From assembly GCF_024502345.1 (NCBI RefSeq), contig NZ_JALDNN010000001.1: a DNA stretch of 64,000 nt; one strand, given 5' to 3'. The first letter of the stretch is position 1. Each line of letters starts with the position of its first letter. This document shows positions 1-64,000 of this stretch, piece by piece. The position numbers were made by a program, and so were the translations under genes. The notes beneath the pieces are model-generated. The model did no database searches, was not told the origin of the DNA, and saw only the letters and a list, made by a program, of their open reading frames with translations. The DNA comes from Escherichia coli (GTDB lineage: Bacteria > Pseudomonadota > Gammaproteobacteria > Enterobacterales > Enterobacteriaceae).

Positions 1-745
1 GCATTACGCCGCGACTACGCCGATTGTCGATATGGTGCGCTTCTCTCCGGCGCAACTGGACGCCGAAGCGCTGATTAATCTGCTGCGCCCGCTGACGCCG
101 CGTCTCTATTCCATCGCCTCCTCGCAGGCGGAAGTCGAGAACGAAGTACACGTCACCGTTGGTGTGGTGCGTTACGACGTGGAAGGCCGCGCCCGTGCCG
201 GTGGTGCCTCCAGCTTCCTCGCGGACCGCGTGGAAGAAGAGGGCGAAGTTCGCGTATTTATCGAACATAACGATAACTTCCGCCTGCCCGCTAACCCGGA
301 AACCCCGGTGATTATGATTGGCCCAGGCACCGGCATCGCGCCGTTCCGCGCCTTTATGCAGCAGCGCGCCGCTGACGAAGCGCCGGGTAAAAACTGGCTG
401 TTCTTTGGCAACCCGCATTTTACGGAAGATTTCCTCTACCAGGTGGAGTGGCAGCGCTACGTCAAAGAGGGCGTGCTGACACGTATCGATCTCGCCTGGT
501 CGCGCGATCAAAAAGAAAAAGTTTACGTACAAGACAAACTGCGCGAACAGGGCGCGGAGCTGTGGCGCTGGATCAATGACGGTGCCCACATTTATGTCTG
601 CGGCGACGCTAATCGCATGGCGAAAGACGTTGAGCAGGCACTTCTGGAAGTGATTGCCGAATTTGGTGGCATGGACACCGAAGCGGCGGATGAATTTTTA
701 AGTGAGCTGCGCGTAGAGCGCCGTTATCAGCGAGATGTCTACTAA
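1..745 (+). CDS. cysJ: Sulfite reductase [NADPH] flavoprotein alpha subunit, C-terminal part (5' end lies outside the window)
   Basis: The ORF is open to the window start. The FAD/NADPH-binding C-terminus ([20 protein letters not shown], ...RYQRDVY*) matches remembered E. coli CysJ. Its stop overlaps the cysI start (TAATG). Confidence 0.95.
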
Positions 746-2457
746 TGAGCGAAAAACATCCAGGGCCTTTAGTGGTCGAAGGAAAACTGACAGACGCCGA
801 GCGCATGAAGCTTGAAAGCAACTACCTGCGCGGCACCATTGCGGAAGATTTAAACGACGGTCTGACCGGCGGCTTTAAGGGCGACAACTTCCTGCTGATC
901 CGCTTCCACGGCATGTATCAGCAGGATGACCGCGACATCCGCGCCGAACGTGCTGAACAGAAGCTGGAGCCGCGCCACGCGATGCTGTTGCGCTGCCGTC
1001 TGCCGGGTGGGGTGATTACCACTAAACAGTGGCAGGCGATCGACAAATTTGCCGGTGAAAACACCATCTATGGCAGCATTCGCCTGACCAACCGCCAGAC
1101 GTTTCAGTTCCACGGCATTCTGAAAAAGAACGTCAAACCGGTGCACCAGATGCTGCACTCGGTCGGTCTTGATGCGCTGGCGACCGCTAACGACATGAAC
1201 CGTAACGTACTCTGCACCTCGAACCCTTACGAGTCGCAGCTACACGCGGAAGCGTATGAATGGGCGAAGAAAATCTCTGAACATCTGCTGCCGCGTACCC
1301 GCGCGTATGCGGAGATCTGGCTCGATCAGGAAAAAGTCGCCACCACCGATGAAGAACCGATCCTCGGCCAGACCTACCTGCCGCGTAAATTCAAAACCAC
1401 GGTAGTGATCCCGCCACAGAACGATATCGATCTGCACGCCAACGACATGAACTTCGTGGCAATCGCCGAAAACGGCAAGCTGGTGGGCTTTAACCTGCTG
1501 GTGGGCGGTGGGCTTTCCATCGAACACGGCAACAAGAAAACCTACGCCCGCACCGCGAGTGAGTTTGGCTATCTGCCGCTGGAGCATACGCTGGCAGTGG
1601 CGGAAGCCGTCGTGACAACTCAGCGTGACTGGGGTAACCGAACCGATCGTAAAAATGCCAAAACCAAATACACGCTGGAGCGCGTGGGGGTTGAGACGTT
1701 TAAAGCGGAAGTGGAGCGTCGCGCGGGGATCAAATTCGAGCCGATTCGCCCGTATGAGTTTACCGGACGCGGAGATCGTATTGGCTGGGTTAAGGGCATT
1801 GATGATAACTGGCACCTGACGCTGTTTATCGAAAATGGTCGCATCCTTGATTATCCGGGGCGTCCGCTGAAAACCGGCCTGCTGGAGATCGCGAAGATCC
1901 ACAAAGGCGATTTCCGCATTACGGCGAACCAGAATCTGATCATCGCCGGTGTGCCGGAAAGCGAGAAAGCGAAGATCGAGAAGATCGCTAAAGAGAGCGG
2001 GTTAATGAATGCCGTCACGCCGCAGCGTGAAAACTCAATGGCCTGCGTGTCATTCCCGACTTGCCCGCTGGCGATGGCGGAAGCGGAGCGTTTCCTGCCG
2101 TCTTTTATCGACAACATCGATAATTTAATGGCGAAACATGGTGTCAGCGATGAGCATATCGTGATGCGTGTAACAGGCTGCCCGAACGGTTGTGGTCGCG
2201 CGATGCTGGCGGAAGTGGGCCTGGTGGGTAAAGCGCCGGGTCGCTACAACCTGCATCTTGGCGGCAACCGTATTGGGACACGTATCCCACGGATGTATAA
2301 AGAAAACATCACCGAGCCGGAAATCCTGGCGTCGCTTGATGAACTGATAGGGCGCTGGGCGAAAGAGCGCGAAGCGGGTGAAGGCTTCGGCGACTTTACG
2401 GTGCGTGCGGGCATCATTCGCCCGGTGCTCGATCCGGCGCGCGATTTGTGGGATTAA
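745..2457 (+). CDS. cysI: Sulfite reductase hemoprotein beta subunit
   Basis: 570-aa ORF with the expected length and sequence of E. coli CysI, including the siroheme/4Fe-4S Cys cluster ([10 protein letters not shown]...TGCPNGC). It is coupled to cysJ. Confidence 0.97.
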
Positions 2458-2476
2458 CCATCAGCCCGGTCTTGTA

Positions 2477-2509
2477 GGCCTGATAAGACGCGTGAGCGTC
2501 GCATCAGGC
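2477..2509. repeat. REP (repetitive extragenic palindrome)-like element in the cysI-cysH spacer
   Basis: Imperfect palindrome GGCCTGATAAGACGCG...GCGTCGCATCAGGC, typical of E. coli REP units. Confidence 0.7.
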
Positions 2510-2530
2510 AAGGCAAACAGTGAGGAATCT

Positions 2531-3265
2531 ATGTCCAAACTCGATCTAAACGCCCTGAACGAACTGCCGAAGGTAGATCGCATTCTGGCGCTGGCGGAAA
2601 CTAACGCCCAACTGGAAAAACTGGACGCTGAAGGCCGCGTAGCTTGGGCGCTGGATAATCTGCCCGGTGAATATGTACTTTCTTCCAGCTTTGGCATTCA
2701 GGCGGCGGTGAGCCTGCATCTGGTGAATCAAATTCGCCCGGATATTCCGGTGATCCTCACCGATACCGGTTACTTGTTCCCGGAAACCTACCGCTTTATT
2801 GACGAGTTAACGGACAAACTCAAGCTCAACCTGAAAGTGTACCGTGCTACCGAAAGCGCAGCCTGGCAGGAAGCACGCTACGGAAAACTGTGGGAACAGG
2901 GCGTTGAAGGCATTGAAAAGTACAATGACATCAACAAAGTCGAACCGATGAACCGGGCGCTGAAAGAACTTAACGCGCAAACGTGGTTTGCTGGCCTGCG
3001 CCGTGAACAATCCGGCAGCCGCGCCAATTTACCGGTGCTGGCAATTCAGCGTGGCGTATTTAAAGTGCTGCCGATTATCGACTGGGATAACCGAACGATA
3101 TATCAGTATCTGCAAAAGCATGGCCTGAAATATCACCCATTATGGGACGAAGGATATTTATCGGTGGGCGATACCCATACAACCCGTAAATGGGAACCCG
3201 GCATGGCGGAAGAAGAAACGCGTTTCTTTGGCTTAAAAAGGGAATGTGGGTTACACGAAGGGTAA
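2531..3265 (+). CDS. cysH: Phosphoadenosine phosphosulfate (PAPS) reductase
   Basis: Taking the internal ATG at 2531 gives a 244-aa product, [15 protein letters not shown]...ECGLHEG, matching CysH. The longer track ORF (2378) is an upstream in-frame extension. Confidence 0.96.
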
Positions 3266-3282
3266 ATATTGTCGGATAAATT

Positions 3283-3321
3283 AAACGCCTCTGTCAGAAA
3301 TGATGGGGGCGTTTTTATTTT
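3283..3321 (+). terminator. Probable rho-independent terminator after cysH
   Basis: AACGCC...GGGGCGTT stem followed by TTTTATTTT. Confidence 0.55.
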
Positions 3322-3528
3322 GCGAGCAGCATTCCTGATTTTAAACGTGAACGCCGCTGGAAGAATTATCAGGTATAGAATGGCGTCGGGTGCTTGAGGC
3401 TGTCTGGCGTTAAGCATTCGCGAGGTTCCAGATGGACAAAAGCCCCAGGCGATATTTCTATCAACCTGAGGCTCGCGTTCGAACGTAGCAATTCGAATGT
3501 TAGTCTCTTCTTTGCAGGGAGGCAAGAC

Positions 3529-3681
3529 ATGCTGACAAAATATGCCCTTGTGGCAATCATAGTGCTGTGTTTTACAGTACTGGGATTCACGCTGATGGTA
3601 GGCGACTCGTTGTGTGAGTTGAGTATCAGAGAACGTGGTATGGAGTTTAAGGCTGTTCTCGCTTACGAATCGAAGAAGTAG
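3529..3681 (+). CDS. hokX: Hok/Gef-family small membrane toxin (type I toxin-antitoxin locus, hokX/sokX position)
   Basis: 50-aa [53 protein letters not shown]. It has an N-terminal TM helix plus the SLCE...AYES-K signature of Hok. It is followed by a GC-rich hairpin (ACGCGGGG-GTAAAA-CCCCGCGT). Its position between cysH and cas3 matches my recollection of sokX/hokX in K-12. Confidence 0.7.
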
Positions 3682-3870
3682 CCACCACGCGGGGGTAAAA
3701 CCCCGCGTATTGAATTGTGATGGTTTGGTCTCCTGCACCCTTTTTTAAATTTATATTTTTTATGTGAATATATTGTCTCTATTTATTATTATGAATTTCA
3801 AATGAAAATCATAAATTTATTCACAATATAAATGTTTTATTGGCTGATATATATCACAGATAATTTTTAA

Positions 3871-6135
<2,265 letters not shown>

Positions 6136-6138
6136 GTT

Positions 6139-6231
6139 AGACGTTCTTTAAAAATAAGGAAATGTTTTAATTTAGTTGGTAGATTGTTGATGCGGAATAA
6201 ATTTGTTTAAAAACAGTTATGTATGCTTAGT
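6139..6231 (+). promoter_or_regulatory. AT-rich CRISPR leader
   Basis: A ~90-bp AT-rich tract lies between the cas2-derived stop codon and the first repeat, which is the usual position of the type I-E leader and promoter. Confidence 0.55.
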
Positions 6232-6443
6232 GTGTTCCCCGCGCCAGCGGGGATAAACCGGGGCCGACGGTCGCAGTATTGGACCATTTCAAGTGTTCCC
6301 CGCGCCAGCGGGGATAAACCGACTCTTACATGCTTAATCAGATTCTGGCGGATGTGTTCCCCGCGCCAGCGGGGATAAACCGGGCGCACTGGATGCGATG
6401 ATGGATATCACTTAGAATTCCCCGCCCCTGCGGTAGAACTCCC
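6232..6443 (+). CRISPR. Type I-E CRISPR mini-array: 3 perfect 29-bp repeats, 3 spacers of 32 bp and 1 degenerate terminal repeat
   Basis: GTGTTCCCCGCGCCAGCGGGGATAAACCG occurs at 6232-6260, 6293-6321 and 6354-6382. Spacers are at 6261-6292, 6322-6353 and 6383-6414. The degenerate terminal repeat GAATTCCCCGCCCCTGCGGTAGAACTCCC is at 6415-6443. The array abuts the 3' end of iap, as in the classical iap-associated array. Confidence 0.97.
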
Positions 6444-6463
6444 AGCTCCCATTTTCAAACCCA

Positions 6464-7501
6464 TCAAGACGCCTTCGCCAGCTCCTTCACCAACGGTAGC
6501 ATTATCCGCATAACGTCACGGCAGCGACGTTCTATTCTTCCAGGAAGTGCCTTATCAATATGCTGTTGATTATCCAGTCTTACGTCATGCCAGCTATTTC
6601 CCGCAGGGAATGCGGCTGTTTTTGCGCGTTGCTGATAACCATCCTTATTCCCAAGATTCCAGTTAGTCGCTTCCACCGAAAGTACAGCAATGCCCGCTTT
6701 GTCGAATATTTCTGCGTCATTACAACACCCAGTGCCTTTCGGATAATTTTTATTCAGACTCGGATTGGTCGTTGCGGCTATTCCGTGACTGCGCGCAATT
6801 GCCAGCGCCCTGTCGCGCGTTAATTTCCTTACTGATTCAGGGGTTTTTACACCGCTGTTGAAATACAATTTATCGCCAACAATTAAGTTATCGAGATTAA
6901 TCACCAGCAGCGTATTTTTCTTTTCGGTGTCACTCATCCGCTTGAGTAAATTCTCAGCGCCTAATTTCCCTTCCTCTTCGCCGCTGGTCGCCACAAATCG
7001 AATACCATACTCGGTAGGCGTATTTTTCAGGCGTTCTGCCAGTTCCAGCATGACACCTAAACCTGCGGCGTTATCATCCATTCCTTGTAACGTCAGCCCG
7101 CCGAGATTGGCATCGGCGTCAGCATCGCTCAGCGGGGCGTAAGTATCCAGATGCGCCATAATGATGATCTGCTGCGGCGCTTTGCCTTCATGAGCGGCAA
7201 TCACCGTACTTCCCGTCACGTTATGCCAGCTCTTACGATTATCGCGGGCGGTATAAATATACCGACTATTAAATGTCCGAATATCACTGCGATAACCCAT
7301 TTGCTGAAACTGTTGGCGAATATAATCGGCAGATAACATTTCTGCAGGAGTTCCGGTCATGCGTCCCGGAAAGAAAGTAGCAATATGTCGTGCCTGAGTA
7401 TTAGCAAAATCGCCAGGTTTAGGTGACGAGGCGTGTACGGGGAGAATAAAGCATACGCCGAGCGCCAGGGCAGCGGTACGGTGGCGCAATGCGGAAAACA
7501 T
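6464..7501 (-). CDS. iap: Alkaline phosphatase isozyme conversion aminopeptidase
   Basis: 345-aa ORF with a signal peptide and an M28-type metallopeptidase core. Length, sequence and synteny match Iap. Confidence 0.93.
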   Translation of the reverse strand: MFSALRHRTAALALGVCFILPVHASSPKPGDFANTQARHIATFFPGRMTGTPAEMLSADYIRQQFQQMGYRSDIRTFNSRYIYTARDNRKSWHNVTGSTVIAAHEGKAPQQIIIMAHLDTYAPLSDADADANLGGLTLQGMDDNAAGLGVMLELAERLKNTPTEYGIRFVATSGEEEGKLGAENLLKRMSDTEKKNTLLVINLDNLIVGDKLYFNSGVKTPESVRKLTRDRALAIARSHGIAATTNPSLNKNYPKGTGCCNDAEIFDKAGIAVLSVEATNWNLGNKDGYQQRAKTAAFPAGNSWHDVRLDNQQHIDKALPGRIERRCRDVMRIMLPLVKELAKAS

Positions 7502-7752
7502 AGTGAGTCCTTAAATACCATGCAAATTTTTTTACCGCCATAGTATGAAACTGCCGCTGCGCTAAAACAATTTCAAATCTTCCTAAACGCCCGAAATCCG
7601 GTGCCTTAAGCACTTTTTGATATTAGCTTTGCCAAATCGTTATTCCGTTAAGGAACTACTCATTCTAATTGGTAATTTCATTCGTTCTCTTACGCTCCCT
7701 ATAGTCGAAACATCTGATGGCAAGAAAATAGCGGTATTGCAAAGGAACGGTT

Positions 7753-8661
7753 ATGGATCAAAAACGACTTACTCACCTGCGGCAACTGGAGGCGGAAAGC
7801 ATCCACATTATTCGCGAGGTGGCGGCAGAATTCTCAAATCCGGTGATGCTCTACTCTATCGGTAAAGATTCCAGCGTCATGCTGCATCTGGCGCGCAAGG
7901 CGTTTTATCCAGGTACGCTGCCTTTCCCGTTGCTGCATGTTGATACCGGCTGGAAATTCCGCGAGATGTATGAGTTCCGCGATCGTACGGCTAAAGCCTA
8001 CGGCTGCGAGTTGCTGGTGCATAAAAACCCGGAAGGCGTGGCGATGGGGATTAATCCATTCGTGCACGGCAGCGCGAAACATACCGATATTATGAAGACC
8101 GAAGGCCTGAAGCAGGCGCTGAATAAATACGGTTTTGATGCCGCCTTCGGTGGTGCGCGCCGCGACGAAGAGAAATCCCGTGCTAAAGAGCGTATCTACT
8201 CTTTCCGTGATCGCTTCCATCGCTGGGACCCGAAAAATCAGCGCCCGGAGCTGTGGCACAACTATAACGGGCAGATTAACAAAGGCGAAAGCATCCGCGT
8301 TTTCCCGCTCTCTAACTGGACCGAGCAGGATATCTGGCAATACATCTGGCTGGAAAATATCGACATTGTGCCGCTGTATCTCGCTGCGGAACGTCCGGTT
8401 CTGGAACGCGACGGTATGTTGATGATGATTGATGACAACCGTATCGACCTGCAACCGGGCGAAGTGATCAAAAAACGGATGGTGCGTTTCCGTACGCTGG
8501 GCTGCTGGCCGCTGACCGGTGCGGTGGAGTCAAATGCACAAACACTGCCGGAAATCATTGAAGAGATGCTGGTTTCCACCACCAGTGAACGTCAGGGCCG
8601 CGTGATTGACCGCGACCAGGCGGGATCCATGGAGCTGAAAAAACGTCAGGGGTATTTTTAA
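7753..8661 (+). CDS. cysD: Sulfate adenylyltransferase subunit 2
   Basis: 302-aa ORF ([23 protein letters not shown]...) matching CysD. Confidence 0.97.
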
Positions 8662-8662
8662 G

Positions 8663-10090
8663 ATGAACACCGCACTTGCACAACAAATCGCCAATGAAGG
8701 CGGCGTCGAAGCCTGGATGATTGCGCAACAACATAAAAGCCTGCTGCGTTTTCTGACCTGTGGTAGCGTCGATGACGGCAAAAGTACCCTGATTGGTCGT
8801 CTGCTGCACGATACCCGCCAAATCTATGAAGATCAGCTCTCATCGCTGCATAACGACAGTAAGCGTCACGGCACCCAGGGCGAAAAGCTGGATCTGGCAC
8901 TGCTGGTGGACGGCCTGCAAGCTGAGCGCGAACAGGGCATCACCATTGACGTGGCTTACCGTTATTTCTCTACCGAGAAGCGTAAATTTATTATCGCCGA
9001 CACCCCAGGGCACGAGCAGTACACCCGCAATATGGCGACTGGCGCATCGACATGTGAACTGGCGATCTTACTGATCGATGCCCGTAAAGGCGTGCTCGAT
9101 CAAACCCGTCGTCACAGTTTTATCTCCACACTGTTGGGGATCAAACATCTGGTCGTGGCGATCAACAAAATGGATCTGGTGGATTACAGTGAAGAGACGT
9201 TCACCCGTATTCGTGAAGATTATCTGACCTTTGCCGGGCAGCTGCCGGGTCATCTGGATATCCGCTTTGTGCCGCTCTCCGCACTGGAAGGTGACAACGT
9301 GGCTTCGCAAAGTGAAAGTATGCCGTGGTACAGCGGTCCGACACTGCTCGAAGTGCTGGAAACCGTGGAGATCCAGCGAGTGGTGGATGCCCAGCCAATG
9401 CGCTTCCCGGTGCAGTACGTTAACCGCCCAAATCTCGATTTTCGTGGCTACGCCGGAACGCTGGCATCCGGTCGCGTGGAAGTCGGGCAACGTGTAAAAG
9501 TGCTGCCCTCTGGTGTGGAATCAAACGTCGCGCGGATCGTGACTTTTGATGGTGATCGCGAAGAAGCCTTTGCCGGAGAAGCGATCACCCTGGTGCTGAC
9601 GGATGAGATCGACATCAGCCGTGGCGATCTGCTGCTGGCGGCAGACGAAGCGTTACCAGCTGTGCAGAGCGCGTCGGTGGATGTGGTATGGATGGCGGAA
9701 CAGCCGCTTTCCCCGGGCCAGAGTTATGACATCAAAATTGCCGGTAAGAAGACGCGTGCGCGTGTTGATGGCATTCGTTATCAGGTTGATATTAATAACC
9801 TTACCCAACGCGAAGTTGAAAACCTGCCGCTGAACGGCATCGGCCTGGTGGATCTCACTTTTGACGAGCCGCTGGTGTTAGATCGTTATCAGCAAAACCC
9901 GGTTACCGGTGGGCTGATTTTTATCGATCGCCTGAGCAATGTGACCGTAGGTGCCGGTATGGTGCATGAGCCAGTTAGCCAGGCAACTGCTGCGCCATCT
10001 GAATTTAGTGCATTCGAACTGGAATTGAATGCCCTGGTTCGCCGCCACTTTCCACACTGGGGCGCGCGCGATTTGCTGGGGGATAAATAA
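8663..10090 (+). CDS. cysN: Sulfate adenylyltransferase subunit 1 (GTPase)
   Basis: 475 aa with GTPase motifs GSVDDGKST and DTPGH...NKMD. It is adjacent to cysD. Confidence 0.97.
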
Positions 10091-10695
10091 TGGCGCTGCA
10101 TGACGAAAACGTCGTCTGGCATAGCCATTCGGTCACTGTGCAACAACGCGAGCTACACCACGGTCATCGTGGTGTAGTGCTGTGGTTTACCGGCCTCTCC
10201 GGGTCCGGTAAATCAACGGTCGCCGGGGCGCTGGAGGAGGCGTTACATAAACTCGGCGTCAGTACGTATCTGCTGGATGGCGACAATGTTCGCCACGGAT
10301 TATGCAGCGATCTCGGTTTTAGCGATGCCGATCGTAAAGAGAATATCCGTCGCGTCGGTGAAGTGGCGAATTTGATGGTTGAAGCCGGACTGGTGGTGCT
10401 GACCGCATTTATCTCGCCACACCGCGCCGAACGCCAGATGGTTCGCGAACGCGTAGGAGAAGGGCGCTTTATCGAAGTGTTTGTCGATACGCCGCTGGCG
10501 ATTTGCGAAGCCCGCGATCCCAAAGGCTTATATAAGAAAGCGCGTGCCGGTGAACTGCGCAACTTTACGGGAATAGATTCCGTTTACGAAGCGCCTGAAT
10601 CGGCAGAAATTCATCTCAATGGTGAACAATTAGTAACAAATTTGGTACAGCAATTATTAGATCTGTTGAGACAGAACGATATTATCAGATCCTGA
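10090..10695 (+). CDS. cysC: Adenylyl-sulfate (APS) kinase
   Basis: 201 aa with P-loop GLSGSGKST. Its start overlaps the cysN stop. Confidence 0.97.
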
Positions 10696-10744
10696 GACAC
10701 CACCGGGTTTCCATGCCCGGTTCGTCAAAGTAACAGGATCAAAT

Positions 10745-11068
10745 ATGCGTAATAGCCATAACATTACACTAACAAATAACGACAGCCTTACTGAGGATGA
10801 AGAAACCACATGGTCACTGTCTGGTGCCGTGGTCGGTTTTATCTCCTGGTTATTTGCGCTGGCGATGCCGATGTTGATTTATGGCTCTAACACGCTGTTC
10901 TTCTTTATCTACACCTGGCCTTTCTTTCTGGCACTGATGCCTGTCGCGGTAGTGGTGGGGATTGCGCTGCATTCATTGATGGACGGAAAGCTACGCTACA
11001 GTATTGTTTTCACCCTGATGACAGTAGGCATTATGTTTGGCGCACTGTTTATGTGGCTACTGGGCTAA
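10745..11068 (+). CDS. ygbE: Inner-membrane protein YgbE (DUF3561)
   Basis: 107-aa hydrophobic ORF in the conserved cysC-ftsB position. Confidence 0.85.
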   Translation: MRNSHNITLTNNDSLTEDEETTWSLSGAVVGFISWLFALAMPMLIYGSNTLFFFIYTWPFFLALMPVAVVVGIALHSLMDGKLRYSIVFTLMTVGIMFGALFMWLLG

Positions 11069-11261
11069 TTTGTACTTTCCCGTCTCCTCTGTTCATAATT
11101 CAAACCGTAACTAATAATGAGATTATGTTCTGCACGCCCTGGGTATACGTAACAATGGACAAATGTGGTACATTTGCCCGCGTTGTCGCGGTATCCCCAA
11201 CAGAGGATGTAGAGTCGTCTTCGGATGCATGGGATGATGATGCCGTTTTTCAGGGGGCAGG

Positions 11262-11573
11262 ATGGGTAAACTAACGCTGCTGTTGCTGGCTATTCTGGTC
11301 TGGCTACAGTATTCGCTGTGGTTCGGTAAGAACGGTATACATGACTATACCCGCGTCAATGATGATGTGGCGGCACAGCAAGCTACAAACGCGAAACTTA
11401 AAGCGCGAAACGATCAACTTTTTGCCGAAATTGACGATCTCAATGGCGGCCAGGAGGCGCTCGAAGAGCGTGCGCGTAATGAACTCAGCATGACCAGGCC
11501 GGGCGAAACTTTTTATCGTCTGGTGCCTGACGCGTCGAAGCGCGCACAGTCTGCGGGGCAAAACAATCGATAA
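11262..11573 (+). CDS. ftsB: Cell division protein FtsB
   Basis: 103 aa with an N-terminal TM segment plus a coiled coil ([25 protein letters not shown]...). Confidence 0.95.
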
Positions 11574-11591
11574 ATCAGCCCGGGAATTAAC

Positions 11592-12302
11592 ATGGCAACC
11601 ACTCATTTGGATGTTTGCGCCGTGGTTCCGGCGGCCGGATTTGGCCGTCGAATGCAAACGGAATGTCCTAAGCAATATCTCTCAATCGGTAATCAAACCA
11701 TTCTTGAACACTCGGTGCATGCGCTGCTGGCGCATCCCCGGGTGAAACGTGTCGTCATTGCCATAAGTCCTGGCGATAGCCGTTTTGCACAACTTCCTCT
11801 GGCGAATCATCCGCAAATCACCGTTGTAGATGGCGGTGATGAGCGTGCCGATTCCGTGCTGGCAGGTTTGAAAGCCGCTGGCGACGCGCAGTGGGTATTG
11901 GTGCATGACGCCGCTCGTCCTTGTCTGCATCAGGATGACCTCGCGCGATTGTTGGCGTTGAGCGAAACCAGCCGCACGGGAGGGATCCTAGCCGCACCAG
12001 TGCGCGATACTATGAAACGTGCCGAACCGGGCAAAAATGCCATTGCTCATACCGTTGATCGCAACGGCTTATGGCACGCGCTGACGCCGCAATTTTTCCC
12101 TCGTGAGCTGTTACATGACTGTCTGACGCGCGCTCTAAATGAAGGCGCGACTATTACCGACGAAGCCTCGGCGCTGGAATATTGCGGATTCCATCCTCAG
12201 TTGGTCGAAGGCCGTGCGGATAACATTAAAGTCACGCGCCCGGAGGATTTGGCACTGGCCGAGTTTTACCTCACCCGAACCATCCATCAGGAGAATACAT
12301 AA
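11592..12302 (+). CDS. ispD: 2-C-methyl-D-erythritol 4-phosphate cytidylyltransferase
   Basis: 236-aa ORF matching IspD. It is coupled to ispF by an ATAATG overlap. Confidence 0.96.
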
Positions 12303-12781
12303 TGCGAATTGGACACGGTTTTGACGTACACGCCTTTGGCGGTGAAGGCCCAATTATCATTGGTGGCGTACGCATTCCTTACAAAAAAGGATTGCTGGCG
12401 CATTCTGATGGCGACGTGGCGCTCCATGCGTTGACCGATGCATTGCTTGGCGCGGCGGCGCTGGGGGATATCGGCAAGCTGTTCCCGGATACCGATCCGG
12501 CATTTAAAGGTGCCGACAGCCGCGAGCTGCTACGCGAAGCCTGGCGTCGTATTCAGGCGAAGGGTTATACCCTTGGCAACGTCGATGTCACTATCATCGC
12601 TCAGGCACCGAAGATGTTGCCGCACATTCCACAAATGCGCGTGTTTATTGCCGAAGATCTCGGCTGCCATATGGATGATGTTAACGTGAAAGCCACTACT
12701 ACGGAAAAACTTGGATTTACCGGACGTGGGGAAGGGATTGCCTGTGAAGCGGTGGCGCTACTCATTAAGGCAACAAAATGA
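12302..12781 (+). CDS. ispF: 2-C-methyl-D-erythritol 2,4-cyclodiphosphate synthase
   Basis: 159 aa, [14 protein letters not shown]... as in IspF. Confidence 0.97.
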
Positions 12782-13807
12782 TTGAGTTTGATAATCTCAC
12801 TTACCTCCACGGTGAACCGCAAGGCACCGGGCTGCTGAAAGCCAATCCGGAAGACTTTGTGGTGGTGGAAGATTTGGGCTTTGAGCCTGATGGTGAAGGT
12901 GAGCATATTCTGGTTAGAATCCTCAAAAACGGCTGCAATACCCGATTTGTGGCGGATGCACTGGCGAAATTCCTGAAAATTCATGCCCGTGAAGTCAGCT
13001 TCGCTGGGCAAAAAGACAAACATGCTGTTACGGAACAGTGGTTATGCGCTCGCGTGCCAGGCAAGGAAATGCCCGATCTGAGCGCCTTTCAACTGGAAGG
13101 CTGCCAGGTGCTGGAGTATGCGCGGCACAAGCGCAAGCTGCGTTTAGGCGCGCTGAAAGGTAACGCCTTTACCCTGGTTCTGCGCGAAGTGAGCAATCGC
13201 GATGACGTTGAACAACGTCTGATCGATATTTGCGTAAAAGGTGTACCGAACTACTTCGGTGCCCAACGTTTTGGGATTGGCGGTAGCAACTTGCAGGGGG
13301 CGCAGCGCTGGGCGCAAACCAATACTCCGGTGCGCGATCGCAATAAACGGAGTTTTTGGTTGTCGGCAGCCCGCAGTGCGTTGTTTAATCAGATTGTTGC
13401 TGAGCGCCTCAAAAAAGCAGACGTTAATCAAGTTGTTGACGGCGATGCGCTACAATTAGCCGGACGTGGTAGCTGGTTTGTCGCAACCACCGAAGAACTG
13501 GCGGAATTACAGCGTCGCGTTAACGATAAAGAGCTGATGATAACCGCCGCATTGCCGGGCAGTGGCGAATGGGGAACTCAGCGTGAAGCGCTGGCATTCG
13601 AACAAGCAGCTGTCGCCGCAGAAACTGAATTACAAGCTTTACTGGTGCGCGAAAAAGTTGAAGCCGCGCGCAGAGCGATGCTGCTGTATCCGCAACAATT
13701 AAGCTGGAATTGGTGGGATGACGTCACCGTAGAGATCCGTTTCTGGCTTCCGGCGGGTAGTTTTGCAACCAGCGTTGTCAGGGAACTTATCAACACAACA
13801 GGTGATT

Positions 13808-13827
<20 letters not shown>
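12778..13827 (+). CDS. truD: tRNA pseudouridine(13) synthase
   Basis: 349 aa in syntenic position, with a 4-bp overlap onto ispF. Confidence 0.95.
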
Positions 13828-15189
<1,362 letters not shown>

Positions 15190-15328
15190 AACGTGAGGAA
15201 ATACCTGGATTTTTCCTGGTTATTTTGCCGCAGGTCAGCGTATCGTGAACATCTTTTCCAGTGTTCAGTATGGTGCCTTGCACGGTAATTATGTCACTGG
15301 TTATTAACCAATTTTTCCTGGGGGATAA

Positions 15329-16468
15329 ATGAGCGCGGGAAGCCCAAAATTCACCGTTCGCCGCATTGCGGCTTTGTCACTGGTTTCGCTATGGCTGGCA
15401 GGCTGTTCTGACACTTCAAATCCACCGGCACCGGTCAGCTCCGTTAATGGCAATGCGCCTGCAAATACCAATTCTGGTATGTTGATTACGCCGCCGCCGA
15501 AAATGGGGACGACGTCTACAGCCCAGCAACCGCAAATTCAGCCGGTACAGCAGCCACAAATTCAGGCCACTCAACAACCGCAAATCCAGCCAGTGCAGCC
15601 AGTAGCTCAGCAGCCGGTACAGATGGAAAACGGACGCATCGTCTATAACCGTCAGTATGGGAACATTCCGAAAGGCAGTTATAGCGGCAGTACCTATACC
15701 GTGAAAAAAGGCGACACGCTTTTCTATATCGCCTGGATTACTGGCAACGATTTCCGTGACCTTGCTCAGCGCAACAATATTCAGGCACCATACGCGCTGA
15801 ACGTCGGTCAGACCTTACAGGTGGGTAATGCTTCCGGTACGCCAATCACTGGCGGAAATGCCATTACCCAGGCCGACGCAGCAGAGCAAGGAGTTGTGAT
15901 CAAGCCTGCACAAAATTCCACCGTTGCTGTTGCGTCGCAACCGACAATTACGTATTCTGAGTCTTCGGGTGAACAGAGTGCTAACAAAATGTTGCCGAAC
16001 AACAAGCCAACTGCGACCACGGTCACAGCGCCTGTAACGGTACCAACAGCAAGCACAACCGAGCCGACTGTCAGCAGTACATCAACCAGTACGCCTATCT
16101 CCACCTGGCGCTGGCCGACTGAGGGCAAAGTGATCGAAACCTTTGGTGCTTCTGAGGGGGGCAACAAGGGGATTGATATCGCAGGCAACAAAGGACAGGC
16201 AATTATCGCGACCGCAGATGGCCGCGTTGTTTATGCCGGTAACGCGCTGCGCGGCTACGGTAATCTGATTATCATCAAACATAATGATGATTACCTGAGT
16301 GCCTACGCCCATAACGACACAATGCTGGTCCGGGAACAACAAGAAGTGAAGGCGGGGCAAAAAATAGCAACCATGGGTAGCACCGGAACCAGTTCAACAC
16401 GCTTGCATTTTGAAATTCGTTACAAGGGGAAATCCGTAAACCCGCTGCGTTATTTGCCGCAGCGATAA
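15329..16468 (+). CDS. nlpD: Murein hydrolase activator lipoprotein NlpD (LysM plus degenerate M23 domain)
   Basis: 379 aa with lipobox LAGC, a Q/P-rich repeat, a LysM domain and an M23 C-terminus. Confidence 0.96.
15524..15595 (+). repeat. Three in-frame tandem 24-bp units encoding (QQPQIQPV)-like repeats inside nlpD
   Basis: CAGCAACCGCAAATTCAGCCGGTA / CAGCAGCCACAAATTCAGGCCACT / CAACAACCGCAAATCCAGCCAGTG. This is a normal feature of NlpD. Confidence 0.85.
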
Positions 16469-16530
16469 ATCGGCGGAACCAGGCTTTTGCTTGAATGTTC
16501 CGTCAAGGGATCACGGGTAGGAGCCACCTT

Positions 16531-17523
16531 ATGAGTCAGAATACGCTGAAAGTTCATGATTTAAATGAAGATGCGGAATTTGATGAGAACGGAGTTGAGG
16601 TTTTTGACGAAAAGGCCTTAGTAGAAGAGGAACCCAGTGATAACGATTTGGCCGAAGAGGAACTGTTATCGCAGGGAGCCACACAGCGTGTGTTGGACGC
16701 GACTCAGCTTTACCTTGGTGAGATTGGTTATTCACCACTGTTAACGGCCGAAGAAGAAGTTTATTTTGCGCGTCGCGCACTGCGTGGAGATGTCGCCTCT
16801 CGCCGCCGGATGATCGAGAGTAACTTGCGTCTGGTGGTAAAAATTGCCCGCCGTTATGGCAATCGTGGTCTGGCGTTGCTGGACCTTATCGAAGAGGGCA
16901 ACCTGGGGCTGATTCGCGCGGTAGAGAAGTTTGACCCGGAACGTGGTTTCCGCTTCTCAACATACGCAACCTGGTGGATTCGCCAGACGATTGAACGGGC
17001 GATTATGAACCAAACCCGTACTATTCGTTTGCCGATTCACATCGTAAAGGAGCTGAACGTTTACCTGCGAACCGCACGTGAGTTGTCCCATAAGCTGGAC
17101 CATGAACCAAGTGCGGAAGAGATCGCAGAGCAACTGGATAAGCCAGTTGATGACGTCAGCCGTATGCTTCGTCTTAACGAGCGCATTACCTCGGTAGACA
17201 CCCCGCTGGGTGGTGATTCCGAAAAAGCGTTGCTGGACATCCTGGCCGATGAAAAAGAGAACGGTCCGGAAGATACCACGCAAGATGACGATATGAAGCA
17301 GAGCATCGTCAAATGGCTGTTCGAGCTGAACGCCAAACAGCGTGAAGTACTGGCACGTCGATTCGGTTTGCTGGGGTACGAAGCGGCAACACTGGAAGAT
17401 GTAGGTCGTGAAATTGGCCTCACCCGTGAACGTGTTCGCCAGATTCAGGTTGAAGGCCTGCGCCGTTTGCGCGAAATCCTGCAAACGCAGGGGCTGAATA
17501 TCGAAGCGCTGTTCCGCGAATAA
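16531..17523 (+). CDS. rpoS: RNA polymerase sigma factor sigma-S (sigma-38)
   Basis: The ATG at 16531 gives the 330-aa product [21 protein letters not shown]...ALFRE. It is full length, with Glu at codon 33 and no amber or frameshift. Confidence 0.97.
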
Positions 17524-17540
17524 GTAAGCATCTGTCAGAA

Positions 17541-17572
17541 AGGCCAGTCTCAAGCGAGGCTGGCCTTTTTTC
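17541..17572 (+). terminator. rpoS rho-independent terminator
   Basis: GGCCAGTCTC-AAGC-GAGGCTGGCC hairpin followed by TTTTTTCTTTT. Confidence 0.8.
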
Positions 17573-17643
17573 TTTTGTTTGGGAAGCATGTGTTTTTGTC
17601 GCCTGGATAAGACACGTCAGCCTCCTACCCGGCAATCAGCATT

Positions 17644-18051
17644 CTATGTGCTCATCATCTTGCGCACCAACTGCATAAACAGCTCCTGCTCTTCTACACT
17701 CAAACGCCCCAAAAATTCCTCATCCACGCGGTCACCAATCGGTATCGCCGCAGCAAGTATCTTTTCTCCTTCGGCAGTCAGCCAGACAAAGCGTCGCCGC
17801 TTATCAGCGGCGTCATGTTCACGTCTGACTAAGCCACGATTTTCCATTCTTGCCAACATTTCTGCCAGCGTTGCTTTGGTGCTGACTGCTGCTTCTATCA
17901 GTGCCACCTGTTCGATACCAGGCTTATCAGCAATGGCACGCATCACCGCATACTGTGGTTTGGTCAGGTCAGGTAACTCGTGCTGCCAGCGAGCCGTGTG
18001 CTGCTGAAAAAGCTGTCGTAACTGATGGAACGCTTTATTTCGTAACGCCAT
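17644..18051 (-). CDS. hosA: MarR/SlyA-family transcriptional regulator (HosA-like)
   Basis: The internal Met gives 135 aa, MALRNKAFHQLRQLFQQHTARW..., with a winged-helix MarR core. It is divergent from the decarboxylase operon. The symbol comes from my recollection of the EPEC/O157 homologue. Confidence 0.75.
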   Translation of the reverse strand: MALRNKAFHQLRQLFQQHTARWQHELPDLTKPQYAVMRAIADKPGIEQVALIEAAVSTKATLAEMLARMENRGLVRREHDAADKRRRFVWLTAEGEKILAAAIPIGDRVDEEFLGRLSVEEQELFMQLVRKMMST

Positions 18052-18197
18052 GTAAACTCCGGGCAAACTATCTGCCGCTATCATAACGGTTTTTCAGTGA
18101 CGAAGGGGATGTTGTTACTTTTCAGTGCTTGCCGCAATGAGAACAGAGGCGTATTTTAATAATAACGTTCGTATACGAACAATTAAGAGAGTAAGCA

Positions 18198-18791
18198 ATG
18201 AAACTGATCGTCGGGATGACAGGGGCTACCGGTGCGCCTCTTGGTGTGGCATTACTGCAAGCGCTGCGGGAGATGCCGAATGTCGAGACTCATCTGGTGA
18301 TGTCGAAGTGGGCGAAAACCACCATTGAACTGGAAACGCCTTACAGCGCCCGCGATGTTGCTGCCCTCGCTGACTTCAGCCATAACCCGGCGGATCAGGC
18401 GGCGACCATCTCCTCAGGTTCCTTTCGTACCGACGGCATGATCGTTATTCCGTGCAGTATGAAAACGCTCGCCGGTATCCGCGCTGGTTACGCTGATGGC
18501 CTGGTAGGGCGCGCGGCGGACGTCGTGCTCAAAGAAGGCCGCAAACTGGTGCTGGTGCCGCGTGAAATGCCGCTTAGCACCATCCATCTCGAAAATATGC
18601 TCGCACTTTCACGCATGGGCGTGGCGATGGTGCCGCCGATGCCTGCCTTTTATAACCATCCCGAAACGGTAGATGACATTGTCCACCATGTAGTAGCCCG
18701 CGTGCTGGATCAATTTGGCCTCGAACATCCCCACGCCAGGCGCTGGCAAGGATTGCCGCAGGCCGGGAATTTTTCTCAGGAGAATGAATAA
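18198..18791 (+). CDS. ecdB: UbiX-like flavin prenyltransferase (phenolic acid decarboxylase subunit B)
   Basis: 197 aa, MKLIVGMTGATGAPLGV...CSMKTLAGI..., matching the UbiX/Pad1 family. Confidence 0.88.
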   Translation: MKLIVGMTGATGAPLGVALLQALREMPNVETHLVMSKWAKTTIELETPYSARDVAALADFSHNPADQAATISSGSFRTDGMIVIPCSMKTLAGIRAGYADGLVGRAADVVLKEGRKLVLVPREMPLSTIHLENMLALSRMGVAMVPPMPAFYNHPETVDDIVHHVVARVLDQFGLEHPHARRWQGLPQAGNFSQENE

Positions 18792-20217
18792 TGGCATTTG
18801 ATGATTTACGCAGCTTTTTACAGGCGCTTGATGACCACGGCCAGTTACTGAAAATCAGCGAAGAGGTGAACGCGGAACCGGATCTGGCTGCCGCTGCCAA
18901 CGCCACCGGGCGTATCGGCGATGGTGCACCGGCGCTGTGGTTTGATAATATTCGCGGTTTTACCGATGCCCGCGTGGCGATGAATACCATCGGTTCCTGG
19001 CAGAACCACGCGATTTCCCTCGGCCTGCCGCCAAACACTCCGGTCAAAAAGCAGATTGATGAGTTTATCCGCCGCTGGGATAACTTCCCGATTGCCCCGG
19101 AGCGCCGCGCCAATCCTGCCTGGGCGCAGAACACCGTTGATAGCGACGAGATTAACCTGTTCGATATCCTGCCGCTGTTTCGTTTAAACGATGGCGATGG
19201 CGGTTTCTATCTCGACAAAGCGTGCGTGGTTTCCCGCGATCCGCTCGACCCAGATAACTTCGGCAAGCAGAACGTCGGCATCTACCGCATGGAAGTGAAG
19301 GGCAAGCGTAAGCTCGGCCTGCAACCGGTGCCGATGCACGATATCGCCCTGCATCTGCATAAAGCAGAAGAGCGCGGTGAAGATCTGCCGATTGCGATCA
19401 CGCTCGGTAACGATCCGATCATCACGCTGATGGGGGCCACGCCGCTGAAATACGATCAGTCTGAGTATGAAATGGCAGGCGCGCTGCGTGAAAGCCCGTA
19501 CCCGATCGCCACCGCCCCGCTGACCGGTTTTGATGTGCCGTGGGGTTCAGAAGTGATCCTCGAAGGGGTCATCAAAAGCCGTAAACGCGAAATCGAGGGG
19601 CCGTTCGGTGAGTTTACCGGGCACTACTCCGGCGGGCGTAACATGACCGTGGTGCGTATCGATAAAGTCTCTTACCGCACCAGGCCGATTTTCGAATCGC
19701 TGTACCTCGGCATGCCGTGGACCGAAATCGACTACCTGATGGGGCCAGCCACCTGCGTACCGCTGTATCAACAACTGAAAGCCGAGTTCCCGGAAGTGCA
19801 GGCGGTAAACGCCATGTACACCCACGGCCTGCTGGCGATTATCTCCACCAAAAAACGCTACGGCGGCTTTGCCCGCGGGTGGGCCTGCGTGCGATGACCA
19901 CGCCGCACGGTCTGGGCTACGTAAAGATGGTGATTATGGTCGATGAAGACGTTGACCCGTTCAACCTGCCGCAGGTGATGTGGGCGCTCTCCTCGAAAGT
20001 GAACCCGGCAGGGGATTTGGTGCAGTTGCCGAATATGTCCGTGCTGGAACTCGACCCAGGCTCAAGCCCGGCAGGGATCACCGACAAGCTGATTATCGAC
20101 GCCACCACGCCTGTTGCCCCGGACAACCGTGGTCACTACAGCCAGCCGGTGGTGGATTTGCCGGAAACCAAAGCCTGGGCTGAAAAACTGACCACTATGC
20201 TGGCTGCACGTAAATAA
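18791..20217 (+). pseudogene. ecdC: UbiD-family (phenolic acid) decarboxylase subunit C, split by a 1-nt frameshift near 19875
   Basis: Two overlapping ORFs (18791-19897 and 19717-20217) together cover a ~475-aa UbiD-like protein. The frames switch at ...GGFAR|(A)VGLRAMTTPHGLGYVKMV..., where GCCCGCGGGTGGGCC reads as if one C of GCG-CGG were missing. Confidence 0.75.
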
Positions 20218-20227
20218 GGAGAACAAG

Positions 20228-20464
20228 ATGATTTGTCCACGTTGTGCCGATGAACAGATTGAAGTGATGGTGAAATCGCCGGTGAAAGATGTCTGGACGG
20301 TATATCAGTGCCAGCATTGCCTTTATACCTGGCGCGATACCGAACCGCTACGCCGCACCAGTCGCGAACATTACCCGGAAGCGTTCCGCATGACGCAGAA
20401 AGATATTGATGATGCGCCAATGGTGCCGAGCATCCCGCCGCTGCTGGCGGAAGGTAAGCGCTAA
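20228..20464 (+). CDS. ecdD: Small zinc-ribbon subunit D of the UbiD/UbiX-type decarboxylase
   Basis: 78 aa with CPRC...CQHC, immediately downstream of the UbiD-like gene as in bsdD/vdcD/ecdD operons. Confidence 0.8.
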   Translation: MICPRCADEQIEVMVKSPVKDVWTVYQCQHCLYTWRDTEPLRRTSREHYPEAFRMTQKDIDDAPMVPSIPPLLAEGKR

Positions 20465-20466
20465 AT

Positions 20467-20498
20467 AAAAAGGTCCGATGCCCATCGGACCTTTTTAT
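20467..20498. terminator. Bidirectional hairpin terminator between convergent ecdD and ygbN
   Basis: AAAAAGGTCCGATG-CC-CATCGGACCTTTTT, with A/T runs on both sides. Confidence 0.8.
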
Positions 20499-20503
20499 TA
20501 AGG

Positions 20504-21868
20504 TCAAATTACCGCCCATACGCACCAGGTAATTAAGAATCCGGTAAAACCGAGAATGGTCGTTAACACTGTCCAGGTTTTCAGACCGTCTGCTACCGAC
20601 AACCCCAGATATTTGGTCACAATCCAGAACCCTGAGTCATTAATATGTGACGCGCCAAGCCCACCAAAGCAGGCTGCCAGCGTCACCAATACGCACTGAA
20701 TCGGATTCAATCCCATCACCGCTTCTGAGAGTAACCCGCCGGTTGTCAGGATTGCTACGGTTGCTGACCCCTGCGATGCACGCAGCGCCAGTGAAATAAT
20801 AAATGCGGCTGGTAACAGAGGCAGGTCAATCATTTGTAGCATGTTGGCAAGGGCTTTGCCGACGCCCGATTCCACCAGCACTTTGCCAAATACCCCTCCA
20901 GCACCAGTAACCAAAATCACTACCGCCGCAGTGGGAAGGGCTGAGCCCATAATGTCGCTGGTGTGTTGTAAGCTCCAGCCGCGACGTAAAGCCAATAACC
21001 AGAATGCCAGCACCAGCGCAATCATTAGAGCTACCATTGGTGAGCCGATCAGCTGTAGCGTACCAAGCAGGGGATGCGAAGGCGGCATCAGTGTTGCGGA
21101 AACCGTACCCGCCATGATAATCGCGATAGGAATAACAATTAGCGAGGTGACCAGCGCGACGCCCGGTGGATTTATTTTATCGCTTAATTTTGTCGCGCCT
21201 TCCTCACTGGCCGGAGCCAGTTGCATCTGTTCCAGTACTTCCACCGACATCGCATATTGGCGTTTATTGATTATTTTCGCTGCAAAGTAGCCAACAACCC
21301 CTACGGGAATAGAAATCGCAATACCGATGATGGTTAGCCAGCCGATGTCTGCGTGGAGTAACCCCGCTGCGGCGACAGGGCCTGGATGCGGCGGTACCGC
21401 CACGTGAACAGTGAGCATGATCCCAGCGACAGGCAGGCCAAATTTGAGTGGCGATATTTTGGCTACCTTGGCAAAACCGTAAATGATTGGCGCAAGAATA
21501 ATAAAGCCGACATCAAAGAAGACGGGAATACCGAGGAAGAACGCTGCCAGAGTCAGCGCAGCGATAGTTCGTTTGTCACCTAACTTGCGACTGAAATAAT
21601 TAGCCAGTGATTCTGCACCACCAGAGTGTTCGATCATACGCCCCAGCATAGCGCCCAGACCAATAATAATAGTGACGGAACCAAGCACACCGCCCATCCC
21701 GGCGATCATCACTTTACCCACTTCGCCCGCCGGTATACCCGCCGCAAGTGCGACTAACAGGCTGACGAGGAGCAGAGCAACGAATGGTTGTACCTTTGCC
21801 TTGATGACCAGCAGCAACAGCATGATTACGCCAGCTAACGCAATGCATAACAATGTAATTGTGGACAT
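20504..21868 (-). CDS. ygbN: GntP-family permease
   Basis: 454-aa polytopic membrane protein matching YgbN. Confidence 0.93.
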   Translation of the reverse strand: MSTITLLCIALAGVIMLLLLVIKAKVQPFVALLLVSLLVALAAGIPAGEVGKVMIAGMGGVLGSVTIIIGLGAMLGRMIEHSGGAESLANYFSRKLGDKRTIAALTLAAFFLGIPVFFDVGFIILAPIIYGFAKVAKISPLKFGLPVAGIMLTVHVAVPPHPGPVAAAGLLHADIGWLTIIGIAISIPVGVVGYFAAKIINKRQYAMSVEVLEQMQLAPASEEGATKLSDKINPPGVALVTSLIVIPIAIIMAGTVSATLMPPSHPLLGTLQLIGSPMVALMIALVLAFWLLALRRGWSLQHTSDIMGSALPTAAVVILVTGAGGVFGKVLVESGVGKALANMLQMIDLPLLPAAFIISLALRASQGSATVAILTTGGLLSEAVMGLNPIQCVLVTLAACFGGLGASHINDSGFWIVTKYLGLSVADGLKTWTVLTTILGFTGFLITWCVWAVI

Positions 21869-21956
21869 GGGAAACCCTGTCTGAAAGTTATAGTTAACCT
21901 ACCCCATCCGTAGATGGGGGGATGTATGGGTACGTTGTAATTAGGGATTTAACGAA

Positions 21957-22733
21957 TTAGCGCCAGGCGTCAAACCAGCCAAGCCCTTCTTCGGTGAGGC
22001 CACGAGGTTTATATTCACAACCGATCCAGCCCTGATATCCCACCTCATCGAACAGGCGGAACAGCCACGGATAGTTGATTTCTCCATCGTCCGGTTCATG
22101 TCGATCAGGTAGTCCGGCAATTTGTACGTGCGCATATTTCCCAGCGTAGTCGCGGATTAAATGCGTCAGGTTGCCATCTACTTTTTGCGCATGAAAAGTA
22201 TCTAGTTGAATAAACACGTTATCTCGCGCAACCTCTTCAACAATAGCCAGTGCCTGATACTGGCTGGAGAAGAGATAATGAGGCTTAACGTCGGGGCTGA
22301 GTGCTTCAACTAATATTCGCTTGCCGTGTAGCGCAAAGCGGTCGGCCGCGTAGCGGAGATTATCGATAAATACTGCCCGGTACCGTTCAGCGTCTTCGCC
22401 AGCGGGCACGACGCCTGCCATCACATGGACTTGTTCACAATTGAGCGCCAATGCATATTCCAGTGCCAGGTCGATGTCTGCGTGTGCTTCGTGCTCACGT
22501 CCGGGAAGGGCGGATAATCCCCATTCCCCCGCATTAATATCTCCGGGAGCGGTATTGAACAGCGCCAGTGTCAGATGGTTTTGCTCCAGTTGCTTTTGGA
22601 TTTGCAGGGTGGAGTAGTCATAGGGAAACAGAAATTCCACAGCATCGAACCCGGCTTTTCGCGCTGCGGCGAAGCGTTCAATAAAAGGCACTTCGGTGAA
22701 CATCATGGATAAATTAGCTGCAAAACGAGGCAT
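21957..22733 (-). CDS. ygbM: 2-oxo-tetronate isomerase (hydroxypyruvate isomerase family, TIM barrel)
   Basis: 258 aa, [21 protein letters not shown]..., matching YgbM/OtnI. Confidence 0.93.
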
Positions 22734-22737
22734 TGCA

Positions 22738-23376
22738 TTAACTCCTTAATTCCGCAATTTCACCTGCGGTCAGATAACGGATCGGGCGGTCACCGAGAAT
22801 AAAAATCAGCTTTGCCGTTTCCTCCAGCTCTTCCATATTGTTGGCGGCTTCTTGCAGGCTTTCACCGCAAACCACTGGGCCATGATTTGCCAGTAAAAAA
22901 GCCTGATTGTCTGCTGCCAGTTCCGCCAGATCCTGTGCGATGCGTTTATCGCCCGGTCGGTAATAAGGCACCAGCGGGACATTTCCCATCCGCATCACCA
23001 CGTATGGTGTGAACGGACGAATAACGTTGCTGCTGTCCAGCCCTTGCAGGCAGGAAAGCGCCGTCGACCATGTGCTGTGCAAATGCACCACCGCTTTACA
23101 GCGCGGATTGTTGCGATACAGCGCCAGATGAAAGAGCACCTCTTTCGAGGGTTTGTCACCACTTAACCATTCGCCATCCGCGGCGACTTTGGAAAGCCGC
23201 TGCGGATCGAGATTGCCCAGGCATGAACCTGTCGGTGTCGCCAGTAAATTCCCGTCAGGTAAAAGCAGCGACAGATTGCCAGCCGAACCGGTTGCATAGC
23301 CGCGCTGAAAGAATGAACTGGCAATCCGCGTCATCTCCTCTCGCAAAGACTGCTCTACTTTTGCGAAATCGCTCAT
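22738..23376 (-). CDS. ygbL: Class II aldolase/adducin-family decarboxylase (3-oxo-tetronate 4-phosphate decarboxylase)
   Basis: 212 aa in the syntenic position of YgbL/OtnC. Confidence 0.92.
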
Positions 23377-24635
23377 GATAAAAACTCTCTTTGGGCTCGT
23401 GAAAAAAAGGCTTCATCACCGAAGTTGCCAGATTTAAGGGCGAGTGAGACAGGCTTATCCAGTGCGTTTACCCACGGCACGCCGGGGGAAATGGTTGGGC
23501 CAATATGAAACCCTTTTATGCCCAGGCTCTGTGTGACTACGCCGGAGGTCTCACCGCCTGCGACAATAAAGCGTGTCACGCCTTCCGCTGCTAACCGCGC
23601 CGCTAGTTGAGAAAACAGAGTTTCTACTGCCTGACTGGCTTTTTGTGCACCGTATTGCTGTTGAATTGCTGCCAATGCGTCAGTGCTGGCGGTGGCAAAA
23701 ACCAGTGGAGCAAGTACACTTTCCTGGCCCAGAACCCACTCTGCCAGTTCGTGTGCATAAGCGGCCAGAGTTTCGGTTGAGAGGCAGCGTGCCACATCAA
23801 CTTCACGGGCTGGTGCAATTTGACGGTAATGTGCCACCTGGCGGTTGGTCATTTGAGAGCATGAACCGGAGAGCACTACGCCGCGCCCAGCGAGCGGACG
23901 CCCTGCTTCGCGAGCCTGGTTACCGTTTTCTTGCGCCCACTGCCGGGCCAGGCCAATCGCCAGACCAGAACCGCCCGTTACCAGTGGGGCATCGCGCAAG
24001 GCTTCTCCCTGAATTTCCAGATGGTGTTCGGTCAGCGCATCAAGCACCGCGTAGCGGTAGCCTTCTTGCTGTAAGCGAGCCAGCTCTTGACGAACGGCAT
24101 CCACACCTTGTTCGAAAACATGTGCCGAAACGACGCCGCAGCGCCCTGTGGATTGCGCTTCAACCAGACGGGGAAGATAGCTGTCGGTCATGGGATTTAC
24201 CGGGTGATGGCGCATCCCGGATTCGGCCAGCAGTTGATTCATTACGAACAAATACCCCTGATAAACCGTACGTCCGTTGACCGGCAGGGCCGGAGAGAAG
24301 ACCGTAAACGGCGTGTCGAGAGCATCCATTAATGCATCGGTAACCGGGCCAATATTACCTTTCGCCGTACTGTCGAAAGTAGAGCAGTATTTGAAATAGA
24401 TCTGTTTGCAACCTTGCTGTTGCAACCAGCTCAGAGCCGCCAGCGATTGCTGTGTGGCTTCAACCACCGGACAGGAGCGCGTTTTCAGGCTGATCACCAG
24501 TGCGTCGATTGCTTCCGGCATTTTACCTGTTGGAACACCGTTAATTTGTACCGTTGGTAGACCGTTTTCCACCAGAAAACTGGCGATATCCGTCGCGCCG
24601 GTAAAATCATCGGCGATAACGCCAATCTTGATCAT
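23373..24635 (-). CDS. ygbK: 3-oxo-tetronate kinase (four-carbon acid sugar kinase family)
   Basis: 420 aa, MIKIGVIADDFTGATDIA..., matching YgbK/OtnK. Confidence 0.92.
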   Translation of the reverse strand: MIKIGVIADDFTGATDIASFLVENGLPTVQINGVPTGKMPEAIDALVISLKTRSCPVVEATQQSLAALSWLQQQGCKQIYFKYCSTFDSTAKGNIGPVTDALMDALDTPFTVFSPALPVNGRTVYQGYLFVMNQLLAESGMRHHPVNPMTDSYLPRLVEAQSTGRCGVVSAHVFEQGVDAVRQELARLQQEGYRYAVLDALTEHHLEIQGEALRDAPLVTGGSGLAIGLARQWAQENGNQAREAGRPLAGRGVVLSGSCSQMTNRQVAHYRQIAPAREVDVARCLSTETLAAYAHELAEWVLGQESVLAPLVFATASTDALAAIQQQYGAQKASQAVETLFSQLAARLAAEGVTRFIVAGGETSGVVTQSLGIKGFHIGPTISPGVPWVNALDKPVSLALKSGNFGDEAFFSRAQREFLS

Positions 24636-25540
24636 GATTTCGCTCCCGGTAGAGTGATGCCAGAGAAAATCTTGATAACTGCGCTATCGTCTTCTTTCCC
24701 GTAACCCGCGTTACTGGCGCTGGTGAACATATTCAATGCTGTTGAGGCCAATGGCAGCGGGAAGTGCAGGGCTTTGGCTGTATCGGCAACCAGACCAAGA
24801 TCCTTAACAAAAATATCGACGGCTGAATGCGGGGTGTAATCGCCATCCACCACATGACGCATCCGGTTTTCGAACATCCAGGAATTTCCGGCGGCATTGG
24901 TCACGACGTCATACATCACATCCAGCGGGATCCCCGCACGGGCTGCAAGTGCCATCGCTTCGGCTCCGGCAGCAATATGTACGCCCGCTAACAACTGGTG
25001 AATAATTTTTACGGTCGAACCTAGTCCCGGTTCTGCACCTATGCGATAAACTTTTCCGGCAACGGCTTCCAGCACGGGTGCCAGTCGTTCAAAGGCAATA
25101 TCGCTACCGGAGGCCATGACAGTCATTTCACCGTTAGCGGCTTTTACTGCACCACCAGAAACTGGCGCATCCAGCATTTCCAGATCGAATCCAGCCAGAG
25201 CGGTAGCAATTTCTTGCGCATCAGCACTAGCGATAGTGGAAGAAACCATTACTGCCGTACCGGGTTTCAGATGTTGTGCAACGCCTGTTTCACCAAACAG
25301 CACCTGTTTAACCTGGGCCGCATTGACCACCAGCACCAGCAGAGCGTCCAGTTTTTCGGCAAACGTCGCGGCGTTATCAGAAACCCCGCAAGCACCTGCC
25401 TCTTTCAACGTAGCGCAGGCATTGCTGTTCAGGTCTGCGCCCCAGGTAGAAAGACCTGCGCGGACACATGACAGTGCTGCTCCCATTCCCATTGACCCTA
25501 AGCCAACGATACCGACATGAAACTCAGATCCCGTTTTCAT
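24632..25540 (-). CDS. ygbJ: L-threonate dehydrogenase (3-hydroxyisobutyrate dehydrogenase family)
   Basis: 302 aa with the Rossmann motif GIVGLGSMGMG, matching YgbJ/LtnD. Confidence 0.92.
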   Translation of the reverse strand: MKTGSEFHVGIVGLGSMGMGAALSCVRAGLSTWGADLNSNACATLKEAGACGVSDNAATFAEKLDALLVLVVNAAQVKQVLFGETGVAQHLKPGTAVMVSSTIASADAQEIATALAGFDLEMLDAPVSGGAVKAANGEMTVMASGSDIAFERLAPVLEAVAGKVYRIGAEPGLGSTVKIIHQLLAGVHIAAGAEAMALAARAGIPLDVMYDVVTNAAGNSWMFENRMRHVVDGDYTPHSAVDIFVKDLGLVADTAKALHFPLPLASTALNMFTSASNAGYGKEDDSAVIKIFSGITLPGAKS

Positions 25541-25705
25541 CTGCTCTCCTTGTTAATTTAAGTGATATTTTGTTTGATATTGTTAATATAAGCGCTGGAA
25601 GATAACGATATGGTGAGCTGATTCACATAAATTAACATTGTGTGTTATTTTATGTGAACTAAGCGTTAGTTGCGCCGCGCACGTTTCGCAGGCAAATAGC
25701 GTAGA

Positions 25706-26503
25706 ATGTCAGCAGGACAAAGGAAGGAGCAAAAGTTGATACCCGTAGAGCGTCGCCAAATCATCCTTGAGATGGTAGCTGAAAAAGGCATTGTCAGTAT
25801 TGCTGAACTAACGGACAGAATGAATGTGTCACATATGACCATTCGTCGGGATTTACAAAAACTGGAGCAGCAGGGAGCCGTTGTGCTGGTGTCCGGAGGC
25901 GTCCAGTCTCCGGGACGCGTGGCGCATGAACCTTCTCATCAGGTAAAAACTGCGCTGGCAATGACGCAAAAAGCGGCTATTGGCAAGCTGGCGGCAAGTC
26001 TTGTTCAGCCGGGAAGTTGTATCTATCTGGATGCGGGAACGACCACGTTAGCGATAGCACAGCATCTGATTCACATGGAGTCACTGACTGTGGTCACAAA
26101 CGATTTCGTTATTGCAGACTACTTGCTCGACAACAGTAATTGCACAATTATTCACACTGGCGGTGCAGTGTGTCGGGAAAACCGTTCCTGTGTCGGGGAA
26201 GCCGCTGCGACCATGCTGCGCAGCCTGATGATTGATCAGGCTTTTATTTCTGCATCGTCATGGAGTGTGCGGGGGATTTCTACGCCAGCGGAAGATAAAG
26301 TCACGGTGAAACGGGCGATTGCCAGTGCCAGCCGCCAGCGAGTTTTGGTCTGTGATGCGACGAAATATGGTCAGGTGGCGACATGGCTGGCGTTACCATT
26401 AAGCGAGTTTGATCAGATTATCACAGACGACGGTTTGCCGGAGAGTGCCAGTCGCGCGCTGGCGAAGCAGGATCTCTCTTTGCTGGTAGCGAAAAATGAA
26501 TAA
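25706..26503 (+). CDS. ygbI: DeoR-family transcriptional regulator
   Basis: N-terminal HTH (VSIAELTDRMNVSHMTIRRDL) plus a DeoR C-terminal sensor domain. The true start may be the TTG at 25736 (255 aa). Confidence 0.9.
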   Translation: MSAGQRKEQKLIPVERRQIILEMVAEKGIVSIAELTDRMNVSHMTIRRDLQKLEQQGAVVLVSGGVQSPGRVAHEPSHQVKTALAMTQKAAIGKLAASLVQPGSCIYLDAGTTTLAIAQHLIHMESLTVVTNDFVIADYLLDNSNCTIIHTGGAVCRENRSCVGEAAATMLRSLMIDQAFISASSWSVRGISTPAEDKVTVKRAIASASRQRVLVCDATKYGQVATWLALPLSEFDQIITDDGLPESASRALAKQDLSLLVAKNE

Positions 26504-26526
26504 TGGCCTGCAATAACATTTGGTTA

Positions 26527-26552
26527 CTCATGCTTCACAGAAGAAGCATGAG
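26527..26552. terminator. Hairpin between convergent ygbI and pphB
   Basis: CTCATGCTTC-ACAGAA-GAAGCATGAG perfect 10-bp stem. Confidence 0.5.
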
Positions 26553-26553
26553 A

Positions 26554-27210
26554 CTACTTTATTTTATAAAATGACAGCCGCCCGCTTTTCGGCGTGCCGG
26601 TATCAATATAAATCTGGTTAGCGAACGTCTGAATGTTATCAAACATCATATGTCCAAATATAAAATAATCAGCGCCGTTTATTTGTTGTAACTCGCCATT
26701 AAGCGATTTCTGCACACGATCAACAGGCCAGAGTAATTCGCTCTCCGCTATTTCTTTACCAAAGAGATATTCACTCCCCGGATAATCTGCATGTGCGATG
26801 ACATATTTTATGTTGTCGTTAGTGATTTCAATAATATGTGGAAGGTGATGGAATTTCAGCAACAGATCTGTAGCTTCTTTTTGCTCTGAATCATTTAAAT
26901 CGAAAAACCAGTCACCACCGCTGGCAAGCCACATATTGCCATCGCCGGTCGCGAACGCATCCAGCGCCATTGCTTCGTGGTTGCCTTTAACGGAGATAAA
27001 CCAGGGCTGGTTTAGCAGGCGCAGGACGTCAAGACTCTCCGGCCCACGATCAATATTATCGCCGACAGAAATAAGTAAGTCGGTTTCAGGGCAAAAAGAG
27101 AGTTGATGTAAGCGGGATTGTAATAATTGATATTCACCATGAATATCACCAACGACCCATATATGGCGATAGTGATGGGCATTAATTTTTTGATAGCGTG
27201 TAGATGGCAT
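26554..27210 (-). CDS. pphB: Serine/threonine protein phosphatase 2 (PPP family)
   Basis: 218 aa with GDIHG...GDNIDRG...GNHE metallophosphatase motifs. Confidence 0.94.
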   Translation of the reverse strand: MPSTRYQKINAHHYRHIWVVGDIHGEYQLLQSRLHQLSFCPETDLLISVGDNIDRGPESLDVLRLLNQPWFISVKGNHEAMALDAFATGDGNMWLASGGDWFFDLNDSEQKEATDLLLKFHHLPHIIEITNDNIKYVIAHADYPGSEYLFGKEIAESELLWPVDRVQKSLNGELQQINGADYFIFGHMMFDNIQTFANQIYIDTGTPKSGRLSFYKIK

Positions 27211-27315
27211 GGTTTTACCCTGTAAAATAAGCTTTCCTATTATACAGGGTGTTTTTATTTTATTCGTCAGTTGTCGTTAATATTCCCGATAGCAAAAGAC
27301 TATCGGGAATTGTTA

Positions 27316-29877
27316 TTACACCAGGCTCTTCAAGCGATAAATCCATTCCAGCGCCTGACGCGGAGTCAGTGAATCCGGGTCCAGGTTTTCCAGAGCTTCG
27401 ACCGCTGGCGAGGTTTCTTCCGGTACTGACAGCAAAGACATTTGCGTACCATCCACTTGCGTAGCGGCGGCGTTCGGCGAAATGCTTTCCAGCTCACGCA
27501 GTTTTTGCCGTGCGCGCTTAATCACCTCTTTTGGCACGCCTGCCAGAGCTGCAACCGCCAGGCCGTAGCTTTTGCTCGCCGCGCCATCCTGCACGCTATG
27601 CATAAAGGCAATGGTGTCTCCGTGCTCCAGCGCATCGAGATGCACGTTGGCGACGCCTTCCATTTTTTCCGGTAACTGGGTCAGCTCGAAATAGTGGGTA
27701 GCAAACAGCGTCAATGCCTTAATCTTATTCGCCAGATTTTCTGCGCACGCCCACGCCAGCGACAGACCATCGTAAGTGGACGTTCCACGCCCGATCTCAT
27801 CCATCAATACCAGACTGTACTCGGTGGCGTTATGTAAAATATTGGCGGTTTCGGTCATCTCCACCATAAAGGTTGAGCGCCCGGACGCCAGGTCATCTGC
27901 CGCGCCTACGCGGGTAAAGATGCGATCGATAGGTCCAATCTCGACTTTTTGTGCCGGTACATAGCTGCCGATGTAGGCCATCAGCGCAATCAGTGCGGTC
28001 TGGCGCATATAGGTACTTTTACCGCCCATGTTCGGACCGGTGATGATCAACATGCGGCGCTGCGGCGACAGATTCAGCGGGTTGGCGATAAATGGCTCAT
28101 TCAGTACTTGTTCAACTACCGGATGGCGACCTTCGGTAATGCGAATGCCCGGTTTATCAATGAAGGTCGGGCAGGTGTAGTTCAGGGTATAGGCCCGTTC
28201 CGCCAGGTTCACCAGCACGTCGAGTTCCGCCAGCGCGCTCGCGCTCTGTTGCAACGCTTCCAGATGCGGCAACAGCAGGTCGAACAACTCTTCATAAAGC
28301 TGTTTTTCCAGTGCCAGTGCTTTGCCTTTTGAGGTGAGAACTTTATCTTCGTACTCTTTTAGCTCTGGAATGATGTAGCGCTCGGCGTTTTTCAGCGTCT
28401 GGCGACGCATGTAGTTGATGGGTGCCAGATGGCTTTGCCCACGGCTGATTTGAATGTAGTAGCCGTGCACCGCATTAAAGCCAACTTTCAGCGTGTCCAG
28501 GCCGGTACGTTCACGCTCGCGGACTTCCAGACGCTCCAGATAATCGGTCGCGCCGTCAGCCAGCGCGCGCCACTCATCCAGCTCTTCGTTATAGCCCGAT
28601 GCGATAACACCACCGTCGCGTACCAGCACCGGCGGTGTGTCGATGATTGCTCGCTCCAGCAGATCGCGCAGCTCGGCAAACTCGCCCATCTTCTCACGTA
28701 GCGCCTGTACCGGTGCACTATCGACAGTTTCTAACTGCGCACGCAGCTCCGGCAGTTGCTGGAAAGCGTGGCTCATACGGGCCAGATCGCGTGGGCGAGC
28801 AGTTCGTAAAGCCAGACGTGCCAGAATACGTTCCAGGTCGCCGACCTGACGCAGTACCGGCTGTAGCCCGGCGGTGAAATCCTGCAATGCGCCAATAGTT
28901 TGCTGGCGCTCAAGCAACACGCGGGTATCGCGCACTGGCATATGCAGCCAGCGTTTCAGCATACGGCTGCCCATCGGCGTGACGGTGCAGTCGAGCACAG
29001 AAGCCAGCGTATTTTCCGCACCACTCGCCAGGTTCTGGGTGATTTCCAGATTACGACGCGTCGCGGCATCCATAATGATGCTGTCCTGCTCACGTTCCAT
29101 GGTGATGGAACGAATATGCGGCAGAGTCGTACGTTGGGTATCTTTCGCATACTGCAACAGACAACCGGCAGCACAAAGTCCGCGCGGCGCGTTCTCGACG
29201 CCAAAACCGACCAGATCGCGAGTGCCAAATTGTAGATTCAACTGCTGGCGCGCGGTGTCGATTTCAAACTCCCACAGCGGGCGACGGCGCAGGCCGCGAC
29301 GGCCTTCAATTAACGACATTTCAGCAAAATCTTCTGCATACAGCAGTTCCGCAGGATTAGTGCGTTGCAGTTCTGCCGCCATCGTTTCCCGGTCAGCCGG
29401 TTCGCTCAGGCGAAAACGACCGGAACTGATATCCAGCGTCGCGTAGCCGAAACCTTTGCTGTCCTGCCAGATAGCCGCCAGCAGGTTGTCCTGACGCTCC
29501 TGCAACAGGGCTTCATCGCTGATGGTGCCTGGCGTAACGATACGCACAACTTTGCGCTCAACCGGACCTTTGCTGGTCGCCGGATCGCCAATTTGTTCGC
29601 AGATGGCAACGGACTCGCCCTGATTCACCAGTTTGGCGAGGTAGTTTTCCACCGCATGGTAGGGAATCCCCGCCATCGGGATCGGCTCTCCCGCCGAAGC
29701 ACCGCGTTTGGTCAGTGAAATATCCAGCAGTTGCGACGCGCGTTTTGCGTCGTCATAAAACAGTTCATAAAAATCACCCATCCGGTAAAACAGCAGGATC
29801 TCGGGATGCTGGGCTTTCAGCTTGAGATACTGCTGCATCATGGGGGTGTGCGAGTCTAAATTTTCTATTATACTCAT
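27316..29877 (-). CDS. mutS: DNA mismatch repair protein MutS
   Basis: 853 aa, full length, with Walker [10 protein letters not shown]. Confidence 0.98.
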
Positions 29878-29983
29878 CGGCTTGTGATGTCCATTCTCTT
29901 AATTTTTAATGAGTTAGTGGTTTTTATGGTTATCATTATGTTTCACGTTGTCTCATCGAATATCATGAAATCCTACATTTAAA

Positions 29984-29999
29984 TGTAGGTTAAAGTGTA
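29984..29999. repeat. Left copy of the island-flanking direct repeat (candidate attL core), TGTAGGTTAAAGTGTA
   Basis: It matches 50655-50670 at 15 of 16 positions. It lies 107 bp upstream of the mutS ATG and ~95 bp upstream of the integrase start. It is part of a local palindrome, CCTACATTTAAATGTAGG. Confidence 0.55.
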
Positions 30000-30094
30000 G
30001 CTTGCCAACCTATAGCTTGGTAAAATATGGGCACATACAGCACAACCTATATTTATGTTCATGACTGCATAAGGTGCATGATAACGGAGTCTTT

Positions 30095-31375
30095 ATGGCA
30101 GGAAAACAAGAGGGAAAGCCACTTTCGTTTAAAGGGGTAGAAATGATGAAGCCAGGCGATAAAGATAAGGCTGATGTAGGCGAAAATCGTGGCTTACGTG
30201 TCTCCTGTGGTGCAACTGGTGTTAAGTCTTTTTTCTACCGTTACACAAGTCCTCTGACTGGCAAACTTGCTCAGGTTAAAATTGGTAACTTCCCGCAGAC
30301 TTCTCTCGCCGCTGCACGTCTTAAACTTCATGAATTAAAGCTCCTCCGGCAGGAAGGTCGGTGCCCTGCGTCAGAGCTTAAGCAAGATAAGCTCCAGCGT
30401 GCGATTGAAGCTGAACAGGCTAAGATCCCTGAATTGACCGTACAGGGATTAGTTGAACTGTATCTTACTGAACGTATTGAGGATCGTAAAACGAAGGACG
30501 GGAAGGTCATTCCCGGTGCCAGAAAACCGAAAGGACAGGCTGAGGTTCGTCGTACTCTCTATGGTGACGCTGTTAAAAGTTTAGGAACCCGGAATGCTGC
30601 TGAGATAACGCGCCAGGATGTTATTAATTTAATCAATGGCATTGTAGCTCGGGGCGCAACCGTACAGGCAGGGAATGTACTGAGAGAACTTTCACTCGCA
30701 TATGAATTTGCAATTGGACTTGGGCGCTTTGATGACAGTTTTGCGAATCCAGCGCTGTTAGCAAAATCTAGCTTACGACAGACCAGAATCAAGCTCACAA
30801 ATGGACGTGGAACACGAGTACTGAGTGAGGACGAGCTTGCAAAATTCCTTAAATGGCTACCGGGTTCGGCTTACACGCCAACGATCAAAAACGTGTTACG
30901 TCTGACTCTCTGGACCGGGTGTCGTACCGGTGAAGTCTGCAATATGGCATGGAAGGATGTTGATCTTGAAAAAGGCACCATTCATCTTAGAGAAACCAAG
31001 ACTGGAGTAGAGCGTTACGTTCAGTTATCGGATCAAGCGATCGACTTTCTCAAGGTTCTACGCCTTACCTCTGACAAATATCTATTCCCTTCACAAGCCA
31101 CTAAAAAGCCAATCCAGCAGAAGTATCTAACTGAAAACTCATGGCGTTTACGTGAAAGCGGTCAAATGCTTGATATACCTCATTGGACGCCGCATGATCT
31201 GCGTCGTACAGTACGAACGGGCTTATCTCGTTTGCAGTGTCCAAATGAGGTGGCTGAGGCCGTATTGGGGCATACACGAGGCGGTGTTGAAGGGATTTAT
31301 AATCTGTATAAGTATGATGCTGAGTGTAGGAAGTGGTTGCAGGTGTGGGCGGATTATTTAGATACTTTAACGTAA
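30095..31375 (+). CDS. int: Tyrosine site-specific integrase, P4-like (N-terminal DUF4102-type arm-binding domain)
   Basis: The ATG at 30095 has a GGAG SD. The N-terminus reads GLRVSCGATGVKSFFYRY. Catalytic residues are GCRTGE (R), HDLRRT (HxxR) and GH...Y. Confidence 0.9.
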   Translation: MAGKQEGKPLSFKGVEMMKPGDKDKADVGENRGLRVSCGATGVKSFFYRYTSPLTGKLAQVKIGNFPQTSLAAARLKLHELKLLRQEGRCPASELKQDKLQRAIEAEQAKIPELTVQGLVELYLTERIEDRKTKDGKVIPGARKPKGQAEVRRTLYGDAVKSLGTRNAAEITRQDVINLINGIVARGATVQAGNVLRELSLAYEFAIGLGRFDDSFANPALLAKSSLRQTRIKLTNGRGTRVLSEDELAKFLKWLPGSAYTPTIKNVLRLTLWTGCRTGEVCNMAWKDVDLEKGTIHLRETKTGVERYVQLSDQAIDFLKVLRLTSDKYLFPSQATKKPIQQKYLTENSWRLRESGQMLDIPHWTPHDLRRTVRTGLSRLQCPNEVAEAVLGHTRGGVEGIYNLYKYDAECRKWLQVWADYLDTLT

Positions 31376-32161
31376 TTTGCCAATTAGATGTCCAATCATT
31401 TCGTTACATCAAAGTTGTGCTTAATTTTTATTTTATAAGGATAATATGGATATTTTTTCTGGAGAATCAATTCTTTCCCAAGTCCCTGATGTCAATCATT
31501 GGTTAGCTTCTTACGGCTTGAATTCAACTACATCAAGATATAGCAGATATATCTCTTATATTGATGCTTTTTTTGAGTCGAAAGATCCCACCTCATCTGA
31601 TGGAAGAGACAAATTTGATTTATTAACCAAGTCGTATGCAGAAATTATAGAAATAGTCAGCGTTAAAAAAGCGTTTGAACATGAAAGAAGCCCCGGATTT
31701 ATTGAGCGTTTAAGTAAGGTTGTTTCTGGAGTTGATCATGTTGGTATTAAAGAACCCAGTGAGCCAAGGAATTTTCTCTACGAATTACTTATGGCTGCCC
31801 GGCTAAAAAATGCTGGCTTTATTATTGATTTTGACCAAGGAACTGATGTTGTCGCATATGGATTTGGTCGTGCTATTTTCGTTGAATGTAAACGCACAAC
31901 ATCAATAAGAGGGTTCGAATCTAATTTCATTAAAGGTGGAAAGCAATTAGAGAGAAAGTTTAAGAGTACGAAACTTCCCCATTTTATGATTCGGGGATTT
32001 ATTGCTATCGATGTTTTACCATATGTATTGAACGATATTCCTAAATTTGAAATAGATAATGAAATGGAAGCTCGCATTTGTGCCAGGATAGTGATGGAAC
32101 GTTTTAAGCAAGATGCAAGTAGGCATATTAATAAGTATATATCACGTTATGAAAATGTTAG

Positions 32162-33356
<1,195 letters not shown>

Positions 33357-33775
33357 TTAGTGCAGGGGTGGTGATAATGGCGATGATACCTGTTTGGTTG
33401 CGTGATGTTATATTACTTCATGTTAATGAAATAGCTCATGTAATTCCTCCATCAACTAACACAGAAGATGTAGGTGAAGTCATATTTTTAGCCGAGAAGT
33501 TAAGCTATCCGCTACTTCCTGATTTTTAGTGTGAGTTAAAAGTTGATAGATCAAAAGTGTGTTTTTTTAGATTATATACTTGGATCCAAGCAGTGCTAAG
33601 GTTATTTCCTTAGCTCACTCATAACTAAATAGATATTTAGCTAGGGGGGACGATCAAACGTTAGCTCCTAGCTCATAACGGACGAACTGAGATATTTGTG
33701 CCCTGTAGAAGAGCACATCGACAGATAAAATTTCGACTGATACGGGGTTCGCTAACTGATGCCAGACAGGGCCAC

Positions 33776-34105
33776 TCAGTTCTTTTTCCCGGCCAGCATA
33801 TCAATCATCATGGGATAAATCTTTTCGCACTTCATGCCCGGATTCTGTACTGCGAAACTCCACCCCTCGTCCATCGCCGCAGCAACCTCTGTTGTTGAGG
33901 CTATGGGCCAATCGCTCACGGTGTCGTAGACTTTACTGATAGCCTTGTTCTTATCCATGCCGGTGTGTTGCTGCTGGCACATTCTGACCATTACTTCTGC
34001 GGCCTGAGCAGGCTGGCTTGCCGGGTAAGCAGCCAGCGCCGGGGCGGATGTCGTTGTGATGAGCAGTGCGGTAATAATATGCTTCTTTATTGTGTTACCC
34101 TTCAT
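33776..34105 (-). CDS. Small exported protein of unknown function
   Basis: 109 aa with a predicted signal peptide (KKHIITALLITTTSAPALA-AY). Its start overlaps the upstream stop (ATGA). Confidence 0.5.
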   Translation of the reverse strand: MKGNTIKKHIITALLITTTSAPALAAYPASQPAQAAEVMVRMCQQQHTGMDKNKAISKVYDTVSDWPIASTTEVAAAMDEGWSFAVQNPGMKCEKIYPMMIDMLAGKKN

Positions 34106-34620
34106 TGAACCTGAATGCCCTGAACCGGGCTATTGTCCCATGTCATCGGTCGGTCTTCCGGAATTGCCGGGGCACTGTTAGTGGCCGGTTTATCAACAAC
34201 AGGTTTCGCGCTGGCGGGAAGGTCATCTGGTGAAATAACTCGGGTTATCACACCCATCTTCTCACCAACAGCGGAGTTCATCTGATCGCAGAGGGTTTTT
34301 ATCTGGAGCCGGATACCGCTCTGGTTTATTCCTTCGCTTTTGAATTGCTGCTCAAGAATAAAGCGGTCCTGAAGGGAATGGTAATAGTTAATATTGTCCT
34401 TCGTTAATATCATGATGTTGCCGGTATTATCCTGATAGCGATTGCTGCGGATAAGTTTATCCAGTGCGGTTAAAGCCTCATCGCCAGTGTAACCATACTG
34501 GTGGCAGGTATTCAGGGTGGCATAAGCCTCATACAGCCCCTGCAAATTTTCTGCGGGGAGTGTTTTTGCCCCGGCACAACCTGAAAATGCCAGAAGCAAC
34601 ATAGCAGCGGTTTTCCTCAT
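34102..34620 (-). CDS. Predicted lipoprotein of unknown function
   Basis: 172 aa with a signal peptide and lipobox (LLLAFSG-C). It is translationally coupled to the next gene. Confidence 0.55.
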   Translation of the reverse strand: MRKTAAMLLLAFSGCAGAKTLPAENLQGLYEAYATLNTCHQYGYTGDEALTALDKLIRSNRYQDNTGNIMILTKDNINYYHSLQDRFILEQQFKSEGINQSGIRLQIKTLCDQMNSAVGEKMGVITRVISPDDLPASAKPVVDKPATNSAPAIPEDRPMTWDNSPVQGIQVQ

Positions 34621-34672
34621 TTTAGGTAGTCTCCTTTCATTGACGTTTCATCATCCGTCATGCGCGTTACAG

Positions 34673-35200
34673 TTAACGGATGCGGATATTTCTGGTGATT
34701 TTTCCATGTGTCAACGGGCTGCGTTTTTCCACAAAGAAATACGCGACATTGAACGCGGATTTGCGATGGTTGCCCCGGCCCAGAGAAGGCCAGCTCCTGA
34801 AGGACTCAATTTGTTCTTCGGTATAGGGTGTGTCAGAAAAATCGAACAGTACAAGCAGGGCTTTGCCGTCATACTTCATCAGTTTCTTCACCTCCGTGCT
34901 GTTGACGGAGGCTGACAGCGCAGAACGGGCAGCTCCCGGCTTACGGACGGCGAACTCTACAGCCACATCGTCAATGACGAAATCAATGTAGCCATGTCCG
35001 GACAAACTGCCCGGTAGTTTTCCCCTAACCTCAGGTGAGAGGCTGTCAGCAAACCAGCCCAGTAGGTAGCAACGCACCAGCGGTAATAGCTCCCGCTCAT
35101 TGCATTCGTTAAGGCGCAGGGTTTTGACAAATGCTTTCCGGTAAAGGGAACTAAAAAGGTACTCAAAGCATTCCGTTACTTCAGTAATAGTGGTCGCCAC
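34673..35200 (-). CDS. Hypothetical cytoplasmic protein (possible degenerate nuclease-like fold)
   Basis: 175-aa ORF starting 12 bp downstream of the ner-like gene. It contains GYIDFVIDDVAVEFAVRK, which resembles a PD-(D/E)xK strand pair but lacks a clean ExK. Confidence 0.45.
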   Translation of the reverse strand: MATTITEVTECFEYLFSSLYRKAFVKTLRLNECNERELLPLVRCYLLGWFADSLSPEVRGKLPGSLSGHGYIDFVIDDVAVEFAVRKPGAARSALSASVNSTEVKKLMKYDGKALLVLFDFSDTPYTEEQIESFRSWPSLGRGNHRKSAFNVAYFFVEKRSPLTHGKITRNIRIR

Positions 35201-35212
35201 TCTATGCTCCCT

Positions 35213-35491
35213 TCAGCTTTCCTTTTTGACAGACCTGCCTGCGTAGCGCTCAGGCCAGATAGTTTCGGGCGTGGTATCCAGTGCCTCAGCAATAATCTTT
35301 TCTGCCCGTGGATAGTGGCGCTCAAAAGCGTTACTCAGTGTCCTTGAGGCCAGCCCGTGATGCCGGGAGAGAGCAGACAGGGAAAGTCCCCGCTTGTGCA
35401 GGGCGGCGACAATATCAGCCCGGTGCCAGTTAACAGCACTTCCCTTACTTCGCTTTTTTTGCGAATCTGTTGAGTTACTCAATGTATTCAC
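35213..35491 (-). CDS. Ner/Nlp-family HTH DNA-binding protein
   Basis: 92 aa. WHRADIVAALHKRGLSLSALSRHHGLASRTLSNAFERHYPRAEKIIAEAL closely resembles phage Mu Ner and E. coli Nlp (SfsB). Confidence 0.8.
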   Translation of the reverse strand: MNTLSNSTDSQKKRSKGSAVNWHRADIVAALHKRGLSLSALSRHHGLASRTLSNAFERHYPRAEKIIAEALDTTPETIWPERYAGRSVKKES

Positions 35492-35603
35492 TCCGGGTTG
35501 TTAGTACTGGAGATATTAAAAGCGAACAAAGGGAAGTTATCAAGTTCCTTTTGTGGTTATTTGCGCTCATTTAACTAACGCTTTGATAAGAGGTGAAATT
35601 TTT

Positions 35604-35984
35604 ATGGGCAGTGAACAGATGACTGACCCCTGCGTTACCGGAATGACGGAGAGTGGGGGGTGGCTTACAGCAGAGCAGTTTGCCGGAATGGAAGGGATGC
35701 CGGGCACAGCGAAAGGGGCGCGACTACGTCTGGAAAAGCTCACTGCTCTGCACCCGGAAATCCGCCGCAAACGCACCAGTGGGAAGGGGTTTCTGTACCA
35801 TATCAGCGCGGCAGGGATGGCACTGAAAAGTGAGCGGGATGCGACAGATACCTCAGCAGACGAGCAGCTCAACCTCTGGATACAGCTGTTTCGCACAATG
35901 AAACCGGCCTCCAGGGATAAACTTTTGCAGCAGGCTCTGGCTCAGGTTGCGAGGGACCTGACTAAAGGAGACGTTAACCAGTAA
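35604..35984 (+). CDS. Mu repressor (Repc)/MuA N-terminal-like winged-helix DNA-binding protein
   Basis: The ATG at 35604 has a GAGGTG SD. GGWLTAEQFAGMEGMPGTAKGARLRLEKL...RKRTSGKGFLYHISA follows the pattern of the Mu-type DNA-binding domain. It is divergent from the ner-like gene, as in the Mu c/ner switch. Confidence 0.5.
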   Translation: MGSEQMTDPCVTGMTESGGWLTAEQFAGMEGMPGTAKGARLRLEKLTALHPEIRRKRTSGKGFLYHISAAGMALKSERDATDTSADEQLNLWIQLFRTMKPASRDKLLQQALAQVARDLTKGDVNQ

Positions 35985-36148
35985 CAAGTGATAGATACTC
36001 TGGTTGCGCTGGAAGTGATAATAGGAATCATTTGCTTTAACAGTTTGATTTTGCTATAATTAATACAGTGGCAGTCATTGCGTACTCAGCCACTGTATTA
36101 ACCCATCCTGGCTTGTTCACAGCCATCACTTTTCCTGGAATAGCAACA

Positions 36149-36691
36149 ATGACACTTCCCCGAGACGTTCATGCGTCCCGTCAGGGCCAGCATGACTACT
36201 TATGTGGCATCTACAGCTTGATTAACACCCTCAGTTACCTTTATGACGGCAGAGTACGGCGAGAAAAATTAATGTACCGCCTGCTTAGCAGCTATAAGCG
36301 ACGATGGGATTTATTTGATCTCCTGACGCTCGGTCTGGACGAGGAACAAATGGACCACCTGATTGGTGATGTTCTCCTGAAAGGGCATTACGCCCGGCAT
36401 TATCCCCTGAATTTTCATACCCCCTTCCGTTACCGCTCCCTGCGCAGCCGACAGATACTCAGCGACATCAGCGACTGGCTGGCGTTGCCGGAGAACCAGG
36501 CGCAGCGCGTGGTGATTCTGGGCACATCCTGGCACTGGTCTGTGGTAGTCCGTACCGATGCTACCCGGCTGTTCCTGTTTGACAGCTTGGGAATACGCAG
36601 CCAGCGCAGGGATACGTTCTCCGTACAGCCGGAGCTGAAGCGCCACACGCTGCTGCCGGACGCCATCTATTTCGTCGAACGTGAGTTCTGA
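36149..36691 (+). CDS. Hypothetical protein with papain-like cysteine-peptidase signature (Q...C...H...D)
   Basis: QGQHDYLCGIYSLIN (Gln/Cys) and GTSWHWSVVVRTDATRLFLFDS (His/Asp) occur in the order expected for C39-like peptidases. The start is uncertain (track ORF from 36068). It overlaps the radC region. Confidence 0.4.
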   Translation: MTLPRDVHASRQGQHDYLCGIYSLINTLSYLYDGRVRREKLMYRLLSSYKRRWDLFDLLTLGLDEEQMDHLIGDVLLKGHYARHYPLNFHTPFRYRSLRSRQILSDISDWLALPENQAQRVVILGTSWHWSVVVRTDATRLFLFDSLGIRSQRRDTFSVQPELKRHTLLPDAIYFVEREF

Positions 36692-36713
36692 CCCCTGCAG
36701 AAGGAGACTGACC

Positions 36714-37202
36714 ATGACTTTTACCGCCTGCGACCAGAGCGGTTTTTACCGGACCACCGGGCCGGTGTCCCGCGAGGATATTATCCGCTTTGCCCATACG
36801 CTGCTCTCCCGCCGGTTTCGCAATCGCCGAAAAATTACGTCCTCTAATGATGTTCACCAGTGGCTGGTGCTGAAGCTGGCAGAGGACACCCGGGAGAGCT
36901 TCGGAATGATACTGCTCTCGCAGCAGCACCATCTTCTGGGCTACCACATCCTGTTCACCGGGACGCTGAACCAGACCATGGTTTACCCCCGCGAAATTGT
37001 CGCTCTGGCGCTGACGCATCATGCAGCCGCAGTGATACTGGTCCATAACCACCCAAGCGGTGAGCCTGAGCCGAGCCAGGCCGATAAACTCATTACCCAA
37101 AAAATTACCGATGCGCTTTCACTCCTTGATATCCGCGTCGTGGACCACCTTATTGTGGGTGGTGACGATGCTTACTCCTTTGCAGAACACGGCCTGCTCT
37201 GA
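36714..37202 (+). CDS. radC: RadC-like JAB/MPN domain protein
   Basis: The ATG at 36714 has an AAGGAG SD. It carries the JAMM motif E...HNHPSGEPEPSQAD, with size and layout like E. coli YeeS/YkfG/YfjY. Confidence 0.85.
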   Translation: MTFTACDQSGFYRTTGPVSREDIIRFAHTLLSRRFRNRRKITSSNDVHQWLVLKLAEDTRESFGMILLSQQHHLLGYHILFTGTLNQTMVYPREIVALALTHHAAAVILVHNHPSGEPEPSQADKLITQKITDALSLLDIRVVDHLIVGGDDAYSFAEHGLL

Positions 37203-37289
37203 GTGACCTGGTTTAATACACATTAACCACGGTAATCCACGTTCGCCTTATCCCTTCATTTTTAAACTGTAAATACTGAGGTTTTAACC

Positions 37290-37721
37290 ATGAACATCAA
37301 TGCCGTTATTCAGCCGGCAGGCTTTGTGCTGCCTGTCAGTCTGCAGCTGTTCGACATGCTGATGGTAGAAGCAGGCGAAAAAACCGCTAGTAAACATCGC
37401 ATTACCGCCGTTACGCTCAATTTCCGGGACCCGAACTACAGCGCGGAGCGGGGCGGCTATCACCCGGTGGAAATTCGGCTGGTTCACCAGGGGGATGAAT
37501 GGTGCCTGGACTACGCCACCGATTTTGGCTATGTCGGCAACGCTTACCCCGAGCTTGAGAAAATCATCGATATCAGTTGGTCGCAGGGCTACGTCTGGCA
37601 CTGCCGTACAGGGGATTTGTCCCCGTCTGAGGCGCGGGCGCTCTACACCCTGTGGGAGCGCAACTTCCTGAGCTATCACGCCAGTGGGGTCTACATCACC
37701 CGAGTGCTGTGGGAAAGCTGA
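37290..37721 (+). CDS. DUF2787-like protein
   Basis: 143 aa. The block FRDPNYSAERGGYHPVEIRL is what I recall for DUF2787, which is commonly next to radC in integrative elements. Confidence 0.5.
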   Translation: MNINAVIQPAGFVLPVSLQLFDMLMVEAGEKTASKHRITAVTLNFRDPNYSAERGGYHPVEIRLVHQGDEWCLDYATDFGYVGNAYPELEKIIDISWSQGYVWHCRTGDLSPSEARALYTLWERNFLSYHASGVYITRVLWES

Positions 37722-37864
37722 ACTACTGACCTGAGCTGCCGGGCGCACCGGTAAACATCCGTTCTCCCTTCTGGCGGGCGGGTTTCCATAAGCGCGGCTC
37801 GGGTTGCCGTTCATGTTCGCGCCCTCTTTTCAATACCATTCACATTACCCACGAGAATACTGTC

Positions 37865-38482
37865 ATGAAAAAACAACCTGTCTCACTGGCTCGGGAGACA
37901 TCGTGCTGCCTGTCGCCTGCTGATGTCTGGCGTACCCTGCTGACTCACCTGCTGGCACAGCACTATGGGCTTGCCCTCAACGATACGCCGTTTGGTGAGG
38001 AAGGCACCATTCAGGCGCATATTGACGCTGGTGTTACCATGATGGAAGCCCTGAATACCGTCGTTGAGAAGTATGATCTGGTACGTACAGATCGGGACAG
38101 TGTGGGCCTTCACCCTGGCTCCTCATTGATTACTGCTATTGATGTTCTCCGGGCGCGAAAAGCCACCGGGCTCCTGAAGCGGGGAGCATATCAGTTCGTG
38201 AGCCACATCACGCAGGGGCGCAGGCCCGCCCCGGACAGTGCAGTAACCGCCGGGCCCTCCGCGCCGTTACCATTGCTACCATCGGACACATTCACCCGAC
38301 AGGACGCGGTGTCCATTATGGCGGTGTATGACTGTGTGGCTATTGAGGATGACCAGCATACCCATTTCCGTCTGGCAATACGCGATGCTGAAGGTCAGCT
38401 TATCTGGCGGGCCTGGAACTTTGAGTCCGGAGCCGGGCAGGGGCTTAACCACTATCTGCAACGTTATGGTGTGAAAAAATGA
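37865..38482 (+). CDS. Hypothetical protein
   Basis: 205-aa ORF with typical coding composition, in the same-strand cluster. I recognised no motif. Confidence 0.45.
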   Translation: MKKQPVSLARETSCCLSPADVWRTLLTHLLAQHYGLALNDTPFGEEGTIQAHIDAGVTMMEALNTVVEKYDLVRTDRDSVGLHPGSSLITAIDVLRARKATGLLKRGAYQFVSHITQGRRPAPDSAVTAGPSAPLPLLPSDTFTRQDAVSIMAVYDCVAIEDDQHTHFRLAIRDAEGQLIWRAWNFESGAGQGLNHYLQRYGVKK

Positions 38483-38576
38483 CCACACAGGGCTGAATGG
38501 CATCCCCAGATGAATTGACTGCTTCCCCGGTCTGCATGGCCGGGATACTCCATTTTTAAGTATTGAGGATGATGTT

Positions 38577-39524
38577 ATGACCTCGAACCGCAAGGGCAGG
38601 CGTGCGGAAACTGTGCGCCAACAAAACGTCCCCACCATCAACCCGGCACAGCTTTGGCTGGCAGGTCTGACGCGCGCCGGGCGCAAGGGGATGCAAAGCC
38701 AGCTTCGGCGCTGTGCCGGTATCCTGCTTCCGGGCTCGGATACCGACAGCTACCCCTGGCAGATGCTGAACTACACGGGGATGATGCAGATCCGTGCGCA
38801 CATGCTGGATGCTGGCTATGCTGTCGCGACTGTCAACATGGCACTGTCGGCGCTGAAATCGGTTGCCTTTAGCGCGTTCAGTATGGGTCTGATGGATGCT
38901 GACACGCTTGCGCGCATACGCAACGTCAGGCGGGTCAGTGGTGACGGTTGTAGGCTGGGGCGTGCGCTGGCCCGCCATGAAATCCGGTCAATGCTGGCGG
39001 CGGCAGCGACGTTCTCCACTGTGCGCTGTCAGCGCGAACGGGCCATTTTGTTGCTTCTGTGTGGTGCCGGGCTGCGAGCGGGTGAGCTGGTTGCCCTGAA
39101 TGCGGAGGATATTGACGTTGCCGCAGGGATTGTCTGGGTCAGGGAGGGAAAAGGGCGCAAAAGTCGTGAAATTCACCTTGCCGCGAAGGTATGCACGCAG
39201 CTGCGCCGTTGGCTGAAGTGCCGTGGAGACCATGAAGGGCCGTTGTTCAGTCGTATCAGCCGGGCAGACCGGCCAGGGCCACACAGGCTTACCACGACTG
39301 GATTGACGGGGCTGTTGGCACAGCTACGCGAAGCCGCTGGCGTGGACTATTTCACCCCGCACGACCTCAGACGAACGTTCATCACACAGTTGCTGGAGCA
39401 GGGAACCGACCTCAACGTGGTACGCCAGCTTGCGGGGCATGCCGATATCGCCACAACCACCCGATATGACTACAGGGGCCGGGGTACGCAGGACAGAGCC
39501 TCCAGGGCTTTCTGTTGCTGGTAA
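38577..39524 (+). CDS. Tyrosine recombinase (XerC/D-like phage integrase family); second recombinase in the island
   Basis: 315 aa with a complete catalytic set: GLRAGE (R), GKGRK (K), HDLRRT (HxxR) and GHADIATTTRY (H...Y). Confidence 0.85.
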   Translation: MTSNRKGRRAETVRQQNVPTINPAQLWLAGLTRAGRKGMQSQLRRCAGILLPGSDTDSYPWQMLNYTGMMQIRAHMLDAGYAVATVNMALSALKSVAFSAFSMGLMDADTLARIRNVRRVSGDGCRLGRALARHEIRSMLAAAATFSTVRCQRERAILLLLCGAGLRAGELVALNAEDIDVAAGIVWVREGKGRKSREIHLAAKVCTQLRRWLKCRGDHEGPLFSRISRADRPGPHRLTTTGLTGLLAQLREAAGVDYFTPHDLRRTFITQLLEQGTDLNVVRQLAGHADIATTTRYDYRGRGTQDRASRAFCCW

Positions 39525-39823
39525 ATCTTCATGGGGTGGGGGATGGCCTTCGTCACCTGCTGATTAAATTCACCAGAGGGTCCCGGAGATATTTTTGATG
39601 CCCCAAAGGCACGTCCAGGGCGGGCTCAGTGCTATGGGGAGGCCGGGAAAGTACGACCAACTCACCACCCCTGCTGAATGACACTATCGTACTTCGCGGC
39701 GCGGAGAGTATAACTTGGTAGCTGAGTATTTCTCAGAGCGATTAAAGTAGTTGTCTGTATGCATGTAGCGTCGGGAAACCATGAAACTAAACTCTGAATT
39801 CATTTAGCTGAATTTGCAGGCAA

Positions 39824-40339
39824 CTACGCCGAAGGACTGTCTGCCCGCTCTGTGCCATCCAGCTTTTCCATTGTTTGGATTACCCAGCGAAAATCATTTA
39901 TTTTTTCAGTCGTTTCCTTGCTCCATGTTTTGCCCGTTACTGCTGTTTTTTTCTTCTCTATATCCACTGGCGATGGATATTTTTTACAAAATTTGAGCAT
40001 GATATCCTTCAGTTCACACTTTTCCTTCAACTCATGAAATTTCAGATAGAGTTCTTTCAGCAGTTTCGCTTCTTTCGATACAGGTTCATATAAGTAGTCG
40101 ATGTAGACCATGTTGATCATGTTATCCAGCGCCTGGCGATATACTTTTCCTCTTCCTTTCTTCAGCATTGAATAATCGTCGTCGTCAAGCCAGTTAGCGA
40201 TCTCCAGTAAACGCTCCTGGCTGTCTTCATGCAGGTTGATTTCAAACCGCTTTCCATATTTCTCCTCCAGCCCTTTGCGGCTTTTCTGCTTAGGCGTCCT
40301 GGGCTCCGCCTTAGCCATATTTTCTTCGTTTTTTCCCAT
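39824..40339 (-). CDS. Hypothetical protein, Lys/Glu-rich, encoded in an AT-rich patch
   Basis: 171-aa ORF divergent from alpA. I recognised no motif. Confidence 0.45.
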   Translation of the reverse strand: MGKNEENMAKAEPRTPKQKSRKGLEEKYGKRFEINLHEDSQERLLEIANWLDDDDYSMLKKGRGKVYRQALDNMINMVYIDYLYEPVSKEAKLLKELYLKFHELKEKCELKDIMLKFCKKYPSPVDIEKKKTAVTGKTWSKETTEKINDFRWVIQTMEKLDGTERADSPSA

Positions 40340-40545
40340 AACTCATACCTCATTTCGGATTGCCACTATCAGAGATCTTTTTGGACCGTCATAAATCAAT
40401 GACGGTCATTCTACTCCAAAGAATGACCGTCCAAAAGTGGGCCGCGAACACTTTGACCGGCGATCGCCATGAATAATCGGCCGAAATCAACTTTGTAAAG
40501 GGAGGGCTGGCCGCCCACTGGGGGTGGATAGATGGAGTTAAAAAT

Positions 40546-40752
40546 ATGAATAACTGCAGGCTGCTCGATATCAAGACTGTGCTCGGGATGTACCCAGTAT
40601 CACGCGCAACGTTATATCGCCAGATCAAGGCGGGGCTCTTTCCGGAGCCTGTACGCATCGGTGCCCGTCGGGTGGCATGGCGTATGGAGGATATCCACGC
40701 GCATATCAGTGGGCTGCCCAATGTTGAGCTGGCTGAAGCAGCTCGTCTGTAA
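40546..40752 (+). CDS. alpA: AlpA-family (MerR-like HTH) phage/island transcriptional regulator or excisionase-type protein
   Basis: 68 aa. LLDIKTVLGMYPVSRATLYRQIKAGLFPEPVRIGARRVAWRMEDI is the canonical AlpA/Phage_AlpA pattern. Confidence 0.8.
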   Translation: MNNCRLLDIKTVLGMYPVSRATLYRQIKAGLFPEPVRIGARRVAWRMEDIHAHISGLPNVELAEAARL

Positions 40753-40853
40753 GCCTCATATAGCCCCTCGTACAGGGGTTCATTCACCATAGTCAGTAGC
40801 ACCTCTACGGATAGCTACTGACATGAATTGCCGTGAGGCTAAGGGAACTGGCG

Positions 40854-41948
40854 ATGATTACAGTTAATCGTGAGCGTGTGGACAATCTCTCCGGGTCTGT
40901 ATACCTGGGGCGAAATACTGACGGCAATAGGTGCTATGGGCGAATTGATAAACTCGCCTGGGTAATGGATTTGTCTGATGATAGCGAGAATGCAGTGCTG
41001 AGTGGGCGTCTGGCTGGGCTGAGAGCGGGAGGGAACTATATCGTGCGGTGCCGCCCTGCCGGTAAAGGGGAGTGTTCTGGCCTCTATCGATCCGTGGTGG
41101 AGATCCGTCTCAAGAGTAAATCCAGTCATCATCCGCTGATGCTGGTCATTTACTTTGCGCCGACGAATACGGTGCGGGGCTCAGTGCGTATGGAAATGAG
41201 TCCTCAGCACTATTCAGCAGAGCAGATCACAGGACTGTTCATCTGGCTTGGGCGTAAGGGACGTCTGGGGAAGTACCTGTACAGGGGCTTGCGCCAGGCA
41301 TGGGTGACGTCCATTCACTACGCACTGGATGTAAAGGGAATGAAACTTCATGACTACCTGATTGGTCTGGCAAAGGTTCATGATGGTGAGTTTTACGATT
41401 TGCATGGTGAACAGGAAGGGTTGCGTCTGGGCTCTGCCACGCTGGTAGCCTCTGTCTACGCCAAGGTCCATTCTCCGTCGTTGAGCGTGGAGGAGCGCTA
41501 TGCATCTCCAAAGATTACGCTGGAGGAGGCGCAATTCGAGCGTTTTTTACGTCTGGAACTCCGCCTGCAGCCGGGGCGCCAGCAATTGAAGCTAAGTCAG
41601 ATGACGAGTATGACCTGTCTGGTCAGCAGGCTGATGTTCTGGCGTCGGGAGGTACTCCAGGATCGTCGGCTGGATCCGGATTTTGCGCAGCGGCTGGCGT
41701 TGATGTCAGTACCACGTGCACGGGCCACGTTTGAGCCCGCGAGGAGTCTGAATGGCCACAGAGTCAGTGCAACCCCAAAGGCTGCCAGGAAACGCGTGGA
41801 CAAGGTCATGGCTAATTACCGGGCGGCATTGTTTGATTCTGCGGCTATCTGGGACCAGTTACCGGTCATTCTCGCAAAACTCGGGCTTCTCGCGCAGCCT
41901 CAGTACTGGATTTACCGTAATCGCGTGAAGTGGCGAGGGAGCCGCTGA
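40854..41948 (+). CDS. Hypothetical protein, possible replication-initiation function (position-based guess)
   Basis: ~364-aa ORF downstream of alpA, which is the typical location of island replication or initiator genes. I could not verify a clean HUH/Y motif. Confidence 0.35.
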   Translation: MITVNRERVDNLSGSVYLGRNTDGNRCYGRIDKLAWVMDLSDDSENAVLSGRLAGLRAGGNYIVRCRPAGKGECSGLYRSVVEIRLKSKSSHHPLMLVIYFAPTNTVRGSVRMEMSPQHYSAEQITGLFIWLGRKGRLGKYLYRGLRQAWVTSIHYALDVKGMKLHDYLIGLAKVHDGEFYDLHGEQEGLRLGSATLVASVYAKVHSPSLSVEERYASPKITLEEAQFERFLRLELRLQPGRQQLKLSQMTSMTCLVSRLMFWRREVLQDRRLDPDFAQRLALMSVPRARATFEPARSLNGHRVSATPKAARKRVDKVMANYRAALFDSAAIWDQLPVILAKLGLLAQPQYWIYRNRVKWRGSR

Positions 41949-42301
41949 AGATAAGCCAGAAGCATATTAGAGGGGGTGTGATGCCACCCTCGTCTGTGGC
42001 GACCAAAAAAATGGCTCCCCCTGATATGTTCTGTGAGGCACGCCTCATCACAGCTGAACAGGGGGTGTGGCTATAGTATGGTGTATACAGTACATACCAG
42101 TACCAGTCTGTTCCCCCTCTGGAACCCTCAATGAGATTGCGACAAGTCACAAGGCATTGTTTTGAGGAAAATTCAGATCCTGAGATAGCCCCCCAAAAAA
42201 TGCAGCCAGCCTGAGTCACATCACTCTGCGCAACCGTAATTCACTGTGCAAATGTACAGCCTGTAAACAGGCAGCATGTTCATAAAACGGAGCACAGTGA
42301 A

Positions 42302-43786
42302 ATGAAAGCCTACTGCACACAAAACAATATTCTCGTCACGGAAAGCACGATGAATGCTTTCAGGGAGGCCATTTTTAGCGTTCCATTCGACGACACATGT
42401 GACGGACGATGCAAGCCAACGTGGTATATGTCCATTGCTATTTTTTTGCAGCATCTTATTTGCAGCGCCACTGCGAGCCGTAACACGCGTAAGCGGTCGC
42501 AATTTAAGGGGAACCGACTATGGACCTGTTCAGTTCCGTTTCCTTATGCACTGGGAGAAAAAGTGGCTCCGGCAGTATTCAGACGCTCAAGAGAGCTACC
42601 GTTTGAAAGAGCGCTGGAAAAGCTGGAGGAAGTAGGGTTTATCAGAATCATTACACACGATGTTATACGTCACAAATGCCGGGAATTTGCGCTTTCTCGG
42701 CGGTTTCTCGACGTGCTGTTTCCCGGGGACAGAACTGCTTATCTCAACCTGGAAGATCGGTATGGCTATCTGACCGATGTTTACCGCAGACGTATGGGAC
42801 CGATGACGCTGGAAGAACGGCTTGCTCAGGCCATGTTACGAAAGTGCAAAGTCAGGCATTTAACGTCAACCCGGAATATACCTGATAAGGCCTTTCGTGA
42901 GCGGGTTGCAGCGGTGTATGACCGGCTTGAAGCGTTGCCGGTTAACATCGATGCGCTGAGGATGTACTGTAACGAGCAACCATCCACTGTGAACAGGGTT
43001 TATTATCACAATTTTATCAGCCATCTTTGTGAAGCCGGTGTTGAGGCTATCAGCCTGAGTCCGTTAATCGTCTCATATCGGCAGGTATATCGTACGGCTA
43101 GGCTGGGCGGGCGTTCGTTTGAGGTGGGGAAGGGGTTTCAGTATCTGCCAAAAGGCATGAAATGGGCATGTCTGGGGCAGGGCTATAACTACGATATAAA
43201 AAGCAGCCAGCTTGAGATACTGCGTCATGAGCTGCAGCGTATCGGATTATCCGATAAAAACCTGAAGCGGCTGGAAACGGATTACATTACAAAGAAACTG
43301 GGCGTCACCACGGATGAGGTAAAACAATTTAGGTTTGCTGCTGTCTTTAGCGCTGGTTCGGTCAGCCTTTCAGTGAAAAGTGGAGTAAGGAAGAGGCTGA
43401 ATAAAGTTCTCGGCGATAAGAGGGCAGAAAACGTGCTCAAACGCTGGAAAAAATTGATGCAACCGCTACGGGAAGATCTGAAGAGGCTGATCGAGGATTA
43501 TCTGGCGACGGGAACCACAAATCGATACGGGCTTTGCGTGAAAAATGCTGTGGGACAAAATTTTAACTGTAGCTGGAAGAATTTCAGCGCCAGACAGGCA
43601 TGGCAGCCAGCGCAGATGCACCGAAAGCTGCTTGCGCACATGTTACAGGGGCTGGAAAGTCAGGCTGTGTACGATTATGTTGCCAGCAATAAAGGCGTTT
43701 GTGCGCTAGAGCATGATGGGTTTGTTACATATGAAGAGATAACTGACTGGTCCCATCCATATCTTTTGATAGAGAAAAAGCATTGA
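42302..43786 (+). CDS. Protein with family-A DNA-polymerase-like palm/fingers motifs (divergent, no exonuclease domain)
   Basis: 494 aa. YNYDIKSSQLEILRHELQRIGLSDKNL resembles Klenow ADYSQIELRIMAHLSRDKGLL (motif A). LLAHMLQGLESQAV resembles INAPMQGTAADII. CALEHDGFV resembles MQVHDELVF (motif C). The motif-B region (LGVTTDEVKQFRFAAVFSAG) is degenerate. Confidence 0.4.
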   Translation: MKAYCTQNNILVTESTMNAFREAIFSVPFDDTCDGRCKPTWYMSIAIFLQHLICSATASRNTRKRSQFKGNRLWTCSVPFPYALGEKVAPAVFRRSRELPFERALEKLEEVGFIRIITHDVIRHKCREFALSRRFLDVLFPGDRTAYLNLEDRYGYLTDVYRRRMGPMTLEERLAQAMLRKCKVRHLTSTRNIPDKAFRERVAAVYDRLEALPVNIDALRMYCNEQPSTVNRVYYHNFISHLCEAGVEAISLSPLIVSYRQVYRTARLGGRSFEVGKGFQYLPKGMKWACLGQGYNYDIKSSQLEILRHELQRIGLSDKNLKRLETDYITKKLGVTTDEVKQFRFAAVFSAGSVSLSVKSGVRKRLNKVLGDKRAENVLKRWKKLMQPLREDLKRLIEDYLATGTTNRYGLCVKNAVGQNFNCSWKNFSARQAWQPAQMHRKLLAHMLQGLESQAVYDYVASNKGVCALEHDGFVTYEEITDWSHPYLLIEKKH

Positions 43787-43922
43787 AGCAAGTTATACAT
43801 TATCTAAATCTGAGGGCTCATAGATTGGGCTGTTGCTCGGTTAAATCATTGTATCTTTTCAGTATGTTATAGTGTATTCTCATTTAAAGTGAGCGTAACT
43901 ATATCCTGAGTCAATTGAAAAT

Positions 43923-45458
43923 ATGAAGCAAGAAACGATCGTTCAAAAAATTTGGAGTCTCTGCAACATACTAAGAGGTGATGGTATCACCTATTATCAG
44001 TATGTTTCTGAACTAAGTTATTTGCTTTTTCTGAAGATTGCTCAAGAAAATGGTTCAGAAAAGCTGATACCTCAAGGCTACCGCTGGGCTGATCTTGAAT
44101 CCCATCCAGAAGCAGGATTATTAGGGTTTTATCAAGAGATGCTCACTCACTTGGGTGCGCATGTTAAAAATGAAATCATAAGAGAGATTTACGCATTCCC
44201 TACAACCGTTTTCTCCCATTCTGAAAATTTAAAAGCTGTTGTAGATGGTATTTCGAAAATAGAGTGGCACCAAGTAGGAAAAGATGGGTTTGGCGACCTC
44301 TATAGTGGTTTAATTGATAAAAGTGCTCAAGATACGCGTTCGGGAGCCGGGCAGTATTTTACTCCACGCTCTTTAGTTAACACGATAGTGAGATTGATAA
44401 AACCGAGTCTTGGCGAATTGATTCAAGATCCTGCGTCAGGAAGTGGTGGCTTCTTAGTTTCTGCTGACAGCTATATTCGAGTCAAATATTCACGAAAAGA
44501 GTATCAATTGAACCCTCCTAAATATCAAGGAGTGGAAATAGAGAAAAATACTCGTCGAATTTGCTTAATGAATACCTTTTTACATGATTTAGATGCACAC
44601 ATTATCTATGGTGATGCACTGACTGATGACGTAGCAGGGTTGGATGAAGCCGATGTAATCTTAGCCAATCCCCCTTTTGGCAATAAGGCTGGGGGACAAC
44701 GTCCTTTACGTAACGATATTCCATTCCCCAATACAAATAAGCAATTAGCTTTTTTGCAGCATATTTATTTGAAGCTTAAAGCTGGCGGTCGAGCTGCTGT
44801 AGTGGTACCCGATAATGTACTATTCGAATCTGGGGTTGGTACCGATGTACGTCGTGACTTAATGAATAAGTGCAATCTTCATACTATCTTGCGACTGCCC
44901 ACTGGTATTTTTTACGCCCAAGGTGTTAAAACCAATGTTCTGTTCTTTACTAAAGGCTCTGACAAAGATAAATATCAACAAGATAGCTGCACTGAGAACG
45001 TCTGGGTATACGATCTACGTACCAATATGCCAAGTTTTGGTAAACGTACACCCTTCGGTAATTCAGATATTGGCTTTGCGGCAGAAGATTTCGGTACAGA
45101 TCAGCACCTCGGCGCGTTCGAAAAAGTGTTCGGAGATAATCCAGACGGCACCAGCAAGCGCACCGAAGGTGAATACAGCTTTGGTGCAACAGATATTGAA
45201 ATTGATACAGAAGCAGTAGAAGAAAACCTGAATGTTGATGAACAGCTAGCCCATTCTCGCTGGCGCTACTTCAGCCGTGAGTGGATAGCCAATAATAAAG
45301 GCGATTCGCTGGATATCTCATGGTTAAAAGACAAAAAGAGTGTCGATGCGGCTGGTTTATCCGAGCCAAACGTTCTCGCTCGCGAGGCAAAAGAAGAATT
45401 AGAAGCAGCATTGAGTGAGCTGGATAGTTTATTGATCGCATTGGAAGGGGCCGAATAA
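43923..45458 (+). CDS. hsdM: Type I restriction-modification N6-adenine DNA methyltransferase subunit
   Basis: 511 aa. It has an HsdM N-terminal domain (IVQKIWSLCNILRGDG), SAM motif I (DPASGSGGFL) and catalytic motif IV (NPPFG). Confidence 0.92.
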   Translation: MKQETIVQKIWSLCNILRGDGITYYQYVSELSYLLFLKIAQENGSEKLIPQGYRWADLESHPEAGLLGFYQEMLTHLGAHVKNEIIREIYAFPTTVFSHSENLKAVVDGISKIEWHQVGKDGFGDLYSGLIDKSAQDTRSGAGQYFTPRSLVNTIVRLIKPSLGELIQDPASGSGGFLVSADSYIRVKYSRKEYQLNPPKYQGVEIEKNTRRICLMNTFLHDLDAHIIYGDALTDDVAGLDEADVILANPPFGNKAGGQRPLRNDIPFPNTNKQLAFLQHIYLKLKAGGRAAVVVPDNVLFESGVGTDVRRDLMNKCNLHTILRLPTGIFYAQGVKTNVLFFTKGSDKDKYQQDSCTENVWVYDLRTNMPSFGKRTPFGNSDIGFAAEDFGTDQHLGAFEKVFGDNPDGTSKRTEGEYSFGATDIEIDTEAVEENLNVDEQLAHSRWRYFSREWIANNKGDSLDISWLKDKKSVDAAGLSEPNVLAREAKEELEAALSELDSLLIALEGAE

Positions 45459-47143
45459 TGATTGAGACTTCTTTACCATGGCTGAGAGTCCAGCTCGGTG
45501 ACGTAGTTCCCTATGGTAAAACCGAAAAATGCGAATTATCTGACGTTACAGGTAACACTTGGGTACTTGAGCTCGAAGATATAGAAAAAGATAGCTCGAA
45601 GATCATACAACGGCTAGATGCAACTGCACGACCATTTAAAAGCACGAAAAATAAATTCCGTAAAGGAGATGTCCTTTACGGGAAACTGCGACCTTACTTA
45701 AATAAAGTTGTCATTGCGGACAGTTCTGGCGTTTGTTCGACTGAAATCATGCCTCTAAATGCTGAGCCATTTATTGACAATAGGTACCTCTTTTACTGGT
45801 TGAAAACTGAAGTTTTTATTGATTTTGTAAATTCTGTAAGCTACGGCGTGAATATGCCTCGACTCGGAACTAAAGATGGATTAGCTGCTCCATTTATTGT
45901 AGCTCCGCTTGCTGAGCAAAAAGTTATTGCCGATAAACTTGATACCTTGTTGGTGCAGGTGGATGCCATTAAGGCTCGCCTCGAACGCATCCCAGAAATC
46001 CTAAAAACCTTCCGCCAATCGATCCTCACCGCCGCAGTTAGTGGGAAGTTGACGGAGGGATGGCGATTAAAGAATAAACTCAGTAATGTAGTTGTAAAAC
46101 AAAATATCAATCTACCAAAATTAACCCCAAATGAACACTACCTCGAACATGTTGAAGGATGGCAATGGGTAAGACTGGGTTCTGTTGTTAGTCTAATAAA
46201 CGGCGATAGAGGAAAAAACTACCCTAATAAAAATGAATATGTTAAGGATGGAATACCGTTCATAAATACAGGGCATATTAATTCAGATGGAACACTTTCT
46301 GATGAACGCATGAATTTTATTTCCAAGGATAAGTTTGACTCCTTAAGTGGGGGAAAGACGAAATCAACAGATCTAGTTTATTGCCTCCGAGGTGCAACTA
46401 TGGGAAAAACTGCACGTGTCCACTACAAAATAGGGGCAATAGCATCCTCTCTTGTAATTATCCGACCGAGTGATTACATAGACAGAGATTTCGCATATTA
46501 TTTTCTTATTAGCCCTCCGGCTAAAGATTTAATTAATGAATTTGATAACGGATCCGCTCAGCCAAATCTATCTGCAAAGAGTTTGTCTACATACCCTTTA
46601 CAACTCCCTTCGTTTAAAGAACAAATCGAAATCGTCAGTCGCGTCGAAGAAATGTTCAACTTTTCATCTCTTGCCGAAGCAAAAGCTAAAACTGCATTAG
46701 AGCGTGTCAATAAAATTACTCAATCAATCCTAGCCAAAGCTTTCCGAGGCGAACTCACTGCAGATTGGCGCGCCGCCAACCCGGATTTAATCAGCGAAGA
46801 GAAAAGTGCTGAAGCTTTGCTGGAAAAAATTAAGGCAGAACGTGAAGCCATCGAAAAACAACCTAAGCCAACACGTTCCGTTATAAAAAAAAATACAGGT
46901 GGCCGTATGAGTAAACAGATTATCAAAGTGGTTGAAGCGCTAAAACAAGCGGGAAAACCGCTTAGTGGCCAACAATTGTTAGCTGCAGCTGGTTACCCTA
47001 GTGATAGCAGTACTGAGCAACTGGAACAGTTCTTTCTGGATATACGTGACGCTCTTACCATAGAAGAGTCCATTGTAAAGCTTGAGCGCGGTGGCGACAG
47101 TCAAGATTGGTTCGCCTTGGCTAATAATAAAGCAAAGAACTAA
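45458..47143 (+). CDS. hsdS: Type I restriction-modification specificity subunit with a ~115-aa C-terminal extension
   Basis: 561 aa. Two target-recognition domains are separated by conserved coiled-coil regions (LAEQKVIADKLDTLLVQVDAIKARLERI... and FKEQIEIVSRVEEMF...ILAKAFRGELT). The start overlaps the hsdM stop (TAATG). Confidence 0.9.
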   Translation: MIETSLPWLRVQLGDVVPYGKTEKCELSDVTGNTWVLELEDIEKDSSKIIQRLDATARPFKSTKNKFRKGDVLYGKLRPYLNKVVIADSSGVCSTEIMPLNAEPFIDNRYLFYWLKTEVFIDFVNSVSYGVNMPRLGTKDGLAAPFIVAPLAEQKVIADKLDTLLVQVDAIKARLERIPEILKTFRQSILTAAVSGKLTEGWRLKNKLSNVVVKQNINLPKLTPNEHYLEHVEGWQWVRLGSVVSLINGDRGKNYPNKNEYVKDGIPFINTGHINSDGTLSDERMNFISKDKFDSLSGGKTKSTDLVYCLRGATMGKTARVHYKIGAIASSLVIIRPSDYIDRDFAYYFLISPPAKDLINEFDNGSAQPNLSAKSLSTYPLQLPSFKEQIEIVSRVEEMFNFSSLAEAKAKTALERVNKITQSILAKAFRGELTADWRAANPDLISEEKSAEALLEKIKAEREAIEKQPKPTRSVIKKNTGGRMSKQIIKVVEALKQAGKPLSGQQLLAAAGYPSDSSTEQLEQFFLDIRDALTIEESIVKLERGGDSQDWFALANNKAKN

Positions 47144-47152
47144 GGACAGCCC

Positions 47153-48757
47153 ATGAAAGTCGACAAACTGCATATTCGCTCACGCTTTAAAAATCTTGAA
47201 AACGTGAAAGTGGACTTTGACGAAAACCACCTGATGACCGTTATCGTAGGCCGTAATGGTTCCGGTAAGTCCAATGTTCTAGAAGCCTTGGTTGCTATAT
47301 TTCGCAATCTTGATTTAGGTGAAGCACCAACATTTTCTTATGAGTTGGACTATCAACTAGGTGAGGAAGCCGGGGTTAAGTGGTATGACGTCAAGGTTGA
47401 TGCAGATCCAGACCGCGGAACGCTAGCAAAGCAATACCAAGTTTATGTCAAAGATAAACACGATAGCAAAGCGGATTTCAAGCTTACACCCTTCTCCAAA
47501 GTGAAACGCGATAAGAAAACCAAACAAGCAGAGTTTCTTCCTAACTTTCTATTCGCCTATTATTCCGGACCATCGGATAGATTAGAAAAATACTTTCGAA
47601 AGCATCGTGATGATTATTATCGAAACCTACTCTACAACAAGCTTGACTTGAAAGCAGATATTCGTTCTCTATTTTATGCCAAACCCTATCACAGTCAGTT
47701 TGTGCTCTTGGCATTTTTCCTGTCAGATGAAAATAGTCCTCAGCGCAAGTTTATTAAGGAGCATTTGGGTATTGAGGGATTGGACAGTATTCATTTTGTG
47801 ATGCGCCAACCTGAGTGGGCTAAGCTGAAGGGGGAATTATTCTGGGGAGCACAAGGTGTAGTTCGTCGCTTTTTGGATGAATTGATACAGCACACATTGT
47901 CACCGATAAAAGTAACTCGTCAAGAAGATACGTCGTTAACGGGTAGTTATATTCGAAATGAGTTCTTTCATCTATTTTTACCTGACGTAAACGCACTACA
48001 TGAATTTGCTAGAGATCTCAGTGCTGACGAACTGTTTAAAATGCTTGAAAGCACTCTGCTGTCAGAAATTATCTCTGAGGTTAGCATACGGGTGAAAGTA
48101 ACCAGCAGCAGGGAGCCTCTCACTTTCCGTGAACTTAGCGAAGGTGAACAACAGCTATTAACCGTATTGGGCTTACTCTGGTTCACCGGTGGTAAAGATT
48201 CCTTATTTTTACTCGACGAACCTGATACCCACCTTAATCCGTCATGGGCCGTTAAATACCTTAAATTCCTGCGTGAATTCGTACCCAATCATGAAACCAG
48301 CCATTTACTAATGGTCACACACCATCCTTTAGCTATTGCCGAGCTGAAGAAACAACAAGTACAAGTCATGTGGCGTGACGATGAAAATAATGTTCACTCA
48401 CAAGAGCCTTATATAGATCCTCGTGGCGCTGGCTTTATGGCCACACTTACTGAGATTTTTGGTCTAAATACAACACTGGATCTGGAAACCCAAAAGTTAT
48501 TGGACGATAGGAACGAACTAGCCCATATCGAAAATCGAACAGAAGATCAGAACAACCAGCTTGACCTTCTTAATGATGAGTTAAACAGACTAGGATTTTC
48601 ACTTGAAAACAGGGACCCGTTATACAGCGAGTTTCTTTTAGCATGGCAAGACCTAAGATACAGCGATAAACCACCACTAACACCGGATAAAGCGGCTCAG
48701 AGACGAGCTGCTATGAAAAATGTAATTGAGGCGCTTAAAGCTAAGAAGGGTTGCTAA
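47153..48757 (+). CDS. ABC/SMC-like AAA ATPase (AAA_15/AAA_21 type; Septu PtuA-like)
   Basis: 534 aa. Motifs are Walker A GRNGSGKS, signature-like LSEGEQQL, Walker B LFLLDEPDTHL and H-loop VTHHP. It starts 9 nt after the hsdS stop, behind an AAGGA SD. Confidence 0.8.
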   Translation: MKVDKLHIRSRFKNLENVKVDFDENHLMTVIVGRNGSGKSNVLEALVAIFRNLDLGEAPTFSYELDYQLGEEAGVKWYDVKVDADPDRGTLAKQYQVYVKDKHDSKADFKLTPFSKVKRDKKTKQAEFLPNFLFAYYSGPSDRLEKYFRKHRDDYYRNLLYNKLDLKADIRSLFYAKPYHSQFVLLAFFLSDENSPQRKFIKEHLGIEGLDSIHFVMRQPEWAKLKGELFWGAQGVVRRFLDELIQHTLSPIKVTRQEDTSLTGSYIRNEFFHLFLPDVNALHEFARDLSADELFKMLESTLLSEIISEVSIRVKVTSSREPLTFRELSEGEQQLLTVLGLLWFTGGKDSLFLLDEPDTHLNPSWAVKYLKFLREFVPNHETSHLLMVTHHPLAIAELKKQQVQVMWRDDENNVHSQEPYIDPRGAGFMATLTEIFGLNTTLDLETQKLLDDRNELAHIENRTEDQNNQLDLLNDELNRLGFSLENRDPLYSEFLLAWQDLRYSDKPPLTPDKAAQRRAAMKNVIEALKAKKGC

Positions 48758-49599
48758 TGATTTACATCAAACGAGACGCCACGCTAATTCCTGCAAAGGT
48801 ACTTGCCGTTGCCCAACGCGCGCAAGATGCTCTGGAACAGCTTCCCGCTGAGCAGAGGAAAGGTTTCATCAAGAAAAAGTCTCATATATGGAGAGGCTTT
48901 TCTAAATACCTAGCCCAAATGTCTTATGGGAAGTGCTGGTATTCAGAAGCTAAAGATGCAGGTGCAAATTTCGATGTAGATCATTTCCGACCTAAGGCTG
49001 AAGCAAAGAGGACAGAAGATTTGGTCGATGCGGATGGTTATGCGTGGCTCGCATTTGATTGGGAAAACTTCAGGCTTTCTGCTCAGAATTGTAACCGTTT
49101 AAACACAGATGAATCAGGTAACACGGTAGGAAAAGGCAGTTGGTTCCCGCTGCTAGATGGTAGCCCTAAAGCCTGCTGGGATAATCGCTGTATTAACGAT
49201 GAAAAAGTCACTTTGCTAGACCCTGTAGTTAAAGCTGACCTCACCTATATAGACTACGACGACAGCGGTAGATTTACTTCAAGTAAGCTCTGCGTTGGTA
49301 AGGCAGCATTAAGGGTTAGGCAATCTGGCATTATTTATGGCCTCAATTTGGAGAAAATGCGTGAAGCACGATTTCAGGTTATGAGGGAGGCTAAAGAACT
49401 CCTTGAAACTATTCACCAATGTGCCGAAGACTTAGACCCTCTGGGCAATGAAGCCCCCATGAGAACTATTGAACGACAAATAGAACAACTCCAATCCAGA
49501 ACCCGGGCCGATGCACCATTTAGCCGTGCAGTAAGAACACAACTGATAAAACTCGGTGCAGAGGATTACTTAATTGATCGAAGTTTGGATGCAGCCTAG
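48757..49599 (+). CDS. HNH/His-Me-finger nuclease-like protein (TIGR02646/PtuB-like)
   Basis: ~280 aa. CWYSE...DVDHFRPK...WENFRLSAQNCNRLN fits the HNH layout (catalytic His in DHFRP, downstream Asn residues), with partly degenerate zinc ligands. The ATG at 48757 overlaps the ATPase stop (TAATG); the track ORF begins at a TTG at 48751. Confidence 0.7.
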   Translation: MIYIKRDATLIPAKVLAVAQRAQDALEQLPAEQRKGFIKKKSHIWRGFSKYLAQMSYGKCWYSEAKDAGANFDVDHFRPKAEAKRTEDLVDADGYAWLAFDWENFRLSAQNCNRLNTDESGNTVGKGSWFPLLDGSPKACWDNRCINDEKVTLLDPVVKADLTYIDYDDSGRFTSSKLCVGKAALRVRQSGIIYGLNLEKMREARFQVMREAKELLETIHQCAEDLDPLGNEAPMRTIERQIEQLQSRTRADAPFSRAVRTQLIKLGAEDYLIDRSLDAA

Positions 49600-49770
49600 T
49601 TGTTTATCTTTCTGATAATGGGGTTGTCCGTTAGCCAACCTGATATATTGCTTAAAGGGCTTGCCCGATGAGTGAGCCTTTGACGGGGCTTGATATGAAT
49701 TTGCGTAGAAGTTTTGGTATACTGTTTAAACGATGTCTTTCAGCCCAGATTCAACTTCTTAGGAGTGATT

Positions 49771-49941
49771 ATGAGCACCCACAAAAAAACTCAGGCAAGC
49801 TACGCTAAGCCATCTCGTGCTGACATTGTTCGCTCAGTAGCAACATCTACGGCTGTTGAAACAGGGCAGTCCTCCGCGAAGATCGAAGCTTCACTTGAAG
49901 CCACGCGCAAAAAATTTGCTCATTTGCGTCTTGCGGTTTAA
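49771..49941 (+). CDS. Small hypothetical protein (56 aa), possible Fic-associated antitoxin-like peptide
   Basis: The ATG at 49771 is preceded by a strong SD (AGGAGTGATTATG), with an extended -10-like TGGTATACT at 49715-49723. It contains S-x-x-x-E elements (STAVETG, SAKIEA). Its stop overlaps the stop of the convergent fic gene. Confidence 0.4.
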   Translation: MSTHKKTQASYAKPSRADIVRSVATSTAVETGQSSAKIEASLEATRKKFAHLRLAV

Positions 49942-50555
49942 TCCCTTCTTAATGCTTCTCGCACCCAGTGTTTCATCGGCTCATAGTCCATTGATATGCC
50001 AGCATGGATGGCCGATATATACTGAGTTTTGTTTTGCTCCCAGCTTTGATAATCCAGCGGTTTGTATCCTCCCTGAACGGCCATCACGTCGGCTAGCAGT
50101 CGCGACAGGCGTCCGTTTCCCTCTCTGAATGGATGGATAAGTATTATCTCTACATGGGTTATGGCGATAGCGGTGATGAGTTGTTCTTCGTCCATGCCGC
50201 TACACGGTGTGTATTGAGCCAGATACTTAGTGTCGAATTCGTTCAGCAGTTTTGGCACCTGCGCTGAGGGGGCAAACATAAAGCCGCCTTTGCTAATATT
50301 CACCGCTCTTTCTTGTCCAGCCCACTCGTAGATGTTACCTAACCAGCGGCGATGCCAGCTTTTTAGCATGGCTACGCTGAGCTGTCCTTCCGGGAACTGC
50401 TCTTCAAAAACAGACTGGTAGAGTTGTTCTAACAGGACAAGTTCAGCCTCATCCATCTCATCAGAAGTCGCAATCCCCAGCTTATTAGCCAAAACCTGCT
50501 CGCCAGAGTCTTTCTCATACTGGCCTTCACTGCTGGATACATGGTATCGGCTCAT
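49938..50555 (-). CDS. fic: Fic/DOC-family protein (putative AMPylase)
   Basis: 205 aa with the canonical Fic motif HPFREGNGRLSR. Confidence 0.88.
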   Translation of the reverse strand: MSRYHVSSSEGQYEKDSGEQVLANKLGIATSDEMDEAELVLLEQLYQSVFEEQFPEGQLSVAMLKSWHRRWLGNIYEWAGQERAVNISKGGFMFAPSAQVPKLLNEFDTKYLAQYTPCSGMDEEQLITAIAITHVEIILIHPFREGNGRLSRLLADVMAVQGGYKPLDYQSWEQNKTQYISAIHAGISMDYEPMKHWVREALRRD

Positions 50556-50654
50556 GGAGATGCCCTGTGTTATTAGAAGGAGGGGAAAACAGAGAGAGTA
50601 TAACGCTGGATGAGTACAGCAAACAATATTCTTAAAATCAGATAGTTACAAAAG

Positions 50655-50670
50655 TGTAGGTTAAAATGTA
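50655..50670. repeat. Right copy of the island-flanking direct repeat (candidate attR core), TGTAGGTTAAAATGTA
   Basis: 15 of 16 positions identical to 29984-29999. It lies between the last island gene (fic) and backbone ygbA. Confidence 0.55.
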
Positions 50671-51053
50671 TTTTTTATTCTCTGGTGGAAAATAATCTTT
50701 AATAATCAGCATTAACACACCAATGCATCATGGGCGTATGGGCGTCGAAATTTTCTATTGCACTCATGGGGTTATGTCCGGTTCCCTGATATTAAATGGG
50801 GTGTGATGGTTTTTATTTTCGTTGTAATCACATAAGGCGCACATGATACCGGAGTTAATCATTTCAGGGGAAGAAGCGAACGGCGAGTTCTTGATGTTGG
50901 TTCCGGGAAAGATGCTGTTTTGCAGCTTTTGCGTGATGCTTATGAAGCAAGTACGCAAAATTGCGTCGGTTGAATAAACCTCCTCCTTCAGAGCCATAGT
51001 CCCCTTTCAAATTAAGTTGTAGTATAAATACACCTTAAGAGTATGGAGGCAGT

Positions 51054-51407
51054 ATGTCCGGCAAGCGTATCTCTCGTGAAAAACTGACGATTAAAAAAAT
51101 GATCGATCTTTATCAAGCGAAATGCCCGCAGGCGTCAGCGGAGCCGGAGCATTACGAGGCGTTGTTTGTTTACGCGCAAAAGCGGCTGGATAAATGTGTG
51201 TTCGGCGAAGAGAAACCAGCCTGTAAGCAGTGTCCGGTGCACTGTTACCAGCCTGCAAAGCGTGAAGAGATGAAACAGATTATGCGTTGGGCCGGGCCGA
51301 GAATGCTGTGGCGTCATCCGATCTTAACCGTGCGTCATCTCATCGATGACAAGCGTCCGGTGCCAGAACTGCCGGAAAAATATCGTCCGAAAAAACCTCG
51401 TGAATAG
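51054..51407 (+). CDS. ygbA: Nitrous oxide-stimulated promoter family protein YgbA
   Basis: 117 aa, Cys-rich (CPQ...CKQCPVHC), in the backbone position next to fhlA. Confidence 0.88.
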   Translation: MSGKRISREKLTIKKMIDLYQAKCPQASAEPEHYEALFVYAQKRLDKCVFGEEKPACKQCPVHCYQPAKREEMKQIMRWAGPRMLWRHPILTVRHLIDDKRPVPELPEKYRPKKPRE

Positions 51408-51410
51408 TAT

Positions 51411-51434
51411 GCCGGACAGTCAGATCTGTCCGGC
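51411..51434. terminator. Bidirectional hairpin between convergent ygbA and fhlA
   Basis: GCCGGACAG-TCAGAT-CTGTCCGGC perfect 9-bp stem. Confidence 0.6.
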
Positions 51435-51443
51435 AATTTGCAG

Positions 51444-53522
51444 TTAAATCAATGCCGATTTATCAATTCCCAGTCGCTTCATCCGTGACAGCAGGGTCGT
51501 GCGTTTCAGCCCCAGACGTTGCGCAGCGCCTTTAGGCCCGGCAACCACGCCGTTAGTTTCTTTCAGCACGCGAACAATCAACTGATATTCATCTTCGCCC
51601 TCCTGAGCGACAACCGTTGCGGCAGGCGGCGTTTCAGGCTCCGGTAAAGCAATATCTGGCAATGACAACTGCAGCACGTTGCCGCGTGTTAGCAATACCG
51701 CGCGCTCAATGACGTTTTCCAGTTCGCGTACGTTACCCGGCCACTCCATATTGCTCAAGGTGCGCAACGTCTCGGCAGGAATGCTGTCGATATTGCGCCC
51801 CAGACGACGGGCAATTTTGAAGGTAAAGGCTTTCGCCAGCAGCGGAATATCTTCCGGACGCTCGCGTAGTGGCGGAAGGTGAATCGGGAATACGTTCAGG
51901 CGGTAATAGAGATCGCTACGGAACTCACGGTCGGCGACCATTTTTTTCAGATCGCGGTTAGTCGCGGCAATTAAACGTACGTCCGTCTGAATGATTTTGT
52001 TGCTGCCGAGACGTTCAAACTCCTGTTCCTGCAATACACGCAGCAACTTCGGCTGTAACTCCAGTGGCATATCGCCCACTTCGTCGAGGAACAGGGAGCT
52101 TTTATCCGCCAGTTCAAAACGACCAATGCGCTGGGCGCTGGCACCGGTAAAAGCCCCACGCTCATGACCAAACAGATCGCTTTCCAGTAATCCGGCAGGC
52201 ATCGCCGCGCAGTTCATTTTGACCATGCGGCGATTATTACGCCCACTGAGATTATGGATCGCGCGGGCAATCAGCTCTTTACCCGTGCCAGTTTCACCGA
52301 GGATCAGCACGGTACTGTCACTTTGCGCCACCATTTCAACTTGTTTAAGCACGCTGTACATGGCTTCGCTGCGGCCAATAATCTCGCCAAATTCACTATC
52401 AACATTGTTGAGCTGCTCGGTCAGGGCGAGGTTTTCATCAACCAGCCGTTCTTTCAGACGATGGATTTCCTGATAGGCGAGGGCGTTATCGACAGCGATT
52501 GCCACACGTTCGGCAATCTGGCGCAGTAAATTCAGATTGGTAGTGGTAAACACTTTCTCTTCGCATTGCGCCAGTTTCAGCACGCCCAGCATGGTGTCGC
52601 CAGACATCAGCGGTAACAGGCACAAGGTTTGAATCTGGTTGCCCCAGGTGTCGAACAACATGCGTTCATAGGGGGCTAAATCGTCCCGCTCGTGGAGATT
52701 GATCAGCAGCATCTCTTTACTTTTGAACACGCGTTCGGTGAGGGTTCCGGCTTCATCGACTTCGCTCTGTTCGTGGGCGGGATGTTGTTTATCAAGATAG
52801 TGAGTGGAGTAGATGTTGAGTTTGTTTTTACGGTGGCTGCGTAAGACAATGCTGATATCGTCAATGTCGAAATAGTAATGGATTTCTTTGGCGACTTCGC
52901 TGACCAGTTCGTCCATATCCAGGCGGGAAAGCACCGCGTTGGTGATGGCGACCAGGATGCGGAAGTTATCGCGTTCCCGGCATAACAACTCATAGTCGAC
53001 ATTGTTAACGACGCGACTCTGGATTTGTTCGGTGATGACAGAAACGATCTGCGTAAATGTTTGCAGACGATTGAACTCTTTTTCGCTCCAGGGGCGATCG
53101 TCATAACGAATAAATTCACAGCCACCAAAAATATGCCCTTCCGCCGCCAGTGGCATCAGGCAATAGTGACCAAATTTTGGGTATAGCCCACCTGCGGCCA
53201 GCTGCGGCCAGGTTTCACAAAATTCTTCGTAACTGCAATGCAGCGTATCAGGGCGCGACAAAATGCTGCGTACCGGACCGTGTGCCAGAACAGTTTCGTC
53301 TTCATATTTAATGGGGGTGTCTTTTTCACGCGATGCGTAATAAGACGCACGTTGAGTCTGCGCTTGCCACAACACAATAGCCGCGTTGTCGGCGAGCGCA
53401 GAACGCTTTACCAGTTGCGAAAGAGCCTCACACAGCGAGGCCAGATCGGGCTGCTGCAATAGTGTCCGAGTGATGTCGAACAACCCTTGCTGTCCGAGAT
53501 CACTCATCGGTGTATATGACAT
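51444..53522 (-). CDS. fhlA: Formate hydrogenlyase transcriptional activator (sigma-54 enhancer-binding protein)
   Basis: The start at 53522 gives 692 aa, MSYTPMSDLGQQGLFDITRTLLQQ.... It has GAF domains, an AAA+ core (GETGTGKE, GAFTGA) and a C-terminal HTH. Confidence 0.96.
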   Translation of the reverse strand: MSYTPMSDLGQQGLFDITRTLLQQPDLASLCEALSQLVKRSALADNAAIVLWQAQTQRASYYASREKDTPIKYEDETVLAHGPVRSILSRPDTLHCSYEEFCETWPQLAAGGLYPKFGHYCLMPLAAEGHIFGGCEFIRYDDRPWSEKEFNRLQTFTQIVSVITEQIQSRVVNNVDYELLCRERDNFRILVAITNAVLSRLDMDELVSEVAKEIHYYFDIDDISIVLRSHRKNKLNIYSTHYLDKQHPAHEQSEVDEAGTLTERVFKSKEMLLINLHERDDLAPYERMLFDTWGNQIQTLCLLPLMSGDTMLGVLKLAQCEEKVFTTTNLNLLRQIAERVAIAVDNALAYQEIHRLKERLVDENLALTEQLNNVDSEFGEIIGRSEAMYSVLKQVEMVAQSDSTVLILGETGTGKELIARAIHNLSGRNNRRMVKMNCAAMPAGLLESDLFGHERGAFTGASAQRIGRFELADKSSLFLDEVGDMPLELQPKLLRVLQEQEFERLGSNKIIQTDVRLIAATNRDLKKMVADREFRSDLYYRLNVFPIHLPPLRERPEDIPLLAKAFTFKIARRLGRNIDSIPAETLRTLSNMEWPGNVRELENVIERAVLLTRGNVLQLSLPDIALPEPETPPAATVVAQEGEDEYQLIVRVLKETNGVVAGPKGAAQRLGLKRTTLLSRMKRLGIDKSALI

Positions 53523-53595
53523 TTTGTTCTTCCAGGAAAGCACCGCAAAGCGGTGCAAAAGGTCATTGACTAACTATAGGAGATTTAGAATTTTA

Positions 53596-54606
53596 TTAGC
53601 ATATACGCGGAAGCGGTTCGGCGTGTGGTAAATCGAGGGTTCGTTTCACGCCATACAGACCGGCAAGACGAACACCTTTACGTTCCACCACTTCACCAAT
53701 CAGCGCCGCGTCTTTCCCCAGTGGATGGGAATGTAACGCTGCCAGCACTTGCTCTGCCGCGTTGCGTTCAACGGCGATCACCAGTTTGCCTTCGTTGGCA
53801 AAGTTCAGGGCGTCCAGTCCCAGCAGTTCGCAAACGCCGCGCACGGCTGGTTTAACCGGCAGTGCCGCTTCTGAAATTTCAATACCACAACCGCAGGCTG
53901 CCGCGAACTCATGTACCACCGCGTTTACACCACCACGGGTGGCATCACGCAGCGCTTTCACGCCGGGAATGTCACGCAGCGTCTGAATAAGCGGCGTTAG
54001 TACCGCGCAGTCGCTGACCAGTTCGCCATCCAGCCCCAGCTGCTCACGCAAGTTAAGGATAGTCGCCCCGTGGTCGCCGAGTGTACCGCTAACCAGTAAT
54101 ACATCGCCTGCGGTTAGCGTCTGTGCGCCCCAGTGAATATTCGCCGGAATTGCGCCCATGCCAGCGGTGTTGATAAACAGTTTATCTGCCGCGCCGCGCT
54201 GCACCACTTTAGTATCGCCAGTGACGATGGCAATGCCTGCCGCGCGCGCGGTTTCTGCCATGCTGGTCACTACGGCTTTCAGTGTCTCCATCGGCAATCC
54301 TTCTTCGAGGATAAAGCCACAGGAGAGATAGCGCGGAATGGCACCACTGACCGCAACGTCATTGGCTGTGCCGCAAATCGCCAGCTTGCCGATATTACCG
54401 CCAGGAAAGAACAGCGGGTCAATGACGTAACTGTCGGTGGAGAACGCCAGACGGTCGCCTTCCGCTACCAGCTGCGCCAGATCAAGACGAGCCTGATCTT
54501 CCTGCTCTGCCAGCCACGGGTTGGCAAAGGCTTCCATAAACAGACTGTTGATTAATTGCTGCATCGCCTGGCCGCCGCTGCCGTGGGCGAGTTGGATATT
54601 ATTCAC
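53596..54606 (-). CDS. hypE: Hydrogenase maturation carbamoyl dehydratase
   Basis: 336 aa ending in PRIC, matching HypE. Confidence 0.96.
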   Translation of the reverse strand: MNNIQLAHGSGGQAMQQLINSLFMEAFANPWLAEQEDQARLDLAQLVAEGDRLAFSTDSYVIDPLFFPGGNIGKLAICGTANDVAVSGAIPRYLSCGFILEEGLPMETLKAVVTSMAETARAAGIAIVTGDTKVVQRGAADKLFINTAGMGAIPANIHWGAQTLTAGDVLLVSGTLGDHGATILNLREQLGLDGELVSDCAVLTPLIQTLRDIPGVKALRDATRGGVNAVVHEFAAACGCGIEISEAALPVKPAVRGVCELLGLDALNFANEGKLVIAVERNAAEQVLAALHSHPLGKDAALIGEVVERKGVRLAGLYGVKRTLDLPHAEPLPRIC

Positions 54607-55724
54607 GCTTCACTCTCCTGCTGACGATACTGATACCACGCGGCGCACGCTCCTTCGGAGGAAACCATCAGCGCACCAAACGCGGTTTGAGGATTACAGG
54701 TGTTACCAAACAGCGGGCATTGATGCGGCTTACATTTGCCCGTTAATACTTCACCACAACGCGCACGCGGGTCATCGCAGACCTGCTGCGGTGCCGGGCG
54801 GAAATGTGCTTCGGCATCGAATCGTTGATAATCCGGCGTCAGGTGCACGCCAGAAGATTCAATCACGCCTAAGCCGCGCCATTCGCTGTCGCCGTTGACA
54901 CAGAACACATCGGCAATCGCCTGTTGCGCCAGCAGGTTACCGGCATCCGGTACCACCCGACGATACTGATTCTCTACCTTGCTGTGGGCCGCTATTTTCT
55001 GCTCCACCAGCATGACCACGCCTTGCAGTAGATCAAGGGGTTCGAAACCAGCGACCACCAGCGGACGATGAAAATCGCTGGCGATAAAATTATAGGCATC
55101 AGTGCCGATAACCATACTAACGTGGCCCGGCGCGAGGAACGCGTCGATACCGTTATCCGGCTGTTCCAGCAAACTGCGAAGCGTCGGGATAAGCGTAATG
55201 TGCTGGCAGAAGAAGTAAAAATTCTGCACATCACGCGCTTTCGCCTGTTGCAGAGTGATGGCGGTGGTCGGCATGGTGGTTTCAAAACCTAAGCCGAAGA
55301 ACACCACTTTGCGGGTTGGATTCTCCTGCGCCAGTTTCAACGCATCCATCGGCGAGTAAACGATGCGCACATCGGCACCGCGTGCTTTTGCCTGCAACAG
55401 CGATCCCTGTTTCCCCGGCACGCGCATGGCGTCGCCAAAGGTACAGAAGATGACTTCCGGATGGCTGGCAATCTCCACGCAGGTGTCGATTCTGCCCATC
55501 GGCAGTACGCACACCGGGCAACCCGGACCGTGGATAAACTCAACATTTTCAGGCAGTAACTGGTCGAGGCCGAATTTAAAAATGGCGTGGGTATGACCAC
55601 CGCACACTTCCATAATCCGCAGAGGGCGTTCGGCGGTGTAAGAGAGATGTGAAGCACGTTCGCGCAGATGCTCAATTAACTGCATCACCTGTTCCGGCGC
55701 GCGATATTCATCAACAAAACGCAT
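54603..55724 (-). CDS. hypD: Hydrogenase maturation factor HypD
   Basis: 373 aa, [13 protein letters not shown]..., with the GPGCPVC motif. Confidence 0.96.
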   Translation of the reverse strand: MRFVDEYRAPEQVMQLIEHLRERASHLSYTAERPLRIMEVCGGHTHAIFKFGLDQLLPENVEFIHGPGCPVCVLPMGRIDTCVEIASHPEVIFCTFGDAMRVPGKQGSLLQAKARGADVRIVYSPMDALKLAQENPTRKVVFFGLGFETTMPTTAITLQQAKARDVQNFYFFCQHITLIPTLRSLLEQPDNGIDAFLAPGHVSMVIGTDAYNFIASDFHRPLVVAGFEPLDLLQGVVMLVEQKIAAHSKVENQYRRVVPDAGNLLAQQAIADVFCVNGDSEWRGLGVIESSGVHLTPDYQRFDAEAHFRPAPQQVCDDPRARCGEVLTGKCKPHQCPLFGNTCNPQTAFGALMVSSEGACAAWYQYRQQESEA

Positions 55725-55996
55725 TATTTTTCCTCGCCATACAACAGCGCGCCGACATCCGGCTCAACGTCAAACATGTTTTGTAAGGCGTCGAGAGTGT
55801 CGCGTGCTTCGGCTTCATTAATTACGCTCATGGCAAAGCCAACGTGTACCAGTACCCACTGGCCCACGCGCGGCTGACCGTTTTCATCGCAGCTGCCGAC
55901 TAACGTTAAATCGACATCGCGCTGAATGCCGCAGACGTCGACTTTCGCCTGGTTGCCGTCAATGGTGCGGATCTGGCCGGGAACGCCTATGCACAT
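55724..55996 (-). CDS. hypC: Hydrogenase maturation chaperone HypC
   Basis: 90-aa product starting MCIGVPGQI (Met-Cys N-terminus), from the internal ATG at 55996. Confidence 0.95.
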
Positions 55997-56859
55997 CGCT
56001 GTGTCTCCAGCCAGTTCAGCCACTGGTCCATCCCTTCACCGCTGGTGGCGGAAATAAGGATGATTTCAATTTCTGGATTGACTTCGCGGGCGCAGGCGAT
56101 GCACTTCTCAACGTCAAAGTTGAGATACGGCAACAGGTCAACTTTGTTGAGCAGCATCAGCGAGGCGGCGGCAAACATATGCGGATATTTCAGCGGTTTG
56201 TCTTCACCTTCGGTAACGGAAAGCACCGCCACTTTGTGTTTTTCACCGAGATCGAAGCTGGCCGGGCATACGAGGTTGCCAACGTTTTCGATAAACAGAA
56301 TACCGTTATCGTCCAGTGGCAGACGCGGTGCGGCGTCGGCAATCATCTGTGCGTCAAGATGGCAGCCTTTACCGGTGTTCACCTGAATCGCTGGTGTGCC
56401 GGTAGCGCGAATGCGTGCGGCATCGTTCACGGTTTGCTGATCGCCTTCAATAACCGCGCACGGAACGCTGTCTTTCAGGCGCATTAAGGTTTCCGTCAGC
56501 AGGGTGGTTTTACCGGAACCAGGGCTGGAAACCAGGTTGAGCACCAGTTGCTTGCGGGCAGCAAAGCGCGCGCGGTTGCGTTCAGCCAGACGGTTATTTT
56601 TGTCCAGCACGTCAATTTCGACTTCCAGCATCCGGCGCTGGCTCATGCCCGGCGCGTGAGTGCCCGCTTCGCCATGACCGTAATGCAGGTCGCCTTCTTC
56701 AGTCTGGCTGGGGGTAAATTCAGGCGTTTTAATGCCGGTGATTTTCATCTTCGGGCGTGCCGCCGGGGCAAATGGCGCGCTACGAAACGCGGAATGAGGG
56801 TTATGTTCATCACCCTCGATATACAGGTTGCCTTCACCGCAACCGCATGTTGTACACAT
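55987..56859 (-). CDS. hypB: Hydrogenase nickel incorporation GTPase HypB
   Basis: 290 aa with N-terminal MCTTCGCG and a G-domain GSPGSGKT. Confidence 0.96.
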
Positions 56860-56862
56860 CGC

Positions 56863-57213
56863 TCACTCCTGGTCTATTTCTATCCGCCGAATCTGTAAAC
56901 CGTCGTCTGCCACAATCTGTAGCATGTCACCATGACACTGTGGACAGCGGCGGACTCGCTGGGTCAGTAGCGTCACATACTGTTGGCATGTTTCACACCA
57001 GCATTCGGCCTCTTGTTCTTCGAGGTGCAGTTTACAACCTTCCGCCACGCTGCCGCGGCAAACCAGATCAAAACAAAAGGCAAGAGAGCTGGTTTCGACA
57101 CAAGAAAATGCGCCAATTTTGAGCCAGACCCCAGTTACGCGTTTTGCGCCGTGTTTTGCGGCCTGCTGTTCGATCAATTCCAGTGCCCGTTGGCAGAGGG
57201 TTATTTCGTGCAT
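56863..57213 (-). CDS. hypA: Hydrogenase nickel incorporation protein HypA
   Basis: 116 aa, MHEITLCQRALELIEQQ..., with the CxxC...CxxC zinc site. Confidence 0.95.
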   Translation of the reverse strand: MHEITLCQRALELIEQQAAKHGAKRVTGVWLKIGAFSCVETSSLAFCFDLVCRGSVAEGCKLHLEEQEAECWCETCQQYVTLLTQRVRRCPQCHGDMLQIVADDGLQIRRIEIDQE

Positions 57214-57243
57214 ATCGCCTCCCATTAACTATTGCCAGCTACA

Positions 57244-57259
57244 AGCAATAATTGTGCCA
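57244..57259 (-). promoter_or_regulatory. Sigma-54 (-24/-12) promoter of the hyp operon
   Basis: The minus strand reads TGGCACAATTATTGCT, with GG and GC separated by 10 nt, about 30 bp upstream of hypA. Confidence 0.7.
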
Positions 57260-57283
57260 GTGTTGATTATCCCTACAGTGAAT

Positions 57284-57330
57284 AATGTCGATGATGTCGA
57301 AATGACACGTCGACACGGCGACGAAATTCA
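57284..57330. promoter_or_regulatory. Candidate FhlA upstream activating sequences in the hyp-hyc divergent region
   Basis: A cluster of TGTCGA/TCGACA-type repeats: ATGTCGATGATGTCGAAATGACACGTCGACACGGCGACGAAAT. FhlA is known to bind between hycA and hypA, but the exact footprint was not verified here. Confidence 0.45.
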
Positions 57331-57372
57331 CCAAAATCTTAAAAATCGCTTTAATAACAATAAATTAAAAGT

Positions 57373-57388
57373 TGGCACAAAAAATGCT
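57373..57388 (+). promoter_or_regulatory. Sigma-54 (-24/-12) promoter of the hyc operon
   Basis: TGGCACAAAAAATGCT, with GG and GC separated by 10 nt, ~37 bp upstream of the hycA ATG. Confidence 0.7.
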
Positions 57389-57424
57389 TAAAGCTGGCAT
57401 CTCTGTTAAACGGGTAACCTGACA

Positions 57425-57886
57425 ATGACTATTTGGGAAATAAGCGAGAAAGCCGATTACATCGCACAGCGGCATCGTCGCCTACAGGACCAGTGGCACA
57501 TCTACTGCAATTCGCTGGTTCAGGGGATCACGTTATCGAAAGCGCGCCTGCATCACGCCATGAGCTGCGCGCCGGACAAAGAACTCTGTTTCGTCCTTTT
57601 TGAACATTTTCGTATTTACGTCACCCTGGCGGATGGCTTTAACAGCCACACCATCGAGTATTACGTCGAAACAAAAGATGGCGAAGACAAACAGCGGATT
57701 GCGCAGGCGCAACTGAGCATTGACGGCATGATTGATGGCAAGGTCAACATCCGCGATCGCGAACAGGTTCTGGAACACTATCTCGAAAAAATCGCTGGCG
57801 TTTACGACAGCTTATACACCGCTATTGAAAACAATGTGCCGGTGAATTTAAGCCAACTGGTAAAGGGACAAAGCCCGGCAGCATGA
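57425..57886 (+). CDS. hycA: Formate hydrogenlyase regulatory protein HycA
   Basis: 153 aa, MTIWEISEKADYIAQRHRRLQDQW.... Confidence 0.95.
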   Translation: MTIWEISEKADYIAQRHRRLQDQWHIYCNSLVQGITLSKARLHHAMSCAPDKELCFVLFEHFRIYVTLADGFNSHTIEYYVETKDGEDKQRIAQAQLSIDGMIDGKVNIRDREQVLEHYLEKIAGVYDSLYTAIENNVPVNLSQLVKGQSPAA

Positions 57887-58010
57887 GCTGAGGCTTTGCC
57901 CGTTTTGCAGGCGTTACGCCTGTTTGGGGATGGGCGTGTCGATGAGTGTCGAAAATGACATTTCATCGGCATGTTTTCGTCAAAAATGACAATCACCTGA
58001 GGAATGCCTG

Positions 58011-58622
58011 GTGAATCGTTTTGTAATTGCTGACTCCACGCTCTGTATCGGCTGCCACACTTGTGAGGCCGCCTGTTCAGAGACGCATCGCCAGCACGGC
58101 CTGCAATCAATGCCGCGCCTGAGAGTGATGCTAAATGAAAAAGAATCTGCGCCGCAGCTCTGTCACCACTGTGAAGATGCACCCTGCGCGGTGGTCTGCC
58201 CGGTTAACGCCATCACCCGCGTTGATGGGGCCGTGCAGTTGAATGAAAGCCTGTGCGTAAGCTGCAAACTGTGCGGCATCGCCTGCCCGTTTGGCGCAAT
58301 TGAATTTTCCGGCAGCCGTCCGCTGGATATTCCGGCAAACGCCAATACCCCGAAAGCGCCACCGGCACCGCCTGCTCCGGCGCGTGTCAGCACATTGCTT
58401 GACTGGGTGCCAGGTATTCGCGCGATCGCCGTCAAATGTGACCTTTGTAGCTTTGATGAACAAGGTCCGGCCTGCGTGCGGATGTGCCCGACTAAAGCCC
58501 TGCATCTGGTGGATAACACCGATATCGCCCGCGTCAGCAAACGTAAGCGTGAGCTGACCTTTAACACGGACTTTGGCGATCTCACCTTGTTTCAGCAGGC
58601 TCAAAGTGGAGAGGCTAAATGA
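58011..58622 (+). CDS. hycB: Formate hydrogenlyase subunit 2 (4Fe-4S ferredoxin-type)
   Basis: 203 aa with four CxxCxxCxxxC(P) clusters. Confidence 0.96.
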   Translation: MNRFVIADSTLCIGCHTCEAACSETHRQHGLQSMPRLRVMLNEKESAPQLCHHCEDAPCAVVCPVNAITRVDGAVQLNESLCVSCKLCGIACPFGAIEFSGSRPLDIPANANTPKAPPAPPAPARVSTLLDWVPGIRAIAVKCDLCSFDEQGPACVRMCPTKALHLVDNTDIARVSKRKRELTFNTDFGDLTLFQQAQSGEAK

Positions 58623-60445
58623 GCGCAATTTCCCTGATCAATAGCGGCGTGGCGTGGTTTGTCGCCGCCGCTGTTCTGGCATTTCTCTTTTCTTTTCAAA
58701 AGGCGCTAAGCGGCTGGATAGCCGGAATTGGCGGCGCGGTTGGTAGTCTGTATACGGCAGCCGCGGGCTTCACTGTACTGACTGGCGCGGTTGGCGTGAG
58801 CGGTGCGCTGTCGCTGGTAAGCTACGATGTGCAAATCTCTCCGCTTAACGCGATTTGGCTGATTACGCTCGGTCTGTGCGGTCTGTTTGTCAGCCTCTAC
58901 AACATTGACTGGCATCGCCACGCGCAGGTGAAGTGCAACGGCTTGCAGATCAATATGTTGATGGCTGCCGCCGTCTGCGCCGTCATTGCCAGCAACCTCG
59001 GCATGTTCGTGGTAATGGCCGAAGTCATGGCCTTGTGTGCGGTGTTCCTCACCAGCAACAGCAAAGAGGGCAAACTGTGGTTTGCGCTGGGGCGTCTTGG
59101 CACTCTGCTGCTGGCGATTGCTTGCTGGCTGCTGTGGCAGCGTTACGGCACGCTGGATCTGCGCCTGCTGGATATGCGTATGCAACAGCTGCCGCTCGGT
59201 TCCGATATCTGGCTGCTCGGTGTGATTGGCTTTGGCCTGCTGGCCGGGATTATTCCGCTGCACGGCTGGGTGCCGCAGGCACATGCGAACGCCTCTGCGC
59301 CAGCTGCCGCGTTGTTTTCTACGGTAGTCATGAAAATTGGCCTGCTGGGCATTTTAACCCTGTCGCTGCTGGGCGGTAATGCACCGCTGTGGTGGGGGAT
59401 CGCGCTGCTGGTGCTCGGCATGATCACCGCGTTCGTCGGTGGTCTGTATGCGTTGATGGAACACAACATCCAGCGCCTGCTGGCTTACCACACCCTGGAA
59501 AATATCGGCATTATCCTGCTGGGGCTGGGCGCTGGCGTAACGGGTATCGCGCTCGAACAACCGGCGCTGATTGCCCTTGGTCTGGTCGGTGGTCTGTACC
59601 ATCTGCTTAACCATAGCCTGTTCAAAAGCGTACTGTTCCTCGGGGCGGGGAGCGTCTGGTTCCGTACCGGTCATCGCGATATCGAAAAACTCGGTGGTAT
59701 TGGCAAGAAAATGCCGGTTATCTCCATCGCCATGTTAGTCGGGCTGATGGCAATGGCTGCGCTGCCGCCACTGAACGGTTTTGCCGGGGAATGGGTTATC
59801 TATCAATCCTTTTTCAAACTGAGCAATAGTGGCGCGTTTGTTGCCCGTCTGCTGGGGCCGCTGCTCGCTGTGGGTCTGGCAATTACCGGTGCGCTGGCGG
59901 TGATGTGTATGGCGAAAGTCTATGGCGTCACGTTCCTCGGCGCGCCGCGTACCAAAGAAGCCGAAAACGCCTCCTGTGCACCGATCCTGATGAGCGTAAG
60001 CGTAGTGGCACTGGCGATTTGCTGCGTAATTGGCGGTGTTGCTGCGCCGTGGCTGCTGCCGATGCTCTCTGCTGCTGTACCTCTGCCTCTGGAGCCTGCT
60101 AACACCACCGTTTCTCAACCAATGATCACATTGCTGCTGATTGCCTGCCCGCTGCTGCCATTCATCATTATGGCGATTTGCAAAGGCGACCGCCTGCCGT
60201 CACGTTCCCGCGGTGCGGCCTGGGTGTGCGGCTACGACCATGAAAAATCAATGGTGATTACCGCTCACGGTTTTGCCATGCCGGTGAAACAGGCGTTTGC
60301 GCCAGTGCTGAAACTGCGCAAATGGCTGAATCCGGTGTCGCTGGTGCCGGGCTGGCAGTGCGAAGGTAGTGCGTTGCTGTTCCGCCGGATGGCGCTGGTT
60401 GAACTGGCGGTACTGGTGGTGATTATTGTTTCACGAGGAGCCTGA
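58619..60445 (+). CDS. hycC: Formate hydrogenlyase subunit 3 (NuoL/M/N-like membrane subunit)
   Basis: 608-aa polytopic membrane protein, syntenic. Confidence 0.96.
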   Translation: MSAISLINSGVAWFVAAAVLAFLFSFQKALSGWIAGIGGAVGSLYTAAAGFTVLTGAVGVSGALSLVSYDVQISPLNAIWLITLGLCGLFVSLYNIDWHRHAQVKCNGLQINMLMAAAVCAVIASNLGMFVVMAEVMALCAVFLTSNSKEGKLWFALGRLGTLLLAIACWLLWQRYGTLDLRLLDMRMQQLPLGSDIWLLGVIGFGLLAGIIPLHGWVPQAHANASAPAAALFSTVVMKIGLLGILTLSLLGGNAPLWWGIALLVLGMITAFVGGLYALMEHNIQRLLAYHTLENIGIILLGLGAGVTGIALEQPALIALGLVGGLYHLLNHSLFKSVLFLGAGSVWFRTGHRDIEKLGGIGKKMPVISIAMLVGLMAMAALPPLNGFAGEWVIYQSFFKLSNSGAFVARLLGPLLAVGLAITGALAVMCMAKVYGVTFLGAPRTKEAENASCAPILMSVSVVALAICCVIGGVAAPWLLPMLSAAVPLPLEPANTTVSQPMITLLLIACPLLPFIIMAICKGDRLPSRSRGAAWVCGYDHEKSMVITAHGFAMPVKQAFAPVLKLRKWLNPVSLVPGWQCEGSALLFRRMALVELAVLVVIIVSRGA

Positions 60446-60447
60446 GA

Positions 60448-61371
60448 ATGAGTGTTTTATATCCGTTAATTCAGGCGCTGGTGTTATTTGCCTTTGCGCC
60501 GCTGCTCTCCGGTATTACCCGCGTGGCGCGCGCCCGTCTGCATAACCGTCGTGGGCCGGGTGTGTTGCAGGAGTATCGTGACATTTTCAAACTGCTGGGC
60601 CGCCAGAGCGTTGGCCCGGATGCCTCCGGCTGGGTGTTCCGCCTGACGCCGTATGTGATGGTGGGCGTCATGCTGACTATCGCTACTGCGCTGCCGGTGG
60701 TGACCGTCGGTTCTCCGCTGCCGCAACTGGGTGATTTAATCACCTTACTGTATCTCTTTGCCATCGCGCGTTTCTTCTTTGCCATTTCTGGTCTGGATAC
60801 CGGTAGCCCGTTTACCGCTATCGGCGCGAGCCGTGAAGCGATGCTTGGCGTGCTGGTCGAACCGATGCTTCTGCTTGGTCTGTGGGTTGCCGCACAGGTT
60901 GCCGGTTCCACCAACATCAGCAACATCACCGACACCGTTTATCACTGGCCGCTGAGCCAGAGCATCCCGCTGGTACTGGCGCATTGTGCCTGTGCGTTCG
61001 CCACCTTTATCGAAATGGGCAAACTGCCGTTCGACCTGGCGGAAGCCGAGCAGGAGCTGCAGGAAGGCCCGCTCTCTGAATACAGCGGCAGCGGCTTTGG
61101 CGTCATGAAATGGGGTATCAGCCTGAAACAGCTGGTGGTGCTGCAGATGTTCGTCGGCGTATTTATCCCGTGGGGACAGATGGAAACCTTCACCGCCGGT
61201 GGGCTGCTGCTGGCGCTGGTGATTGCCATCGTCAAACTGGTCGTCGGCGTCCTGGTTATCGCGCTGTTCGAAAACAGCATGGCCCGTCTGCGTCTTGATA
61301 TTACTCCGCGCATTACCTGGGCTGGGTTTGGCTTTGCATTTTTAGCGTTCGTCTCCTTGCTGGCGGCGTGA
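60448..61371 (+). CDS. hycD: Formate hydrogenlyase subunit 4 (NuoH-like membrane subunit)
   Basis: 307-aa membrane protein, syntenic. Confidence 0.96.
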   Translation: MSVLYPLIQALVLFAFAPLLSGITRVARARLHNRRGPGVLQEYRDIFKLLGRQSVGPDASGWVFRLTPYVMVGVMLTIATALPVVTVGSPLPQLGDLITLLYLFAIARFFFAISGLDTGSPFTAIGASREAMLGVLVEPMLLLGLWVAAQVAGSTNISNITDTVYHWPLSQSIPLVLAHCACAFATFIEMGKLPFDLAEAEQELQEGPLSEYSGSGFGVMKWGISLKQLVVLQMFVGVFIPWGQMETFTAGGLLLALVIAIVKLVVGVLVIALFENSMARLRLDITPRITWAGFGFAFLAFVSLLAA

Positions 61372-61388
61372 TTAAAGAGAGTTTGAGC

Positions 61389-63098
61389 ATGTCTGAAGAA
61401 AAATTAGGTCAACATTATCTCGCCGCGCTGAATGAGGCATTTCCGGGCGTCGTGCTGGACCACGCCTGGCAGACCAAAGATCAGCTGACCGTGACCGTGA
61501 AGGTGAACTATCTGCCAGAAGTGGTGGAGTTTCTCTACTACAAACAGGGTGGCTGGCTGTCGGTGCTTTTTGGTAACGACGAACGCAAACTGAATGGTCA
61601 TTACGCCGTTTATTACGTGCTGTCGATGGAGAAGGGGACTAAGTGTTGGGTAACGGTGCGCGTCGAAGTTGACGCCAACAAACCGGAATATCCGTCCGTA
61701 ACGCCGCGCGTTCCGGCGGCGGTGTGGGGCGAGCGCGAAGTGCGCGATATGTACGGATTGATTCCGGTTGGTCTGCCGGATGAACGCCGTCTGGTGCTGC
61801 CGGATGACTGGCCGGATGAACTTTATCCGCTGCGTAAAGACAGCATGGATTATCGTCAGCGTCCGGCACCGACCACCGATGCTGAAACCTACGAGTTCAT
61901 CAACGAACTGGGCGACAAGAAAAACAACGTCGTGCCGATTGGTCCGCTGCACGTCACTTCTGACGAACCGGGCCACTTCCGTCTGTTCGTCGATGGCGAA
62001 AACATTATCGACGCCGACTACCGCCTGTTCTATGTCCATCGCGGCATGGAAAAACTGGCGGAAACCCGCATGGGTTATAACGAAGTGACCTTCCTCTCTG
62101 ACCGTGTGTGCGGGATCTGCGGCTTTGCTCACAGCACCGCCTACACCACGTCGGTGGAAAACGCGATGGGTATTCAGGTGCCAGAACGTGCGCAGATGAT
62201 CCGCGCCATTCTGCTGGAGGTGGAACGCCTGCACTCGCATCTGCTCAACCTCGGCCTCGTCTGCCACTTTACCGGCTTCGACTCCGGCTTTATGCAGTTC
62301 TTCCGCGTGCGTGAAACCTCCATGAAAATGGCAGAGATCCTTACCGGTGCGCGTAAAACCTACGGCCTGAACCTGATCGGCGGGATTCGTCGCGATCTGC
62401 TGAAAGATGACATGATCCAGACCCGCCAGCTGGCGCAACAGATGCGTCGTGAAGTGCAGGAGCTGGTGGATGTGCTGCTGAGCACACCGAACATGGAACA
62501 ACGCACCGTCGGCATTGGTCGTCTGGACCCGGAAATCGCCCGCGATTTCAGTAATGTCGGCCCGATGGTCCGTGCCAGCGGTCACGCCCGTGATACCCGT
62601 GCCGATCACCCGTTTGTCGGCTATGGCCTGCTGCCAATGGAAGTCCACAGCGAGCAGGGGTGCGACGTTATTTCCCGTCTGAAAGTGCGTATCAACGAAG
62701 TCTATACCGCGCTGAACATGATCGACTACGGTCTGGATAACCTGCCGGGTGGCCCACTGATGGTGGAAGGCTTTACCTACATTCCGCACCGCTTTGCGCT
62801 GGGCTTTGCCGAAGCGCCGCGCGGCGATGATATCCACTGGAGCATGACCGGCGACAACCAGAAGCTGTACCGCTGGCGCTGCCGTGCCGCGACCTACGCG
62901 AACTGGCCGACCCTGCGCTACATGCTGCGCGGCAACACCGTTTCCGATGCGCCGCTGATTATCGGTAGCCTGGACCCTTGCTACTCCTGTACCGACCGCA
63001 TGACCGTAGTCGATGTGCGTAAGAAGAAGAGCAAAGTGGTGCCGTACAAAGAACTCGAGCGCTACAGCATTGAGCGTAAAAACTCGCCGCTGAAATAA
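61389..63098 (+). CDS. hycE: Hydrogenase 3 large subunit ([NiFe], NuoC/D-like fusion)
   Basis: The start at 61389 gives 569 aa, MSEEKLGQHYLAALNEAF.... NiFe ligands are RVCGICG and DPCYSCTDR. Confidence 0.96.
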   Translation: MSEEKLGQHYLAALNEAFPGVVLDHAWQTKDQLTVTVKVNYLPEVVEFLYYKQGGWLSVLFGNDERKLNGHYAVYYVLSMEKGTKCWVTVRVEVDANKPEYPSVTPRVPAAVWGEREVRDMYGLIPVGLPDERRLVLPDDWPDELYPLRKDSMDYRQRPAPTTDAETYEFINELGDKKNNVVPIGPLHVTSDEPGHFRLFVDGENIIDADYRLFYVHRGMEKLAETRMGYNEVTFLSDRVCGICGFAHSTAYTTSVENAMGIQVPERAQMIRAILLEVERLHSHLLNLGLVCHFTGFDSGFMQFFRVRETSMKMAEILTGARKTYGLNLIGGIRRDLLKDDMIQTRQLAQQMRREVQELVDVLLSTPNMEQRTVGIGRLDPEIARDFSNVGPMVRASGHARDTRADHPFVGYGLLPMEVHSEQGCDVISRLKVRINEVYTALNMIDYGLDNLPGGPLMVEGFTYIPHRFALGFAEAPRGDDIHWSMTGDNQKLYRWRCRAATYANWPTLRYMLRGNTVSDAPLIIGSLDPCYSCTDRMTVVDVRKKKSKVVPYKELERYSIERKNSPLK

Positions 63099-63107
63099 GG
63101 AATCGCC

Positions 63108-63650
63108 ATGTTTACCTTTATCAAAAAAGTTATCAAAACCGGCACGGCGACCTCGTCTTATCCGCTGGAGCCGATTGCGGTTGATAAAAACTTCCGTGGT
63201 AAGCCAGAGCAGAACCCGCAGCAGTGCATCGGCTGCGCGGCCTGCGTCAATGCCTGCCCGTCAAACGCCTTAACGGTTGAAACTGACCTCGCCACAGGAG
63301 AGCTTGCGTGGGAGTTTAATCTCGGGCGTTGCATCTTCTGTGGACGCTGCGAAGAAGTTTGCCCGACGGCGGCGATCAAACTGTCGCAAGAGTACGAACT
63401 GGCGGTGTGGAAGAAAGAAGACTTCCTGCAACAGTCCCGCTTCGCGCTGTGCAACTGCCGCGTCTGCAATCGTCCTTTCGCCGTTCAGAAAGAGATCGAC
63501 TACGCCATTGCGCTGCTTAAGCACAACGGCGACAGCCGCGCGGAAAACCACCGCGAAAGCTTTGAGACTTGCCCGGAATGTAAGCGCCAGAAATGCCTGG
63601 TGCCGTCCGACCGTATTGAACTGACTCGCCATATGAAAGAGGCCATCTGA
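63108..63650 (+). CDS. hycF: Formate hydrogenlyase subunit 6 (NuoI-like 2x[4Fe-4S])
   Basis: 180 aa with [12 protein letters not shown] and [12 protein letters not shown]. Confidence 0.96.
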
Positions 63651-64000
63651 TGAGCAATTTATTAGGCCCCCGTGACGCCAACGGCATTCCGGTCCCGATG
63701 ACGGTGGATGAATCCATCGCCAGTATGAAGGCGTCGTTACTGAAAAAAATCAAACGCTCTGCCTACGTTTACCGCGTGGACTGCGGCGGCTGCAACGGCT
63801 GCGAAATCGAAATTTTCGCCACGCTTTCGCCGCTGTTTGATGCAGAACGCTTCGGCATTAAAGTCGTTCCTTCACCGCGTCATGCGGATATTTTACTGTT
63901 TACCGGCGCGGTCACCCGTGCAATGCGATCCCCTGCGCTGCGTGCGTGGCAGTCCGCGCCGGACCCGAAAATTTGTATCTCCTACGGTGCCTGCGGTAAC
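63650..64000 (+). CDS. hycG: Hydrogenase 3 small subunit (NuoB-like), N-terminal part (3' end lies outside the window)
   Basis: The ATG overlaps the hycF stop (TGATG). The product starts [27 protein letters not shown]...[10 protein letters not shown], and the ORF is open to the window end. Confidence 0.93.

What the first reader, a model, noticed from the sequence alone, without database searches (positions are those of the whole stretch)
43923..49599. Four-gene coupled operon hsdM-hsdS-ABC ATPase-HNH nuclease with no hsdR: a type I methyltransferase joined to a Septu-like effector pair
Seen in sequence: the four ORFs sit on one strand with operon-grade coupling. hsdM/hsdS share TAATG, hsdS and the ATPase are separated by 9 nt with an SD, and the ATPase and HNH gene share TAATG. 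HsdM has NPPFG and DPASGSGGF. HsdS has two TRDs. The ATPase has an intact Walker A/B, signature motif and H-loop. The last protein has an HNH-like DHFRP...N...N core. No SF2 helicase-nuclease (HsdR) ORF occurs anywhere in the 64-kb window. Downstream there is only a 56-aa ORF, a convergent fic gene and the island end. Established knowledge: a type I M2S1 complex methylates but cannot restrict without HsdR. ABC-ATPase plus HNH pairs of this size define Septu (PtuA/PtuB), and PtuAB is known to be teamed with accessory specificity modules such as retrons. Inference: either a type I locus lost hsdR while retaining an embedded Septu, or the M/S pair provides sequence- or methylation-dependent self/non-self discrimination for an ATPase-HNH effector that replaces HsdR. 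To my knowledge the second arrangement has not been described as a defence system.
Basis: partly seen in the sequence, partly recalled or inferred. Interest (0 to 1): 0.78.

Follow-up and report, generated by a model that had tools for sequence, protein, structure and literature searches.

The report
HsdR-less type I methylase–Septu cassette
An E. coli genomic island carries a tight four-gene operon in which a type I DNA methyltransferase and its specificity subunit are always paired with a Septu-type ATPase and nuclease instead of the usual restriction subunit HsdR, and related loci suggest this is a stable, mobile defence module rather than a broken restriction system.

Summary
hsdM, hsdS, an ABC ATPase and an HNH-like gene form one coupled operon with no hsdR in the window. 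The ATPase and nuclease match PADLOC Septu PtuA/PtuB profiles full-length (E 2e-215, 1e-99). HsdM is EcoKI-like (52% identity to EcoBI).

In about 90 related loci from many phyla, ptuA-ptuB always directly follows hsdS, with hsdM upstream or downstream. Every linked HsdS has an extra C-terminal winged-helix domain of about 75 aa. Canonical EcoBI HsdS lacks it, and library-wide it occurs only at HsdS C-termini.

HsdR is optional. One HsdM clade has it just upstream (24 of 33 loci). The window's clade never does (0 of 23; enteric subclade bootstrap 100, whole clade 60). That clade sits on islands, ICEs and plasmids, keeps M, A and B under strong purifying selection (ω 0.04-0.14) and still shuffles its TRDs. 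A host strain with an identical cassette lacks the canonical hsd locus.

So this is not a one-off deletion. Best reading: M2S supplies methylation-based discrimination for a PtuAB effector. A PrrC-like guard role is a serious rival. I found no description in the held literature. New variant of a known kind.

The parts
43923..45458 (+). hsdM: type I (EcoKI-like) N6-adenine DNA methyltransferase, 511 aa, with NPPF and the AdoMet motif intact
   Evidence: Pfam N6_Mtase E 1e-70 plus HsdM_N. PADLOC MTase_I E 3e-190. Full-length match to EcoKI HsdM, PDB 2y7c_B, E 5e-158. 52% identity to EcoBI HsdM. dN/dS 0.05-0.09 within the HsdR-less clade.
45458..47143 (+). hsdS: specificity subunit, 561 aa. TRD1 is about residues 1-160, the central conserved region 161-200, TRD2 201-400, the distal conserved region 401-484, followed by the extra C-terminal domain.
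   Evidence: Pfam Methylase_S with two stretches. PADLOC Specificity_I E 8e-114. TRD1 and TRD2 are exchanged independently among HsdR-less relatives.
46910..47119 (+). C-terminal winged-helix extension of HsdS (residues about 485-554), absent from canonical EcoBI HsdS; proposed docking domain for PtuA
   Evidence: Conserved in all 77 PtuAB-linked HsdS. EcoBI HsdS ends at about residue 485. The AF2 model has pLDDT 80-89 and topology H-b-H-H-b-b, with only generic wHTH fold matches, kleisin C-WHDs among them. The profile finds 134 clusters in 1.84 billion representatives, always C-terminal. 63 of 63 full-length carriers are Methylase_S proteins.
47153..48757 (+). ptuA-like ABC-type ATPase, 534 aa, with Walker A, signature, Walker B and H-loop intact
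   Evidence: PADLOC PtuA PDLC00293 E 2e-215, positions 1-532 of 534. Pfam AAA_21, AAA_15, SMC_N. NCBIfam TIGR04435 'restriction system-associated AAA ATPase' at 163 bits, below the 300 cut-off. Weak PDB sequence matches to Septu and retron PtuA. Motifs invariant in A1.
48757..49599 (+). ptuB-like HNH nuclease, 280 aa (DHxRPK...N...N), with a C-terminal helical domain
   Evidence: PADLOC PtuB PDLC00343 E 1e-99, full length. No Pfam hit. H76, N104 and N113 are invariant in A4. AF2 model mean pLDDT 76: the C-terminal domain is confident and the HNH core is low. The top 10 Foldseek PDB matches are all PtuB chains, E 0.065-1.6.

Best explanation
This is a self-contained, mobile four-gene module. 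HsdM and HsdS form an EcoKI-like M2S1 methyltransferase that methylates its bipartite target on host DNA (self-marking) and recognises the same sites when they are unmethylated. A Septu-type complex of the ABC ATPase PtuA and the HNH nuclease PtuB is physically coupled to M2S. The coupling most likely runs through the extra C-terminal winged-helix domain of HsdS docking on PtuA. PtuAB serves as the effector in place of HsdR. On foreign unmethylated DNA it is licensed to cleave DNA, or, as in other Septu and retron PtuAB systems, to cleave tRNA and arrest the infected cell. Shown here: the gene content, the obligate S-A-B linkage, the HsdS extra domain, and the HsdR-less clade and its conservation. 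Inferred: the physical coupling, the trigger and the substrate.
For: (1) ptuA-ptuB lies directly after hsdS in every one of about 90 loci with enough sequence, down to 40% PtuA identity and across many bacterial phyla and Methanothrix, in both the M-S-A-B and S-A-B-M orders. (2) All linked HsdS carry a conserved domain of about 75 aa that canonical EcoBI HsdS lacks. It occurs only at HsdS C-termini library-wide and is the most conserved part of S. (3) The window's HsdM clade shows no HsdR in 0 of 23 loci, against 24 of 33 in the sister clade. The enteric/gamma/beta subclade has bootstrap 100. Its flanks are integrases, tra genes, glmS and transposases, with no fifth conserved gene. (4) Within the HsdR-less clade NPPF is always kept. 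dN/dS is 0.05-0.09 for hsdM and 0.04-0.14 for ptuA and ptuB at dS of about 0.7-2. TRDs are still being shuffled. This is as expected if methylation and specificity matter. (5) Both PtuB types occur in HsdR-plus and HsdR-less loci, so PtuAB function does not depend on HsdR. (6) Strain ET490, which has a 100% identical cassette, has brnTA and IS1 in place of mrr-hsdRMS-mcrBC. (7) Precedent: MADS uses HsdM- and HsdS-like proteins without HsdR for methylation-based discrimination.
Against: There is no biochemical or genetic evidence. No multimer model could be run, so the WHD-PtuA contact is a guess. The fold matches of the tail are generic wHTH (E >= 0.014). About half of the family also has HsdR, where a second effector on the same M2S would look redundant and a guard would look complementary. 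Known PtuAB systems are triggered by other cues (ATP level, msDNA degradation), not by unmethylated DNA (abstracts). TRD shuffling could be passive import from HsdR-containing systems. An operon that restricts unmethylated DNA has an establishment problem on entering a new host, and no regulator is evident. Monophyly of the whole HsdR-less clade has only 60% bootstrap support. Flanks reach only about 6.8 kb upstream, and L015 shows that HsdR can lie further away.
Confidence: 0.45

Rival explanations
1. PrrC-like guard. PtuAB is held inactive by association with the M2S (or R2M2S) complex and is released when a phage anti-restriction protein (a DNA mimic such as Ocr or ArdA, or an Stp-like peptide) binds or disables it. 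Release causes abortive infection by tRNA or DNA cleavage. In HsdR-less loci, M2S is retained as the sensor or bait.
For: PrrC is also an ABC-type ATPase effector encoded right after hsdS in EcoprrI, and it is activated by T4 Stp. Septu and retron-Eco7 PtuAB cleave tRNA-Tyr (abstracts). Retrons already show PtuAB being held in check by a sensor module. Half of the family has a complete R-M-S, where a guard is complementary. The obligate S-A-B adjacency and the HsdS tail fit a docked guard equally well.
Against: A bait does not need catalytic methylation, yet NPPF is invariant and hsdM has dN/dS 0.05-0.09 in loci without HsdR. TRD diversification continues there. Some of these mobile elements themselves encode anti-restriction functions next to the cassette (ArdC in L085/86; the Antirestrict family in L096), which would risk self-triggering.
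Confidence: 0.3
2. Two independent functions that travel together. An autonomous Septu system was embedded in a type I locus long ago, next to a now orphan M.S methyltransferase that serves epigenetic or anti-restriction purposes for the mobile element. There is no functional coupling.
For: Embedding of defence systems in type I R-M and Hma loci is common (Septu in Hma, DarTG2, TgvAB, PrrC). Standard tools would call Septu here on its own.
Against: There are no exceptions to S-A-B adjacency in about 90 loci and two gene orders. The HsdS extra domain is found only in this context among the loci I could examine. The junctions are translationally coupled. By contrast, only 0.7% of Septu systems are embedded in Hma.
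Confidence: 0.12
3. Ordinary type I restriction with HsdR supplied in trans by a resident EcoKI-family hsd locus. The island only adds a new specificity.
For: HsdM is EcoKI-like. 938 of 5426 complete E. coli genomes carry a type IA hsdR. Subunits within one type I family are known to be interchangeable (established knowledge).
Against: HsdM is only 52% identical to EcoBI HsdM, far below within-family levels. Strain ET490, with the identical cassette, has no hsd genes at the canonical locus. The same HsdR-less clade occurs in Acinetobacter, Vibrio, Advenella and alphaproteobacteria. This reading does not explain PtuAB or the HsdS tail.
Confidence: 0.05
4. A decaying remnant: a type I locus that recently lost hsdR and is on its way to pseudogenisation.
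For: Individual loci do decay. Examples are the HsdR stub in L034, an IS-disrupted or split hsdS in Klebsiella, and a block present at >=99% identity in only 6 of 5426 E. coli genomes.
Against: All four ORFs are intact, with catalytic motifs, in 13 diverged HsdR-less loci. Purifying selection is strong at saturated dS. The clade is spread over several classes of bacteria and several kinds of mobile element.
Confidence: 0.03

Closest known systems
Septu (PtuA ABC ATPase + PtuB HNH nuclease; Doron et al. 2018; structure PDB 8EE4/8EEA)
   Same: A two-protein effector pair with the same domain content and sizes. Full-length PADLOC PtuA/PtuB profile matches. The PtuB model's best PDB matches are PtuB chains.
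   Different: Only a remote sequence relation to the solved Septu PtuA (E about 5e-7 over about 70 residues), and none for PtuB. It is never free-standing: it is always fused into an operon with hsdS and hsdM, whose HsdS carries an extra domain.
Retron-Eco7 / Ec78 (type I-A retron with PtuAB effector)
   Same: The same principle: a PtuAB effector co-opted by a separate sensor or specificity module.
   Different: The sensor here is a type I methyltransferase core, not RT-msDNA. NCBIfam retron-type PtuA and PtuB models score far below cut-off (63.5 against 500; 37.6 against 150).
EcoKI/EcoBI type IA restriction-modification
   Same: HsdM and HsdS architecture and conserved regions. Relatives such as L004 are genuine type IA R-M-S (HsdM 95% identical to EcoBI) with ptuAB appended.
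   Different: No HsdR. HsdM is only 52% identical. HsdS has an added winged-helix tail. Two extra genes.
EcoprrI-PrrC (anticodon nuclease embedded in a type IC locus) and the Campylobacter rlo genes
   Same: An ABC-type ATPase effector is encoded immediately after hsdS and is functionally tied to the type I complex.
   Different: PrrC is a single polypeptide with its own anticodon-nuclease domain and needs the complete HsdRMS. Here the nuclease is a separate HNH protein and HsdR is dispensable.
MADS (methylation-associated defence system, 8 genes)
   Same: HsdM-like and HsdS-like proteins and an ABC-type ATPase, with no HsdR. [quoted passage not shown]
   Different: The mandatory MAD6-8 are absent. 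Matches to MAD2, MAD3 and MAD5 are far below cut-off (89 against 720, 28 against 420, 51 against 400 bits). Four genes instead of eight.

Membership tests
Septu | PtuA: ABC-type ATPase with Walker A, signature, Walker B and H-loop, matching a Septu PtuA profile | tested here: met
   PADLOC PDLC00293 E 2e-215, full length. Pfam AAA_15, AAA_21, SMC_N. Motifs invariant.
Septu | PtuB: HNH nuclease matching a Septu PtuB profile | tested here: met
   PADLOC PDLC00343 E 1e-99. Invariant H76, N104 and N113. PDB fold matches are all PtuB but weak. Pfam finds no HNH domain, and TIGR02646 scores 20.5, below the 52.15 cut-off.
Septu | Autonomous two-gene system | tested here: not met
   Always in an operon with hsdS and hsdM, in about 90 of 90 loci.
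Septu | PtuA6:PtuB2 assembly with an ATP-regulated nuclease | not testable with these tools
   No multimer prediction or biochemistry is available.
Type I restriction-modification (IA, EcoKI family) | HsdM N6-adenine methyltransferase with motifs I and IV | tested here: met
Type I restriction-modification (IA, EcoKI family) | HsdS with two TRDs and conserved regions | tested here: met
Type I restriction-modification (IA, EcoKI family) | HsdR helicase-nuclease subunit | tested here: not met
   None in the window, on the island or at the canonical hsd locus of strain ET490. An HsdR elsewhere in the genome was not excluded.
Type I restriction-modification (IA, EcoKI family) | Within-family sequence similarity and subunit complementation | tested here: inconclusive
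   HsdM is 52% identical to EcoBI, against 95% for the genuine IA relative L004. Complementation cannot be tested here.
PrrC-type embedded guard | ABC-type ATPase effector encoded next to hsdS within a type I locus | tested here: met
PrrC-type embedded guard | Single polypeptide with a C-terminal anticodon-nuclease domain, dependent on a complete HsdRMS | tested here: not met
   The nuclease is a separate HNH protein and there is no HsdR.
PrrC-type embedded guard | Activation by a phage anti-restriction factor | not testable with these tools
   Needs an experiment.
MADS | Mandatory MAD6, MAD7 and MAD8 proteins | tested here: not met
   The operon has four genes. There is no conserved fifth gene in the flanks. 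The MacSyFinder definition is quoted.
MADS | MAD2, MAD3 and MAD5 equivalogs | tested here: not met
   NCBIfam scores are 89, 28 and 51 bits against cut-offs of 720, 420 and 400.

The most novel reading that the evidence does not exclude
M2S-PtuAB is a distinct class of restriction-modification-like immunity, spread across bacterial phyla and some archaea. A type I methyltransferase core recruits an ABC ATPase/HNH nuclease effector through a dedicated winged-helix domain on HsdS. HsdR is an optional second effector. This would give Septu-type effectors a defined trigger, namely sequence- and methylation-specific recognition.
Probability: 0.4. Interest if true: 0.8.

Novelty: new variant of a known kind. 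Interest (0 to 1): 0.68.

Why it matters
What triggers Septu is still debated, and type I systems are assumed to be inert for defence without HsdR. A conserved HsdR-less M-S-PtuAB module, with a dedicated adaptor-like domain on HsdS, would show that the type I specificity and methylation core is a reusable sensor that can drive a different effector. It would also give Septu-type effectors a defined, programmable DNA-sequence trigger. In practice, annotation pipelines currently split such loci into "Septu" plus an "incomplete type I R-M", so orphan type I methylases on mobile elements may be misread. The system is small (5.7 kb), comes from E. coli and is directly testable by cloning.

Tried and rejected
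(1) I first labelled the upstream HsdR proteins type IB because of the Pfam EcoEI_R_C hit. Searches corrected this to EcoKI/type IA-like.

(2) The protein word-index search with the HsdS tail returned only short fragment ORFs, so it could not serve as a reciprocal test. These ORFs come from split or uncalled hsdS genes.

With the close alignment it chose poor patterns and gave only 4 loci. All four are consistent but the power is low.

(4) The promoter and terminator scan of the operon found nothing above chance.

(5) The search for att-like direct repeats bounding the island found nothing convincing.

(6) The phage collection has no PtuA match. The plasmid collection has 5 records.

(7) I looked for a hidden fifth conserved gene in HsdR-less loci and found none.

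(8) Literature searches for hsdM-hsdS-ptuAB, HsdR-less type I with an ATPase and HNH, and TIGR04435-type associations found no description. Krishnan et al. 2020, the ABC ATPase classification, is not held, so prior mention there cannot be excluded.

(9) I considered a mirror-tree co-evolution test between the S tail and PtuA and dropped it, because gene adjacency confounds it.

(10) A first dN/dS script timed out; it was rerun successfully.

Full report
**Observation.** The four ORFs lie on the + strand at the stated coordinates:

| Gene | Coordinates | Length |
|---|---|---|
| hsdM | 43923-45458 | 511 aa |
| hsdS | 45458-47143 | 561 aa |
| ATPase | 47153-48757 | 534 aa |
| HNH-like | 48757-49599 | 280 aa |

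- The last gene starts at the ATG at 48757, inside the TAATG overlap. The ORF lister's TTG at 48751 is not the start used by RefSeq.
- All quoted motifs are present. They are invariant in alignments of homologues.
- The block lies at the right end of a low-GC island of about 21 kb between mutS and ygbA. The island has two integrases, an IS, an AlpA gene and several unknown ORFs.
- No HsdR is in the window.
- The only SF2 helicase-nuclease is a Cas3-type ORF at 3874-6135.

**What the proteins are.**
- HsdM is an EcoKI-like type I methyltransferase. It matches PDB 2y7c_B over its full length (E 5e-158) and is 52% identical to EcoBI HsdM.
- HsdS has two TRDs, and its conserved regions align with the EcoKI-type model.
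- The ATPase matches the PADLOC Septu PtuA profile PDLC00293 end to end (E 2e-215). The last protein matches PtuB profile PDLC00343 (E 1e-99).
- Pfam sees AAA_15, AAA_21 and SMC_N in the ATPase and nothing in the nuclease.
- NCBIfam's retron-type PtuA and PtuB models and TIGR02646 score well below their cut-offs. The best ATPase hit there is TIGR04435, "restriction system-associated AAA family ATPase", also below cut-off.
- An AlphaFold2 model of PtuB (mean pLDDT 76; the C-terminal helical domain is confident, the HNH core is poor) finds PtuB chains of retron Ec78/Eco7/Ec83 and E. coli Septu as its ten best PDB matches, with weak scores.
- So the pair is a divergent member of the broad Septu effector family.

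**Relatives: S-A-B is an obligate unit.**
- The exact block is rare in E. coli: 6 of 5426 complete genomes carry it at 99% identity or more. Three further genomes have a version of about 80% identity at another site (yicC-dinD), again without hsdR.
- A genome-wide scan with a PtuA alignment returned 80 loci at 81-40% PtuA identity. They come from Gamma-, Beta- and Alphaproteobacteria, Fibrobacteres, Verrucomicrobia, Planctomycetes, Chloroflexi, Actinobacteria, Nitrospinota, Bacteroidota and Methanothrix.
- In every locus with enough sequence, ptuA-ptuB directly follows hsdS.
- hsdM is upstream in most loci (M-S-A-B) and downstream in about 16 (S-A-B-M).
- Further loci from other look-ups show the same arrangement.

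**HsdR is optional and follows HsdM lineage.**
- Many relatives have a large upstream same-strand ORF that is an HsdR (ResIII, EcoEI_R_C, HSDR_N).
- L004 (Enterobacter) is a genuine type IA system with ptuAB appended. Its hsdR is 79% DNA-identical to that of E. coli B and its HsdM is 95% identical to EcoBI. Its PtuA and PtuB are 83% and 78% identical to the window's.
- On an HsdM tree the loci sort by HsdR status:

| HsdM clade | Loci with HsdR | Notes |
|---|---|---|
| Window's clade (E. coli, Salmonella, Klebsiella, Enterobacter, Trabulsiella, Acinetobacter, Advenella, Vibrio; alphaproteobacteria and a Nitrospinota MAG) | 0 of 23 | Two loci (L044, L084) have only about 1 kb of upstream sequence |
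| Sister clade containing EcoBI | 24 of 33 | Two more keep HsdR stubs (L034, L081); one has HsdR cut by the contig end (L015) |
| S-A-B-M group | 9 of 10 with enough flank | HsdR directly upstream of hsdS |

- Bootstrap support is 100% for the enteric/gamma/beta subclade of 11 loci and 60% for the whole HsdR-less clade.
- HsdR-less cassettes are bounded by housekeeping or mobile-element genes: glmS, ParB, a DUF3987 primase, a DUF3363 protein, transposases, integrases, VirD4/TraG and resolvases.
- They have no conserved fifth gene.
- They occur on an integrase island in Klebsiella, inside an E. coli ICE, and on a Salmonella island like the window's. A Yersinia island also carries one.
- Strain ET490, whose cassette is 100% identical to the window, has brnTA and IS1 where mrr-hsdRMS-mcrBC normally sit.

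**The HsdR-less lineage is functional, not decaying.**
- Thirteen diverged HsdR-less loci keep all four ORFs intact, and NPPF and the Walker motifs are retained.
- dN/dS is 0.05-0.09 for hsdM, 0.07-0.14 for ptuA and 0.04-0.08 for ptuB, at dS of about 0.7-2.
- HsdS shows the classic type I mosaic within this clade. TRD1 is shared with L002 and L087 (88-98%). TRD2 is shared with L084 (88-95%). Other loci share neither.
- The two PtuB types (window-like, and a type about 32% identical to it) each occur in both HsdR-plus and HsdR-less loci. PtuAB modules therefore move between the two contexts.

**A linkage-specific domain on HsdS.**
- All 77 PtuAB-linked HsdS proteins (482-642 aa) end in a basic linker followed by a conserved domain of about 75 aa.
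- EcoBI HsdS stops just before this domain.
- Within the HsdR-less clade it is the most conserved segment of HsdS, at 80-92% identity.
- AlphaFold2 predicts a winged helix (pLDDT 80-89).
- Foldseek gives only generic wHTH matches (E >= 0.014). They include kleisin C-terminal winged helices that bind SMC ABC-ATPase heads. This is a lead, not evidence.
- A profile of the tail finds only 134 clusters among 1.84 billion representatives. The domain is essentially always at the extreme C-terminus.
- All 63 full-length carriers tested are Methylase_S proteins, and no Pfam family covers the tail.
- Four of four metagenome hits to the tail are followed by ptuA.
- In one widespread Klebsiella lineage the tail is a separate 80-aa ORF after a 488-aa HsdS core.

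**Interpretation.**
- Well supported (about 0.8): hsdM-hsdS-ptuA-ptuB is a coupled, mobile unit that works without a linked HsdR. It is not a one-off deletion product.
- Historically it probably descends from R-M-S-PtuAB loci. L034 shows such a loss in progress.
- The mechanism is inferred. I favour (0.45) M2S as a sequence- and methylation-specific sensor and self-marker that licenses PtuAB as the effector, with the HsdS winged helix as the adaptor. The reason is that methyltransferase catalysis and specificity diversification are both maintained where no HsdR exists.
- The main rival (0.30) is a PrrC-like guard of the type I complex against anti-restriction proteins. It fits the HsdR-plus half of the family and the tRNA-cleaving activity reported for other PtuAB systems (abstracts).
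- Mere co-location (0.12), HsdR supplied in trans (0.05) and decay (0.03) are less likely.

**Novelty.**
- Embedding of defence genes in type I loci is known (PrrC, DarTG2, TgvAB), as are Septu embedded in Hma, retron co-option of PtuAB, and the HsdR-less eight-gene MADS system.
- I found no description of an hsdM-hsdS-ptuAB unit, of its HsdR-less clade, or of the HsdS tail in the held literature.
- The library is incomplete: Krishnan et al. 2020 is not held. The TIGR04435 name shows that curators had noticed a restriction association for a related ATPase family.
- I rate this a new variant of a known kind, interest 0.68.

Noticed in passing
window 3874-6135 (+): A 753-aa ORF combines Cas3_HD, a partial DEAD helicase, a Cas3 C-terminal domain and a Cas2-like (Cas_Cas2CT1978) C-terminus. 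It looks like a cas3-cas2 fusion left by a deletion in a type I-E CRISPR-Cas locus, in a low-GC stretch.
   Followed up: partly
window 49771-49941 (+) and 49938-50555 (-): A 205-aa Fic protein matches PADLOC candidate PDC-S04 full-length (E 1e-101). It converges on a 56-aa ORF and overlaps it by 4 nt. The same Fic plus small-ORF pair sits next to the integrase of a Yersinia island that also carries M-S-A-B (L096 16758-17527).
   Followed up: partly
L005 5696-6796, L014 5572-6732, L057 5716-6843, L027 5756-6919; L102 4624-5703: In about 13 loci of the EcoBI-like (mostly HsdR-plus) HsdM clade a Fic gene lies directly upstream of hsdM, giving R-Fic-M-S-A-B where HsdR is present. Three of the four scanned are SoFic-like (Fic_N + Fic, two with SoFic-like_C); L027 has DUF4172 + Fic. 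A V. vulnificus conjugative plasmid has Fic-M-S-A-B with no HsdR annotated nearby.
   Followed up: partly
L091 (E. coli ET490, NZ_CP100947 4185080-4186552): The immigration-control locus between yjiA and mdtM holds brnTA and an IS1 instead of mrr-hsdRMS-symE-mcrBC.
   Followed up: yes
L094 8530-10243 (Klebsiella pneumoniae): hsdS is split into a 488-aa core and an 80-aa ORF consisting of the winged-helix tail alone. This 80-aa protein is indexed in 68 blocks of the collection, so the split form is widespread. It is a natural test of whether the tail works in trans.
   Followed up: partly
L034 6645-6938: A 97-aa N-terminal stub of HsdR, 82% identical to the L036 HsdR, lies directly before hsdM. 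This is an HsdR deletion caught in a locus of the HsdR-plus clade.
   Followed up: yes
window 40833-41948 and 42302-43786 (+): Two unknown ORFs (371 and 494 aa, no Pfam or PADLOC hit) precede the cassette. Homologues (411 and 490 aa) precede it in the same order on the Salmonella island L087, after an integrase and AlpA. They may be replication or mobility genes of this island family.
   Followed up: no
L085/L086 (E. coli ICE) 5619-6491 / 4550-5422 (-): A ScoMcrA-like DNA-binding plus HNH_2 protein, probably a type IV restriction enzyme, is encoded divergently right next to hsdM. The cassette sits between traI/ardC and traG/traU.
   Followed up: no
L087 12966-15016 (-): On the Salmonella island a second AAA_15/AAA_21 ATPase (423 aa) and a 260-aa partner converge on ptuB, probably another two-gene defence system.
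   Followed up: no
window 51444-53558 (-): The fhlA gene is annotated in RefSeq for strain ET490 as frameshifted (product name written 'FlhA'), whereas the window shows a 704-aa ORF from a TTG start.
   Followed up: no
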